Source: a virus (taxonomy: Duplodnaviria > Heunggongvirae > Uroviricota > Caudoviricetes). From it: a stretch of 13,104 nt of DNA. Numbering within the stretch: position 1 is the first letter of the stretch; each line of letters starts with the position of its first letter. The notes beneath the pieces were generated by a model, which ran no database searches, was not told the DNA's origin, and was given only the letters and a program-made list of their open reading frames with translations. Shown here piece after piece: positions 1 through 13,104 of the stretch. Where the stretch lies: positions 1 to 13,104 of the IMG/VR virus record IMGVR_UViG_2703718848_000006; one strand, 5' to 3'. The translations under genes were made by a program, and so were the position numbers.

Positions 1-1
1 C

Positions 2-406
2 ATGCCGGGTAAACACCGCCGCACCCCGCCGTACATGTTCACCGAGGAGGTGGCGCTCGCGGCCATGCGTGCTCACGCTGCCGGTGAGTCTGTGGATACC
101 CGCCTGCTGACGGAGACCCTTGAACTGACCGCCACGGCTGACATGCCTGATGAAGTGCGCGCAAAGCTGCACAAAATCACAGGTCTGTTTCTGCGTGATG
201 GTGGTGATGCCGCAGGTGCGCTGACTCACCTGCAACGTGCGACACAGCTCAACTGTCAGGCAGGTGTCAAAAAAGAGATTGAACGACTGGAGCGGGAGCT
301 GAAACCGAAGCCGGAGCCGCAGCCCAAAGCGGCCACCCGTACCCCACGTAAGAGCCGGAGCGTGACACCGGCAAAACGTGGACGCCCGAAAAAGAAAGCC
401 AGTTAA
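2..406 (+). CDS. M: Terminase small (endonuclease) subunit gpM, C-terminal part; 5' end lies outside the window
   Basis: ORF runs from the window edge to TAA at 404-406. Lys/Arg/Pro-rich tail (...KPKPEPQPKAATRTPRKSRSVTPAKRGRPKKKAS). Sits immediately upstream of the head-completion gene, as in P2 (M-L-X-Y-K). Identification is from recalled similarity and synteny. Confidence 0.75.
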   Translation: MPGKHRRTPPYMFTEEVALAAMRAHAAGESVDTRLLTETLELTATADMPDEVRAKLHKITGLFLRDGGDAAGALTHLQRATQLNCQAGVKKEIERLERELKPKPEPQPKAATRTPRKSRSVTPAKRGRPKKKAS

Positions 407-505
407 CAACCGAATGCGCCCCGCGCCAGGGCGGCACGCCGGTCAGTGAGGGTGAATCACCTGACGCTGTACCGGCGTCCACCGCCCGACTTTTCAGAGG
501 TAGTC

Positions 506-1015
506 ATGATGACGCTGATTATTCCGCGAAAGGAGGCTCCCGTGTCCGGTGAGGGTACGGTGGTTATCCCGCAACCGGCAGGCGACGAGCCGGTGATTAA
601 AAACACGTTCTTTTTTCCCGATATCGACCCGAAGCGCGTCCGGGAACGTATGCGCCTTGAGCAGACCGTCGCCCCCGCCCGTCTGCGTGAGGCCATCAAG
701 TCAGGCATGGCGGAGACGAATGCGGAGCTGTACGAGTACCGCGAACAGAAAATTGCCGCCGGTTTTACGCGTCTGGCGGACGTCCCGGCGGACGACATCG
801 ACGGTGAAAGCATCAAAGTTTTTTACTACGAGCGCGCCGTGTGTGCGATGGCGACAGCGTCACTTTATGAACGTTATCGCGGTGTGGATGCCAGTGCGAA
901 AGGCGACAAAAAGGCCGACAGCATAGACAGCACCATTGATGAGCTGTGGCGGGATATGCGCTGGGCAGTGGCGCGTATCCAGGACAAGCCGCGCTGCATC
1001 GTGAGTCAAATCTGA
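506..1015 (+). CDS. L: Head completion/stabilisation protein gpL
   Basis: Translation MMTLIIPRKEAPVSGEGTVV... matches the P2 gpL N-terminus as I recall it. ATG at 506 is preceded by GAGG at 497-500. The ORF track's GTG at 446 is probably an upstream artefact. Stop TGA 1013-1015 overlaps the next start (ATGA). Confidence 0.85.
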   Translation: MMTLIIPRKEAPVSGEGTVVIPQPAGDEPVIKNTFFFPDIDPKRVRERMRLEQTVAPARLREAIKSGMAETNAELYEYREQKIAAGFTRLADVPADDIDGESIKVFYYERAVCAMATASLYERYRGVDASAKGDKKADSIDSTIDELWRDMRWAVARIQDKPRCIVSQI

Positions 1016-1218
1016 TGAAGACCTTTGCGCTACAGGGCGACACGCTCGACGCCATCTGTGTCCGGTATTACGGGCGCACTGAGGGCGTGGTCGAAGCCGT
1101 GCTCGCCGCAAATCCGGGACTGGCTGAACTGGGCGCGGTGCTGTCGCACGGCACCGCCGTCGAACTGCCCGACGTTCAGACCGCGCCCGTGGCTGAAACT
1201 GTCAATCTGTGGGAGTAA
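1015..1218 (+). CDS. X: Tail protein X (gpX), 67 aa
   Basis: MKTFALQGDTLDAICVRYYGRTEGVV...ETVNLWE. Start overlaps the L stop (ATGA). Position and size match P2 X. Confidence 0.85.
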   Translation: MKTFALQGDTLDAICVRYYGRTEGVVEAVLAANPGLAELGAVLSHGTAVELPDVQTAPVAETVNLWE

Positions 1219-1221
1219 CGC

Positions 1222-1503
1222 ATGACAGCAGAAGAAAAAAGCGTCCTGTCGCTTTTCATGATTGGAGTGCTGATTGTTGTCGGCAAGGTGCTTGCCGGTG
1301 GTGAACCCATCACCCCGCGTCTGTTTATCGGGCGCATGTTGCTCGGTGGTTTTGTCTCGATGGTTGCCGGTGTTGTTCTGGTGCAGTTTCCTGACCTGTC
1401 ACTGCCTGCGGTGTGCGGCATCGGCTCCATGCTGGGTATCGCCGGTTATCAGGTGATTGAGATTGCCATTCAGCGCCGCTTTAAGGGCAGGGGGAAACAG
1501 TAA
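1222..1503 (+). CDS. Y: Holin gpY, 93 aa
   Basis: Small protein with hydrophobic segments (LSLFMIGVLIVVGKVLAGG; VSMVAGVVLVQF; GIGSMLGIAGY) and a charged C-terminus (RRFKGRGKQ). GGGAG RBS at 1211-1215. Directly upstream of the endolysin gene. Confidence 0.85.
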   Translation: MTAEEKSVLSLFMIGVLIVVGKVLAGGEPITPRLFIGRMLLGGFVSMVAGVVLVQFPDLSLPAVCGIGSMLGIAGYQVIEIAIQRRFKGRGKQ

Positions 1504-2000
1504 TGCCGGTAATTAACACGCATCAGAATATCGCCGCCTTTCTCGACATGCTGGCGGTGTCCGAAGGGACGGCAAATCATCCGCTGACGAAAAACCGGGG
1601 CTATGACGTGATAGTCACCGGACTGGACGGGAAGCCGGAAATTTTCACCGACTACAGTGACCACCCGTTCGCGCATGGCCGACCGGCGAAGGTGTTTAAC
1701 CGTCGCGGTGAAAAGTCCACGGCCTCCGGTCGCTATCAGCAGCTTTACCTGTTCTGGCCGCACTACCGCAAACAGCTTGCCCTGCCGGATTTTAGTCCGT
1801 TGTCACAGGACAGACTCGCCATTCAGTTGATCCGCGAACGCGGTGCACTGGATGACATCCGGGCGGGACGCATTGAGCGCGCCATTTCACGCTGTCGCAA
1901 TATCTGGGCGTCCCTGCCGGGTGCCGGTTACGGTCAGCGTGAGCATTCACTGGAAAAACTGGTCACCGTCTGGCGTACCGCTGGCGGCGTACCGGCTTAA
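1503..2000 (+). CDS. K: Endolysin gpK, 165 aa
   Basis: MPVINTHQNIAAFLDMLAVSEGT... resembles the P2 K / phage lysozyme family (EGT catalytic-region motif). TAATG overlap with the Y stop. Holin-endolysin-lysA-spanin order. Confidence 0.9.
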   Translation: MPVINTHQNIAAFLDMLAVSEGTANHPLTKNRGYDVIVTGLDGKPEIFTDYSDHPFAHGRPAKVFNRRGEKSTASGRYQQLYLFWPHYRKQLALPDFSPLSQDRLAIQLIRERGALDDIRAGRIERAISRCRNIWASLPGAGYGQREHSLEKLVTVWRTAGGVPA

Positions 2001-2014
2001 ACGGAGTAAACACC

Positions 2015-2362
2015 ATGAAGAAATTATCCCTTTCACTGATGCTGAACGTGTCGCTGGTGATGATGCTGGCACTGTCCCTGATTTACCCGCAGAGCGTGGC
2101 CGTCAGTTTTGTCGCCACCTGGGCGATTCTGGCGACGGTTATCTGTGTGGTTGCCGGTGGTGTCGGGGTGTATGCCACTGAGTANNNNNNNNNNNNNNNN
2201 NNNNNNNNNNNNNNNNNNNTGATGGTGGCGACGTTTATCTCGCTGGTCGCTGCCGGGTGGATTTTTACTGCGCTGATTTACCTCGTGGCGTCGGTGTTCT
2301 TCCGGCTGATACGTACGGCCTGCCGTCAGCGTTTTGAGGGGCGGGAACCATGTCAAAGCTGA
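2015..2362 (+). CDS. lysA: LysA-like membrane protein (lysis timing), interrupted by a 35-N assembly gap
   Basis: Hydrophobic protein (MKKLSLSLMLNVSLVMMLALSLIYP...; ...MVATFISLVAAGWIFTALIYLVASVFF) between K and lysB. N-run 2185-2219 lies inside the ORF, so true length and frame continuity are unknown. Confidence 0.65.
   Translation: MKKLSLSLMLNVSLVMMLALSLIYPQSVAVSFVATWAILATVICVVAGGVGVYATEXXXXXXXXXXXXXMVATFISLVAAGWIFTALIYLVASVFFRLIRTACRQRFEGREPCQS
2185..2219. other. Assembly gap (35 N) inside lysA
   Basis: Run of N characters. Confidence 0.95.
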
Positions 2363-2793
2363 TGATTGTGCTGGTTGTGTTGTTATCACTGGCGGTGGCG
2401 GGGCTGTTTCTGGTGAAGCATGAAAATGCCAGCCTGCGCACCTCACTGGACAGGGCGAATAACGTCGCCAGTGGACAGCAGACGACCATCACCATGCTGA
2501 AAAATCAGCTTCATGTTGCCCTCACCAGGGCAGACAAAAACGAGCTGGCGCAGGTGGCACTGCGTCAGGAACTGGAGAACGCCGCCAAGCGTGAAGCACA
2601 GCGCGAGAAAACCATCACGAGGTTACTTAATGAAAACGAAGATTTTCGCCGCTGGTACGGCGCTGACCTGCCTGATGCTGTGCGCCGGTTGCACCAGCGC
2701 CCCGCCTGCACCGACGCCAGTGATTGTCCACAACGCCTGCCCGAAAGTGAGTCTTTGCCCGATGCCGGGCAGCGACCCGGAGACGAACGGTGA
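2350..2793 (+). CDS. lysB: LysB, Rz-like inner-membrane spanin (i-spanin)
   Basis: N-terminal TM helix (LMIVLVVLLSLAVAGLFLV) followed by a charged, coiled-coil-like periplasmic region. Overlaps the lysA end and contains lysC in the +1 frame. Confidence 0.8.
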   Translation: MSKLMIVLVVLLSLAVAGLFLVKHENASLRTSLDRANNVASGQQTTITMLKNQLHVALTRADKNELAQVALRQELENAAKREAQREKTITRLLNENEDFRRWYGADLPDAVRRLHQRPACTDASDCPQRLPESESLPDAGQRPGDER

Positions 2794-2920
2794 TTTAAGT
2801 GCCGATATCCGGCAGCTTGAGAACGCGCTGGCACGCTGTGCCAGCCAGGTAAAAATGATTAAACACTGTCAGGACGAAAACGATGCTCAAACCCGACAGC
2901 CTGCGCAGGGCGCTGACTGA
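2630..2920 (+). CDS. lysC: LysC, Rz1-like outer-membrane lipoprotein spanin (o-spanin), embedded out of frame in lysB
   Basis: Internal ATG at 2630 in the 2513-2920 frame gives MKTKIFAAGTALTCLMLCAGCTSAPPAPTP...: a signal peptide, a lipobox-like LCAGC and a Pro-rich mature part, typical of Rz1-type o-spanins. Extends past the lysB stop and overlaps the R start. Confidence 0.7.
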   Translation: MKTKIFAAGTALTCLMLCAGCTSAPPAPTPVIVHNACPKVSLCPMPGSDPETNGDLSADIRQLENALARCASQVKMIKHCQDENDAQTRQPAQGAD

Positions 2921-3350
2921 TGCCGTCACGGTGCTGAAAACAAGCCCCGAGATGCTGCGGATATTCGTGGATAACGGGAGTATTGCCTCCACACTGGCGA
3001 CGTCGCTGTCATTCGAAAAGCGTTACACGCTCAATGTCATTGTGACCGACTTTACCGGTGATTTTGACCTGCTCATTGTGCCGGTGCTGGCGTGGCTGCG
3101 GGAAAATCAGCCCGACATCATGACCACCGACGAAGGCCAGAAAAAGGGCTTCACGTTTTATGCGGACATCAACAATGACAGCAGCTTTGATATCAGTATC
3201 AGCCTGATGCTGACCGAGCGCACGCTGGTCAGTGAGGTTGACGGTGCACTGCATGTGAAGAATATCCCGGAACCTCCGCCGCCGGAGCCGGTCACCCGCC
3301 CGGTGGAGCTTTATATCAATGGCGAACTGGTGAGCAAGTGGGATGAATGA
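2883..3350 (+). CDS. R: Tail completion protein gpR, 155 aa
   Basis: MLKPDSLRRALTDAVTVLKTSPEMLRIFVDNGS... at the P2 R position. Stop TGA 3348-3350 overlaps the S start region. Confidence 0.85.
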   Translation: MLKPDSLRRALTDAVTVLKTSPEMLRIFVDNGSIASTLATSLSFEKRYTLNVIVTDFTGDFDLLIVPVLAWLRENQPDIMTTDEGQKKGFTFYADINNDSSFDISISLMLTERTLVSEVDGALHVKNIPEPPPPEPVTRPVELYINGELVSKWDE

Positions 3351-3795
3351 GTTTAAGCGTTTTGAAGACCGGCTGACCGGACTGATTGAGTCGCTGTCAC
3401 CGTCAGGGCGTCGGCGGCTGAGTGCAGAGCTGGCGAAGCGTCTGCGGCAGAGTCAGCAGCGTCGGGTGATGGCACAGAAAGCCCCGGACGGCACACCCTA
3501 CGCGCCACGCCAGCAGCAGAGCGCCAGAAAAAAGACCGGTCGTGTTAAGCGAAAAATGTTTGCGAAACTTATCACCAGTCGTTTTTTGCATATCCGCGCC
3601 AGCCCGGAACAGGCATCAATGGAATTTTACGGCGGGAAGTCGCCGAAAATCGCCAGTGTGCATCAGTTCGGTCTGTCGGAAGAAACCCGGAAAGACGGTA
3701 AGAAAATTGATTATCCGGCGCGTCCTCTGCTCGGCTTTACCGGTGAGGATGTGCAGATGATTGAAGAGATTATCCTGGCTCACCTTGAGCGTTAG
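3343..3795 (+). CDS. S: Tail completion protein gpS, 150 aa
   Basis: MNEFKRFEDRLTGLIESLSPSGRRRLSAELAKRLRQ... at the P2 S position. ATG at 3343 overlaps the R 3' end. Stop TAG 3793-3795. Confidence 0.85.
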   Translation: MNEFKRFEDRLTGLIESLSPSGRRRLSAELAKRLRQSQQRRVMAQKAPDGTPYAPRQQQSARKKTGRVKRKMFAKLITSRFLHIRASPEQASMEFYGGKSPKIASVHQFGLSEETRKDGKKIDYPARPLLGFTGEDVQMIEEIILAHLER

Positions 3796-3824
3796 TTTTA
3801 TCCAGGCAGAGGCTGATGCGCAAT

Positions 3825-3861
3825 TAAACATTGAGCGGCCATGCTGGTCGCTCAATGTTTA
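3825..3861. terminator. Perfect 13-bp inverted repeat (11-nt loop) between convergent S and the cargo-1 gene; candidate bidirectional terminator or RNA-stability hairpin
   Basis: TAAACATTGAGCG (3825-3837), loop GCCATGCTGGT, CGCTCAATGTTTA (3849-3861). Lies between the S stop (3795) and the minus-strand stop at 3867-3869. No clear U-tract on either strand. Confidence 0.4.
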
Positions 3862-3866
3862 GAGGT

Positions 3867-4652
3867 TTATGAGTGATTTTTATTTGATGCTTTGTATTCT
3901 AAAACCTTCTTATTGGCGTAAAAGAATTTTGTATATGACAGGAATATAACCAGACCTGAAGTGAAATAGACGAGGGATAGTATTAATAATGCTTTTTTGT
4001 GACTGTTATTATCTTTAATCTCCTGGTTTAACCATTCGGAGTCCTCCTCGTTTAGCTGTAAGAGCTTATTGCAGGCGATCTCAGGAAGTGTGTCTTTTAT
4101 AAATACGTTTTGCAGTCTCTTGCAATCGGCAAGGGTATAAGTTTTATTAAATTCAACTGCTTTATTTTTGAAGGATAAAAGAACTTTGTCACTATAAACA
4201 TAGTACATCATGTTTTTATATGGTATGCCTATGGCATCCCTTACTATAACGGATTGTTCGTTGTGTATGTAACATGCGAGGAGAATGTAAAAAATACTGG
4301 CCAGAATTACAATTATTGTTTTAATTATGTGTGGTGGTTTTGTTATGTCACCCCAGATGCGAGTAAGGAAAAAATACGATGTTTTTAGTTTTCCATCAAT
4401 CAGTCCCTGCTGTATCATTCTCACATTTTCAATGCCTGATACATTGATTCCGTTAATTATTTTAAATAGTTGAATGTCGCGCCACTCGCGGTCAAGTCTT
4501 TTTAATTTTTTGTCTGAATATCCAAAATTGAAATAATGTGCAATAAGCCTCATAAGGTTACTTTTACCAAAGCTAAAAAATGCTAATACTGCAAAGCTAC
4601 AAAGGAAAAAAACGATTAGCCCCCACACATTAGTCACATTATAGCTGACCAT
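3867..4652 (-). CDS. Cargo (moron) gene: 261-aa predicted three-TM membrane protein of unknown function at the S-V (P2 orf30) position
   Basis: ORF with AAGGAG RBS 6 nt upstream of the ATG at 4650-4652. AT-rich (about 25% GC on a sampled line versus ~57% in flanking structural genes). Hydrophobic segments at about aa 9-28, 108-129 and 221-240. Opposite strand to all flanking tail genes. No motif I recognise. Confidence 0.7.
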   Translation of the reverse strand: MVSYNVTNVWGLIVFFLCSFAVLAFFSFGKSNLMRLIAHYFNFGYSDKKLKRLDREWRDIQLFKIINGINVSGIENVRMIQQGLIDGKLKTSYFFLTRIWGDITKPPHIIKTIIVILASIFYILLACYIHNEQSVIVRDAIGIPYKNMMYYVYSDKVLLSFKNKAVEFNKTYTLADCKRLQNVFIKDTLPEIACNKLLQLNEEDSEWLNQEIKDNNSHKKALLILSLVYFTSGLVIFLSYTKFFYANKKVLEYKASNKNHS

Positions 4653-4735
4653 TACGCTCTCCTTGAATGTTGTCTGGTAGTTCTACAAATGAATCCAGAT
4701 AGCATAACTTTTATATATTGTGCAATCTCACATGC

Positions 4736-5349
4736 ATGAACACTCTCGCAAATATTCAGGAACTCGCGCGCGCACTGCGCAACATGATTCGCACCGGCAT
4801 TATCGTCGANNCCGCGTGCAGACCGGCGGCATGTGCACCGACTGGCTTCAGTGGCTGACCCATCGCGCAGGACGTTCGCGCACATGGTGGGCACCTTCCG
4901 TGGGGGAACAGGTGCTGATTCTGTCCGTGGGCGGTGAACTCGACACGGCATTCGTTCTGCCGGGGATTTATTCCGGCGATAACCCCGCGCCGTCTGCGTC
5001 GGCGGATGCCCTGCATATCCGTTTCCCTGACGGGGCGGTGATTGAGTATGAACCCGAAACCAGTGCACTTACGGTAAGCGGAATTAAAACGGCCAGCGTG
5101 ACGGCTTCTGATTCTGTTACTGCCACGGTGCCGGTGGTCATGGTGAAAGCATCAACCCGCGTCACCCTGGACACACCGGAGGTGGTCTGCACCAACAGGC
5201 TGATTACCGGCACGCTGGAAGTGCAGAAGGGCGGGACGATGCGCGGCAACATTGAACACACCGGCGGTGAACTCTCATCAAACGGTAAGGTACTGCATAC
5301 CCATAAACACCCCGGCGACAGCGGCGGCACAACCGGGGGACCTCTATGA
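4736..5349 (+). CDS. V: Baseplate spike/assembly protein gpV; 5' region interrupted by a 2-N gap
   Basis: ATG at 4736 gives MNTLANIQELARALRNMIRTGIIV, then NN at 4810-4811, after which the reading continues in another frame as RVQTGGMCTDWLQWLTHRAGRSRTWWAPSVGEQ...GDSGGTTGGPL. Both parts match P2 gpV as I recall it. The frame break coincides exactly with the gap, so it is an assembly artefact. Confidence 0.85.
4810..4811. other. Assembly gap (NN) inside gene V
   Basis: Two N characters; the reading frame of V changes across them. Confidence 0.95.
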
Positions 5350-5693
5350 CTGCGCGTTATCTCGGAATGAATCGCAGTGATGGCCTGACTGTCACTGACC
5401 TTGAGCATATTAGCCAGAGTATCGGCGATATCCTGCGCACACCGGTCGGCTCGCGGGTGATGCGTCGTGATTACGGCTCGTTGCTGGCGTCAATGATTGA
5501 CCAGCCGCAGACTCCGGCGCTTGAGTTGCAGATTAAGGTCGCCTGTTACATGGCGGTGCTGAAATGGGAACCCCGCGTCACCCTGTCATCCGTCACCACG
5601 GCGCGCAGCTTTGACGGTCGAATGACAGTTACGTTAACCGGCCAGCATAACGACACCGGCCAGCCACTTTCGTTAACCATCCCTGTGAGTTGA
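5346..5693 (+). CDS. W: Baseplate wedge protein gpW (T4 gp25-like), 115 aa
   Basis: MTARYLGMNRSDGLTVTDLEHISQSIGDILRTPVGSRVMRRDYGSLL... is the GPW/gp25 family signature. ATGA overlap with the V stop. Confidence 0.9.
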   Translation: MTARYLGMNRSDGLTVTDLEHISQSIGDILRTPVGSRVMRRDYGSLLASMIDQPQTPALELQIKVACYMAVLKWEPRVTLSSVTTARSFDGRMTVTLTGQHNDTGQPLSLTIPVS

Positions 5694-5697
5694 AACC

Positions 5698-6606
5698 ATG
5701 CCGATTATCGACCTGAACCAGCTACCCGCACCGGATGTGGTCGAGGAGCTGGACTTTGAAACCATTCTCGCTGAACGCAAGGCGACACTGATTTCCCTTT
5801 ACCCGGAAGACCAGCAGGAGGCGGTCGCCCGTACCCTGACACTGGAATCTGAGCCTCTCGTCAAACTGCTGGAGGAAAATGCTTATCGTGAGCTTATCTG
5901 GCGTCAGCGTGTGAATGAGGCTGCACGGGCGGTAATGCTGGCCTGTGCCGCCGGTAATGACCTTGATGTGATTGGTGCCAATTACAACACCACGCGCCTG
6001 ACTATCACCCCGGCAGATGATTCGACTATCCCGCCGACACCGGCAGTGATGGAATCTGACACCGATTATCGTCTGCGTATTCAGCAGGCTTTTGAGGGCT
6101 TAAGCGTCGCCGGGTCAGTGGGAGCCTATCAGTATCATGGTCGCAGTGCTGACGGGCGTGTCGCGGATATTTCTGTCACCAGTCCGTCTCCTGCCTGTGT
6201 CACCATCTCTGTGCTGTCACGTGAAAATAACGGCGTCGCATCCGAAGACCTGCTGGCTGTGGTGCGTAACGCCCTTAATGGCGAGGACGTCAGGCCGGTG
6301 GCCGACCGCGTGACCGTGCAGTCTGCCGCCATCGTTGAATACCAGATAAACGCCACGCTTTACCTTTACCCTGGTCCCGAAAGCGAACCCATCCGCGCTG
6401 CCGCTGTGAAAAAGCTGGAAGCGTATATCACGGCACAGCACCGGCTGGGGCGCGACATCCGTCTGTCTGCCATTTATGCCGCTTTGCATGTGGAAGGTGT
6501 GCAGCGTGTCGAACTGGCTGCACCACTGGCCGACATCGTGCTCAACAGTACGCAGGCGTCTTTCTGTACCGAATACCGCGTCGTGACCGGAGGCTCGGAT
6601 GAGTGA
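5698..6606 (+). CDS. J: Baseplate assembly protein gpJ, 302 aa
   Basis: MPIIDLNQLPAPDVVEELDFETILAERKATLISLYPEDQQ... Position after W and before I. The 3' end overlaps the I start. Confidence 0.9.
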   Translation: MPIIDLNQLPAPDVVEELDFETILAERKATLISLYPEDQQEAVARTLTLESEPLVKLLEENAYRELIWRQRVNEAARAVMLACAAGNDLDVIGANYNTTRLTITPADDSTIPPTPAVMESDTDYRLRIQQAFEGLSVAGSVGAYQYHGRSADGRVADISVTSPSPACVTISVLSRENNGVASEDLLAVVRNALNGEDVRPVADRVTVQSAAIVEYQINATLYLYPGPESEPIRAAAVKKLEAYITAQHRLGRDIRLSAIYAALHVEGVQRVELAAPLADIVLNSTQASFCTEYRVVTGGSDE

Positions 6607-7129
6607 TTCGCGACTGCTGCCGACCGGCTCATCACCGCTTGAGGTCGCCGCCGCAAAAGCCTGTGCGGAAATTGAAAAAACGCCGGTCAGTATTCGTGAG
6701 CTGTGGAACCCGGACACCTGTCCGGCAAATCTGCTGCCGTGGCTGGCGTGGGCGTTTTCGGTCGACAGGTGGGATGAAAAGTGGCCGGAAGCGACAAAAC
6801 GCGCCGTTATCCGCGATGCCCATTTCATCCACTGTCATAAGGGCACTATAGGTGCAATCCGGCGTGTGGTGGAGCCGCTCGGCTATCTCATCAACGTGAC
6901 GGAGTGGTGGGAAAACAGTGACCCGCCCGGCACCTTCCGGCTTGATATTGGTGTACTGGAAAGCGGTATCACAGAGGCAATGTATCAGGAAATTGAACGG
7001 CTGATTGCTGATGCCAAACCTGCAAGCCGCCACCTTATTGGCCTGAACATTACCCGGGACATTCCCGGATACCTGTTCGCCGGTGGTGTGGCTTACGACG
7101 GCGATGTAATTACGGTTTACCCCGGATAA
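6599..7129 (+). CDS. I: Baseplate/tail protein gpI, 176 aa
   Basis: MSDSRLLPTGSSPLEVAAAKACAEIEKTPVSIRELWNPDTCPANLLPWLAWAFSVDRWDE... ATG at 6599 overlaps the J 3' end. Confidence 0.9.
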   Translation: MSDSRLLPTGSSPLEVAAAKACAEIEKTPVSIRELWNPDTCPANLLPWLAWAFSVDRWDEKWPEATKRAVIRDAHFIHCHKGTIGAIRRVVEPLGYLINVTEWWENSDPPGTFRLDIGVLESGITEAMYQEIERLIADAKPASRHLIGLNITRDIPGYLFAGGVAYDGDVITVYPG

Positions 7130-7139
7130 GTGAGGAATA

Positions 7140-9350
7140 ATGAGCACAAAATTCAGAACCGTTATCACCACTGCCGGTGCAGCAAAGCTGGCAGCGGCAA
7201 CCGCACCGGGAGGGCGGAAGGTCAACATTACCACTATGGCCGTCGGGGATGGCGGTGGTAAATTGCCTGTCCCGGATGCCGGACAGACCGGGCTTATCCA
7301 TGAAGTCTGGCGACATGCGCTGAACAAAATCAGCCAGGACAAACGAAACAGTAATTATATTATCGCAGAGCTGGTTATTCCGCCGGAGGTGGGCGGTTTC
7401 TGGATGCGTGAGCTTGGCCTGTACGATGATGCGGGAACGTTAATTGCCGTGGCGAACATGGCCGAAAGTTATAAGCCAGCTCTTGCCGAAGGCTCAGGGC
7501 GTTCGCAGACCTGCCGCATGGTCATCATCGTCAGCAGTGTGGCCTCAGTGGAGCTGACCATTGACACCACAACGGTGATGGCGACGCAGGATTACGTTGA
7601 TGACAAAATTGCAGAGCATGAACAGTCACGACGTCACCCTGACGCCTCGCTGACCGCAAAAGGTTTTACTCAGTTAAGCAGTGCGACCAACAGCACGTCT
7701 GAAACACTGGCTGCAACGCCGAAAGCGGTAAAGACCGCCTATGACCTTGCTAACGGGAAATATACTGCACAGGACGCCACCACCGCGCGAAAAGGCCTTG
7801 TTCAGCTCAGTAGTGCGACTAACAGCACGTCTGAAACGCTCGCCGCAACGCCAAAAGCGGTAAAAGCAGCATATGACCTGGCTAACGGGAAATATACCGC
7901 ACAGGACGCCACCACCGCGCGAAAAGGGCTTGTCCAGCTAAGTAGCGTCACCAACAGCGATTCTGAAACGCTTGCGGCAACGCCAAAGGCGGTTAAGACA
8001 GCGTATGACCTTGCTAACGGGAAATACACTGCACAGGATGCCACCACAGCGCGAAAAGGTCTTGTCCAGCTCAGTAGCGCCACCAACAGCGATTATGAAA
8101 CGCTTGCGGCAACACCAAAAGCGGTGAAGTCTGCCTATGACAATGCTGAAAAACGTCTTCAGAAAGATCAGAACGGTGCGGATATTCCGGGAAAAGATAC
8201 TTTCACGAAAAATATCGGTGCCTGTCGTGCTTATAGCGGCGCTTTGAGCACTGAAGCCGGAAACTGGACAACCGCACAATTGATTGAATGGCTAGAGTCT
8301 CAAGGGGCATTCAATCACCCATACTGGATGTGCAAATGTTCATGGTCATACGGCAATAATAAAATTATTACCGATACTGGCTGTGGAACTATTCATCTTG
8401 CAGGTTGCGTTATTGAGGTTATGGGTAATAAAGCAGCAATGACCATTCGTGTGACCACTCCGAGTACATCAAGCGGTGGTGGTACCACCAGTGCGCAATT
8501 CACGTATATCAATCACGGAGCTGATTATGCGCCGGGCTGGCGACGTGACTACAATACGAAAAATAAGCAACCGGCTTTTGCATTAGGGAAAACAGGAAAT
8601 ACGGTTGCAAATAATAAAGCGGTAGGATGGAACTGGGACAGTGGTGCTTATTGTGCACAGGATGGCGGAGCATCAAAAATGGTGCTGCATTTTTACACGG
8701 GTGAGGGAAGTTGTCCGGCAATGCAGTTTCTTGTGGATTATAAAAACAGGGGGATTTTTTACAGGTCGGCACGTGATGGGTATGGATTTGAGGCTGACTG
8801 GTCTGAGTTTTATACAACATCACGAAAGCCAACACCTGCGGATATTCTTGCTCTGGCATTATCAGGCGGAAGCATGTCAGGCAGCATAAAATTTATCAAT
8901 GATGCCTTCCTGATTTGGGAAAGAAATACTGACTGGGCGAAGATTGGTTTTAAAAATGATGCCGACAGCGACACTGATTCATACATGTGGTTTGAAACAG
9001 GCGACAACGGCAATGAATATTTCAAATGGAGAAGCAAACAAAGCACCACAACAAAAGACCTGATGAATCTTAAGTCTGATGCACTACGGGTTACCGGGCA
9101 GGTGATACCATCAAATTTCAGCAATTTTGACTCCCGCTATGTCCGGGATATCCGGCTTGGTGGTGCCGCCACATACAAACCTGCGAACAATGGCATGACA
9201 TGGACGCATCAGGCTCCGTCAGGTTGCGTATATACCGGCATTATTGTTCAGGATACCGGCTCAAACTCTGCCGATAACATTGGTGGCGTATATTACAGAC
9301 CGGTGCAGAAATACATTAACGGGACATGGTATAACGTGGCGCAGGTATAA
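7140..9350 (+). CDS. H: Tail fibre protein gpH, 736 aa: conserved N-terminal baseplate-attachment domain, internal tandem repeats, divergent C-terminal receptor-binding region
   Basis: GAGG RBS at 7132-7135. N-terminus MSTKFRTVITTAGAAKLAAATAPGGRKVNITTMAVGDGGGKLPVPDAGQTGLIHEVWRHALNKISQDKRNSNYIIAELVIPPEVGGFWMRELGLYDDAG matches the P2 H N-terminal domain as I recall it. Followed by about 3.7 copies of a 44-aa repeat and a lower-GC C-terminal part. Confidence 0.9.
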   Translation: MSTKFRTVITTAGAAKLAAATAPGGRKVNITTMAVGDGGGKLPVPDAGQTGLIHEVWRHALNKISQDKRNSNYIIAELVIPPEVGGFWMRELGLYDDAGTLIAVANMAESYKPALAEGSGRSQTCRMVIIVSSVASVELTIDTTTVMATQDYVDDKIAEHEQSRRHPDASLTAKGFTQLSSATNSTSETLAATPKAVKTAYDLANGKYTAQDATTARKGLVQLSSATNSTSETLAATPKAVKAAYDLANGKYTAQDATTARKGLVQLSSVTNSDSETLAATPKAVKTAYDLANGKYTAQDATTARKGLVQLSSATNSDYETLAATPKAVKSAYDNAEKRLQKDQNGADIPGKDTFTKNIGACRAYSGALSTEAGNWTTAQLIEWLESQGAFNHPYWMCKCSWSYGNNKIITDTGCGTIHLAGCVIEVMGNKAAMTIRVTTPSTSSGGGTTSAQFTYINHGADYAPGWRRDYNTKNKQPAFALGKTGNTVANNKAVGWNWDSGAYCAQDGGASKMVLHFYTGEGSCPAMQFLVDYKNRGIFYRSARDGYGFEADWSEFYTTSRKPTPADILALALSGGSMSGSIKFINDAFLIWERNTDWAKIGFKNDADSDTDSYMWFETGDNGNEYFKWRSKQSTTTKDLMNLKSDALRVTGQVIPSNFSNFDSRYVRDIRLGGAATYKPANNGMTWTHQAPSGCVYTGIIVQDTGSNSADNIGGVYYRPVQKYINGTWYNVAQV
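7659..8144 (+). repeat. In-frame tandem repeat, 132-nt (44-aa) period, about 3.7 copies, inside tail fibre gene H
   Basis: Copies begin at 7659, 7791, 7923 and 8055 (partial). Unit K-G-[FL]-[TV]-QLSS-[AV]-TNS-[TD]-SETLAATPKAVK-x-AYDLANGKYTAQDATTAR, with synonymous and near-synonymous nucleotide differences between copies. Confidence 0.9.
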
Positions 9351-9353
9351 TTT

Positions 9354-9853
9354 ATGCAGCATTTAAAAAATNNCAATATCAATTGACAAAGAATTTTGAT
9401 GTTGTCTGGTTTTTTTCAGAAGATGGTAAGAACTGGTACGAAGAACAAAAGTATTTTGCTGATGACACGATAAAAATAGCGTACGACAAAGATAATATCA
9501 TCCGCTATGTGGAAAAGGATGTGACAGCTATCAGACCGGATGGATTAAGTGTTGTTGAAGTGGCGGATATTACTGCTAACCGACGGGCGGACATTTCAGG
9601 GAACTGGATGTTTAAGGATGGCACAGTGATCAAACGAATTTATACGGCAGAGGAATTGCAACAGCAGGCAGAAAACAGGAAAGCCAGACTTCTTGCAGAT
9701 GCTGAATCAGTCATCCAGCCGCTGGAACGCGCTGTCAGGCTGAATATGGCAACAGACGAGGAACGCACACGACTGGAAGCATGGGAACGCTACAGTGTTC
9801 TGGTCAGCCGTGTGGATCCTGCAAATCCTGAATGGCCGGAAATGCCGCAATAA
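9354..9853 (+). CDS. G: Tail fibre assembly protein (gpG/Tfa-like chaperone); 5' end interrupted by a 2-N gap
   Basis: ATG at 9354 (MQHLKN), then NN at 9372-9373, after which the long frame continues as [20 protein letters not shown]...[47 protein letters not shown]. This C-terminal region is the conserved Tfa chaperone domain. The track's TTG at 9383 is probably not the true start. Confidence 0.75.
9372..9373. other. Assembly gap (NN) at the 5' end of the tail fibre assembly gene
   Basis: Two N characters; frame break between the MQHLKN start and the downstream ORF. Confidence 0.95.
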
Positions 9854-10087
9854 CTTGTATGAGCTCTAGTGTGAGCTTACATATCTATGGCACAGAGTAA
9901 AGCCTAATCTGACAGTCCGCTCTGTGCCAGAAGCGGACATTGCGGCGTTACGGCACGTTAGGTCAGATATTTAAATGCACATGGTCCGCTTGTGGCGGAA
10001 GGATACTTACAAGAGTTGGTGAGAGATAGTAAAATCAATATGAAAATTAAAATTCGGCAATAATTCCTGATATAGTCATCTTAATGA

Positions 10088-10122
10088 ACATAAAAACTAT
10101 CACAATAGGATAGTTTTTATGT
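10088..10122. terminator. Perfect 14-bp AT-rich inverted repeat (7-nt loop) just 3' of the cargo-2 operon; candidate bidirectional terminator
   Basis: ACATAAAAACTATC (10088-10101), loop ACAATAG, GATAGTTTTTATGT (10109-10122). Lies 13 nt beyond the stop (10135-10137) of the last minus-strand gene. T-rich on both strands, but only 3 of 14 stem pairs are GC. Confidence 0.4.
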
Positions 10123-10134
10123 CATACTTGTTAG

Positions 10135-10830
10135 TTAATCACTTAAGGAATGAAGTGAGGCTCGTTGTGCAGAGGTTAAGCTAAGGAGGATTTTTTCTCG
10201 ATACTCAGGTGCAAAGGAAAAGAAAACATCAGGAAAAATTCTTATGATAGTTGATATCATAGTCTTAACCACCTTATCAATCACCTTCGAAATATTATCT
10301 ATTTTAACCAAGTCTATTTCGGGAAAAACATTTAAAGCTTTTATGTGAGCCATTTCTTTTACAGTAGCTGTATGTACGTGACTGCATAACGAAGAGTATT
10401 CAGCTTTTAAAGTTTCATGTAGTAGAGGATTTTTTTTGAAGACAGGATGTTCCCCAGTTTGTTCAATTACCTTAAACAATGATTTTTCTTCAAGTATTGA
10501 AGGATCTAGTAAGCAACCGATTGATTTTAAAGAATTTTCAATATAACTTCGCATCATTAGATTTGCTGGTTTGTATGCACCATTTATAACCATAAACATA
10601 GCTGTACCAAGGTCAGATGAAGCTTCTTGCAATCGCTCCAATGAGTTGGCGTCTATTTTCTCCTTGGAGAAATGATACAAACAGTAAACAAGGCACATAA
10701 AAGAATAATATCTCTTATGTATCATGCTTATTTTCCCTCTTGAGTTAATATTCTCGAAAACATTTTTTAATTTATATTCAGAGAAATAAGTAACTAACTC
10801 AGTGAAATCGCTGTTTACTTCTCTCGACAT
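10135..10830 (-). CDS. Cargo-2 gene 3: hypothetical protein, 231 aa
   Basis: ATG at 10828-10830 with AAGGA RBS about 6 nt upstream. Only 2 nt separate it from the stop of the upstream gene. AT-rich. No catalytic or structural motif I can recognise. Confidence 0.65.
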   Translation of the reverse strand: MSREVNSDFTELVTYFSEYKLKNVFENINSRGKISMIHKRYYSFMCLVYCLYHFSKEKIDANSLERLQEASSDLGTAMFMVINGAYKPANLMMRSYIENSLKSIGCLLDPSILEEKSLFKVIEQTGEHPVFKKNPLLHETLKAEYSSLCSHVHTATVKEMAHIKALNVFPEIDLVKIDNISKVIDKVVKTMISTIIRIFPDVFFSFAPEYREKILLSLTSAQRASLHSLSD

Positions 10831-10832
10831 TG

Positions 10833-11339
10833 TTAGTCCTTATTGAATATATCTTTTATAACTTCATTCCAGTCATATATCTCATTTTGAGCGCTAGAAA
10901 GGTTCTTCCTCTCTTTTATTCTACTCAAAACTAGAGGGTTATTTGACATTGAATTGATAATATTATAAGCCTTACCTAAATCGGATGAGTTTTTCTCGTG
11001 AACGTCACACACGATTATGCCGATCATTTCCTCTCTAGATCTTTTTTCAGGCCTGCTGATTTCGATACCTAACATGCGTGCAAAATCATCTATATCTTTA
11101 TTTTTTTGGAAGAGATCTTTGTCTAATAAAATCCTCGGAAGATACCCAACAAGGAAACCTTTAATATCATTTTTTTTAGACTTTGAATTTCTTTCGTTAA
11201 CTTCTAAATTATCAGTATAACTATCTTGAAGTAATTCAATAAAGTTGATTCTTGATAATTTTTTTGAAATAAAGGAAAACTCCTCTAAAAAGTTTAACAG
11301 TTGCTTAATTTCTTTTGAGTTATTTTTTTTGTCAGTCAT
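10833..11339 (-). CDS. Cargo-2 gene 2: hypothetical protein, 168 aa, Lys/Glu/Asn-rich
   Basis: ATG at 11337-11339 overlaps the TGA of the ParA-like gene (ATGA overlap, translational coupling). No recognisable motif. Confidence 0.65.
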   Translation of the reverse strand: MTDKKNNSKEIKQLLNFLEEFSFISKKLSRINFIELLQDSYTDNLEVNERNSKSKKNDIKGFLVGYLPRILLDKDLFQKNKDIDDFARMLGIEISRPEKRSREEMIGIIVCDVHEKNSSDLGKAYNIINSMSNNPLVLSRIKERKNLSSAQNEIYDWNEVIKDIFNKD

Positions 11340-12166
11340 AAGTCACCTACTCTAGAGAGAAGTTCGTCAGTAATTTTAGACAGCGAAAACTTCATATCCT
11401 CATCAGTTAAATTGTTAATAAATAAGCCTCTTGTTTGATTTCTTGCCAACTCAGTACGTTTGCTCAAATATGATTTAAAGATCTTATTACGCCAACGTTT
11501 TTGATTATTGAAGTAACGAAGACTTTCCTCATATAAATTACTATTACCTTCAACCATATTAAAAACTATGCCCGCACATTCAATCTTAAGATCGAAATTT
11601 TCTCTCTTCTCATTTATAATGCTATCTAATAGATCGATACCAGTGATCGAAAGAGGATCGGGTTTGGCTGGAATGAGGTAATAATCAGATGCAATTAATG
11701 CGCTGGACATCCAAACTGATGGGGTTGGTGGGGTATCAATTATGACATAATCATAGTCATTTTCATGGATTTTAAGAAAGCGTCTAAGCTTGTTTTCTAT
11801 CCCTTCTCCTGGTTTCATTTCAATTTTATATAGCCCAAGGCTTCCGGGAACAATGTGAAAATTATCATTTAATTGAATTGGTGTTATATCGGCTAATTCT
11901 TTAGGTGTGTTAACTAAAGGACCAGTCATTGTAGATAGTCGAATTTTTGAACTATAAAAAATATCACATATGCTATCGCCTCCGCTTTTCATATGTGCAA
12001 CATATTTGCTTGTATCCATTACACATTGCGTTGCGTTAAATTGTGGGTCGATATCTATTAATAATATTTTTTGCCCAAGTTTATCTGAAAGATGATTAGC
12101 AATATTGGTAGCCAATGTTGACTTACCAACGCCACCTTTCATATTGATTAAGCTAATAACTTTCAA
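11336..12166 (-). CDS. Cargo-2 gene 1: ParA/MinD/Soj-family deviant Walker-A ATPase, 276 aa
   Basis: N-terminus (M/L)KVISLINMKGGVGKSTLATNIANHL carries the deviant Walker A motif KGGxxK[ST]. LLIDIDPQFNAT and the Walker B-like YDYVIIDTPP are also typical ParA motifs. Probable TTG start at 12164-12166 with AGGAG SD 8 nt upstream; an alternative ATG start lies at Met9. Confidence 0.85.
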   Translation of the reverse strand: MKVISLINMKGGVGKSTLATNIANHLSDKLGQKILLIDIDPQFNATQCVMDTSKYVAHMKSGGDSICDIFYSSKIRLSTMTGPLVNTPKELADITPIQLNDNFHIVPGSLGLYKIEMKPGEGIENKLRRFLKIHENDYDYVIIDTPPTPSVWMSSALIASDYYLIPAKPDPLSITGIDLLDSIINEKRENFDLKIECAGIVFNMVEGNSNLYEESLRYFNNQKRWRNKIFKSYLSKRTELARNQTRGLFINNLTDEDMKFSLSKITDELLSRVGDL

Positions 12167-12180
12167 TCTTCTTGCTCCTG

Positions 12181-12199
12181 TTTTGATTAACGCTAAGCT
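12181..12199. repeat. Direct repeat copy B (TTTTGATTAACGCTAAGCT), immediately upstream of the ParA-like gene RBS
   Basis: Matches 12394-12413 (ATTTTGATTAACACTTAAGCT) at 19/20 positions with one indel. The two copies are about 213 bp apart and bracket the AT-rich presumed promoter region. Confidence 0.6.
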
Positions 12200-12393
12200 T
12201 TTTCATCAGCATTGAAATTTAACATGTGTTTTACAAACTTATGTCTTATCACTACCTTATCATTTTTTACATACACCATAAATATTTTTAACTAAAAATT
12301 TTTGGTTTTCAACCTGAAATCTTTATCTTTAAAAACAAAACATTACAATATTTTTAGTAAGATGCCTTACCTAATGTAATGTGAATGGCTCAA

Positions 12394-12413
12394 TTTTGAT
12401 TAACACTTAAGCT
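12394..12413. repeat. Direct repeat copy C, at the distal edge of the AT-rich cargo-2 upstream region
   Basis: See copy B. A weaker related motif (TTAATCACTTAAG, 10135-10147) overlaps the stop codon at the other end of the operon. Confidence 0.55.
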
Positions 12414-12767
12414 ATGTTAATAATGGTTTTGTAAGTGTGATGAGGGTTCCATATGAAGAAGTGATTTCCCGAACAATACAACATGAATATCATCCTCGTA
12501 GTCGGTGTTTCTTCACATGAACTCTGTCGCAAATACGCTATATGAAACGTGGCAAGATGAATGTACCTGAGGTTATCAATCTTAAACCGCTTGAGAGTAC
12601 GCCCTGATCCTGCCCGTTGATAAACTAACTGCATTGTTTGTAATGCTTCATCGGTGGTGAGAACAAGTTTCGTACTTCCGCTTCTCGCTCAAAGCAGACT
12701 GTCAGATTTGATAGCGTTTTGGCTATGTAAGTTGCCAGTTGGGAAATGAGTGAGTACAAATCAGGAC

Positions 12768-12795
12768 AGGCGGGCGAATTGCCCGCCTTTTCTTT
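12768..12795 (+). terminator. Rho-independent terminator-like hairpin on the + strand, upstream of the FI promoter region
   Basis: GC-rich stem GGCGGGC (12769-12775), loop GAATT, GCCCGCC (12781-12787), followed by TTTTCTTT (12788-12795). Confidence 0.55.
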
Positions 12796-12798
12796 ATC

Positions 12799-12866
12799 TG
12801 TTGTTTCATCCACTGACCAGCCAGGTCAAATAGCGTCTCATGCACTGCCCAACAGAAAATAGTTGC
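12799..12866 (+). promoter_or_regulatory. Candidate late promoter P_F for the sheath operon (Ogr/activator-dependent type)
   Basis: TGTTGT at 12799-12804 with a partial TGT-N12-(c)CA dyad centred near 12811. Perfect inverted repeat TGACC-N5-GGTCA at 12814-12828. Weak -10-like GAAAAT at 12855-12860. GGAG RBS at 12880-12883 before the FI ATG at 12892. P2 late promoters are known to carry an upstream dyad element, but this is a partial match only. Confidence 0.4.
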
Positions 12867-12891
12867 ACCCATTAACCACGGAGTTAAACGG

Positions 12892-13104
12892 ATGAGTGAC
12901 TATCATCACGGCGTGCAGGTGCTGGAGATTAACGACGGCGCCCGCGTCATTTCCACTGTATCCACTGCCATTGTCGGCATGGTCTGCACGGCCAGCGATG
13001 CGGATGCGGAAACCTTCCCCCTCAATAAACCGGTGCTGATTACCAATGTGCAAAGCGCAATTGCAAAGGCCGGTAAAAAAGGCACGCTGGCGGCATCGTT
13101 GCAG
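12892..13104 (+). CDS. FI: Tail sheath protein gpFI, N-terminal part; continues beyond the window
   Basis: ATG at 12892 preceded by GGAG. Translation [71 protein letters not shown] matches the P2 FI N-terminus as I recall it. Open to the window end. Confidence 0.85.

Follow-up and report, generated by a model that had tools for sequence, protein, structure and literature searches.

orf30, an antisense gene between tail genes S and V of P2-like phages, encodes a predicted inner-membrane protein that may act in superinfection exclusion

The window, by which we mean the whole 13,104-nucleotide stretch of DNA analyzed here, is a P2-type late region in which Pfam matches identify genes R, S, V, W, J, I and H and a tail-fibre assembly gene. 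Positions 3796-4735 separate gene S, which corresponds to P2 S in the AF063097 annotation, from gene V. They hold one gene on the minus strand (3867..4652), an ATG-initiated reading frame of 261 codons and a stop according to the ORF list and its translation. This is the sole long frame of the interval, with 271 open codons as against 69 or fewer in each of the other five, and a stop-free run of 261 codons has a chance of about 2e-9 at the base composition of the interval. An earlier note on this DNA had described a 261-aa gene on the minus strand of the S-V interval that runs against the tail operon and is preceded by a strong AAGGAG ribosome-binding site and an 83-bp interval (4653-4735). 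Our ORF map agrees with that description, the AAGGAG was found 6 nt before the ATG, with five of its six positions invariant among six alleles, and the interval agrees with a V start mapped to 4736 (Table 1). The GC content given in the same note, about 25%, was too low, the computed value being 33.8% for the ORF and 35.1% for positions 3796-4735, compared with 54-57% in the flanks. The start of V, which reads divergently from orf30, was placed by mapping against V of phage L-413C. In the window V looks frameshifted, and its true ATG is absent from the ORF list, because of an NN at 4810-4811 that replaces approximately 24 bases of V relative to P2 (2101 versus 2123 aligned bases). Further N runs lie at 2185-2219 and 9372-9373.

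Table 1. Features of the S-V region of the window; topological assignments are predictions (TM, transmembrane; AF2, AlphaFold model)
Feature	Position	Strand	Basis
Gene S, tail completion/virion morphogenesis, left flank	3343..3795	+	Pfam Phage_tail_S, E = 4.9e-44
Hairpin with 17-bp stem between convergent S and orf30	3825..3861		Inverted repeat, 94% complementary
Basic C-terminal tail, aa 242-261, predicted cytoplasmic	3870..3929	-	5 K/R versus 1 D/E
TM helix 3, aa 220-241	3930..3995	-	Hydropathy and AF2 helix
Loop 2, aa 131-219, predicted periplasmic alpha/beta domain	3996..4262	-	89 residues; AF2 secondary structure
TM helix 2, aa 107-130	4263..4334	-	Hydropathy and AF2 helix
Loop 1, aa 29-106, predicted cytoplasmic helical domain	4335..4568	-	78 residues; charge and alignment
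TM helix 1, aa 8-28	4569..4631	-	Hydropathy and AF2 helix
Shine-Dalgarno sequence AAGGAG of orf30	4659..4664	-	Sequence, 6 nt 5' of the ATG
Ogr activator-binding site, V late promoter	4667..4694	+	Placed by position from P2 annotation
Gene V, baseplate spike, right flank	4736..5349	+	Pfam Phage_base_V, Phage_spike, Apex

At the DNA level this region is 97% identical to phage P2, and a BLASTP alignment of the product with P2 Orf30 (AAD03281.1) is gapless, with 258 of 261 residues identical and I141T, T173S and N209S as the only substitutions from the window to P2. The position, orientation, terminator and V-promoter interval of the gene are also those of P2. The earlier note had recognized the P2 orf30 position, and we are nearly certain that the frame is orf30 itself (99% identity). 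What we describe is therefore the rediscovery of a catalogued gene: GenBank entry AF063097 labels it 'nonessential', the product matches phrog_2407 over residues 1-261 of 261 (E = 5.1e-148; PHROG label 'unknown function'), and the gene has been listed as 'unknown', its site being one of three variable loci in P2-like phages (PMC3091744). Phage R18C carries a different 741-bp ORF at the site (PMC6823313). A literature search for orf30, DUF6216, PF19723 or the protein accessions found no functional study. New here are the extent of the family, its fixed synteny, lone chromosomal survivors, a topology with a cysteine pair, and domain-specific selection.

The intergenic elements on either side of orf30 are those annotated in P2. 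The hairpin between S and orf30 corresponds to P2 9397-9433, the 'putative rho-independent terminator for O operon' of AF063097, with folding energies of -27.6 kcal/mol on the plus strand (z = -5.1) and -22.4 kcal/mol on the minus strand (z = -5.3). It is kept among E. coli alleles, in which the few substitutions fall in or beside the loop and at two stem positions, and it probably serves as a bidirectional terminator common to S and orf30. The 83-bp interval upstream of orf30 is mostly filled by the annotated V promoter and the Ogr activator site, where the window is identical to P2 misc_feature 10239-10266 ('activator binding site; activation of pV promoter'). No sigma-70 promoter for orf30 was detected in 4653-4735 with default scan settings. 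A relaxed scan gave a weak minus-strand candidate that overlaps the V start (TTGCGA-16-GAGATT with an extended TG, 4751-4724) and one further, weaker sigma-70-like site. It is plausible that the predicted orf30 promoter lies within the 83-bp interval and shares it with the V promoter. An Rfam scan of the entire window returned no RNA family.

No motif in the product had been recognized in the earlier note, and our family scans were in accord: Pfam gave no match to Orf30 at E ≤ 10, the PADLOC-DB 2.0 defence-protein HMMs gave 0 families at the same threshold, and NCBIfam gave nothing usable, its one match, to a tick-cell protein, scoring 15 bits against a 120-bit cut-off. The remote-homology and structure searches that the note had suggested yielded no informative fold match for Orf30. 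A Foldseek search of BFVD returned nothing at E ≤ 0.001, and a PDB profile search returned only noise on the membrane helices (E ≥ 0.035). A CorA-type channel (CorA/Mrs2/ZntB) was considered on fold resemblance only and rejected, as the GMN signature, the two C-terminal TM helices and the cytoplasmic funnel domain did not fit Orf30. Taken together, the family and fold searches connected Orf30 with none of the known families for defence, exclusion, lysis or transport.

Finding the family of Orf30 took an exhaustive profile search. A word-indexed protein search gave only five clusters, comprising close E. coli-type alleles and one Enterobacter protein (39% identity), and an exhaustive profile search gave 44 cluster representatives, 36 of them below 1e-10. 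Approximately 25 are full-length members of 250-271 aa with 16-38% identity to Orf30. All named members are labelled 'hypothetical' and come from Enterobacterales (Escherichia, Enterobacter, Serratia, Pectobacterium, Yersinia, Sodalis, Gibbsiella and Cronobacter). A locus search with a narrower alignment recovered three Enterobacter loci, and a protein search seeded with the Sodalis member returned that member alone. On sequence grounds the family appears to be remotely tied to Pfam DUF6216 (PF19723), a model of about the same length as Orf30. Ten of 25 members match it, the longer matches being collinear with the model, and Orf30 itself has no Pfam match. The scores of the five listed members (13-24 bits) lie below the gathering threshold of 27.3 bits, and the best E-value overall is 8.7e-07, for one further member. 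Precomputed Pfam data assign PF19723 to the Sodalis member (P0028), with the mark 'faint'.

Hydrophobic segments were located by Kyte-Doolittle hydropathy, and an AlphaFold model was built with the 25-sequence alignment (pLDDT 87.6, pTM 0.76). All the hydropathy segments are helical in the model, as expected from the three TM helices predicted in the earlier note. In the model there are three long helices, loop 1 folds as a helical domain, and in loop 2 helices accompany a four-strand sheet. The mean net charge over the family is +4.2 for loop 1, +2.0 for the C-terminal tail and approximately 0 for loop 2, and the N-terminus is devoid of Lys and Arg. Loop 1 carries the motif D.QLFR..NGINV...DA..I...I..G.L. 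Loop 2 carries a pair of cysteines (Cys-177 and Cys-194 in Orf30) in 25 of 25 aligned members, the first being displaced by one helical turn in three of the 25. From the charge bias, the cysteine pair and the model we infer an N-out/C-in topology, in which loop 1 would be cytoplasmic and loop 2 periplasmic, with a Cys-177-Cys-194 disulfide probably holding the predicted periplasmic domain. The product is accordingly predicted to be an inner-membrane protein with three anchor helices.

The pattern of substitution differs between the parts of the protein. We calculated dN/dS from six E. coli-type alleles, and since the pairs are non-independent the values are descriptive; the near-identical window-P2 pair (four substitutions) was left out of the whole-gene range. 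For the whole gene dN/dS is 0.41-0.57 with dN of 0.03-0.13, compared with dN/dS of 0.00-0.20 and dN of 0.018 or less for S and V, so that overall amino acid change in orf30 is about 10 times that in S and V. The soluble parts have dN/dS values of 0.31 (loop 1), 0.26 (loop 2) and 0.23 (C-terminal tail), and the helices have values of 1.16 (residues 1-28), 0.71 (TM2) and 1.76 (TM3, from small counts). At the level of the family, mean pairwise identity is highest in loop 1 (0.33), followed by loop 2 (0.23), and is 0.15-0.22 in the helices. The soluble domains are under purifying selection and the membrane helices drift. Such drifting helices next to constrained loops are suited to a role as anchors and argue against a pore or channel lined by them.

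These values bear on two alternative accounts of the gene. In the first, orf30 would have no current function and would be a hitch-hiking ORF preserved by its position between essential genes. The fairly high whole-gene dN/dS is what such an ORF might display; the dN/dS of about 0.3 in both loops, the conservation of the cysteine pair and motifs, a frame that is open in all alleles and homologues examined, down to about 16% identity, and the presence of intact copies in decayed prophages all speak against it, and we regard it as extremely improbable. In the second, Orf30 would be an abortive-infection effector that disrupts the inner membrane on infection and kills the cell before the phage cycle is complete. 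Single membrane proteins at prophage cargo sites do include such effectors (RexB-like and other membrane Abi proteins), and an AT-rich gene with weak promoter signals would fit the tight control of a potentially toxic product. Near-neutral helices (dN/dS 0.7-1.8) are, however, the reverse of what is expected of a pore lining, a conserved sensor partner gene is absent, and there is no PADLOC match. Membrane killing by Orf30 is in our judgement unlikely.

A homologue lies antisense between V and S in eight distinct, diverged P2-like prophage contexts. In the Yersinia and Sodalis prophages it is the sole cargo at this site, and in prophages of Enterobacter, Serratia, Pectobacterium and Cronobacter and in one from a Logan assembly (locus L014) it stands alongside other cargo; in one decayed prophage the copy is truncated. 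The R, S, V and W proteins of these prophages are 41-84% identical to those of P2, compared with 22-39% for the Orf30 homologues. That the homologues have diverged at the same site indicates that orf30 is an old, fast-evolving resident rather than a recent arrival. The same comparison modifies the claim in the earlier note that the gene is compositionally foreign. Its AT-richness relative to the flanks is borne out, but recent acquisition is not, since every family member has a GC content of 30-36% (hosts and flanks 43-60%) at protein identities down to about 16-20%. With low GC in all the diverged members, acquisition history cannot explain the composition, and the AT-richness is maintained, possibly for silencing or low expression.

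The other cargo at these sites varies. In Enterobacter (L004, 6915-7736, minus strand) and Serratia (L008, 7085-7879, minus strand) a second protein, of 273 and 264 aa, respectively, is encoded between S and the orf30 homologue, tail-to-tail with the latter. The two proteins are 27% identical to each other and have N-termini that look hydrophobic. Neither matches a PHROG and the Enterobacter copy has no Pfam match; the gene could be a partner of the orf30 homologue or independent cargo. In Cronobacter (L026, 3965-4899) two same-strand genes, one for a 180-aa protein without a family and one for a 133-aa DUF7480 protein, lie between V and the homologue, with which they may form a three-gene unit. 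In the Logan-assembly prophage an 89-aa fragment of the V N-terminus (L014, 6737-7006; Phage_base_V) adjoins the homologue and an intact V is also present, which looks like the footprint of cassette exchange by recombination within V.

We also examined occupancy of the S-V site in complete E. coli genomes. The orf30 interval is present in 464 of 5426 (about 9%), always on the chromosome and at 80-100% nucleotide identity (at least 90% in all records but two). A P2-type S gene was found in 1576 of these genomes, and 1024 contain an intact empty junction of 66 bp from S to V, as in phages L-413C and fiAA91-ss. These numbers bear out the description of the S-V interval as a cargo site in the earlier note, and because the empty and orf30 states dominate, in E. 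coli the site is mostly a polymorphism of two states and not a diverse hotspot. Among isolated phages orf30 was found in Peduovirus genomes only; viable phages without it include L-413C and fiAA91-ss. From the S stop to the V ATG the empty-type junction (L-413C; L002, 797-862) has no similarity to the P2-type interval 3796-4735, so the two states also have different promoter and leader regions next to V. Serratia prophages with an orf30 homologue retain, immediately upstream of V, an L-413C-like hairpin and a GGCGGCATCCTT motif. It may be that the sequence upstream of V in the P2 type arrived together with the orf30 cassette.

We also considered whether orf30 serves P2 during its own lytic growth. 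It might set the timing of lysis, help to assemble the tail or baseplate at the membrane, or control transcription of the V operon from the interval shared with V. The gene always adjoins V and runs divergently from V or the V side of the site. The P2-type cassette takes the place of the entire S-V interval, the region upstream of V being part of the exchange. The intergenic spacers, with a near-invariant 83-bp interval, are about 98% identical among alleles that differ at approximately 8-13% of nucleotides in the ORF. We nevertheless judge a lytic role to be very unlikely. The P2 annotation calls the gene 'nonessential', some P2-like phages are viable without it, about two thirds of E. coli P2-type prophages lack it, it runs antisense to the late operon, and it is kept where lysis, head and S genes are gone.

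Survival of the gene outside intact prophages was seen at several loci. In the P2 remnant of E. coli B REL606 orf30 is intact, and S and the portal gene are truncated. In place of its head genes this remnant (L015, 1-2770) has an 'ABC-three component system' that includes an AAA ATPase and directly adjoins orf30 and the two truncated genes. In Serratia strains a lone homologue lies between an ASCH-domain gene and ecotin; at this locus one metagenomic contig carries, besides the homologue, a fragment of GpR and remnants of terminase and portal, and another strain has a 186-like integrase beside it. In E. cloacae a lone homologue (L019, 5001-5765) lies between trhP/yegQ (peptidase-U32) and yegS in 24 of 24 contigs read. 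E. coli K-12 carries the cryptic P2 remnant PR-X (ogrK, yegZ) at the same trhP-yegS spot, next to cyaR (L030, 4184-4812). Two Enterobacter species have a lone homologue flanked by genes for an ECF sigma factor and a chemoreceptor. The lone gene thus survives in three chromosomal contexts, at least two of which are P2 integration sites, and some chromosomal relatives have apparently been domesticated. Retention of the gene after loss of the phage points to a benefit to the cell and not to virion production.

Such a benefit might be unrelated to phage entry. Orf30 would then be a lysogenic-conversion factor that alters envelope physiology for the good of the host, for example in stress tolerance, colonization or tolerance of colicins and tailocins, and it could pass a signal from the periplasm on to a partner in the cytoplasm. 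E. cloacae, Serratia and Enterobacter have lone, intact copies in the chromosome away from any phage genes, which is consistent with this proposal, as is the predicted arrangement of selected soluble domains on either side of the membrane with drifting anchors, which is the layout of a sensor or scaffold. Domain scans detected no enzymatic or signalling domain, however, most of the contexts examined link the family to P2-like phages, and the gene evolves fast relative to its neighbours. We consider a conversion factor of this kind somewhat unlikely.

We favour, with a probability of roughly 0.35, the reading that orf30 is expressed from the prophage and encodes a superinfection-exclusion factor that works on its own at the envelope. 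A gene that is 'nonessential' in P2 and absent from viable phages and from the 1024 genomes with an empty junction, that has the same antisense S-V position across diverged P2-like prophages and is intact where the prophage has decayed or gone, would fit this role. So would a protein that changes fast overall with both soluble domains under purifying selection, and that has no constant partner gene across the contexts examined. In such a mechanism Orf30 would act alone in the lysogen, at the level of the envelope. Its periplasmic domain would encounter the DNA-delivery apparatus of an incoming phage at the inner membrane and keep the DNA out, and through the conserved cytoplasmic domain the protein would be attached to a conserved host or self partner. 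The beneficiary would be the host cell rather than virion production. The earlier note had named superinfection exclusion, abortive infection and defence effectors as frequent roles of lone membrane proteins at prophage cargo sites, roles for which survival in decayed prophages and fast evolution are indirect support. Several observations weigh against an exclusion function. Neither the PADLOC nor the fold searches gave it support, there is no convincing sigma-70 promoter upstream of the gene, and the most conserved part of the protein is predicted to be cytoplasmic, a part that a simple periplasmic blocker would not need. The orf30 site is also not mentioned in recent papers on P2 defence hotspots.

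The closest analogy is with SieA of phage P22, a small multi-pass inner-membrane protein of a prophage, as is likewise predicted for Orf30 (PMC10883804). The sieA gene is antisense at the end of a structural operon, beside the ejection-protein (DNA-delivery) genes, and orf30 is similarly placed. SieA sequence types are less than 30% identical, comparable with the high divergence of the Orf30 family, and SieA acts alone, as we propose for Orf30. In contrast to Orf30, with its predicted 89-residue periplasmic domain, SieA has 164 aa and lacks a large periplasmic domain. The activity of SieA, which blocks DNA entry by P22-like phages, has been demonstrated, and that of Orf30 is proposed by analogy. 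The two share no detectable homology, hhalign of the 25-member family alignment against P22 SieA giving a probability of 0.3%, and since there is no sequence relation Orf30 may work like SieA but is not a member of its family.

A more novel reading is that Orf30 and its DUF6216-related family are membrane guards of a new class, each working alone and on both faces of the membrane, and tied to the spike gene of contractile tails. With its disulfide-bonded periplasmic domain the protein would sense or stop the inner-membrane step of DNA delivery by P2-like phages, or the puncture by related R-type tailocins, and the conserved cytoplasmic domain would signal to a host partner. This reading would explain why the gene stays beside V across Enterobacterales and survives prophage decay; as a whole we think it quite unlikely. 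If orf30 is an exclusion or immunity factor, it would be a third, overlooked protective locus of P2-like prophages alongside old/tin and Z/fun, and would give Pfam DUF6216 a function. The comparative data in any case narrow the hypotheses for this gene of a model phage.

The window contains a second AT-rich block (10135-12634, minus strand; approximately 27-38% GC), which follows the tail-fibre assembly gene and occupies the gap that holds Z/fun in P2-like phages. Its four ORFs encode 231, 168, 276 and 75 aa. The 276-aa product matches the ParA/AAA_31 ATPases (E = 1.4e-37) and, weakly, the PADLOC family PDC-M28B (3.8e-05), and the other three products have no family match. Of the complete E. 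coli genomes, 133 contain the block with at least 80% coverage.

What the first reader, a model, noticed from the sequence alone, without database searches (positions are those of the whole stretch)
8160..9853. Compositionally distinct host-range module: C-terminal part of H plus the tail-fibre assembly gene
The N-terminal ~170 aa of H look like the conserved P2 baseplate-attachment domain, whereas the C-terminal ~400 aa (Cys-, Trp-, Asn- and Gly-rich, e.g. CKCSWSYGNNKIITDTGCGTIHLAGC) is divergent and visibly lower in GC (about 37-47% on sampled lines versus ~57% in J/I). The downstream chaperone has a conserved Tfa C-terminal domain. This pattern fits horizontal exchange of the receptor-binding tip and its cognate chaperone as a cassette, which would determine host range if the prophage is inducible.
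Basis: partly seen in the sequence, partly recalled or inferred. Interest (0 to 1): 0.45.

Follow-up and report, generated by a model that had tools for sequence, protein, structure and literature searches.

The report
Mosaic P2 tail-fibre tip and chaperone
The low-GC stretch is the distal half of a P2-type prophage tail-fibre gene plus its assembly chaperone, a textbook patchwork of modules shared with phages Mu and P1, so it is real but ordinary.

Summary
Window 8160-9853 has 45.3% GC (GC3 0.43-0.44), against 55.8-59.4% in every equal-sized window of the P2 backbone (GC3 about 0.61). It encodes residues 341-736 of tail fibre H and the Tfa-family chaperone G.

The region is not one cassette but at least four independently assorting patches:
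- a Mu S'/P1 Sv'-type module (8160-8852);
- a Mu S-type block (8853-9107);
- an 80-residue tip (9108-9347);
- gene G, whose variable N-domain and conserved C-domain have different nearest relatives.

Only the tip and the G N-domain travel together. The 22 phage records with at least 90% identity to the tip are exactly the 22 with at least 90% identity to the G N-domain. The modules upstream of the tip differ freely among those records.

The GC drop is not specific to this prophage. P2 itself and every relative examined show it, as do the Mu and P1 homologues.

No invertase, crossover site or alternative inverted cassette is present, so this is a fixed fibre and not a switch.

The H protein is already in NCBI as an E. 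coli tail fibre protein. Phage fiAA91-ss carries the same module set.

Verdict: already known, low interest.

The parts
7140..9350 (+). Gene H, tail fibre, 736 aa, intact ORF
   Evidence: ORF list. PF12571, four PF03406 stretches, gp37_C and Gp34_trimer. The exact sequence is WP_061360889.1, 'tail fiber protein [Escherichia coli]'.
7140..7592 (+). H aa 1-151, N-terminal tail-collar/baseplate-attachment domain on the P2 backbone
   Evidence: PF12571 at E = 1e-58. H aa 1-170 are 98-100% identical to P2, fiAA91-ss and HQ103. GC 0.555.
7686..8141 (+). Tandem array of 132-bp (44-aa) Phage_fiber_2 shaft repeats, 3.5 copies by TRF and 4 Pfam stretches. Copy number varies among relatives.
   Evidence: TRF. 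PF03406 at E = 1e-79. fiAA91-ss H is 132 nt shorter. Identity to P2 breaks inside the array at about 7864.
8160..8852 (+). H aa 341-571, Mu S'/P1 Sv'-type module containing the Cys/Trp-rich motif at 8331-8408
   Evidence: PDB 8ju3 (Mu S/S' chimera) residues 177-416, 399 bits. 82% aa and 81% nt identity to P1 Sv', 75% aa to Mu Sv'. GC 0.459, GC3 0.385.
8853..9107 (+). H aa 572-656, Mu S-type block. Its core, 8923-9082, is a highly conserved linker-like patch.
   Evidence: PDB 5yvq_A residues 184-267, 128 bits. 8923-9082 is 96-97% nt identical to Mu, P1 and P88. Identity to fiAA91-ss and S19-141 is only 78-89% in the 120-nt windows starting at 8880-9000. PF21446 matches aa 599-655.
9108..9347 (+). 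H aa 657-736, distal tip. The variable core, aa ~680-718 (nt ~9177-9293), lies between the conserved frames NFDSRYVRDIRLG and RPVQKYINGTWYNVAQV.
   Evidence: Same frame as the Mu S tip, 5yvq_A 426-503, and as short tail fibre 9cuy_c 483-552. 100% identical in fiAA91-ss, 95% in 11W and P22H1, 44-51% in P2, Mu, P1, P88 and 12474III. The core aligns with host-range region HR2 of phage P88 (PMC5285337).
9354..9853 (+). Gene G, tail-fibre assembly chaperone (Tfa/Caudo_TAP). 175 aa expected. NN at 9372-9373 replaces 30 nt.
   Evidence: PF02413 at E = 2e-35. 5yvq_B, Mu Tfa U, at E = 2e-75. phrog_136. N-run length established against L002 and L003.
9383..9622 (+). G N-terminal, fibre-binding domain (variable), co-inherited with the H tip
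   Evidence: 93.8-96.3% identity in 22 phage records, which are the same 22 that have at least 90% tip identity. At most 72.5% identity elsewhere. GC 0.404.
9623..9850 (+). G C-terminal domain (conserved). Its 3' end is closer to P2 and 12474III than to fiAA91-ss.
   Evidence: 80-96% aa identity across all myovirus relatives examined. Sliding identity in the 120-nt windows starting at 9720 and 9780 is 92-96% to P2 and 12474III and 88-90% to fiAA91-ss. GC 0.518.
9854..9937 (+). Conserved 3' flank of G, ending in the left arm (9906-9937) of the inverted repeat that bounds the Z/fun cargo slot. This is the right-hand edge of the exchangeable unit.
   Evidence: Homology to 11W, P2, 12474III and others ends at 9926-9943. 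Inverted repeat. Arms conserved in other P2-like loci.

Best explanation
Window 8160-9853 is the distal, host-recognition end of the tail-fibre operon of a P2-like (Peduovirus) prophage of E. coli.

Architecture of H. The fibre has a P2 attachment domain and a shaft of 44-aa repeats. These are joined to three modules drawn from the fibre gene pool shared by P2-, Mu-, P1- and lambda-like enterobacterial phages: a Mu S'/P1 Sv'-type module, a Mu S-type block and an 80-aa tip.

Role of G. G is a two-domain Tfa chaperone. By analogy with the solved Mu S-U complex, its variable N-domain binds the fibre tip. Its conserved C-domain drives trimerisation starting from the C-terminus.

How the patchwork arises (inferred). 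Homologous recombination occurs at short, highly conserved patches that flank the variable segments:
- the shaft repeats and the NGADIPGKDTF motif;
- the 160-bp block at 8923-9082;
- NFDSRYVRD-RLG;
- the H end and G start;
- the G C-domain and its 3' flank.

Why tip and G stay linked (inferred). The chaperone must fit the tip, so the tip and the G N-domain are inherited together while everything upstream assorts freely.

Why the GC is low (inferred). The low GC is a property of this shared module pool, not a sign of a recent private acquisition.

What is shown: composition, module homologies, breakpoints and the tip/G N-domain linkage. What is inferred: the recombination mechanism, the binding role of the G N-domain here, and the effect on host range.
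For: - The late-gene order is K-lysA/B/C-R-S-orf30-V-W-J-I-H-G, with 96-98% nt identity to P2 up to 7864.
- GC and GC3 drop across the region.
- Module homologies to solved structures: 8ju3 (Mu S'), 5yvq_A (Mu S) and 5yvq_B (Mu U).
- Segment-wise identities show discordant relatives for each module. Nucleotide breakpoints are mapped.
- In 50,697 phage records, the set with at least 90% tip identity and the set with at least 90% G N-domain identity are the same 22 records. Only 4 of them also have the S'-type module at over 95%.
- In 5,426 complete E. coli genomes, the tip plus G N-domain stretch is at least 90% identical in 209 records. The S'-type module reaches that level in 43.
- The same GC drop occurs in P2 and seven other Peduovirus loci: 0.45-0.49 in H beyond nt 1020 and 0.44-0.46 in G, against 0.56-0.58 upstream. 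The Mu and P1 homologues run 0.42-0.49.
- The modular Tfa model, with a variable N-domain binding the distal fibre and a conserved C-domain for trimerisation, is summarised in PMC9608196.
- Host range was mapped to the equivalent of H aa ~680-718 in P2-like phage P88 (PMC5285337).
Against: - Nothing here shows that this prophage is inducible or that the fibre is functional. Only a 13.1-kb contig with three N-runs is available, and 30 nt of G are missing from the record.
- The tip/G-N linkage rests on about a dozen distinct phages once GenBank/RefSeq duplicates are merged. Those phages are related, so part of the linkage could reflect physical adjacency alone (about 35 bp apart) and not functional constraint.
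- The receptor is unknown.
- Recombination at conserved patches is inferred from breakpoint positions. It was not observed.
Confidence: 0.88

Rival explanations
1. Single-cassette transfer. The whole roughly 1.7-kb stretch (H aa 341-736 plus tfa) was acquired in one horizontal event as a receptor-binding tip with its cognate chaperone.
For: - fiAA91-ss, a 'Peduovirus P2' record (OU784750) and E. coli S19-141 carry the whole stretch at 93-97% identity.
- The GC is lower throughout the stretch.
Against: - Different parts have different nearest relatives.
- Even against fiAA91-ss, identity falls to 78-89% in the 120-nt windows starting at 8880-9000, where Mu and P1 are 97% identical (8923-9082). 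It also falls to 88-90% in the windows starting at 9600-9780.
- The tip plus G stretch is about five times more frequent than the S'-type module in E. coli genomes.
- The GC drop is family-wide.
Confidence: 0.08
2. The low GC is a by-product of amino-acid composition and structural constraints of fibre domains rich in Asn, Tyr, Gly and Trp. It has nothing to do with exchange.
For: The C-terminal part has more Asn, Tyr and Trp, and less Ala.
Against: - GC3, which is largely free of amino-acid choice, falls just as much, from 0.61 to 0.43.
- G, a helical and beta-sandwich chaperone of different composition, shows the same drop.
- Direct nucleotide homology of 73-97% to Mu and P1 shows exchange.
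Confidence: 0.05
3. A host-range switch of the Mu G-segment or P1 C-segment kind, or a decayed remnant of one. The S'-type module would be evidence of an invertible segment.
For: - Strong homology to the invertible-segment products Sv' and Sv of Mu and P1.
- Peduoviridae phage P88 does carry an invertase with two fibre/tfa sets.
Against: - No recombinase domain was found in the window ORFs that were scanned.
- There is only one tfa and no inverted fibre fragment downstream.
- No gix/cix-like sequence lies at the junction. Homology to Mu Sv' starts 41 nt inside the G segment.
- S'-type and S-type sequences are fused in tandem in a single ORF.
Confidence: 0.02
4. The tfa gene is a frameshifted pseudogene, so the module is dead cargo.
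For: As written, ATG 9354 runs into a stop at 9384. The long ORF starts only at TTG 9383, in another frame.
Against: - The shift coincides with 'NN' at 9372-9373. Relatives have exactly 30 nt there, which restores one 528-nt, 175-aa frame.
- The window's 35-N run replaces 113 nt in relatives, so N-runs in this record do not keep length.
Confidence: 0.04

Closest known systems
Phage P2 genes H and G (tail fibre and assembly protein). Haggard-Ljungquist, Halling & Calendar 1992, J Bacteriol 174:1462, cited in PMC9594776 and PMC13100340; that paper itself is not held in the library.
   Same: - Same operon position after V-W-J-I.
- H aa 1-170 are 98% identical.
- Same 44-aa shaft repeats.
- G is 75% identical overall.
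- Same GC drop in the distal part of H and in G.
   Different: - P2 H (669 aa) has no detectable counterpart of aa 341-571.
- P2 has a different tip type (45% identity) and fewer repeats.
- The G N-domain is only 68% identical.
Enterobacteria phage fiAA91-ss (KF322032), genes H and G, and the equivalent prophage in E. coli S19-141
   Same: - Same module set and order.
- aa 341-571 are 98% identical and the tip is 100% identical.
- The G N-domain is 96-98% identical.
- S19-141 also has the same ParA-type cargo downstream.
   Different: - fiAA91-ss has one repeat fewer (692 aa).
- The S-type block is 89% identical in protein and 78-89% in nucleotides.
- The G C-domain is 88-92% identical.
- H in S19-141 is annotated as a pseudogene with an internal stop.
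Phage Mu tail fibres S and S' with chaperones U and U' (PDB 5yvq and 8ju3), and the P1 S/Sv'/U/U' homologues
   Same: - aa 334-571 align to Mu S' residues 177-416 at very high similarity.
- aa 573-656 align to Mu S residues 184-267.
- The tip frame equals Mu S residues 426-503.
- G aligns end to end with Mu U at E = 2e-75.
   Different: - In Mu and P1, S- and S'-type sequences are alternatives on an invertible segment. Here they are fused in one fixed ORF.
- There is no invertase and no crossover site.
- The tip core differs (about 50% identity).
- Mu S residues 268-424 have no counterpart.
Peduovirus phages 11W, 12W, D8, P22H1, P24E6b and relatives
   Same: Tip 95% identical and G 93-95% identical, with nucleotide homology from 9091 to 9937.
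   Different: Much longer H (919 aa). The N-domain is only 85-86% identical, the middle modules are unrelated or 47% identical, and there is no S-type block.

Membership tests
P2 gpH-type tail fibre | N-terminal tail-collar/baseplate-attachment domain (PF12571) | tested here: met
   E = 1e-58 over aa 1-151. aa 1-170 are 98% identical to P2 H.
P2 gpH-type tail fibre | Position directly after baseplate genes J and I, followed by the assembly gene G | tested here: met
   PF04865 (J) and PF09684 (I) lie upstream and PF02413 downstream. The layout is colinear with the annotated P2 record.
P2 gpH-type tail fibre | Shaft of Phage_fiber_2 repeats (PF03406) | tested here: met
   Four stretches at E = 1e-79. 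132-bp tandem array.
P2 gpH-type tail fibre | Forms a trimeric fibre that binds a host surface receptor | not testable with these tools
   Inferred from homology to solved Mu fibres and from host-range mapping in phage P88 (PMC5285337).
Tfa / Caudo_TAP tail-fibre assembly chaperones | PF02413 domain across the protein | tested here: met
   E = 2e-35 over aa 21-156 of the 156 visible residues. phrog_136 at E = 4e-72. Mu U, 5yvq_B, at E = 2e-75.
Tfa / Caudo_TAP tail-fibre assembly chaperones | Two-domain design: variable N-domain matched to the fibre tip, conserved C-domain | tested here: met
   Outside the tip-sharing group the N half is 66-70% and the C half 80-87% identical. Both rise to 92-98% only where the tip is shared. 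The 22 tip records are the 22 G-N records.
Tfa / Caudo_TAP tail-fibre assembly chaperones | Intact reading frame | tested here: inconclusive
   NN at 9372-9373 hides 30 nt. The frame is restored if the gap equals that in relatives.
Mu S'/P1 Sv'-type distal fibre module | Sequence homology along the whole module to the solved Mu S' structure | tested here: met
   8ju3_A residues 177-416 against H aa 334-571, 399 bits. 82% identity to P1 Sv'.
Invertible host-range segment (Mu G, P1 C, p15B Min, e14 P) | Din-family serine invertase gene next to the fibre genes | tested here: not met
   No resolvase/invertase domain in the window ORFs scanned on either side of H-G. The window is colinear with P2, which has none here. 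Only 13.1 kb of the prophage is visible.
Invertible host-range segment (Mu G, P1 C, p15B Min, e14 P) | Paired inverted crossover sites (gix/cix) within the fibre gene and downstream | tested here: not met
   No gix-like match in 8000-8300. The only long inverted repeat, 9906-9937 / 12677-12708, flanks the cargo slot and not the fibre.
Invertible host-range segment (Mu G, P1 C, p15B Min, e14 P) | Second, oppositely oriented fibre-tip plus tfa set | tested here: not met
   The Mu and P1 U, U', Sv and Sv' sequences all map to the single H-G copy and nowhere else in the stretch compared, 7000-10200. The ORFs beyond it, at 10135-12166, are a ParA-like ATPase and two proteins with no tail-fibre or tfa match.

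The most novel reading that the evidence does not exclude
The fibre stacks a Mu S'-type module upstream of a Mu S-type block and a third tip type. In Mu, the S' fibre serves the alternative G(-) host range. The composite here could therefore carry two receptor-contacting regions, giving a broadened or dual specificity that neither parent fibre has. The 9091-9937 unit, tip plus G, would then be the minimal naturally validated swap unit for retargeting P2-based particles.
Probability: 0.08. Interest if true: 0.45.

Novelty: already known. Interest (0 to 1): 0.15.

Why it matters
The finding adds little. Mosaic tail fibres with a linked chaperone are the classic example of modular phage evolution, and this allele is already catalogued.

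The one practical point is the fine map. It shows that only the last roughly 80 residues of H need to travel with G. That agrees with the Mu structural model and with host-range mapping in phage P88. It marks natural junctions (8160, about 8850-8920, about 9090 and 9937) that could guide the design of chimeric P2 fibres or tailocins.

Tried and rejected
- Looked for an invertible switch: an invertase, gix/cix sites or a second inverted cassette. None was found.
- Considered a frameshifted tfa. Rejected, because the shift sits on an NN placeholder that stands for 30 nt.
- Rfam scan of the whole window found nothing. The terminator and promoter scan of 9300-10300 did not exceed the shuffle expectation.
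- NCBIfam has no model hit for H.
- Tried to read three papers: Haggard-Ljungquist 1992 (PMC206541), Christie & Calendar 2016 (PMC4836473) and North & Davidson 2021 (PMC7811200). None is held. Their content is cited only through their titles as listed in other papers, or as my own knowledge.
- Did not run structure prediction of the tip. Solved structures of close homologues cover every module. A monomer model of an intertwined trimer would also be uninformative.
- The first exact-sequence look-up of the three cargo proteins used coordinates that cut the minus-strand ORFs wrongly. Its 'not in the collection' result is therefore meaningless.
Full report
**Context**

The window is a whole 13,104-nt E. 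coli contig. It carries the late region of a P2-like (Peduovirus) prophage.
- Gene order is K, lysA/B/C, R, S, orf30, V, W, J, I, H, G, then a cargo slot, then the start of FI.
- It is colinear with the annotated P2 record at 96-98% nucleotide identity up to position 7864.
- Three N-runs are present (2185-2219, 4810-4811, 9372-9373) and at least two do not preserve length. The 35 N replace 113 nt in relatives, and the NN at 9372-9373 replaces exactly 30 nt.
- Gene G therefore starts at ATG 9354 (MQHLKN...) and should encode 175 aa. The TTG at 9383 reported by the ORF finder is an artefact of the gap.

**Observation check**

The compositional claim is correct.
- Region 8160-9853 has GC 0.453. 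All 78 backbone windows of the same length lie between 0.558 and 0.594.
- GC3 falls from 0.60-0.66 in W, J, I and H aa 1-170 to 0.43 in H aa 341-736 and 0.44 in G. Fisher tests give p = 3e-10 for GC3 and p = 2e-12 for all positions.
- The quoted Cys-rich motif lies at H aa 398-423. The C-terminal part is enriched in Cys, Trp, Asn and Gly.
- H aa 1-151 match PF12571. Four PF03406 repeats follow, seen as a 132-bp tandem array at 7686-8141. G matches PF02413.

**What the region is made of**

A sequence search of the PDB shows that each part has a solved homologue.
- H aa 334-571 align to Mu S' (8ju3 residues 177-416, 399 bits).
- H aa 573-656 align to Mu S (5yvq_A residues 184-267).
- The last roughly 80 residues share the frame of the Mu S tip (5yvq_A 426-503) and of a short tail fibre (9cuy_c 483-552). 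The internal core differs.
- G aligns end to end with the Mu chaperone U (5yvq_B, E = 2e-75).

Nucleotide comparisons give the following map.
- 8160-8830 matches P1 Sv' at 81% and Mu Sv' at 73%.
- 8923-9082 matches Mu, P1 and P88 at 96-97%.
- 9091-9937 matches phages 11W and P22H1 at 88-90%.
- 9291/9296 onward (ending at 9853-9943) matches every other P2-, Mu- or P1-type G at 72-78%.

**Not one cassette**

Segment-wise protein identities against 13 loci are discordant.
- fiAA91-ss and the E. coli S19-141 prophage share all modules.
- 12474III and YpM_117 share aa 1-571 (69-99%) but not the tip (47-48%) or the G N-domain (66-69%).
- 11W and P22H1 share the tip (95%) and the G N-domain (95-98%). 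Their aa 341-571 are only 47% identical and the S-type block is absent.

Even against its closest relatives the window is patchy.
- Identity to fiAA91-ss drops to 78-89% in the 120-nt windows starting at 8880-9000. Within that span, 8923-9082 is 97% identical to Mu and P1.
- Identity to fiAA91-ss drops to 88-90% in the windows starting at 9600-9780. In the windows starting at 9720 and 9780, P2 and 12474III are closer, at 92-96%.

**Tip and chaperone linkage**

- In the phage collection (50,697 records), 22 records have at least 90% identity to the 80-aa tip, and 22 have at least 90% identity to the G N-domain. They are the same 22 accessions.
- The next-best pair, vB_YpM_41 and vB_YpM_44, is also the same in both lists.
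- Only four of the 22 also have the S'-type module at over 95%.
- In 5,426 complete E. coli genomes, the tip plus G N-domain stretch is at least 90% identical in 209 records. The S'-type module reaches that level in 43. That module also has 84 of its 394 matching places on plasmids.
- The co-inherited unit is therefore about 850 bp (9091-9937), not the 1.7 kb proposed.

This fits the published model for Mu Tfa. A non-conserved N-domain binds the distal fibre, and a conserved C-domain drives trimerisation from the C-terminus (summarised in PMC9608196).

It also fits the experimental mapping of host range in P2-like phage P88 to HR2, aa 716-746 (PMC5285337). HR2 aligns with H aa ~680-718 here, between the conserved frames NFDSRYVRD-RLG and RPVQKYINGTWYNVAQV.

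**Meaning of the low GC**

- The same drop is present in P2 itself: H beyond nt 1020 is 0.448 and G is 0.438, against 0.577 upstream.
- It is present in all seven other Peduovirus loci measured.
- The Mu and P1 homologues have GC 0.42-0.49 whatever their backbone.

The composition therefore belongs to the shared fibre-module pool and is family-wide. It does not mark a recent acquisition by this prophage. Because GC3 falls as much as total GC, amino-acid composition alone does not explain it.

**Mechanism**

- Shown: mosaic structure, the breakpoints, and the tip/G-N linkage.
- Inferred: exchange by homologous recombination at short conserved patches that flank the variable segments. These are the shaft repeats and NGADIPGKDTF motif, the 8923-9082 block, the NFDSRYVRD-RLG frame, the H end and G start, and the G C-domain with its 3' flank.
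- Inferred: selection keeps the tip with a fitting chaperone N-domain.

The region is not a Mu G- or P1 C-type switch.
- No invertase domain was found in the window ORFs that were scanned.
- No gix-like site is present at the junction. Homology to Mu Sv' begins 41 nt inside the G segment.
- There is no second inverted fibre/tfa set.

**Comparison with the known, and novelty**

This is the phenomenon described for P2 H and G in 1992. I know that paper only by its title, as cited in PMC9594776 and PMC13100340, and from my own knowledge.
- The module set is that of phage fiAA91-ss.
- The exact H sequence is already in NCBI as WP_061360889.1. It is a singleton at 90% clustering, because of its fourth repeat and the Mu/P1-like patch.
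- About 30 of the 5,426 complete E. coli genomes carry the whole arrangement at 93-95% identity.

Verdict: real, correctly located, ordinary, already known.

Noticed in passing
window 9938-12676 (ORFs 10135-10830, 10833-11339 and 11336-12166, all on the minus strand): A very low-GC (0.30-0.34) three-gene cargo sits in the P2 Z/fun slot between G and FI. It encodes a ParA/AAA_31-like ATPase (276 aa) and two proteins of unknown function (168 and 231 aa; phrog_12497 and phrog_12265). PADLOC gives no real hit. The 2.7-kb stretch is at least 99% identical in 133 of 5,426 complete E. coli genomes but has no megablast match in the phage collection. The Z/fun locus is described as a defence hotspot (PMC13586616), so this may be an uncharacterised anti-phage system.
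   Followed up: partly
window 9906-9937 and 12677-12708: A 32-nt inverted repeat (88% complementary) sits exactly at the two edges of the cargo slot, where homology to P2 stops and resumes. Both arms are conserved in seven of the nine P2-like loci checked. P2 has only the right arm, and YpM_117 only the left. The cargo between the arms differs from locus to locus.
   Followed up: partly
window 3867-4652 (minus strand): A second low-GC island (GC 0.34) is P2 orf30, a non-essential gene of unknown function. It lies within a stretch (2220-7864) that is 97% identical to P2. It has no Pfam or PADLOC hit.
   Followed up: partly
window 2185-2219, 4810-4811, 9372-9373: N-runs in this contig do not preserve length. 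The 35 N stand for 113 nt of lysA in relatives. The NN in G stands for 30 nt. ORF calls across these sites are therefore unreliable: lysA, the V start and the G start are affected.
   Followed up: yes
window 8923-9082: A 160-bp block inside H is 96-97% identical to Mu S, P1 S and P88. Identity to the window's otherwise closest relatives, fiAA91-ss and S19-141, is only 78-89% in the 120-nt windows starting at 8880-9000. This looks like a small gene-conversion patch from a Mu- or P1-like fibre gene.
   Followed up: partly
L003 (E. coli S19-141) 8001-10079: The closest full-length relative of this H gene is annotated as a pseudogene with an internal stop. Its FI gene is truncated, so that prophage appears to be decaying.
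   Followed up: no

What the first reader, a model, noticed from the sequence alone, without database searches (positions are those of the whole stretch)
9854..12800. AT-rich three-gene minus-strand operon inserted between tail-fibre assembly gene G and sheath gene FI (the P2 Z/fun cargo position)
The structural genes are all on the + strand at roughly 55-60% GC. Between G (ends 9853) and FI (starts 12892) lies about 3 kb of AT-rich DNA carrying three tightly packed minus-strand genes: a ParA-like ATPase (11336-12166), a 168-aa protein (10833-11339) and a 231-aa protein (10135-10830). The first two overlap by ATGA and the last two are 2 nt apart, so they form one translationally coupled unit with its own SD sequences. 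In P2 this position holds the non-essential Z/fun gene, and cargo loci of P2-like prophages are known to carry variable anti-phage genes. A chromosomally integrated P2-like prophage has no obvious need for plasmid-type partitioning, so a ParA-like ATPase with two unknown partners here is most plausibly an uncharacterised defence or superinfection-exclusion module. Function is inference only.
Basis: partly seen in the sequence, partly recalled or inferred. Interest (0 to 1): 0.85.

Follow-up and report, generated by a model that had tools for sequence, protein, structure and literature searches.

The report
ParA-adaptor-HEPN-like cargo module in P2 prophage
The AT-rich insert between the P2 tail genes G and FI is a mobile three-gene cassette (a ParA-type ATPase, a small helical protein and a HEPN-like protein) that occurs as the same gene trio in prophages and genomic islets across many bacterial phyla and is most likely an uncharacterised anti-phage or toxin-type module rather than a DNA-partition system.

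Summary
Three tightly coupled minus-strand genes (A 11336-12166, B 10833-11339, C 10135-10830) lie in about 3 kb of 29-34% GC DNA between P2 genes G and FI.

No partition features are present: no ParB-like protein and no centromere repeats. The trio is not specific to E. coli or P2. The order A-B-C was found in 66 of 80 reference-genome loci from many phyla, nearly always more AT-rich than the flanks, and on viral contigs next to repressors and integrases.

In E. coli the same 2.8-kb cassette, bounded by short palindromic ends, sits in a P2 slot, a lambdoid nin/Q region, and an island beside type I R-M and DarTG. Only 1 of 5,426 complete genomes has it in P2.

It matches no PADLOC (2023) model, and I found no paper that describes it. 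The closest precedent is a 2013 computational prediction of ParA/Soj-HEPN toxin-antitoxin gene pairs.

A defence or abortive-infection role is well supported by context but is not demonstrated.

The parts
11336..12166 (-). Gene A: ParA/Soj-class ATPase, 276 aa, TTG start. Deviant Walker A KGGVGKS, DIDPQ and IIDTPP motifs are intact.
   Evidence: Pfam AAA_31 1.4e-37 and CbiA 1.4e-18. phrog_164 5.7e-60. Closest solved relatives are pSM19035 delta (2oze, 3.3e-21) and Soj. Invariant catalytic columns across 28 homologues. RefSeq name 'ParA family protein'.
10833..11339 (-). Gene B: 168-aa all-helical protein, a putative adaptor. It has a Lys-rich N-terminal tail and conserved motifs LPxLLxDxxLF, KRSRxExIG and WN.
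10135..10830 (-). Gene C: 231-aa HEPN-like helical protein, the putative effector. Invariant residues are S72, G84, R94, E98, Y145 and H153.
12167..12699 (-). AT-rich non-coding leader and presumed promoter region that travels with the cassette.
   Evidence: GC 0.29-0.31. Included in the 99.5% identical segment found in other contexts. No Rfam match. Not conserved in diverged copies. Only weak promoter-like hexamers.
9906..9937 (.). Left arm of the inverted repeat, a palindromic cassette end containing the hairpin GTCCGCT-N9-AGCGGAC.
   Evidence: Inverted repeat I1, 32 nt, 88% complementary. Homology with the other genomic contexts breaks here. Annotated as 'left inverted repeat' in the P2-EC30 Z-region record AJ512676.
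12677..12708 (.). Right arm of the inverted repeat, a palindromic cassette end.
   Evidence: The start of the conserved P2 right flank (12677-12891) is shared by P2-like phages carrying other cargo.
10088..10122 (.). Perfect 14-bp AT-rich hairpin 13 nt downstream of gene C; possibly a terminator.
   Evidence: Inverted repeat I7, 100% complementary. Flagged by the terminator scan. Function not tested.

Best explanation
The cassette is a mobile, tripartite conflict module, most likely an anti-phage abortive-infection or toxin-antitoxin-type system carried as prophage cargo. Protein C is a HEPN-like helical protein with an invariant R/E/Y/H constellation and is the effector, most plausibly a nuclease acting on RNA. 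The ParA/Soj-class ATPase A is the nucleotide-dependent switch that holds C in check or licenses it. Protein B, which is translationally coupled between them, is the adaptor linking A to C. Its Lys-rich N-terminal tail and KRSR motif are candidates for stimulating the ATPase, as ParB, ParG and MinE peptides do for their ATPases.

Shown here: gene structure, family and fold assignments, strict co-occurrence and order across phyla, foreign composition, and location in prophage cargo slots and islands. Inferred: effector activity, the regulatory logic, the trigger, and the anti-phage phenotype.
For: Location: the cassette sits in the P2 fun slot, which is experimentally defence-enriched (PMC9519451) and listed as a tail-gene defence hotspot (PMC13586616). 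The same cassette also lies beside type I R-M and DarTG and in a lambdoid nin/Q region. Diverged copies lie between lambda P and RusA/Q, and beside Mrr, CcdAB and an integrase.

Conservation: A-B-C in this order, usually with overlapping genes, in 66 of 80 reference-genome loci from many phyla and in Pseudomonas, Elizabethkingia, Blautia and Calidifontibacillus.

Foreign origin: the triad is more AT-rich than its flanks in 57 of 60 loci, median -12 GC points.

Viral contigs: the nearest neighbours are Cro/CI repressors, ImmA, S24 peptidases, integrases, GmrSD and methylases.

ATPase: catalytic motifs are invariant.

Precedent: ParA/Soj-HEPN gene pairs were predicted to be toxin-antitoxin systems (PMC3710099). 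ParA-type ATPases are paired with RelA_SpoT or hypothetical genes in P2 and P4 hotspots.

Against partition: no ParB-like protein and no repeats.
Confidence: 0.55

Rival explanations
1. It is a DNA partition or maintenance module. ParA with B as a novel centromere-binding adaptor (and C as an accessory) would segregate an excised or episomal form of the prophage or island.
For: A is a bona fide ParA/Soj-class ATPase whose closest solved relatives are plasmid and chromosome partition proteins. A small protein translationally coupled downstream of parA is the classic par operon layout. Rousset et al. interpreted a ParA-containing set in the other P2 hotspot as a putative plasmid partitioning system.
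Against: B matches no ParB, RHH or HTH family and resembles none structurally. There are no tandem or iterated repeats in or beside the cassette. All hosts examined are integrated elements of unrelated types (P2, lambdoid, tyrosine- and serine-integrase elements) or small chromosomal islets. An invariant third gene with a HEPN-like fold has no place in known par systems. A scores far below the NCBIfam partition equivalog cut-offs (90 bits against 180).
Confidence: 0.12
2. It is a purely selfish addiction (toxin-antitoxin) cassette that stabilises itself and its carrier element, with no phage-defence benefit.
For: It follows the same logic as the predicted ParA/Soj-HEPN toxin-antitoxin pairs. 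The cassette moves as a discrete unit between elements at 99.5-99.8% identity. It neighbours other TA systems such as CcdAB and ParDE in some loci.
Against: Its repeated placement in experimentally defence-enriched prophage slots and beside R-M, DarTG, GmrSD and Mrr is typical of systems with an anti-phage phenotype, and many TA-type modules also defend. The two readings cannot be separated with these tools.
Confidence: 0.15
3. It is another prophage accessory function, such as lysogenic conversion, control of prophage induction, or counter-defence, unrelated to killing or excluding incoming phages.
For: It is located in lysogeny modules next to repressors and integrases. B and C have no demonstrated activity. 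The P2 Z region also carries non-defence cargo in other phages, for example HAD and NUDIX hydrolases.
Against: The trio also occurs in many genomes as an isolated AT-rich islet where the two nearest ORFs on each side include no obvious phage genes. The invariant catalytic-type residues in C and the ATPase motifs in A point to an enzymatic effector-switch pair.
Confidence: 0.08

Closest known systems
Predicted ParA/Soj ATPase + MAE_18760-family HEPN toxin-antitoxin gene pairs (Anantharaman et al. 2013, Biol Direct, PMC3710099)
   Same: A ParA/Soj-class ATPase lies in an operon with a HEPN-superfamily protein on mobile or conflict-associated DNA. The proposed logic is that the ATPase controls a HEPN toxin.
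   Different: That prediction is computational only. It describes two genes, whereas this module has an obligatory third gene (B) between them. C is not in the MAE_28990/MAE_18760 Pfam family (0 of 48 members hit it) and lacks Rx4-6H.
HepT-MntA (type VII HEPN-MNT toxin-antitoxin systems)
   Different: The partner here is a ParA-class P-loop ATPase plus an adaptor, not a nucleotidyltransferase. There is no Rx4-6H motif. C is about 100 residues larger than HepT.
Type Ib ParA-ParB (ParF/ParG, delta/omega) plasmid partition systems
   Same: A deviant Walker A ATPase is followed by a small, translationally coupled gene. The best solved relative of A is pSM19035 delta.
   Different: No ParB, RHH or HTH partner; no centromere repeats; integrated hosts; an extra conserved HEPN-like gene.
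Other cargo of the P2 Z/fun and old/tin hotspots (fun, PD systems, ParA+RelA_SpoT sets)
   Same: Same slot and same logic of swappable AT-rich cargo between conserved flanks. ParA-type ATPases are paired with toxin-like genes in Rousset's tables.
   Different: B and C are unrelated to those systems (no PADLOC hit). This specific trio did not appear in the ParA/AAA_31 passages returned from Rousset's supplementary tables, nor in the other papers' text that I searched.

Membership tests
ParABS-type partition system | Deviant Walker A (KGGxxK[ST]) ParA/Soj ATPase | tested here: met
   KGGVGKS, DIDPQ and IIDTPP present and invariant. Pfam AAA_31 and CbiA.
ParABS-type partition system | Cognate centromere-binding protein (ParB HTH or RHH type) | tested here: not met
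ParABS-type partition system | Adjacent centromere (parS or iteron repeats) | tested here: not met
   No tandem repeats in 9800-12950. Only short two-copy chance-level direct repeats.
ParABS-type partition system | Carried by an autonomously replicating element that needs segregation | tested here: not met
   Integrated P2 and lambdoid prophages, integrase islands and chromosomal islets. All but one of 1,495 E. coli places are chromosomal.
HEPN superfamily | HEPN four-helix up-down fold | tested here: met
HEPN superfamily | Rx4-6H catalytic motif | tested here: not met
   The invariant residues are R94, E98 and H153, and they lie on different helices. The R31-x6-H38 in the window protein is not conserved at the R position.
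HEPN superfamily | Metal-independent RNase activity | not testable with these tools
   Requires biochemistry.
ParA/Soj + HEPN(MAE_18760) predicted TA pair | HEPN protein of the MAE_28990/MAE_18760 family (PF18737) | tested here: not met
   PF18737 is absent from the hits of the window protein and from the 25 most-matched families in the scan of 48 diverse C-family members at E <= 1.
ParA/Soj + HEPN(MAE_18760) predicted TA pair | Two-gene operon of ATPase and HEPN | tested here: not met
   A third gene, B, lies between A and C in 66 of 80 loci.
Known or candidate defence systems in PADLOC-DB 2.0.0 | Significant match of the component proteins to system HMMs | tested here: not met
   A gives only a P-loop-local hit to PDC-M28B (3.8e-5, residues 4-40). 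B and C give none. The 48 C-family members give only chance-level hits. Newer releases of PADLOC, DefenseFinder or DefensePredictor could not be run.

The most novel reading that the evidence does not exclude
This is the E. coli representative of a previously undescribed, cross-phylum family of three-gene anti-phage systems. In it a ParA/Soj-class ATPase, a protein class otherwise known for positioning DNA and other cellular cargo, would be the sensor or switch for a non-canonical HEPN-like effector, acting through a dedicated adaptor. The cassette would move between prophage hotspots and islands through its short palindromic ends.
Probability: 0.4. Interest if true: 0.8.

Novelty: new variant of a known kind. 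Interest (0 to 1): 0.64.

Why it matters
If the trio defends against phages, it adds a widespread system with a new architecture, found in at least 195 reference species by a lower-bound pattern search. I know of no established defence system built on a ParA-class ATPase. It would also provide a tractable E. coli model, a 2.8-kb cassette with a native promoter, for a family present in gut Firmicutes, Bacteroidota and Pseudomonas. It would turn a computational prediction from 2013 (ParA/Soj controlling HEPN toxins) into a testable case. Separately, finding the identical cassette in P2, lambdoid and island contexts, bounded by the same palindromes, gives a concrete handle on how cargo is exchanged at phage defence hotspots.

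Tried and rejected
- Rfam scan of 9700-13104 at E <= 1: no RNA family.
- Alignment of the leaders upstream of parA from diverged copies: no conserved element. One sequence (MB31) was entered in the wrong orientation, and the conclusion rests on the other five.
- PDB sequence-profile searches for B and C: nothing.
- Foldseek of C against the PDB: nothing significant. The afdb50 library was unavailable.
- The search for related loci with the broad C alignment failed for lack of conserved stretches. The ParA alignment was used instead.
- Literature searches found no paper on this trio: ParA plus defence terms, ParA plus HEPN, protein accessions, and 'ParA-like' with 'antiphage'.
- Rousset's 'putative plasmid partitioning system' refers to the other P2 hotspot. 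The ParA entries seen in the supplementary tables have different partner genes.
- The DUF5677 lead: the single-gene test in PMC12632615 was not among the positives and concerns a different family.
- The small ORFs at 12407-12634 and 12625-12813 were rejected as genes. They are unannotated in RefSeq, and the second crosses the cassette boundary.
- The idea that the end palindromes are a dispersed REP-like repeat was rejected: the median is one copy per genome.
Full report
**1. The observation**

A and B overlap by ATGA. B and C are separated by two bases. Each start is preceded by an SD-like sequence. GC falls to 0.29-0.34 across the insert, against 0.54-0.61 for most of the + strand structural genes.

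A 99.2-99.8% identical P2-like prophage in E. coli S19-141 is annotated in RefSeq. It has a tail fibre assembly protein immediately before the insert, and a tail sheath gene starting at the position equal to window 12892.

Two refinements apply. A 32-nt inverted repeat (9906-9937 and 12677-12708) brackets the cargo. About 530 bp of AT-rich non-coding leader lies upstream of gene A.

**2. The three proteins**

*Protein A* is a genuine ParA/Soj-class ATPase.
- Family matches are Pfam AAA_31 (1.4e-37), CbiA, and phrog_164 'ParA-like partition protein'.
- The closest solved relatives are pSM19035 delta and Soj.
- The deviant Walker A, switch and Walker B residues are invariant in 28 homologues.
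- It scores far below the NCBIfam partition equivalog cut-offs.

*Protein B* has no Pfam, NCBIfam or PADLOC family.
- It is predicted to be all-helical, with pLDDT 74.5.
- Conserved features are a Lys-rich N-terminal tail and the motifs LPxLLxDxxLF, KRSRxExIG and WN.

*Protein C* also lacks any family hit of its own.
- It models well, with pLDDT 84 and pTM 0.80.
- Among 48 diverse family members, 14 weakly match DUF5677 (best 1.2e-5) and 3 match Pfam HEPN (best 9.6e-5). None of the most-matched families is the MAE_28990/MAE_18760 model.
- S72, G84, R94, E98, Y145 and H153 are invariant. There is no conserved Rx4-6H motif.
- I therefore treat the HEPN-like fold as probable and RNase activity as inference.

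**3. The trio is a conserved cross-phylum unit**

The word-based protein search found only 18 C clusters and 12 B clusters, all enterobacterial where named. An exhaustive profile search found about 390 C clusters at 50% identity, all standalone proteins of roughly 230-245 aa. The ParA subfamily has more than 2,300 clusters at E < 1e-20, at about 50% identity across phyla.

The order A-B-C is kept in every context examined:
- a lambdoid prophage, between lambda P and RusA/Q;
- an Enterobacter island;
- a Pectobacterium integrase island carrying Mrr and CcdAB;
- Pseudomonas aeruginosa, Elizabethkingia, a Blautia prophage and Calidifontibacillus.

Pairwise identity of the window proteins to the Pseudomonas, Elizabethkingia, Blautia and Calidifontibacillus copies is 49-52% for A, 32-34% for B and 27-33% for C; two other diverged copies, a lambdoid prophage and an unassigned contig, score higher for B and C, up to 46% and 42%.

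A pattern scan of one genome per species found 195 stretches encoding a ParA relative. In 66 of the best 80, HMMs detect B and C directly downstream in the same order, usually overlapping. Most exceptions are truncated contigs. More distant ParA relatives on viral contigs (32-40% identity) are also often followed by weak B-like and C-like genes.

**4. Context**

The triad is more AT-rich than its flanks in 57 of 60 reference-genome loci. The median difference is -12 GC points, and it is never GC-richer. It therefore looks foreign almost everywhere.

On viral contigs the nearest neighbours are dominated by lysogeny-module genes. These are Cro/CI-type HTH proteins, ImmA/IrrE and S24 peptidases, serine and tyrosine integrases, and antirepressors. 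GmrSD restriction enzymes and DNA methylases also appear.

In reference genomes the neighbours are mixed. They include integrases, IS200 transposases, Schlafen/AlbA_2, Fic, pAgo, a type I REase, a DRT reverse transcriptase, AbiTii, LmuB and PDC candidates. They also include many housekeeping genes. This is suggestive of defence enrichment, but it has no background control.

The P2 slot itself is an experimentally supported defence hotspot. Vassallo et al. found three validated systems at the fun locus (PMC9519451). The 2026 NAR survey places 16% of P2 defence systems in the tail-gene hotspot (PMC13586616).

**5. Distribution and mobility in E. coli**

The cassette occurs in 133 of 5,426 complete genomes. 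Only one of these, S19-141, has it in the P2 G-FI slot. The others carry window 9882-12699 at 99.5% identity. In strain MB31 that segment lies in an island next to hsdM-hsdS-darT-darG-hsdR, Ag43 and a GTPase. I inspected that context in MB31 only; the similar coordinates and match ends in the other genomes suggest the same island.

IMG/VR holds two P2-context copies (L098, L099). It also holds three copies in a third context (L100-L102). That third context is a lambdoid nin/Q region with Q, RusA, DUF968 and a DNA methylase.

In all three contexts homology ends inside the same short palindromes. These are also the conserved boundaries of the variable Z region in P2-like phages carrying other cargo. 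The end element is low-copy, with a median of one per genome. No recombinase is encoded inside the cassette, so how it moves is unknown.

**6. Mechanism**

The best-supported reading is a tripartite conflict module. C would be the effector, A the ATP-dependent switch, and B the adaptor. This parallels the computational prediction of ParA/Soj-HEPN toxin-antitoxin pairs, in which the ATPase neutralises the HEPN toxin by conformational control or phosphorylation (PMC3710099). It also parallels the ParA-plus-RelA_SpoT sets in P2 and P4 hotspots.

Which partner senses infection, what C cleaves, and whether the outcome is abortive infection are all inferences.

The partition rival is disfavoured for four reasons:
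- there is no ParB-like protein;
- there are no repeats;
- the hosts are integrated elements;
- a HEPN-like third gene is conserved alongside A and B.

A purely selfish addiction module cannot be separated from defence with these tools.

**7. Novelty**

None of the three proteins matches a PADLOC-DB 2.0.0 system. I found no paper describing the trio. Newer defence databases could not be queried.

I rate it a new variant of a known kind, namely an NTPase-controlled HEPN-type effector module. Its unusual features are a ParA-class switch, an obligatory adaptor, and a non-canonical HEPN-like family without a Pfam model.

I put confidence in a defence or conflict role at about 0.55. Confidence in the specific mechanism is lower.

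Noticed in passing
window 9906-9937 and 12677-12708; L002 8001-10814; L101 7468-10252: The 2.8-kb cassette is 99.5-99.8% identical in three unrelated E. coli contexts: the P2 slot, a lambdoid nin/Q region, and an island with type I R-M and DarTG. In each case homology ends inside the same short palindromic ends. Those ends are also the fixed boundaries of the variable Z region in P2 phages with other cargo. This suggests cassette exchange at specific palindromic sites. No recombinase lies inside the cassette.
   Followed up: partly
window 3867-4652 (minus strand): A second AT-rich cargo insert (GC 0.34-0.36) lies between the P2 virion morphogenesis gene and baseplate gene V. It encodes a 261-aa protein with hydrophobic, apparently membrane-spanning stretches. 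It matches phrog_2407 (unknown function) and has no Pfam or PADLOC hit. The segment is absent from the otherwise collinear S19-141 prophage.
   Followed up: partly
window about 2185-2219 and about 4810-4813: There are runs of N in the window, seen as X in the translations. They interrupt a lysis-region ORF and the start of gene V.
   Followed up: no
window 7140-9853: Tail fibre gene H contains about four tandem copies of a roughly 44-aa unit (…LSSATNSTSETLAATPKAVK…YDLANGKYTAQDATTARKGLVQ…). Its 3' half plus gene G drop to about 0.44-0.47 GC, consistent with a swapped host-range module. The S19-141 orthologue of H is annotated as a pseudogene with an internal stop.
   Followed up: no
L002 11884-18814 (E. 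coli MB31): A darT-darG toxin-antitoxin pair is embedded inside a type I restriction-modification operon (hsdM-hsdS-darT-darG-hsdR), directly beside the island copy of the cassette.
   Followed up: no
L113-L176 (IMG/VR viral contigs): ParA relatives at only 32-40% identity are also frequently followed by a shorter B-like gene (about 115-135 aa) and a C-like gene (about 220-235 aa) with weak but significant HMM hits. This hints at a much larger superfamily of prophage-borne trios.
   Followed up: partly
Supplementary tables of PMC9122126: ParA-type ATPases in the P2 and P4 hotspots are paired with other effector-like genes, for example 'ParA/AAA_31 | RelA_SpoT' and 'AAA_31/CbiA + hypothetical'. 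ParA-class ATPases may therefore be a recurrent regulatory partner of different toxins.
   Followed up: partly
window 12768-12788 (+ strand): A strong GC-rich terminator-like hairpin (AGGCGGGCGAATTGCCCGCCT followed by TTTCTTT) lies in the conserved P2 flank just outside the cassette and upstream of gene FI.
   Followed up: no

Follow-up and report, generated by a model that had tools for sequence, protein, structure and literature searches.

The DNA analyzed here, a stretch of 13,104 nt (the window), represents the late region of a P2-like prophage of E. coli. It carries an operon of three genes, ParA-B-C, which sits as a moron, i.e. as cargo, at the G/FI (Z/fun) hotspot of that prophage. This operon is conserved and horizontally mobile. 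Its first gene (gene A) encodes a ParA/MinD-type ATPase, its second (gene B) a charged protein that is plausibly an adaptor for the ATPase, and its third (gene C) a protein that is, on the basis of its modeled structure, a divergent HEPN-fold protein. We give an even chance to the reading that this mobile operon is a conflict system, acting either in anti-phage abortive infection or in a toxin-antitoxin-like manner.

Organization of the operon and its island

The plus-strand prophage genes in the window include those for lysis, the tail, and baseplate V, W, J and I. A 2.7-kb island separates the tail-fibre assembly gene G from the sheath gene FI; its GC content is 30–35%, compared with 55–58% for the backbone. 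The island contains a single minus-strand operon, in the order ParA, B, C, followed by a hairpin. The features, with coordinates as positions in the window, are as follows:

7140–9350, plus strand: tail-fibre gene H
9383–9853, plus strand: tail-fibre assembly gene G
9906–9937, no strand: left arm of the 32-nt inverted repeat that brackets the island, 88% complementary to 12677–12708
10088–10122, minus strand: hairpin with a perfect 14-bp stem, 13 nt past the stop codon of C (repeat/terminator scan)
10135–10830, minus strand: gene C, 231 aa, ATG start
10833–11339, minus strand: gene B, 168 aa, ATG start
11336–12166, minus strand: gene A, ParA/MinD-type ATPase, 276 aa, TTG start, AGGAG upstream
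12167–12676, minus strand: non-coding leader/promoter region, ~510 nt upstream of ParA, AT-rich beside the gene
12677–12708, no strand: right arm of the 32-nt inverted repeat that brackets the island (by complementarity to 9906–9937)
start near 12888: sheath gene FI

The site of the island is the P2 'Z/fun' or TO cargo position; in P2-EC TO-region records equivalent 'left/right inverted repeat' features are annotated, with other cargo inside them. The DNA from ~12675 onward is common to P2 prophages that lack the cassette. The tail genes of P2 have been described as enclosing a hotspot at which accessory and defence genes are found (PMC13586616).

The 168-aa and 231-aa ORFs had been proposed, in an earlier sequence-only reading of this DNA, to be translationally coupled to the ParA-like gene, and this holds at exact coordinates: the start codon of B overlaps the stop codon of ParA in a 4-nt ATGA, and C starts 2 nt past the stop codon of B, with an AAGGA Shine-Dalgarno sequence upstream. 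The leader travels with the cassette, as no full-length match to it occurs outside the 133 E. coli genomes that bear the cassette. It contains promoter-like hexamers, yet in no excess over the shuffled expectation, and a search of the leader against Rfam gave no match. At the other end, the hairpin at 10088–10122 is probably the operon terminator; it is among four terminator-like sites, where the shuffled mean was 1.5, and the same hairpin is found 3' of gene C in Enterobacter sp. J49 (locus positions 8704–8744, 90% identity). No centromere-type repeat arrays were detected in 9850–12900, where only two-copy repeats at chance level occur, in a scan that small or degenerate sites could escape.

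Occurrence of the cassette

Of 5426 complete E. coli genomes, 133 have the cassette, at 99.6–99.8% identity, and no pseudogene annotations of it were found among the E. coli genomes listed. It is also present in five IMG/VR contigs, and none of the deposited phage genomes was found to contain it. In PLSDB, C was found on one true plasmid of 72,556, i.e. the 5.8-kb p11184 of Plesiomonas, in which a rep gene is followed by ParA-B-C and which also carries RelE/RelB. The other PLSDB match to C is a 4.8-Mb record, which was not counted as a true plasmid.

There is no model for the trio in PADLOC-DB v2.0.0 or NCBIfam, these being the catalogues covered. A targeted full-text search of openly accessible literature, which included the DefensePredictor supplements and a domain-centric discovery paper, found no description of the trio. 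In all likelihood the trio is a so far undescribed candidate for an anti-phage or toxin-like role and not a DNA-partition system; the defence label is one that we infer entirely from genomic context.

Co-inheritance of the three genes

The association of B and C with the ATPase, which the sequence-only reading had drawn from the window, was found again wherever the genomic context was retrieved. In all 13 contexts, genes for ParA (272–286 aa), B (153–179 aa) and C (230–248 aa) follow one another on the same strand, with mostly overlapping junctions, and this order is kept down to ~20–25% identity. The hosts span Proteobacteria, Bacteroidota, Firmicutes and others. A second context is a lambdoid prophage, in which the trio lies between replication gene P and RusA/Q; the trio is also carried by an Enterobacter chromosomal island, by Flavivirga and by several metagenomic contigs, on one of which it adjoins a Y1 transposase. 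Its neighbours elsewhere include type I HsdR (Aminobacter), a D12 methylase and a ParB_N protein (a metagenomic chromosome), and N6_Mtase and PDDEXK_4 genes (Mucilaginibacter). In Paenibacillus apiarius the trio comes directly after a Dcm/Vsr/EcoRII R-M system, among transposases, and on one contig a RES toxin gene is followed by the trio.

For a wider survey, the ParA alignment was scanned against one genome per species, and 80 loci were searched with HMMs of B and C; a scan of the genome collection with the C alignment gave no match. Where ParA was close (E<1e-100) and the downstream DNA long enough, C was found directly after the B slot at 17 of 17 loci. B itself was detected by its HMM in 15 of these, and the other two have an ORF of 147 or 150 aa in the slot. 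The hosts of the close ParAs include Hippea, Calidifontibacillus, Pontibacter, Flavobacterium, Arenimonas, Burkholderiales, Paenibacillus, Melainabacteria, Oscillospiraceae, Caenispirillum, Methylobacterium, Denitromonas and Blautia. Among the more distant ParA loci C was detectable in 21 of 61, including one in a Nanoarchaeota MAG, and most of the remainder have a B-like gene of 160–185 aa with the motif layout of B. The pair of ParA and B is therefore broader than the trio, because the distant loci that lack C mostly keep a B-like gene. The third genes at distant loci (helicase, glycosyltransferase, MCP) are probably mere neighbours, judging from Pfam searches of ten of them; these searches gave inconsistent results, and 'effector swapping' through a variable third gene at distant loci with ParA and a B-like gene is unproven.

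Association with defence islands was sampled qualitatively. When a few R-M proteins were compared by phmmer with the neighbours of the 80 loci, methylases were found at five loci and a Y1 transposase at one, which are crude, qualitative counts.

Taken together, the large families, conserved lengths, conserved order and overlapping junctions establish that B and C are real genes. The P2 cargo hotspot and the conservation of the trio in multiple phyla beside R-M and toxin genes both go beyond the first reading of the window.

The ParA-type ATPase

The product of gene A has a Walker A motif of the deviant type (MKGGVGKST) together with the clade-specific motifs DPQFNATQC and IIDTPPTPSxWM. It matches AAA_31 (1.4e-37) and CbiA (1.4e-18) in Pfam and a ParA-like family in PHROGs (5.7e-60), and has partial matches in NCBIfam; among solved structures, delta of pSM19035 (2oze, 3.3e-21) is nearest to it. 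Its sole match in PADLOC, PDC-M28B (3.8e-5), is at the level of the P-loop. ParA is the best-conserved member of the trio, with 42–89% identity across phyla, and in an alignment across phyla the Walker A motif NMKGGVxK[ST]T and the motifs DxDPQFN[ASC]TQ and IIDTPPTPSxWM are invariant in the ParAs of the trio.

Gene B encodes a plausible adaptor

B is an all-helical, charged protein with no significant relative by sequence or fold. Residues K, R, E, D and N account for 45% of its sequence (pI 7.7), so that the earlier description of it as highly charged was accurate, and with a maximum Kyte-Doolittle value of 0.78 in a 19-residue window it has no TM-grade stretch. Searches against Pfam, NCBIfam and PADLOC gave nothing at E<=1 beyond noise, and neither a sequence-profile search of the PDB nor a fold search in BFVD gave a match. 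By profile search B nevertheless belongs to a family of 374 clusters of 160–180 aa, of which a word-indexed search retrieves 12. Across the trio loci it diverges down to 27% identity, and three regions are kept across distant loci: an N-terminal Lys-rich helix (FLEEFSW), a central block (L63-G65-L67-P68...D73..F77..N80.D82...F86, then EKRSRxExIG at 98–107) and a C-terminal motif (W157-N158..I161).

B is plausibly the adaptor partner of ParA, because its fixed slot after ParA, its size and its co-inheritance suit the part that ParB, ParG, MinE and McdB play for their ATPases. It shows no similarity to the ParB (HTH) or ParG/omega (RHH) centromere-binding partners; neither B nor C can be recognised as a partition adaptor of the ParB/ParG type, homology to which the sequence-only reading had named as a refutation. 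That reading had also offered B a nucleic-acid-binding or an adaptor role; the former gained no support, and the latter is plausible from gene position and co-inheritance only.

Gene C encodes a divergent HEPN-fold protein

C contains 4 Cys and 8 His, in agreement with the earlier description of several of each, and its maximum Kyte-Doolittle value (19-residue window) is 1.28; in keeping with the earlier claim that there is no TM helix, neither B nor C has a stretch of TM grade. When C of the window was searched against Pfam, NCBIfam and PADLOC, nothing was found at E<=1 beyond noise, a sequence-profile search of the PDB gave no match, and in PHROGs C is listed only as a family of unknown function. 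The family is large by profile search (390 cluster representatives at E<=1e-3, of which 110 reach E<=1e-30; the lengths are almost without exception 230–245 aa), compared with 18 clusters by word-indexed search, and across the trio loci C diverges down to 20% identity.

The model of C predicts an up-down alpha-helical HEPN-like bundle with extra N- and C-terminal helices. Sub-threshold matches of its relatives agree with this fold. Weak matches to DUF5677 were found by Pfam search in 41 of 120 C relatives, and the consensus of the C family matches DUF5677 with 25.1 bits (E 2.1e-5), residues 85–187 aligning with profile positions 21–108. The HEPN model PF05168 was matched by 6 of the 120 relatives (best E 9.5e-5), C of the window itself not being matched. 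Comparison of the C profile with one DUF4145 (HEPN) domain by hhalign was uninformative (probability 0.2%). No Pfam HEPN_MAE model was among the 25 most frequently matched of the 107 families hit by the 120 relatives, no NCBIfam family recurred (none was matched by more than two members), and the PADLOC matches of the relatives were scattered noise only. The earlier idea of a cryptic effector fold in the 231-aa protein has thus gained substance, in the form of a predicted HEPN-like bundle and relatives with sub-threshold HEPN and DUF5677 matches.

Conservation within the family is concentrated in a few positions. Among the 120 relatives G84, R94, E98, Y145 and H153 are invariant, conservation reaches 90% or more at E69, S72, D73, Y86, K87, L148, C149 and P170, and position 102 holds K in 82 sequences and R in 37, together 119. 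This gives the signature R94-x3-E98-x3-[K/R]102 and Y145-x2-L-[C/S/N]149-x3-H153, the two halves of which are on different helices. In an alignment that extends down to 12% identity R94 and H153 are the sole invariants, with E98 close to invariant, and C, S or N is found at position 149. The term 'motif-less' used in the sequence-only reading therefore remains correct for both proteins as regards curated families and canonical catalytic motifs, but does not do justice to C, given the sharp R94/E98/[K/R]102 and Y145/C149/H153 signature.

A second hallmark of HEPN domains is E-x3-[K/R] (Anantharaman et al. 2013, PMC3710099), and C has this acidic hallmark as E98-x3-[K/R]102. The canonical Rx4-6H is a different matter, since in the 120 relatives no conserved R stands 5–7 residues before a conserved H. 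The sole R-x(4-6)-H string in C of the window, R31..H38, was rejected as a HEPN motif as R31 is not conserved, and a canonical Rx6H in a distant relative (TRDLNATVH in L050) was likewise set aside, being absent from its sister (L056). Relocation of the Arg or the His is documented for accepted HEPN families, among which AF0298 is named, and HEPN folds without Rx4-6H can be non-catalytic binding domains (PMC3710099). The conserved residues of C probably constitute a non-canonical active or ligand site.

Comparison with known systems

The closest precedent for the trio is the ParA/Soj-HEPN dyad predicted in 2013, in which ParA/Soj is paired with a HEPN of the MAE_18760 family in what was proposed to be a toxin-antitoxin system (Anantharaman et al. 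2013, PMC3710099). Both arrangements place a ParA gene upstream of a stand-alone HEPN-fold gene in one operon, occur in mobile or conflict contexts and share a proposed logic in which an NTPase controls a HEPN toxin. However, the dyads consist of two genes whereas ParA-B-C consists of three, a B gene of ~170 aa always lying between the other two, and the MAE_18760 HEPN partners keep Rx4-6H whereas C lacks this motif and is unmatched by the HEPN-family models of NCBIfam and Pfam. The HEPN variants closest to C are those with relocated residues (HEPN-T of the AF0298/2hsb type, AbiV and Parep1/8); C differs from them in that its R94 is ~59 residues before H153, on another helix, and in having an invariant Tyr 8 residues before the His. 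At the level of sequence the best relative of the C family is DUF5677 (PF18928), but the family consensus is below the DUF5677 gathering cut-off (25.1 vs 27.1 bits) and C of the window has no match. DUF5677 has been flagged as enriched near defence-associated recombinases (PMC12632615); the link provides no mechanism because DUF5677 is itself without known function.

The type Ib partition systems (ParF-ParG of TP228, delta-omega of pSM19035) resemble the trio in that a single operon comprises a small ParA of the deviant Walker A type and, after it, the gene for a small partner. The trio differs in that B is not an RHH or HTH protein, centromere repeats are absent, there is a third, HEPN-like gene, and the location is chromosomal or within a prophage rather than on a plasmid. 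Unlike MNT-HEPN (HepT/MntA, type VII), the trio has no minimal nucleotidyltransferase, the place of the regulator being taken by a ParA ATPase and a putative adaptor, and C has no canonical RNase motif. What is unusual in the trio relative to NTPase-controlled HEPN conflict systems is the ParA motor, the dedicated novel family of presumed adaptors and the relocated HEPN site.

Possible functions of the trio

The conflict-system reading is based on several lines of evidence: (i) the trio occupies cargo hotspots of two unrelated prophage types and repeatedly adjoins R-M or toxin genes; (ii) its spread over multiple phyla is patchy; (iii) C has a predicted HEPN fold with invariant Arg, Glu and His; and (iv) the trio is nearly absent from plasmids, is strictly co-inherited, keeps the ParA catalytic motifs invariant and has a precedent in the ParA/Soj-HEPN dyads. 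Against it, PADLOC has no matching model, C is without Rx4-6H, the closest solved relatives of ParA are true partition ATPases, and one small plasmid has the trio directly after its rep gene. If the conflict-system reading is correct, we infer that C would be the effector, probably a metal-independent RNase, with a non-canonical site to which one helix would contribute R94/E98/K102 and the neighbouring helix C149/H153 (with Y145). ParA would be an ATP-dependent dimerisation switch, probably nucleoid-binding, that either holds the effector in check or senses infection, and B, as a ParA partner analogous to ParB, MinE or McdB, would physically bridge C and ParA.

A more specific and speculative version, to which we assign a rather low probability, makes the ParA-type nucleoid-binding positioning ATPase both the sensor and the safety catch of a new immune system. 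ParA-ATP on host DNA would sequester the non-canonical HEPN RNase C via B; a phage that disturbed the nucleoid, ATP or ParA itself would then free C and lead to abortive infection. The dyads of ParA and a B-like protein in other phyla would, on this proposal, be a family of such switches.

The trio might instead be a pure addiction or toxin-antitoxin module that stabilizes mobile elements, with C as the toxin, ParA (together with B) as the antitoxin, and no antiviral sensing. This is the role that was predicted in 2013 for the ParA/Soj-MAE_18760 HEPN dyads (PMC3710099), and it would fit the tight coupling of the genes and their invariable location in islands or mobile DNA, such as prophages, a small RelE/RelB-bearing plasmid and a site beside a RES toxin. 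We consider it unlikely, however, as the trio is nearly absent from plasmids (1 of 72,556), where addiction modules thrive, as phage cargo hotspots and R-M adjacency are typical of defence, and as a two-part pair leaves the strictly conserved third gene B unexplained. Toxin-antitoxin and abortive-infection roles can coexist.

Partition of a type Ib-like kind is distinctly improbable. Here ParA would be the motor, B a novel centromere-binding adaptor and C an accessory protein, and the prophage or island would persist as an episome. The ATPase is a bona fide member of the ParA family, closest to pSM19035 delta, Soj and ParF, p11184 has the order rep-ParA-B-C, and B occupies the slot of ParB. 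Putative partition systems have moreover been mentioned, without analysis, in a quarter of P2-like phages (Rousset et al., PMC9122126), which would favour such a role, although they are in another hotspot, A-Q. C was found, however, on one true plasmid of 72,556, whereas 133 of 5426 E. coli chromosomes have the cassette and the loci in many phyla are chromosomal; in addition, centromere-like repeats are absent, B has no ParB or RHH similarity and the third gene is HEPN-like.

A ParA/MinD ATPase and its small partner protein, as in McdAB, can serve to position cargo other than DNA, and many such cargos exist. By analogy, ParA and B might position C, which would then be a non-catalytic HEPN-like binder of nucleotides or RNA that regulates lysogeny or superinfection exclusion. 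The lack of a canonical Rx4-6H in C would be in keeping with this, and the dyads of ParA and a B-like protein that have another third gene, or none, suggest that A and B are the core machine. But R94, E98 and H153 are kept in very distant relatives, which resembles an active site more than a scaffold, and the neighbourhoods are of the defence or mobile-element type, with no link to lysogeny-control genes; positioning of C in this way is accordingly, to our minds, a quite doubtful function for the trio.

Finally, B and C are extremely improbable as unexpressed or decaying, functionless cargo: the promoter-like sites are not above chance and an AT-rich island could be silenced, but lengths, order and overlaps are conserved across phyla at 20–70% identity along with the invariant residues, the Shine-Dalgarno sequences are intact, and the cassette is 99.6–99.8% identical in the 133 genomes, with no pseudogene annotations among those listed.

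Implications of the conflict-system reading

Should the trio prove to act against phages or as a toxin system, the defence catalogue would gain a widespread module, with >370 clusters for each of the two partners, a range of many phyla and presence in ~2.5% of complete E. coli genomes. To our knowledge, ParA/MinD positioning motors have not been recognized as a core immune component, and the reading would mean that such motors have been recruited as one. The annotation 'ParA family protein' in a prophage hotspot should be treated with caution, as it need not mean partition. The reading would also provide a testable HEPN fold in which the conserved Arg and His are on different helices, and would turn a twelve-year-old in silico prediction of ParA/Soj-HEPN systems into a tractable E. 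coli system of ~2.6 kb.

Boundaries of the cargo island

The whole low-GC cargo island, which carries the genes for the ParA-like ATPase, B and C, is enclosed by an inverted repeat, and gene C is followed by a hairpin:

9906-9937 and 12677-12708: 32-nt inverted repeat, arms 88% complementary
10088-10122: perfect, AT-rich 14-bp hairpin, 3' of gene C

Counterparts of the repeat are annotated as 'left/right inverted repeats' in the P2-EC TO-region records AJ512683 and AJ512685. In Enterobacter sp. J49, a 28-nt part of the right arm is present at 5699-5726 of the compared locus (L006), ∼940 nt upstream of ParA, and this hints that the inverted repeat may move together with the cargo. The same Enterobacter locus also keeps the hairpin after gene C (8704-8744), despite the proteins being only ∼72% identical.

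The trio and its relatives elsewhere

The sole true plasmid with the trio among 72,556 was p11184 (NZ_AJ249644.1, positions 3664-5734 of L021), a mobilisable 5.8 kb Plesiomonas plasmid in which rep is followed by ParA, B and C, and which also contains a RelE/RelB pair. Its ParA shows up as two segments (3661-4209 and 4249-4479) and may therefore be frameshifted or mis-sequenced.

More distant ParA relatives were found in cyanobacteria, Acidobacteriota, Chloroflexota, Planctomycetota and archaeal MAGs. These are almost always followed by a protein of 160-185 aa with the motif layout of B, i.e. an N-terminal helix, LP.L..IR.FA...GL, SR and a C-terminal GW..I[IL] (gene directly after ParA at loci L050, L056, L057, L064, L068, L073, L076-L077, L080-L086, L090-L094 and L101), and these loci have a different third gene or none that can be recognised. 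The recurrence of a B-like protein after distant ParAs without a constant third gene therefore suggests that a larger family of ParA + B-like dyads may exist.

One member of the B family, P0235 (161 aa, Flavivirga spongiicola, L018 6001-6486), is named 'Apea-like HEPN domain-containing protein' in UniRef. This label is probably a cluster-naming artefact, because neither Pfam nor the fold search supported a HEPN assignment for B.

Other features of the prophage

A second low-GC insertion (∼36% GC) lies between P2 genes S (3343-3795) and V (4720-5349), i.e. in the P2 orf30 slot; further along is the tail fibre gene:

3867-4652, minus strand: 261-aa ORF in the second insertion
4652-5068: 138-aa ORF overlapping the 261-aa ORF, probably spurious
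7140-9350: tail fibre H, four tandem ∼45-aa repeats in the protein

The 261-aa ORF had no match in Pfam or PADLOC and is absent from the related prophage L001; it may represent a further uncharacterised cargo gene. The H repeat reads TAQDATTARKGLVQLSSATNS.SETLAATPKAVK.AYDLANGKY. The prophage of strain S19-141 is otherwise nearly identical, but its H gene carries a pseudogene annotation with an internal stop. Two undetermined bases ('nn', 9372-9373) fall within the short intergenic spacer between H and G.

What the first reader, a model, noticed from the sequence alone, without database searches (positions are those of the whole stretch)
11336..12166. ParA/MinD-like ATPase with a divergent C-terminal region as first gene of the cargo operon
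The N-terminal two thirds carry the canonical deviant Walker A (KGGVGKST), the LLIDIDPQFNAT motif and a Walker B-like YDYVIIDTPP, placing it in the ParA/Soj/MinD superfamily (small type without an N-terminal HTH). The last ~100 aa (about 170-276) look unlike the partition ParA proteins I know. The gene probably starts at TTG with a perfect AGGAG SD. A ParA-type ATPase heading an operon at a prophage cargo site is unusual. It could act as a nucleotide-dependent switch or positioning ATPase for the two downstream effectors.
Basis: partly seen in the sequence, partly recalled or inferred. Interest (0 to 1): 0.6.

Follow-up and report, generated by a model that had tools for sequence, protein, structure and literature searches.

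The report
ParA ATPase in three-gene prophage cassette
The gene is an ordinary-looking small ParA ATPase, but it is the first gene of a strictly conserved three-gene cassette (ParA, an unknown helical protein and a HEPN-like protein) that sits in prophage cargo sites and next to known defence genes in many phyla, so it is most likely an undescribed anti-phage or toxin-antitoxin-like system and not a DNA partition system.

Summary
The ORF is real. It lies at 11336-12166 on the minus strand and encodes a 276-aa ParA/Soj-type ATPase (Pfam AAA_31, E 1e-37). The TTG start is supported: 12 homologues start with ATG at the same MKVISLINMKGG position.

The "divergent C-terminus" is not a foreign domain. 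It is the weakly conserved C-terminal half of the ParA fold. It aligns almost without gaps with pSM19035 delta and with Soj. On its own it matches the phage ParA profile (E 3e-11).

The notable result lies around the gene. ParA, a 168-aa helical protein (B) and a 231-aa HEPN-like protein (C) form a translationally coupled operon. The operon sits in the AT-rich P2 Z/fun cargo slot, bounded by 32-nt inverted repeats.

The same A-B-C order recurs in every locus examined where the contig allows, about 75 loci from Proteobacteria, Bacteroidota, Bacillota, Planctomycetota and Cloacimonadota. Neighbours include AbiTii, a BglII restriction enzyme, a defence reverse transcriptase, a Schlafen-like protein and prophage lysogeny modules. 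The cassette matches no PADLOC model, has no centromere repeats and is on no true plasmid.

Best reading (confidence about 0.5): an uncharacterised defence or TA-like triad in which the ParA ATP switch controls a non-canonical HEPN effector through adaptor B.

The parts
11336..12166 (-). Gene A: 276-aa ParA/Soj-type deviant Walker A ATPase. TTG start at 12166-12164, stop at 11338-11336.
   Evidence: Family invariants K10 G11 G12 K15, D38 D40 P41 Q42 N44 and D144, plus C-half residues P171 S173 T175 G176 D178 G199 Q244 E268. Start codon supported by 12 homologues.
12175..12179 (-). Shine-Dalgarno AGGAG, 8 nt upstream of the TTG start.
   Evidence: Read directly from the sequence.
10833..11339 (-). 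Gene B: 168-aa all-helical protein of no known family. It has a Lys-rich N-terminal tail, a conserved FLEE(L/F)SW helix, a low-confidence linker (43-56) and a helical domain (55-165) carrying the motifs G.LP..L.D..LF..N, KRSR.E.IG and FSWN. Its start overlaps the stop of A by 4 nt.
   Evidence: (phrog_12497).
10135..10830 (-). Gene C: 231-aa all-helical HEPN-like (DUF5677-like) protein and predicted effector. Invariant residues are G84, R94, E98, Y145 and H153. There is no canonical Rx4-6H motif. It starts 2 nt after the stop of B.
   Evidence: (phrog_12265).
12167..12676 (-). About 510 bp of non-coding upstream region that belongs to the cassette. It presumably holds the promoter and regulatory sequence, but nothing in it was identified.
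   Evidence: Segment 12395-12676 is present in exactly the same 133 E. coli genomes as the operon. No Rfam match. No called gene; the 75-aa ORF is absent from the protein collection. Promoter-like hexamers are no more frequent than chance.
10088..10122 (.). 14-bp perfect palindrome, 13 nt downstream of the stop of C. Possible operon terminator (weak, AT-rich stem).
   Evidence: (I6).
9906..9937 (.). Left arm of the inverted repeat that bounds the cargo slot (P2 Z-region).
   Evidence: I1, 32 nt, 88% complementary. 'Left inverted repeat' is annotated in the P2-EC30 Z-region record AJ512676.
12677..12708 (.). Right arm of the inverted repeat. Homology to P2-like phages resumes here, upstream of the tail sheath gene FI, whose ATG is at 12892.
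   Evidence: (phage matches start at window position ~12675).

Best explanation
The ParA gene is the ATPase subunit of an uncharacterised, horizontally mobile three-gene conflict system, most likely an abortive-infection or TA-like anti-phage system. A P2-like prophage carries it as a moron in the Z/fun cargo slot.

Shown: (a) A is a catalytically intact small ParA/Soj ATPase. (b) A, B and C form one tight operon. (c) The same three genes in the same order are co-inherited across at least five phyla. (d) The cassette lies in prophage cargo or lysogeny slots and beside known defence genes. (e) C has a helical bundle whose best structural match is a HEPN domain, and family members hit the DUF5677 and HEPN profiles.

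Inferred mechanism: ATP-bound ParA dimerises and sits on nucleoid DNA, as Soj-type ParAs do. B docks on ParA through its Lys-rich N-terminal tail and conserved first helix, in the manner of ParB, ParG or MinE-type partners. B's C-terminal helical domain holds or regulates C. C is a variant HEPN nuclease whose active site would use R94 and E98 (helix 86-105) and H153 (end of helix 135-153). Infection would change the ParA nucleotide or DNA-bound state, for example through nucleoid degradation, foreign DNA or a phage protein. That change would release or activate C, which would cleave RNA and stop phage growth.
For: ParA identity and intact catalytic residues.

Operon structure.

Location: the cassette sits between the tail-fibre assembly gene and tail sheath gene FI of a P2-like prophage, has about 30% GC against 55-60% in the backbone, and is bounded by 32-nt inverted repeats. 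From established knowledge, P2 morons old, tin and fun(Z) are all phage-exclusion genes. Z/fun is cited as a defence locus in PMC13586616, which also reports that 6 of 8 randomly chosen loci of unknown-function genes in P4 satellites protected against phages.

Strict triad: 3 of 3, then 2 of 2 sampled ParA homologues; 11 of 11 genome loci; 3 Clostridia prophage contigs; and all 62 metagenome loci fetched through B, where 48 of 48 with room on both sides have A upstream and C downstream. The C family has 390 representatives, all stand-alone proteins of about 230-245 aa among those listed.

Defence neighbours: AbiTii immediately downstream (L007), a BglII restriction enzyme (L015), DRT UG13b (L016, E 4e-132), Schlafen AlbA_2/HATPase_c_4 (L020), a non-specific endonuclease (L010), a PIN-like TA pair plus serine recombinases (L006), and prophage repressor/ImmA to integrase slots (L022, L029-L031).

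Precedents: ParA/Soj-HEPN dyads predicted as TA systems, and the ParA-like prophage defence protein GiPD474.
Against: There is no experimental evidence of any phenotype.

The cassette matches no PADLOC-DB v2 model, and I found no paper describing it.

The one DUF5677 gene tested in Enterococcus gave no protection against six phages.

Some loci, such as Elizabethkingia next to groESL and Thalassotalea, have no obvious defence or mobile-element neighbours.
Confidence: 0.5

Rival explanations
1. A toxin-antitoxin or addiction module whose main role is to stabilise the mobile element that carries it, with no phage-specific role. It would be a three-gene version of the ParA/Soj-HEPN dyads that Anantharaman et al. 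proposed: C is the toxin, and ParA (with B) neutralises it in a nucleotide-dependent way.
For: A ParA/Soj ATPase next to a HEPN gene was predicted to be a TA pair with the ATPase as antitoxin (PMC3710099). The genes are small, tightly coupled and mobile. The cassette is frequent on prophages, an integrative mobilisable element and recombinase-flanked islands. In E. coli S19-141 the surrounding prophage is decaying, with a tail-fibre pseudogene and a truncated sheath gene, while the cassette is intact.
Against: TA and defence roles are not mutually exclusive, so the data here cannot separate them. C is not of the MAE_18760 HEPN family and lacks Rx4-6H. The extra conserved gene B is not part of the published dyad. 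Adjacency to Abi, RM and DRT genes is more typical of defence islands than of simple addiction modules.
Confidence: 0.22
2. A genuine type Ib DNA partition or positioning system. ParA would work with B as an unorthodox centromere-binding or adaptor protein, and C would be an accessory factor. The system would maintain excised or episomal forms of mobile elements.
For: The catalytic motifs are intact. The closest solved relatives are the plasmid partition ATPase delta of pSM19035 (E 3e-21) and Soj. The best NCBIfam model is ParA_partition. The Soj 'PRNVR' DNA-binding position aligns with the conserved K236/R237. B has a basic N-terminal tail like ParA partners. The cassette is found on mobile elements.
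Against: The NCBIfam ParA_partition score is 90, against a cut-off of 180. B matches no ParB, RHH or HTH family or fold. There are no iterated centromere-like repeats near the operon, only one 14-nt two-copy repeat. In E. coli the cassette lies in an integrated P2-type prophage. It is on none of 72,556 plasmid records except one 4.8-Mb record that is evidently a chromosome. The third gene is always a HEPN-like protein. Neighbours are defence genes.
Confidence: 0.08
3. ParA alone is the active anti-phage protein, as reported for the single-gene ParA-like GiPD474. B and C would be regulators or an unrelated linked module.
For: GiPD474 (AAA_31/ParA-like, Gifsy-1 prophage) protects on its own when expressed in E. 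coli and Salmonella (PMC12724215).
Against: A is never found without B and C in about 75 loci. The single exception is one metagenome contig (L021) that may be chimeric. GiPD474 has a different architecture, with Walker A at residues 29-34, and a different genomic position next to the cI/cro-type module.
Confidence: 0.05

Closest known systems
pSM19035 delta / Soj (type Ib ParA partition ATPases; PDB 2oze, 1wcv)
   Same: Same fold and size. Both have a deviant Walker A with the signature Lys, the DxDPQxNAT motif and a Walker B Asp. The alignment is collinear to residue 272, and a basic residue sits at the Soj PRNVR position.
   Different: Overall identity is only about 30%, and 17.5% in the C-terminal third. 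There is no omega/ParB-type partner, no centromere repeats and no plasmid or origin-proximal context. The cassette instead has two obligatory partner genes of other kinds.
ParA/Soj-like ATPase + HEPN (MAE_18760 family) gene dyads, predicted TA systems (Anantharaman et al. 2013, PMC3710099)
   Same: A small ParA/Soj ATPase gene is linked in an operon to a HEPN-superfamily protein on mobile or defence-associated DNA. The proposed logic is the same: a nucleotide-dependent ATPase controls an RNase toxin.
   Different: Here it is a triad, with an invariant middle gene B. The HEPN-like protein resembles DUF5677 or AF0298 and lacks Rx4-6H, whereas MAE_18760 retains the motif. Neither system has been tested experimentally.
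GiPD474, ParA-like defence protein of Gifsy-1 prophage (PMC12724215)
   Same: A prophage-encoded AAA_31/ParA-family ATPase implicated in phage resistance in Enterobacteriaceae.
   Different: GiPD474 is a single gene beside the prophage immunity region and has an N-terminal extension, with Walker A at residues 29-34. No B or C partners are reported. Its sequence relationship to this ParA could not be tested.
HepT/MntA (HEPN-MNT) toxin-antitoxin systems and HEPN Abi proteins (AbiV, AbiD/F)
   Same: A small helical HEPN-type protein acts as the presumed growth-arresting effector and is kept in check by an upstream nucleotide-using partner. They are found in defence islands and prophages.
   Different: The regulator here is a ParA ATPase plus B, not a nucleotidyltransferase. 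C lacks Rx4-6H. RNase activity is not shown.
P2 Z/fun moron locus (Z-region with flanking inverted repeats; records AJ512676 etc.)
   Same: The insertion slot is the same, between tail-fibre assembly gene G and sheath gene FI. It is bounded by the same kind of inverted repeats and holds an AT-rich, oppositely or independently transcribed cargo.
   Different: The cargo differs. P2-EC30 carries one 471-aa ORF and P2 carries fun(Z). No sequenced phage isolate in the INPHARED set carries this triad.

Membership tests
ParA/Soj/MinD superfamily (deviant Walker A, SIMIBI NTPases) | Deviant Walker A KGGxGK[ST] with an N-terminal signature lysine | tested here: met
   KGGVGKST at residues 10-17. K10, G11, G12 and K15 are invariant in 32 family members.
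ParA/Soj/MinD superfamily (deviant Walker A, SIMIBI NTPases) | Walker A' / switch Asp motif (DxDPQxN) and Walker B (hydrophobic run followed by D) | tested here: met
   D38, D40, P41, Q42, N44 and D144 are invariant. Pfam AAA_31 E 1.4e-37 and CbiA E 1.4e-18.
ParA/Soj/MinD superfamily (deviant Walker A, SIMIBI NTPases) | Single-domain fold collinear over the whole length, C-terminal helices included | tested here: met
   phmmer alignment 9-272 to delta (2oze) residues 44-289. PHROG 164 covers 1-274. The C-terminal 107 aa alone hit PHROG 164 at E 3.2e-11 and Soj-C at hhalign P 2e-4. No 3D model of A was made.
Type Ib partition system (ParA + centromere-binding protein + centromere) | Cognate ParB, ParG or omega-type DNA-binding partner encoded next to parA | tested here: not met
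   B has no Pfam, NCBIfam, PADLOC or PDB sequence match and no RHH, HTH or ParB fold match.
Type Ib partition system (ParA + centromere-binding protein + centromere) | Iterated centromere repeats adjacent to the operon | tested here: not met
   Only short two-copy repeats occur in 9800-12950. The best candidate is a 14-nt repeat at 12181 and 12394.
Type Ib partition system (ParA + centromere-binding protein + centromere) | Carried by a replicon that needs active segregation | tested here: not met
   The cassette is in an integrated P2-like prophage. It is on no true plasmid among 72,556 records. Other loci are chromosomal islands or prophages.
Type Ib partition system (ParA + centromere-binding protein + centromere) | Non-specific DNA binding through C-terminal basic residues (Soj R189 equivalent) | tested here: inconclusive
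   K236 and R237 (at least 90% conserved) align with the Soj 'PRNVR' segment. Binding itself cannot be tested here.
MinD | C-terminal amphipathic membrane-targeting helix and a MinD-level profile score | tested here: not met
   The C-terminus ...ITDELLSRVGDL is acidic. minD_bact scores 36 bits against a cut-off of 213.
HEPN superfamily (protein C) | Four-helix up-and-down HEPN bundle | tested here: inconclusive
HEPN superfamily (protein C) | Rx4-6H catalytic motif at the end of helix 3 | tested here: not met
   No Arg lies 4-6 residues before the invariant H153. The invariant residues are G84, R94, E98, Y145 and H153. Variant HEPN families without the canonical motif are documented (PMC3710099).
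HEPN superfamily (protein C) | Profile match to a HEPN-clan family | tested here: inconclusive
   DUF5677 is hit by 27 of 98 family members (best E 1.2e-5) and HEPN PF05168 by 5 of 98 (best 9.5e-5). The window protein itself has no hit. The family profile has no PDB hit.
ParA/Soj-HEPN(MAE_18760) dyad TA (predicted, PMC3710099) | Two-gene unit: ParA/Soj ATPase plus a MAE_18760-family HEPN with Rx4-6H | tested here: not met
   This is a three-gene unit with an obligatory B. No MAE_18760-type family appeared among the Pfam families listed for the C-family members, and C lacks Rx4-6H.
Known or candidate defence systems in PADLOC-DB v2.0.0 | Significant match of any component to a system model | tested here: not met
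   Only a P-loop-restricted hit of A (residues 4-40) to PDC-M28B, E 3.8e-5. Nothing for B or C.
GiPD474-like single-gene ParA defence | Sequence relatedness and single-gene architecture beside the prophage immunity module | not tested
The architecture described in PMC12724215 differs: Walker A at residues 29-34, and a single gene.

The most novel reading that the evidence does not exclude
The triad is a new class of anti-phage system. A nucleoid-bound ParA-type ATPase would act as the infection sensor, reading the state of the host nucleoid, incoming DNA or a phage ParB-like or DNA-mimic protein through its ATP/DNA cycle. It would transmit this through a new, possibly death-fold-like, adaptor (B) to a non-canonical HEPN nuclease (C). 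A 'positioning' ATPase would then have been repurposed as an immune switch, spread across at least five bacterial phyla.
Probability: 0.3. Interest if true: 0.75.

Novelty: new variant of a known kind. Interest (0 to 1): 0.58.

Why it matters
ParA/MinD ATPases are known as spatial organisers of DNA, division sites and protein clusters. A widely distributed cassette in which an intact ParA is locked to a HEPN-like effector and an unknown adaptor would add a new regulatory logic to bacterial immunity or toxin-antitoxin biology. It sits in a classic prophage exclusion slot and beside Abi, RM and DRT genes.

The result would also give an experimental handle on the ParA/Soj-HEPN modules predicted in 2013, which I found no experimental test of. 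In addition, it would explain a gene annotated as 'chromosome partitioning protein' in about 2.5% of complete E. coli genomes (133 of 5,426), as well as in Klebsiella and Enterobacter.

The cassette is small (2.0 kb of coding sequence), comes from E. coli and has its own upstream region, so it is directly testable.

Tried and rejected
- **Separate C-terminal domain in ParA:** rejected.
- **MinD, FlhG, CooC, NifH or ArsA placement:** only the P-loop region matches those models, so the protein belongs with ParA/Soj/delta.
- **Known defence system:** no PADLOC model matches.
- **Literature:** searches used ParA with anti-phage/hotspot/P2-like, AAA_31, RefSeq accessions, ParA with HEPN, and DUF5677. 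They turned up no description of this triad. They did turn up GiPD474 and the 2013 dyad prediction.
- **Centromere repeats:** none convincing.
- **Promoter scan:** not above chance.
- **Rfam on 9850-12900:** no match.
- **The 75-aa and 62-aa ORFs upstream of ParA:** no Pfam hit, and the 75-aa ORF is not called as a protein anywhere.
- **Foldseek PDB for C:** nothing significant. The profile of the C family against PDB sequences also found nothing.
- **Alternative effectors downstream of A-B (modularity test):** none found in 62 loci.
- **The search for related loci with the broad B alignment:** failed for lack of a conserved stretch. A narrower alignment worked.
- **Isolated phage genomes:** none carries C.
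- **Plasmids:** the only hit is a mislabelled 4.8-Mb record.
Full report
**1. What is at the coordinates**

The window is the late region of a P2-like prophage of E. coli. It contains baseplate genes, tail fibre H at 7140-9350, a tail-fibre assembly protein at 9383-9853 (Caudo_TAP) and the start of tail sheath gene FI at 12892.

The finding's interval, 11336-12166, is a minus-strand ORF of 276 aa. It is a ParA/Soj-type ATPase:
- Pfam AAA_31 E 1.4e-37, and CbiA E 1.4e-18 over residues 4-247.
- PHROG 164 'ParA-like partition protein' E 5.7e-60 over residues 1-274.
- The best NCBIfam model is ParA_partition, but at 90 bits it is below the 180-bit cut-off.
- The best solved relatives are pSM19035 delta (2oze, E 3e-21, aligned 9-272 to 44-289) and Thermus Soj.

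MinD, NifH, ArsA, MipZ and BcsQ models match only the P-loop region. RefSeq annotates the same CDS as 'ParA family protein', followed by two hypothetical proteins.

**2. Start codon**

TTG at 12166-12164 is preceded by AGGAG with an 8-nt spacer. Twelve homologues from other phyla start with ATG at exactly the equivalent codon. All encode MK(V/T)(I/V)S(L/F)(I/V)NMKGG, which is the beta-strand that precedes the P-loop. Databases hold both a 276-aa form (at least 1000 contigs) and a 268-aa Met9 form (566 contigs). Homology favours the TTG start.

**3. The C-terminal region**

- Identity to delta is 40% for residues 9-169 and 17.5% for 170-272.
- The last 107 aa alone find no ParA in the PDB by single-sequence search.
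- The full-length alignment is collinear.
- The C-terminal piece alone hits the C-terminal part of the phage ParA profile (PHROG 164 positions 369-474, E 3.2e-11) and, weakly, Pfam CbiA (E 0.003).
- A profile of the family's C-terminal part aligns in register with the Soj C-terminus (hhalign P 2e-4). The conserved LPKRTxIA segment lies over Soj IPRNVRLA.
- Within the family the C-terminal part is 45-48% identical, against 56-57% for the N-terminal part. It has its own invariant residues: P171, S173, T175, G176, D178, G199, Q244 and E268.

At 276 aa there is no room for an extra domain. I did not model the ParA structure.

**4. The operon and its site**

ParA is followed on the same strand by B (10833-11339, 168 aa) and C (10135-10830, 231 aa). 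The ParA stop overlaps the B start in ATGA, and B and C are 2 nt apart.

The whole block is 29-36% GC, against 55-60% in the phage backbone. It lies between 32-nt inverted repeats at 9906-9937 and 12677-12708. Homology to P2, Wphi and other P2-like phages resumes exactly at the right repeat. That repeat corresponds to the annotated repeat of the 'Z-region' records of P2-like phages, such as AJ512676. This is the P2 Z/fun cargo slot, which PMC13586616 cites as a defence locus.

The cassette, including about 510 bp of unannotated upstream DNA, is present in 133 of 5,426 complete E. coli genomes. It is in no sequenced phage isolate and on no true plasmid.

**5. The three genes travel together**

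The ParA has thousands of homologues. The 120 best are all full-length and at least 48% identical, and they come from Pseudomonas, Elizabethkingia, Sphingobacterium, Bacteroides, Blautia and Bacillus relatives.

Five sampled homologues all have B- and C-like genes directly downstream, of about 165-175 and 234-245 aa. BLAST shows these are true homologues. A is about 50% identical across phyla, B 31-34% and C 26-33%, so the partners evolve much faster than the ATPase.

Three further searches gave the same gene order:
- A search through C found 11 genome loci: Hallella, Sphingobacteriales, Calidifontibacillus, a Bacillota MAG, Photobacterium, Psychromonas, Thalassotalea, two Paenibacillus, Planctomycetaceae and Cloacimonadota. 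All are A-B-C where the contig allows.
- IMG/VR gave the E. coli P2-like prophages and three Clostridia prophage contigs.
- A search through B gave 62 metagenome loci. All 48 with room on both sides have A upstream and C downstream, and the other 14 are cut by contig ends.

No alternative third gene was seen. An exhaustive profile search finds 390 C-family representatives (clusters at 50% identity). Apart from fragments, all those listed are stand-alone proteins of about 230-245 aa. One metagenome contig (L021) carries an identical ParA with unrelated downstream DNA and may be chimeric.

**6. Neighbourhoods**

- Blautia and three other Clostridia prophages: between the HTH repressor/ImmA-like pair and the serine-recombinase integrase.
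- Bacteroides: in a mobilisable element (MobC, excisionase-like HTH), directly after a Schlafen AlbA_2/HATPase_c_4 protein.
- Hallella: AbiTii immediately downstream.
- Paenibacillus foliorum: a BglII restriction endonuclease upstream.
- Paenibacillus ihumii: a defence reverse transcriptase UG13b upstream (E 4e-132).
- Bacillota MAG: a non-specific endonuclease.
- Planctomycete: an IS transposase.
- Calidifontibacillus: serine recombinases and a UPF0175/DUF3368 pair.

Some loci, such as Elizabethkingia and Thalassotalea, show nothing telling. This is the usual signature of a mobile defence or conflict module.

**7. The partner proteins**

C is modelled with good confidence as an all-helical protein (pLDDT 84, pTM 0.80).
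- At sequence level, 27 of 98 diverse family members hit Pfam DUF5677 (best E 1.2e-5) and 5 hit HEPN (best 9.5e-5).
- Across those 98 members the invariant residues are G84, R94, E98, Y145 and H153. There is no Rx4-6H motif.
- The HEPN survey PMC3710099 reports that AF0298-type and AbiV HEPNs lack the canonical motif and use an alternative histidine. It also places the conserved acidic residue in helix 2 and the catalytic His at the end of helix 3. In the model, R94 and E98 lie in helix 86-105, and H153 ends helix 135-153 before a loop. That fits a variant HEPN site. This last step is inference, because I had no coordinates to measure distances.

B is modelled with moderate confidence (pLDDT 74.5).
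- It has a low-confidence N-terminal part, a disordered linker (43-56) and a better-defined helical domain (55-165).
- All 18 aligned B proteins have at least two Lys or Arg residues in the first 12 residues, followed by a conserved F(L/I)E(E/D)(L/F)xW helix. This resembles the basic N-terminal peptides through which ParB, ParG, omega and MinE engage their ATPases (established knowledge). It is suggestive only.

**8. Explanation**

The best-supported reading is a three-gene conflict system, either anti-phage abortive infection or TA-like. In it an active ParA ATP switch, probably DNA-bound as in Soj (K236/R237 align with the Soj PRNVR segment), controls a variant HEPN effector (C) through B.

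The conserved triad, the catalytic integrity of ParA, the cargo-slot and defence-neighbour contexts, and the moderately supported HEPN-like nature of C are shown. The interactions, the trigger and the RNase activity are inferred.

Precedents exist:
- ParA/Soj-HEPN dyads were predicted as TA systems (PMC3710099).
- GiPD474 is a ParA-like Gifsy-1 prophage protein that protects against several tailed phages (PMC12724215).
- DUF5677 is enriched next to serine-recombinase-marked defence loci, although the one tested gene was inactive against six phages (PMC12632615).

A true partition function is unlikely. There is no ParB/RHH-type partner, no centromere repeats and no plasmid carriage, and the cassette sits in integrated prophages and islands.

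**9. Novelty and verdict**

The ParA itself is an ordinary member of a known superfamily. As a system the triad is absent from PADLOC-DB v2 and from the literature I could search. It differs from the predicted ParA-HEPN dyads by the obligatory gene B and the non-canonical HEPN-like protein.

I rate it a new variant of a known kind. Interest is moderate, about 0.58, and would be higher if the ParA-as-sensor mechanism proves true. No phenotype has been shown, and the decisive experiments are simple.

Noticed in passing
window 3867-4652 (minus strand): A second AT-rich island (35-38% GC) lies inside the tail and baseplate genes. It encodes a 261-aa protein with hydrophobic, probably membrane-spanning, segments. 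It matches phrog_2407 (unknown function) over its full length and has no Pfam or PADLOC hit. It looks like another moron, in the position of P2 orf30, and could be an exclusion protein.
   Followed up: partly
window 12167-12676: About 510 bp upstream of ParA belongs to the cassette: it is found in exactly the same 133 E. coli genomes. It has no called gene, no Rfam match and no convincing promoter. Segment 12400-12676 is 42% GC, against about 29% for the rest of the cargo. It holds a 75-aa same-strand ORF (12634-12407) that is in no protein collection.
   Followed up: partly
window 12181-12194 and 12394-12407: A 14-nt direct repeat TTTTGATTAAC(G/A)CT occurs twice, 213 nt apart, in the upstream region of the operon. 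It could be an operator or a chance match.
   Followed up: no
window 9906-9937 and 12677-12708: 32-nt inverted repeats (88% complementary) bracket the cargo. They correspond to the left and right inverted repeats annotated in the Z-region records of P2-like phages (AJ512676 and others). This suggests that cargo is exchanged by recombination at these repeats.
   Followed up: partly
window 2185-2219, 4810-4811, 9372-9373: Runs of N (35, 2 and 2 bases) interrupt ORFs; they appear as X in the translations of 2015-2362 and 4720-5349. They are masked or unresolved bases, not biology.
   Followed up: no
window 7140-9350 (tail fibre H): The tail-fibre protein contains four tandem copies of a motif of about 45 aa (…TTARKGLVQLSSATNS.SETLAATPKAVK.AYDLANGKYTAQDA…). 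In the closest genome (E. coli S19-141) the tail-fibre gene has an internal stop and the sheath gene is truncated, while the ParA cassette is intact.
   Followed up: no
L021 (metagenome contig ERZ1755921 NODE_216), 6001-6843: A ParA protein identical to that of the Bacteroides locus L020 is followed by unrelated genes (227 aa; a 509-aa Big_2 protein) where B and C would be. This is either a chimeric assembly or a rare loss or replacement of B and C.
   Followed up: partly
L007 7729-8646; L016 3893-5539; L015 4727-5245; L020 4535-5974: Known defence genes directly flank the triad in other phyla: AbiTii fused to a PDC-M14B-like C-terminal part, DRT UG13b, a BglII endonuclease, and a Schlafen AlbA_2/HATPase_c_4/Fic-like_C protein.
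   Followed up: partly
protein cluster of the window ParA: Public annotation is inconsistent. The names include 'ParA family protein', 'chromosome partitioning protein' and 'sporulation initiation inhibitor protein Soj'. A 268-aa Met9-start version is on 566 contigs. The same cassette proteins also occur in Klebsiella and Enterobacter.
   Followed up: no
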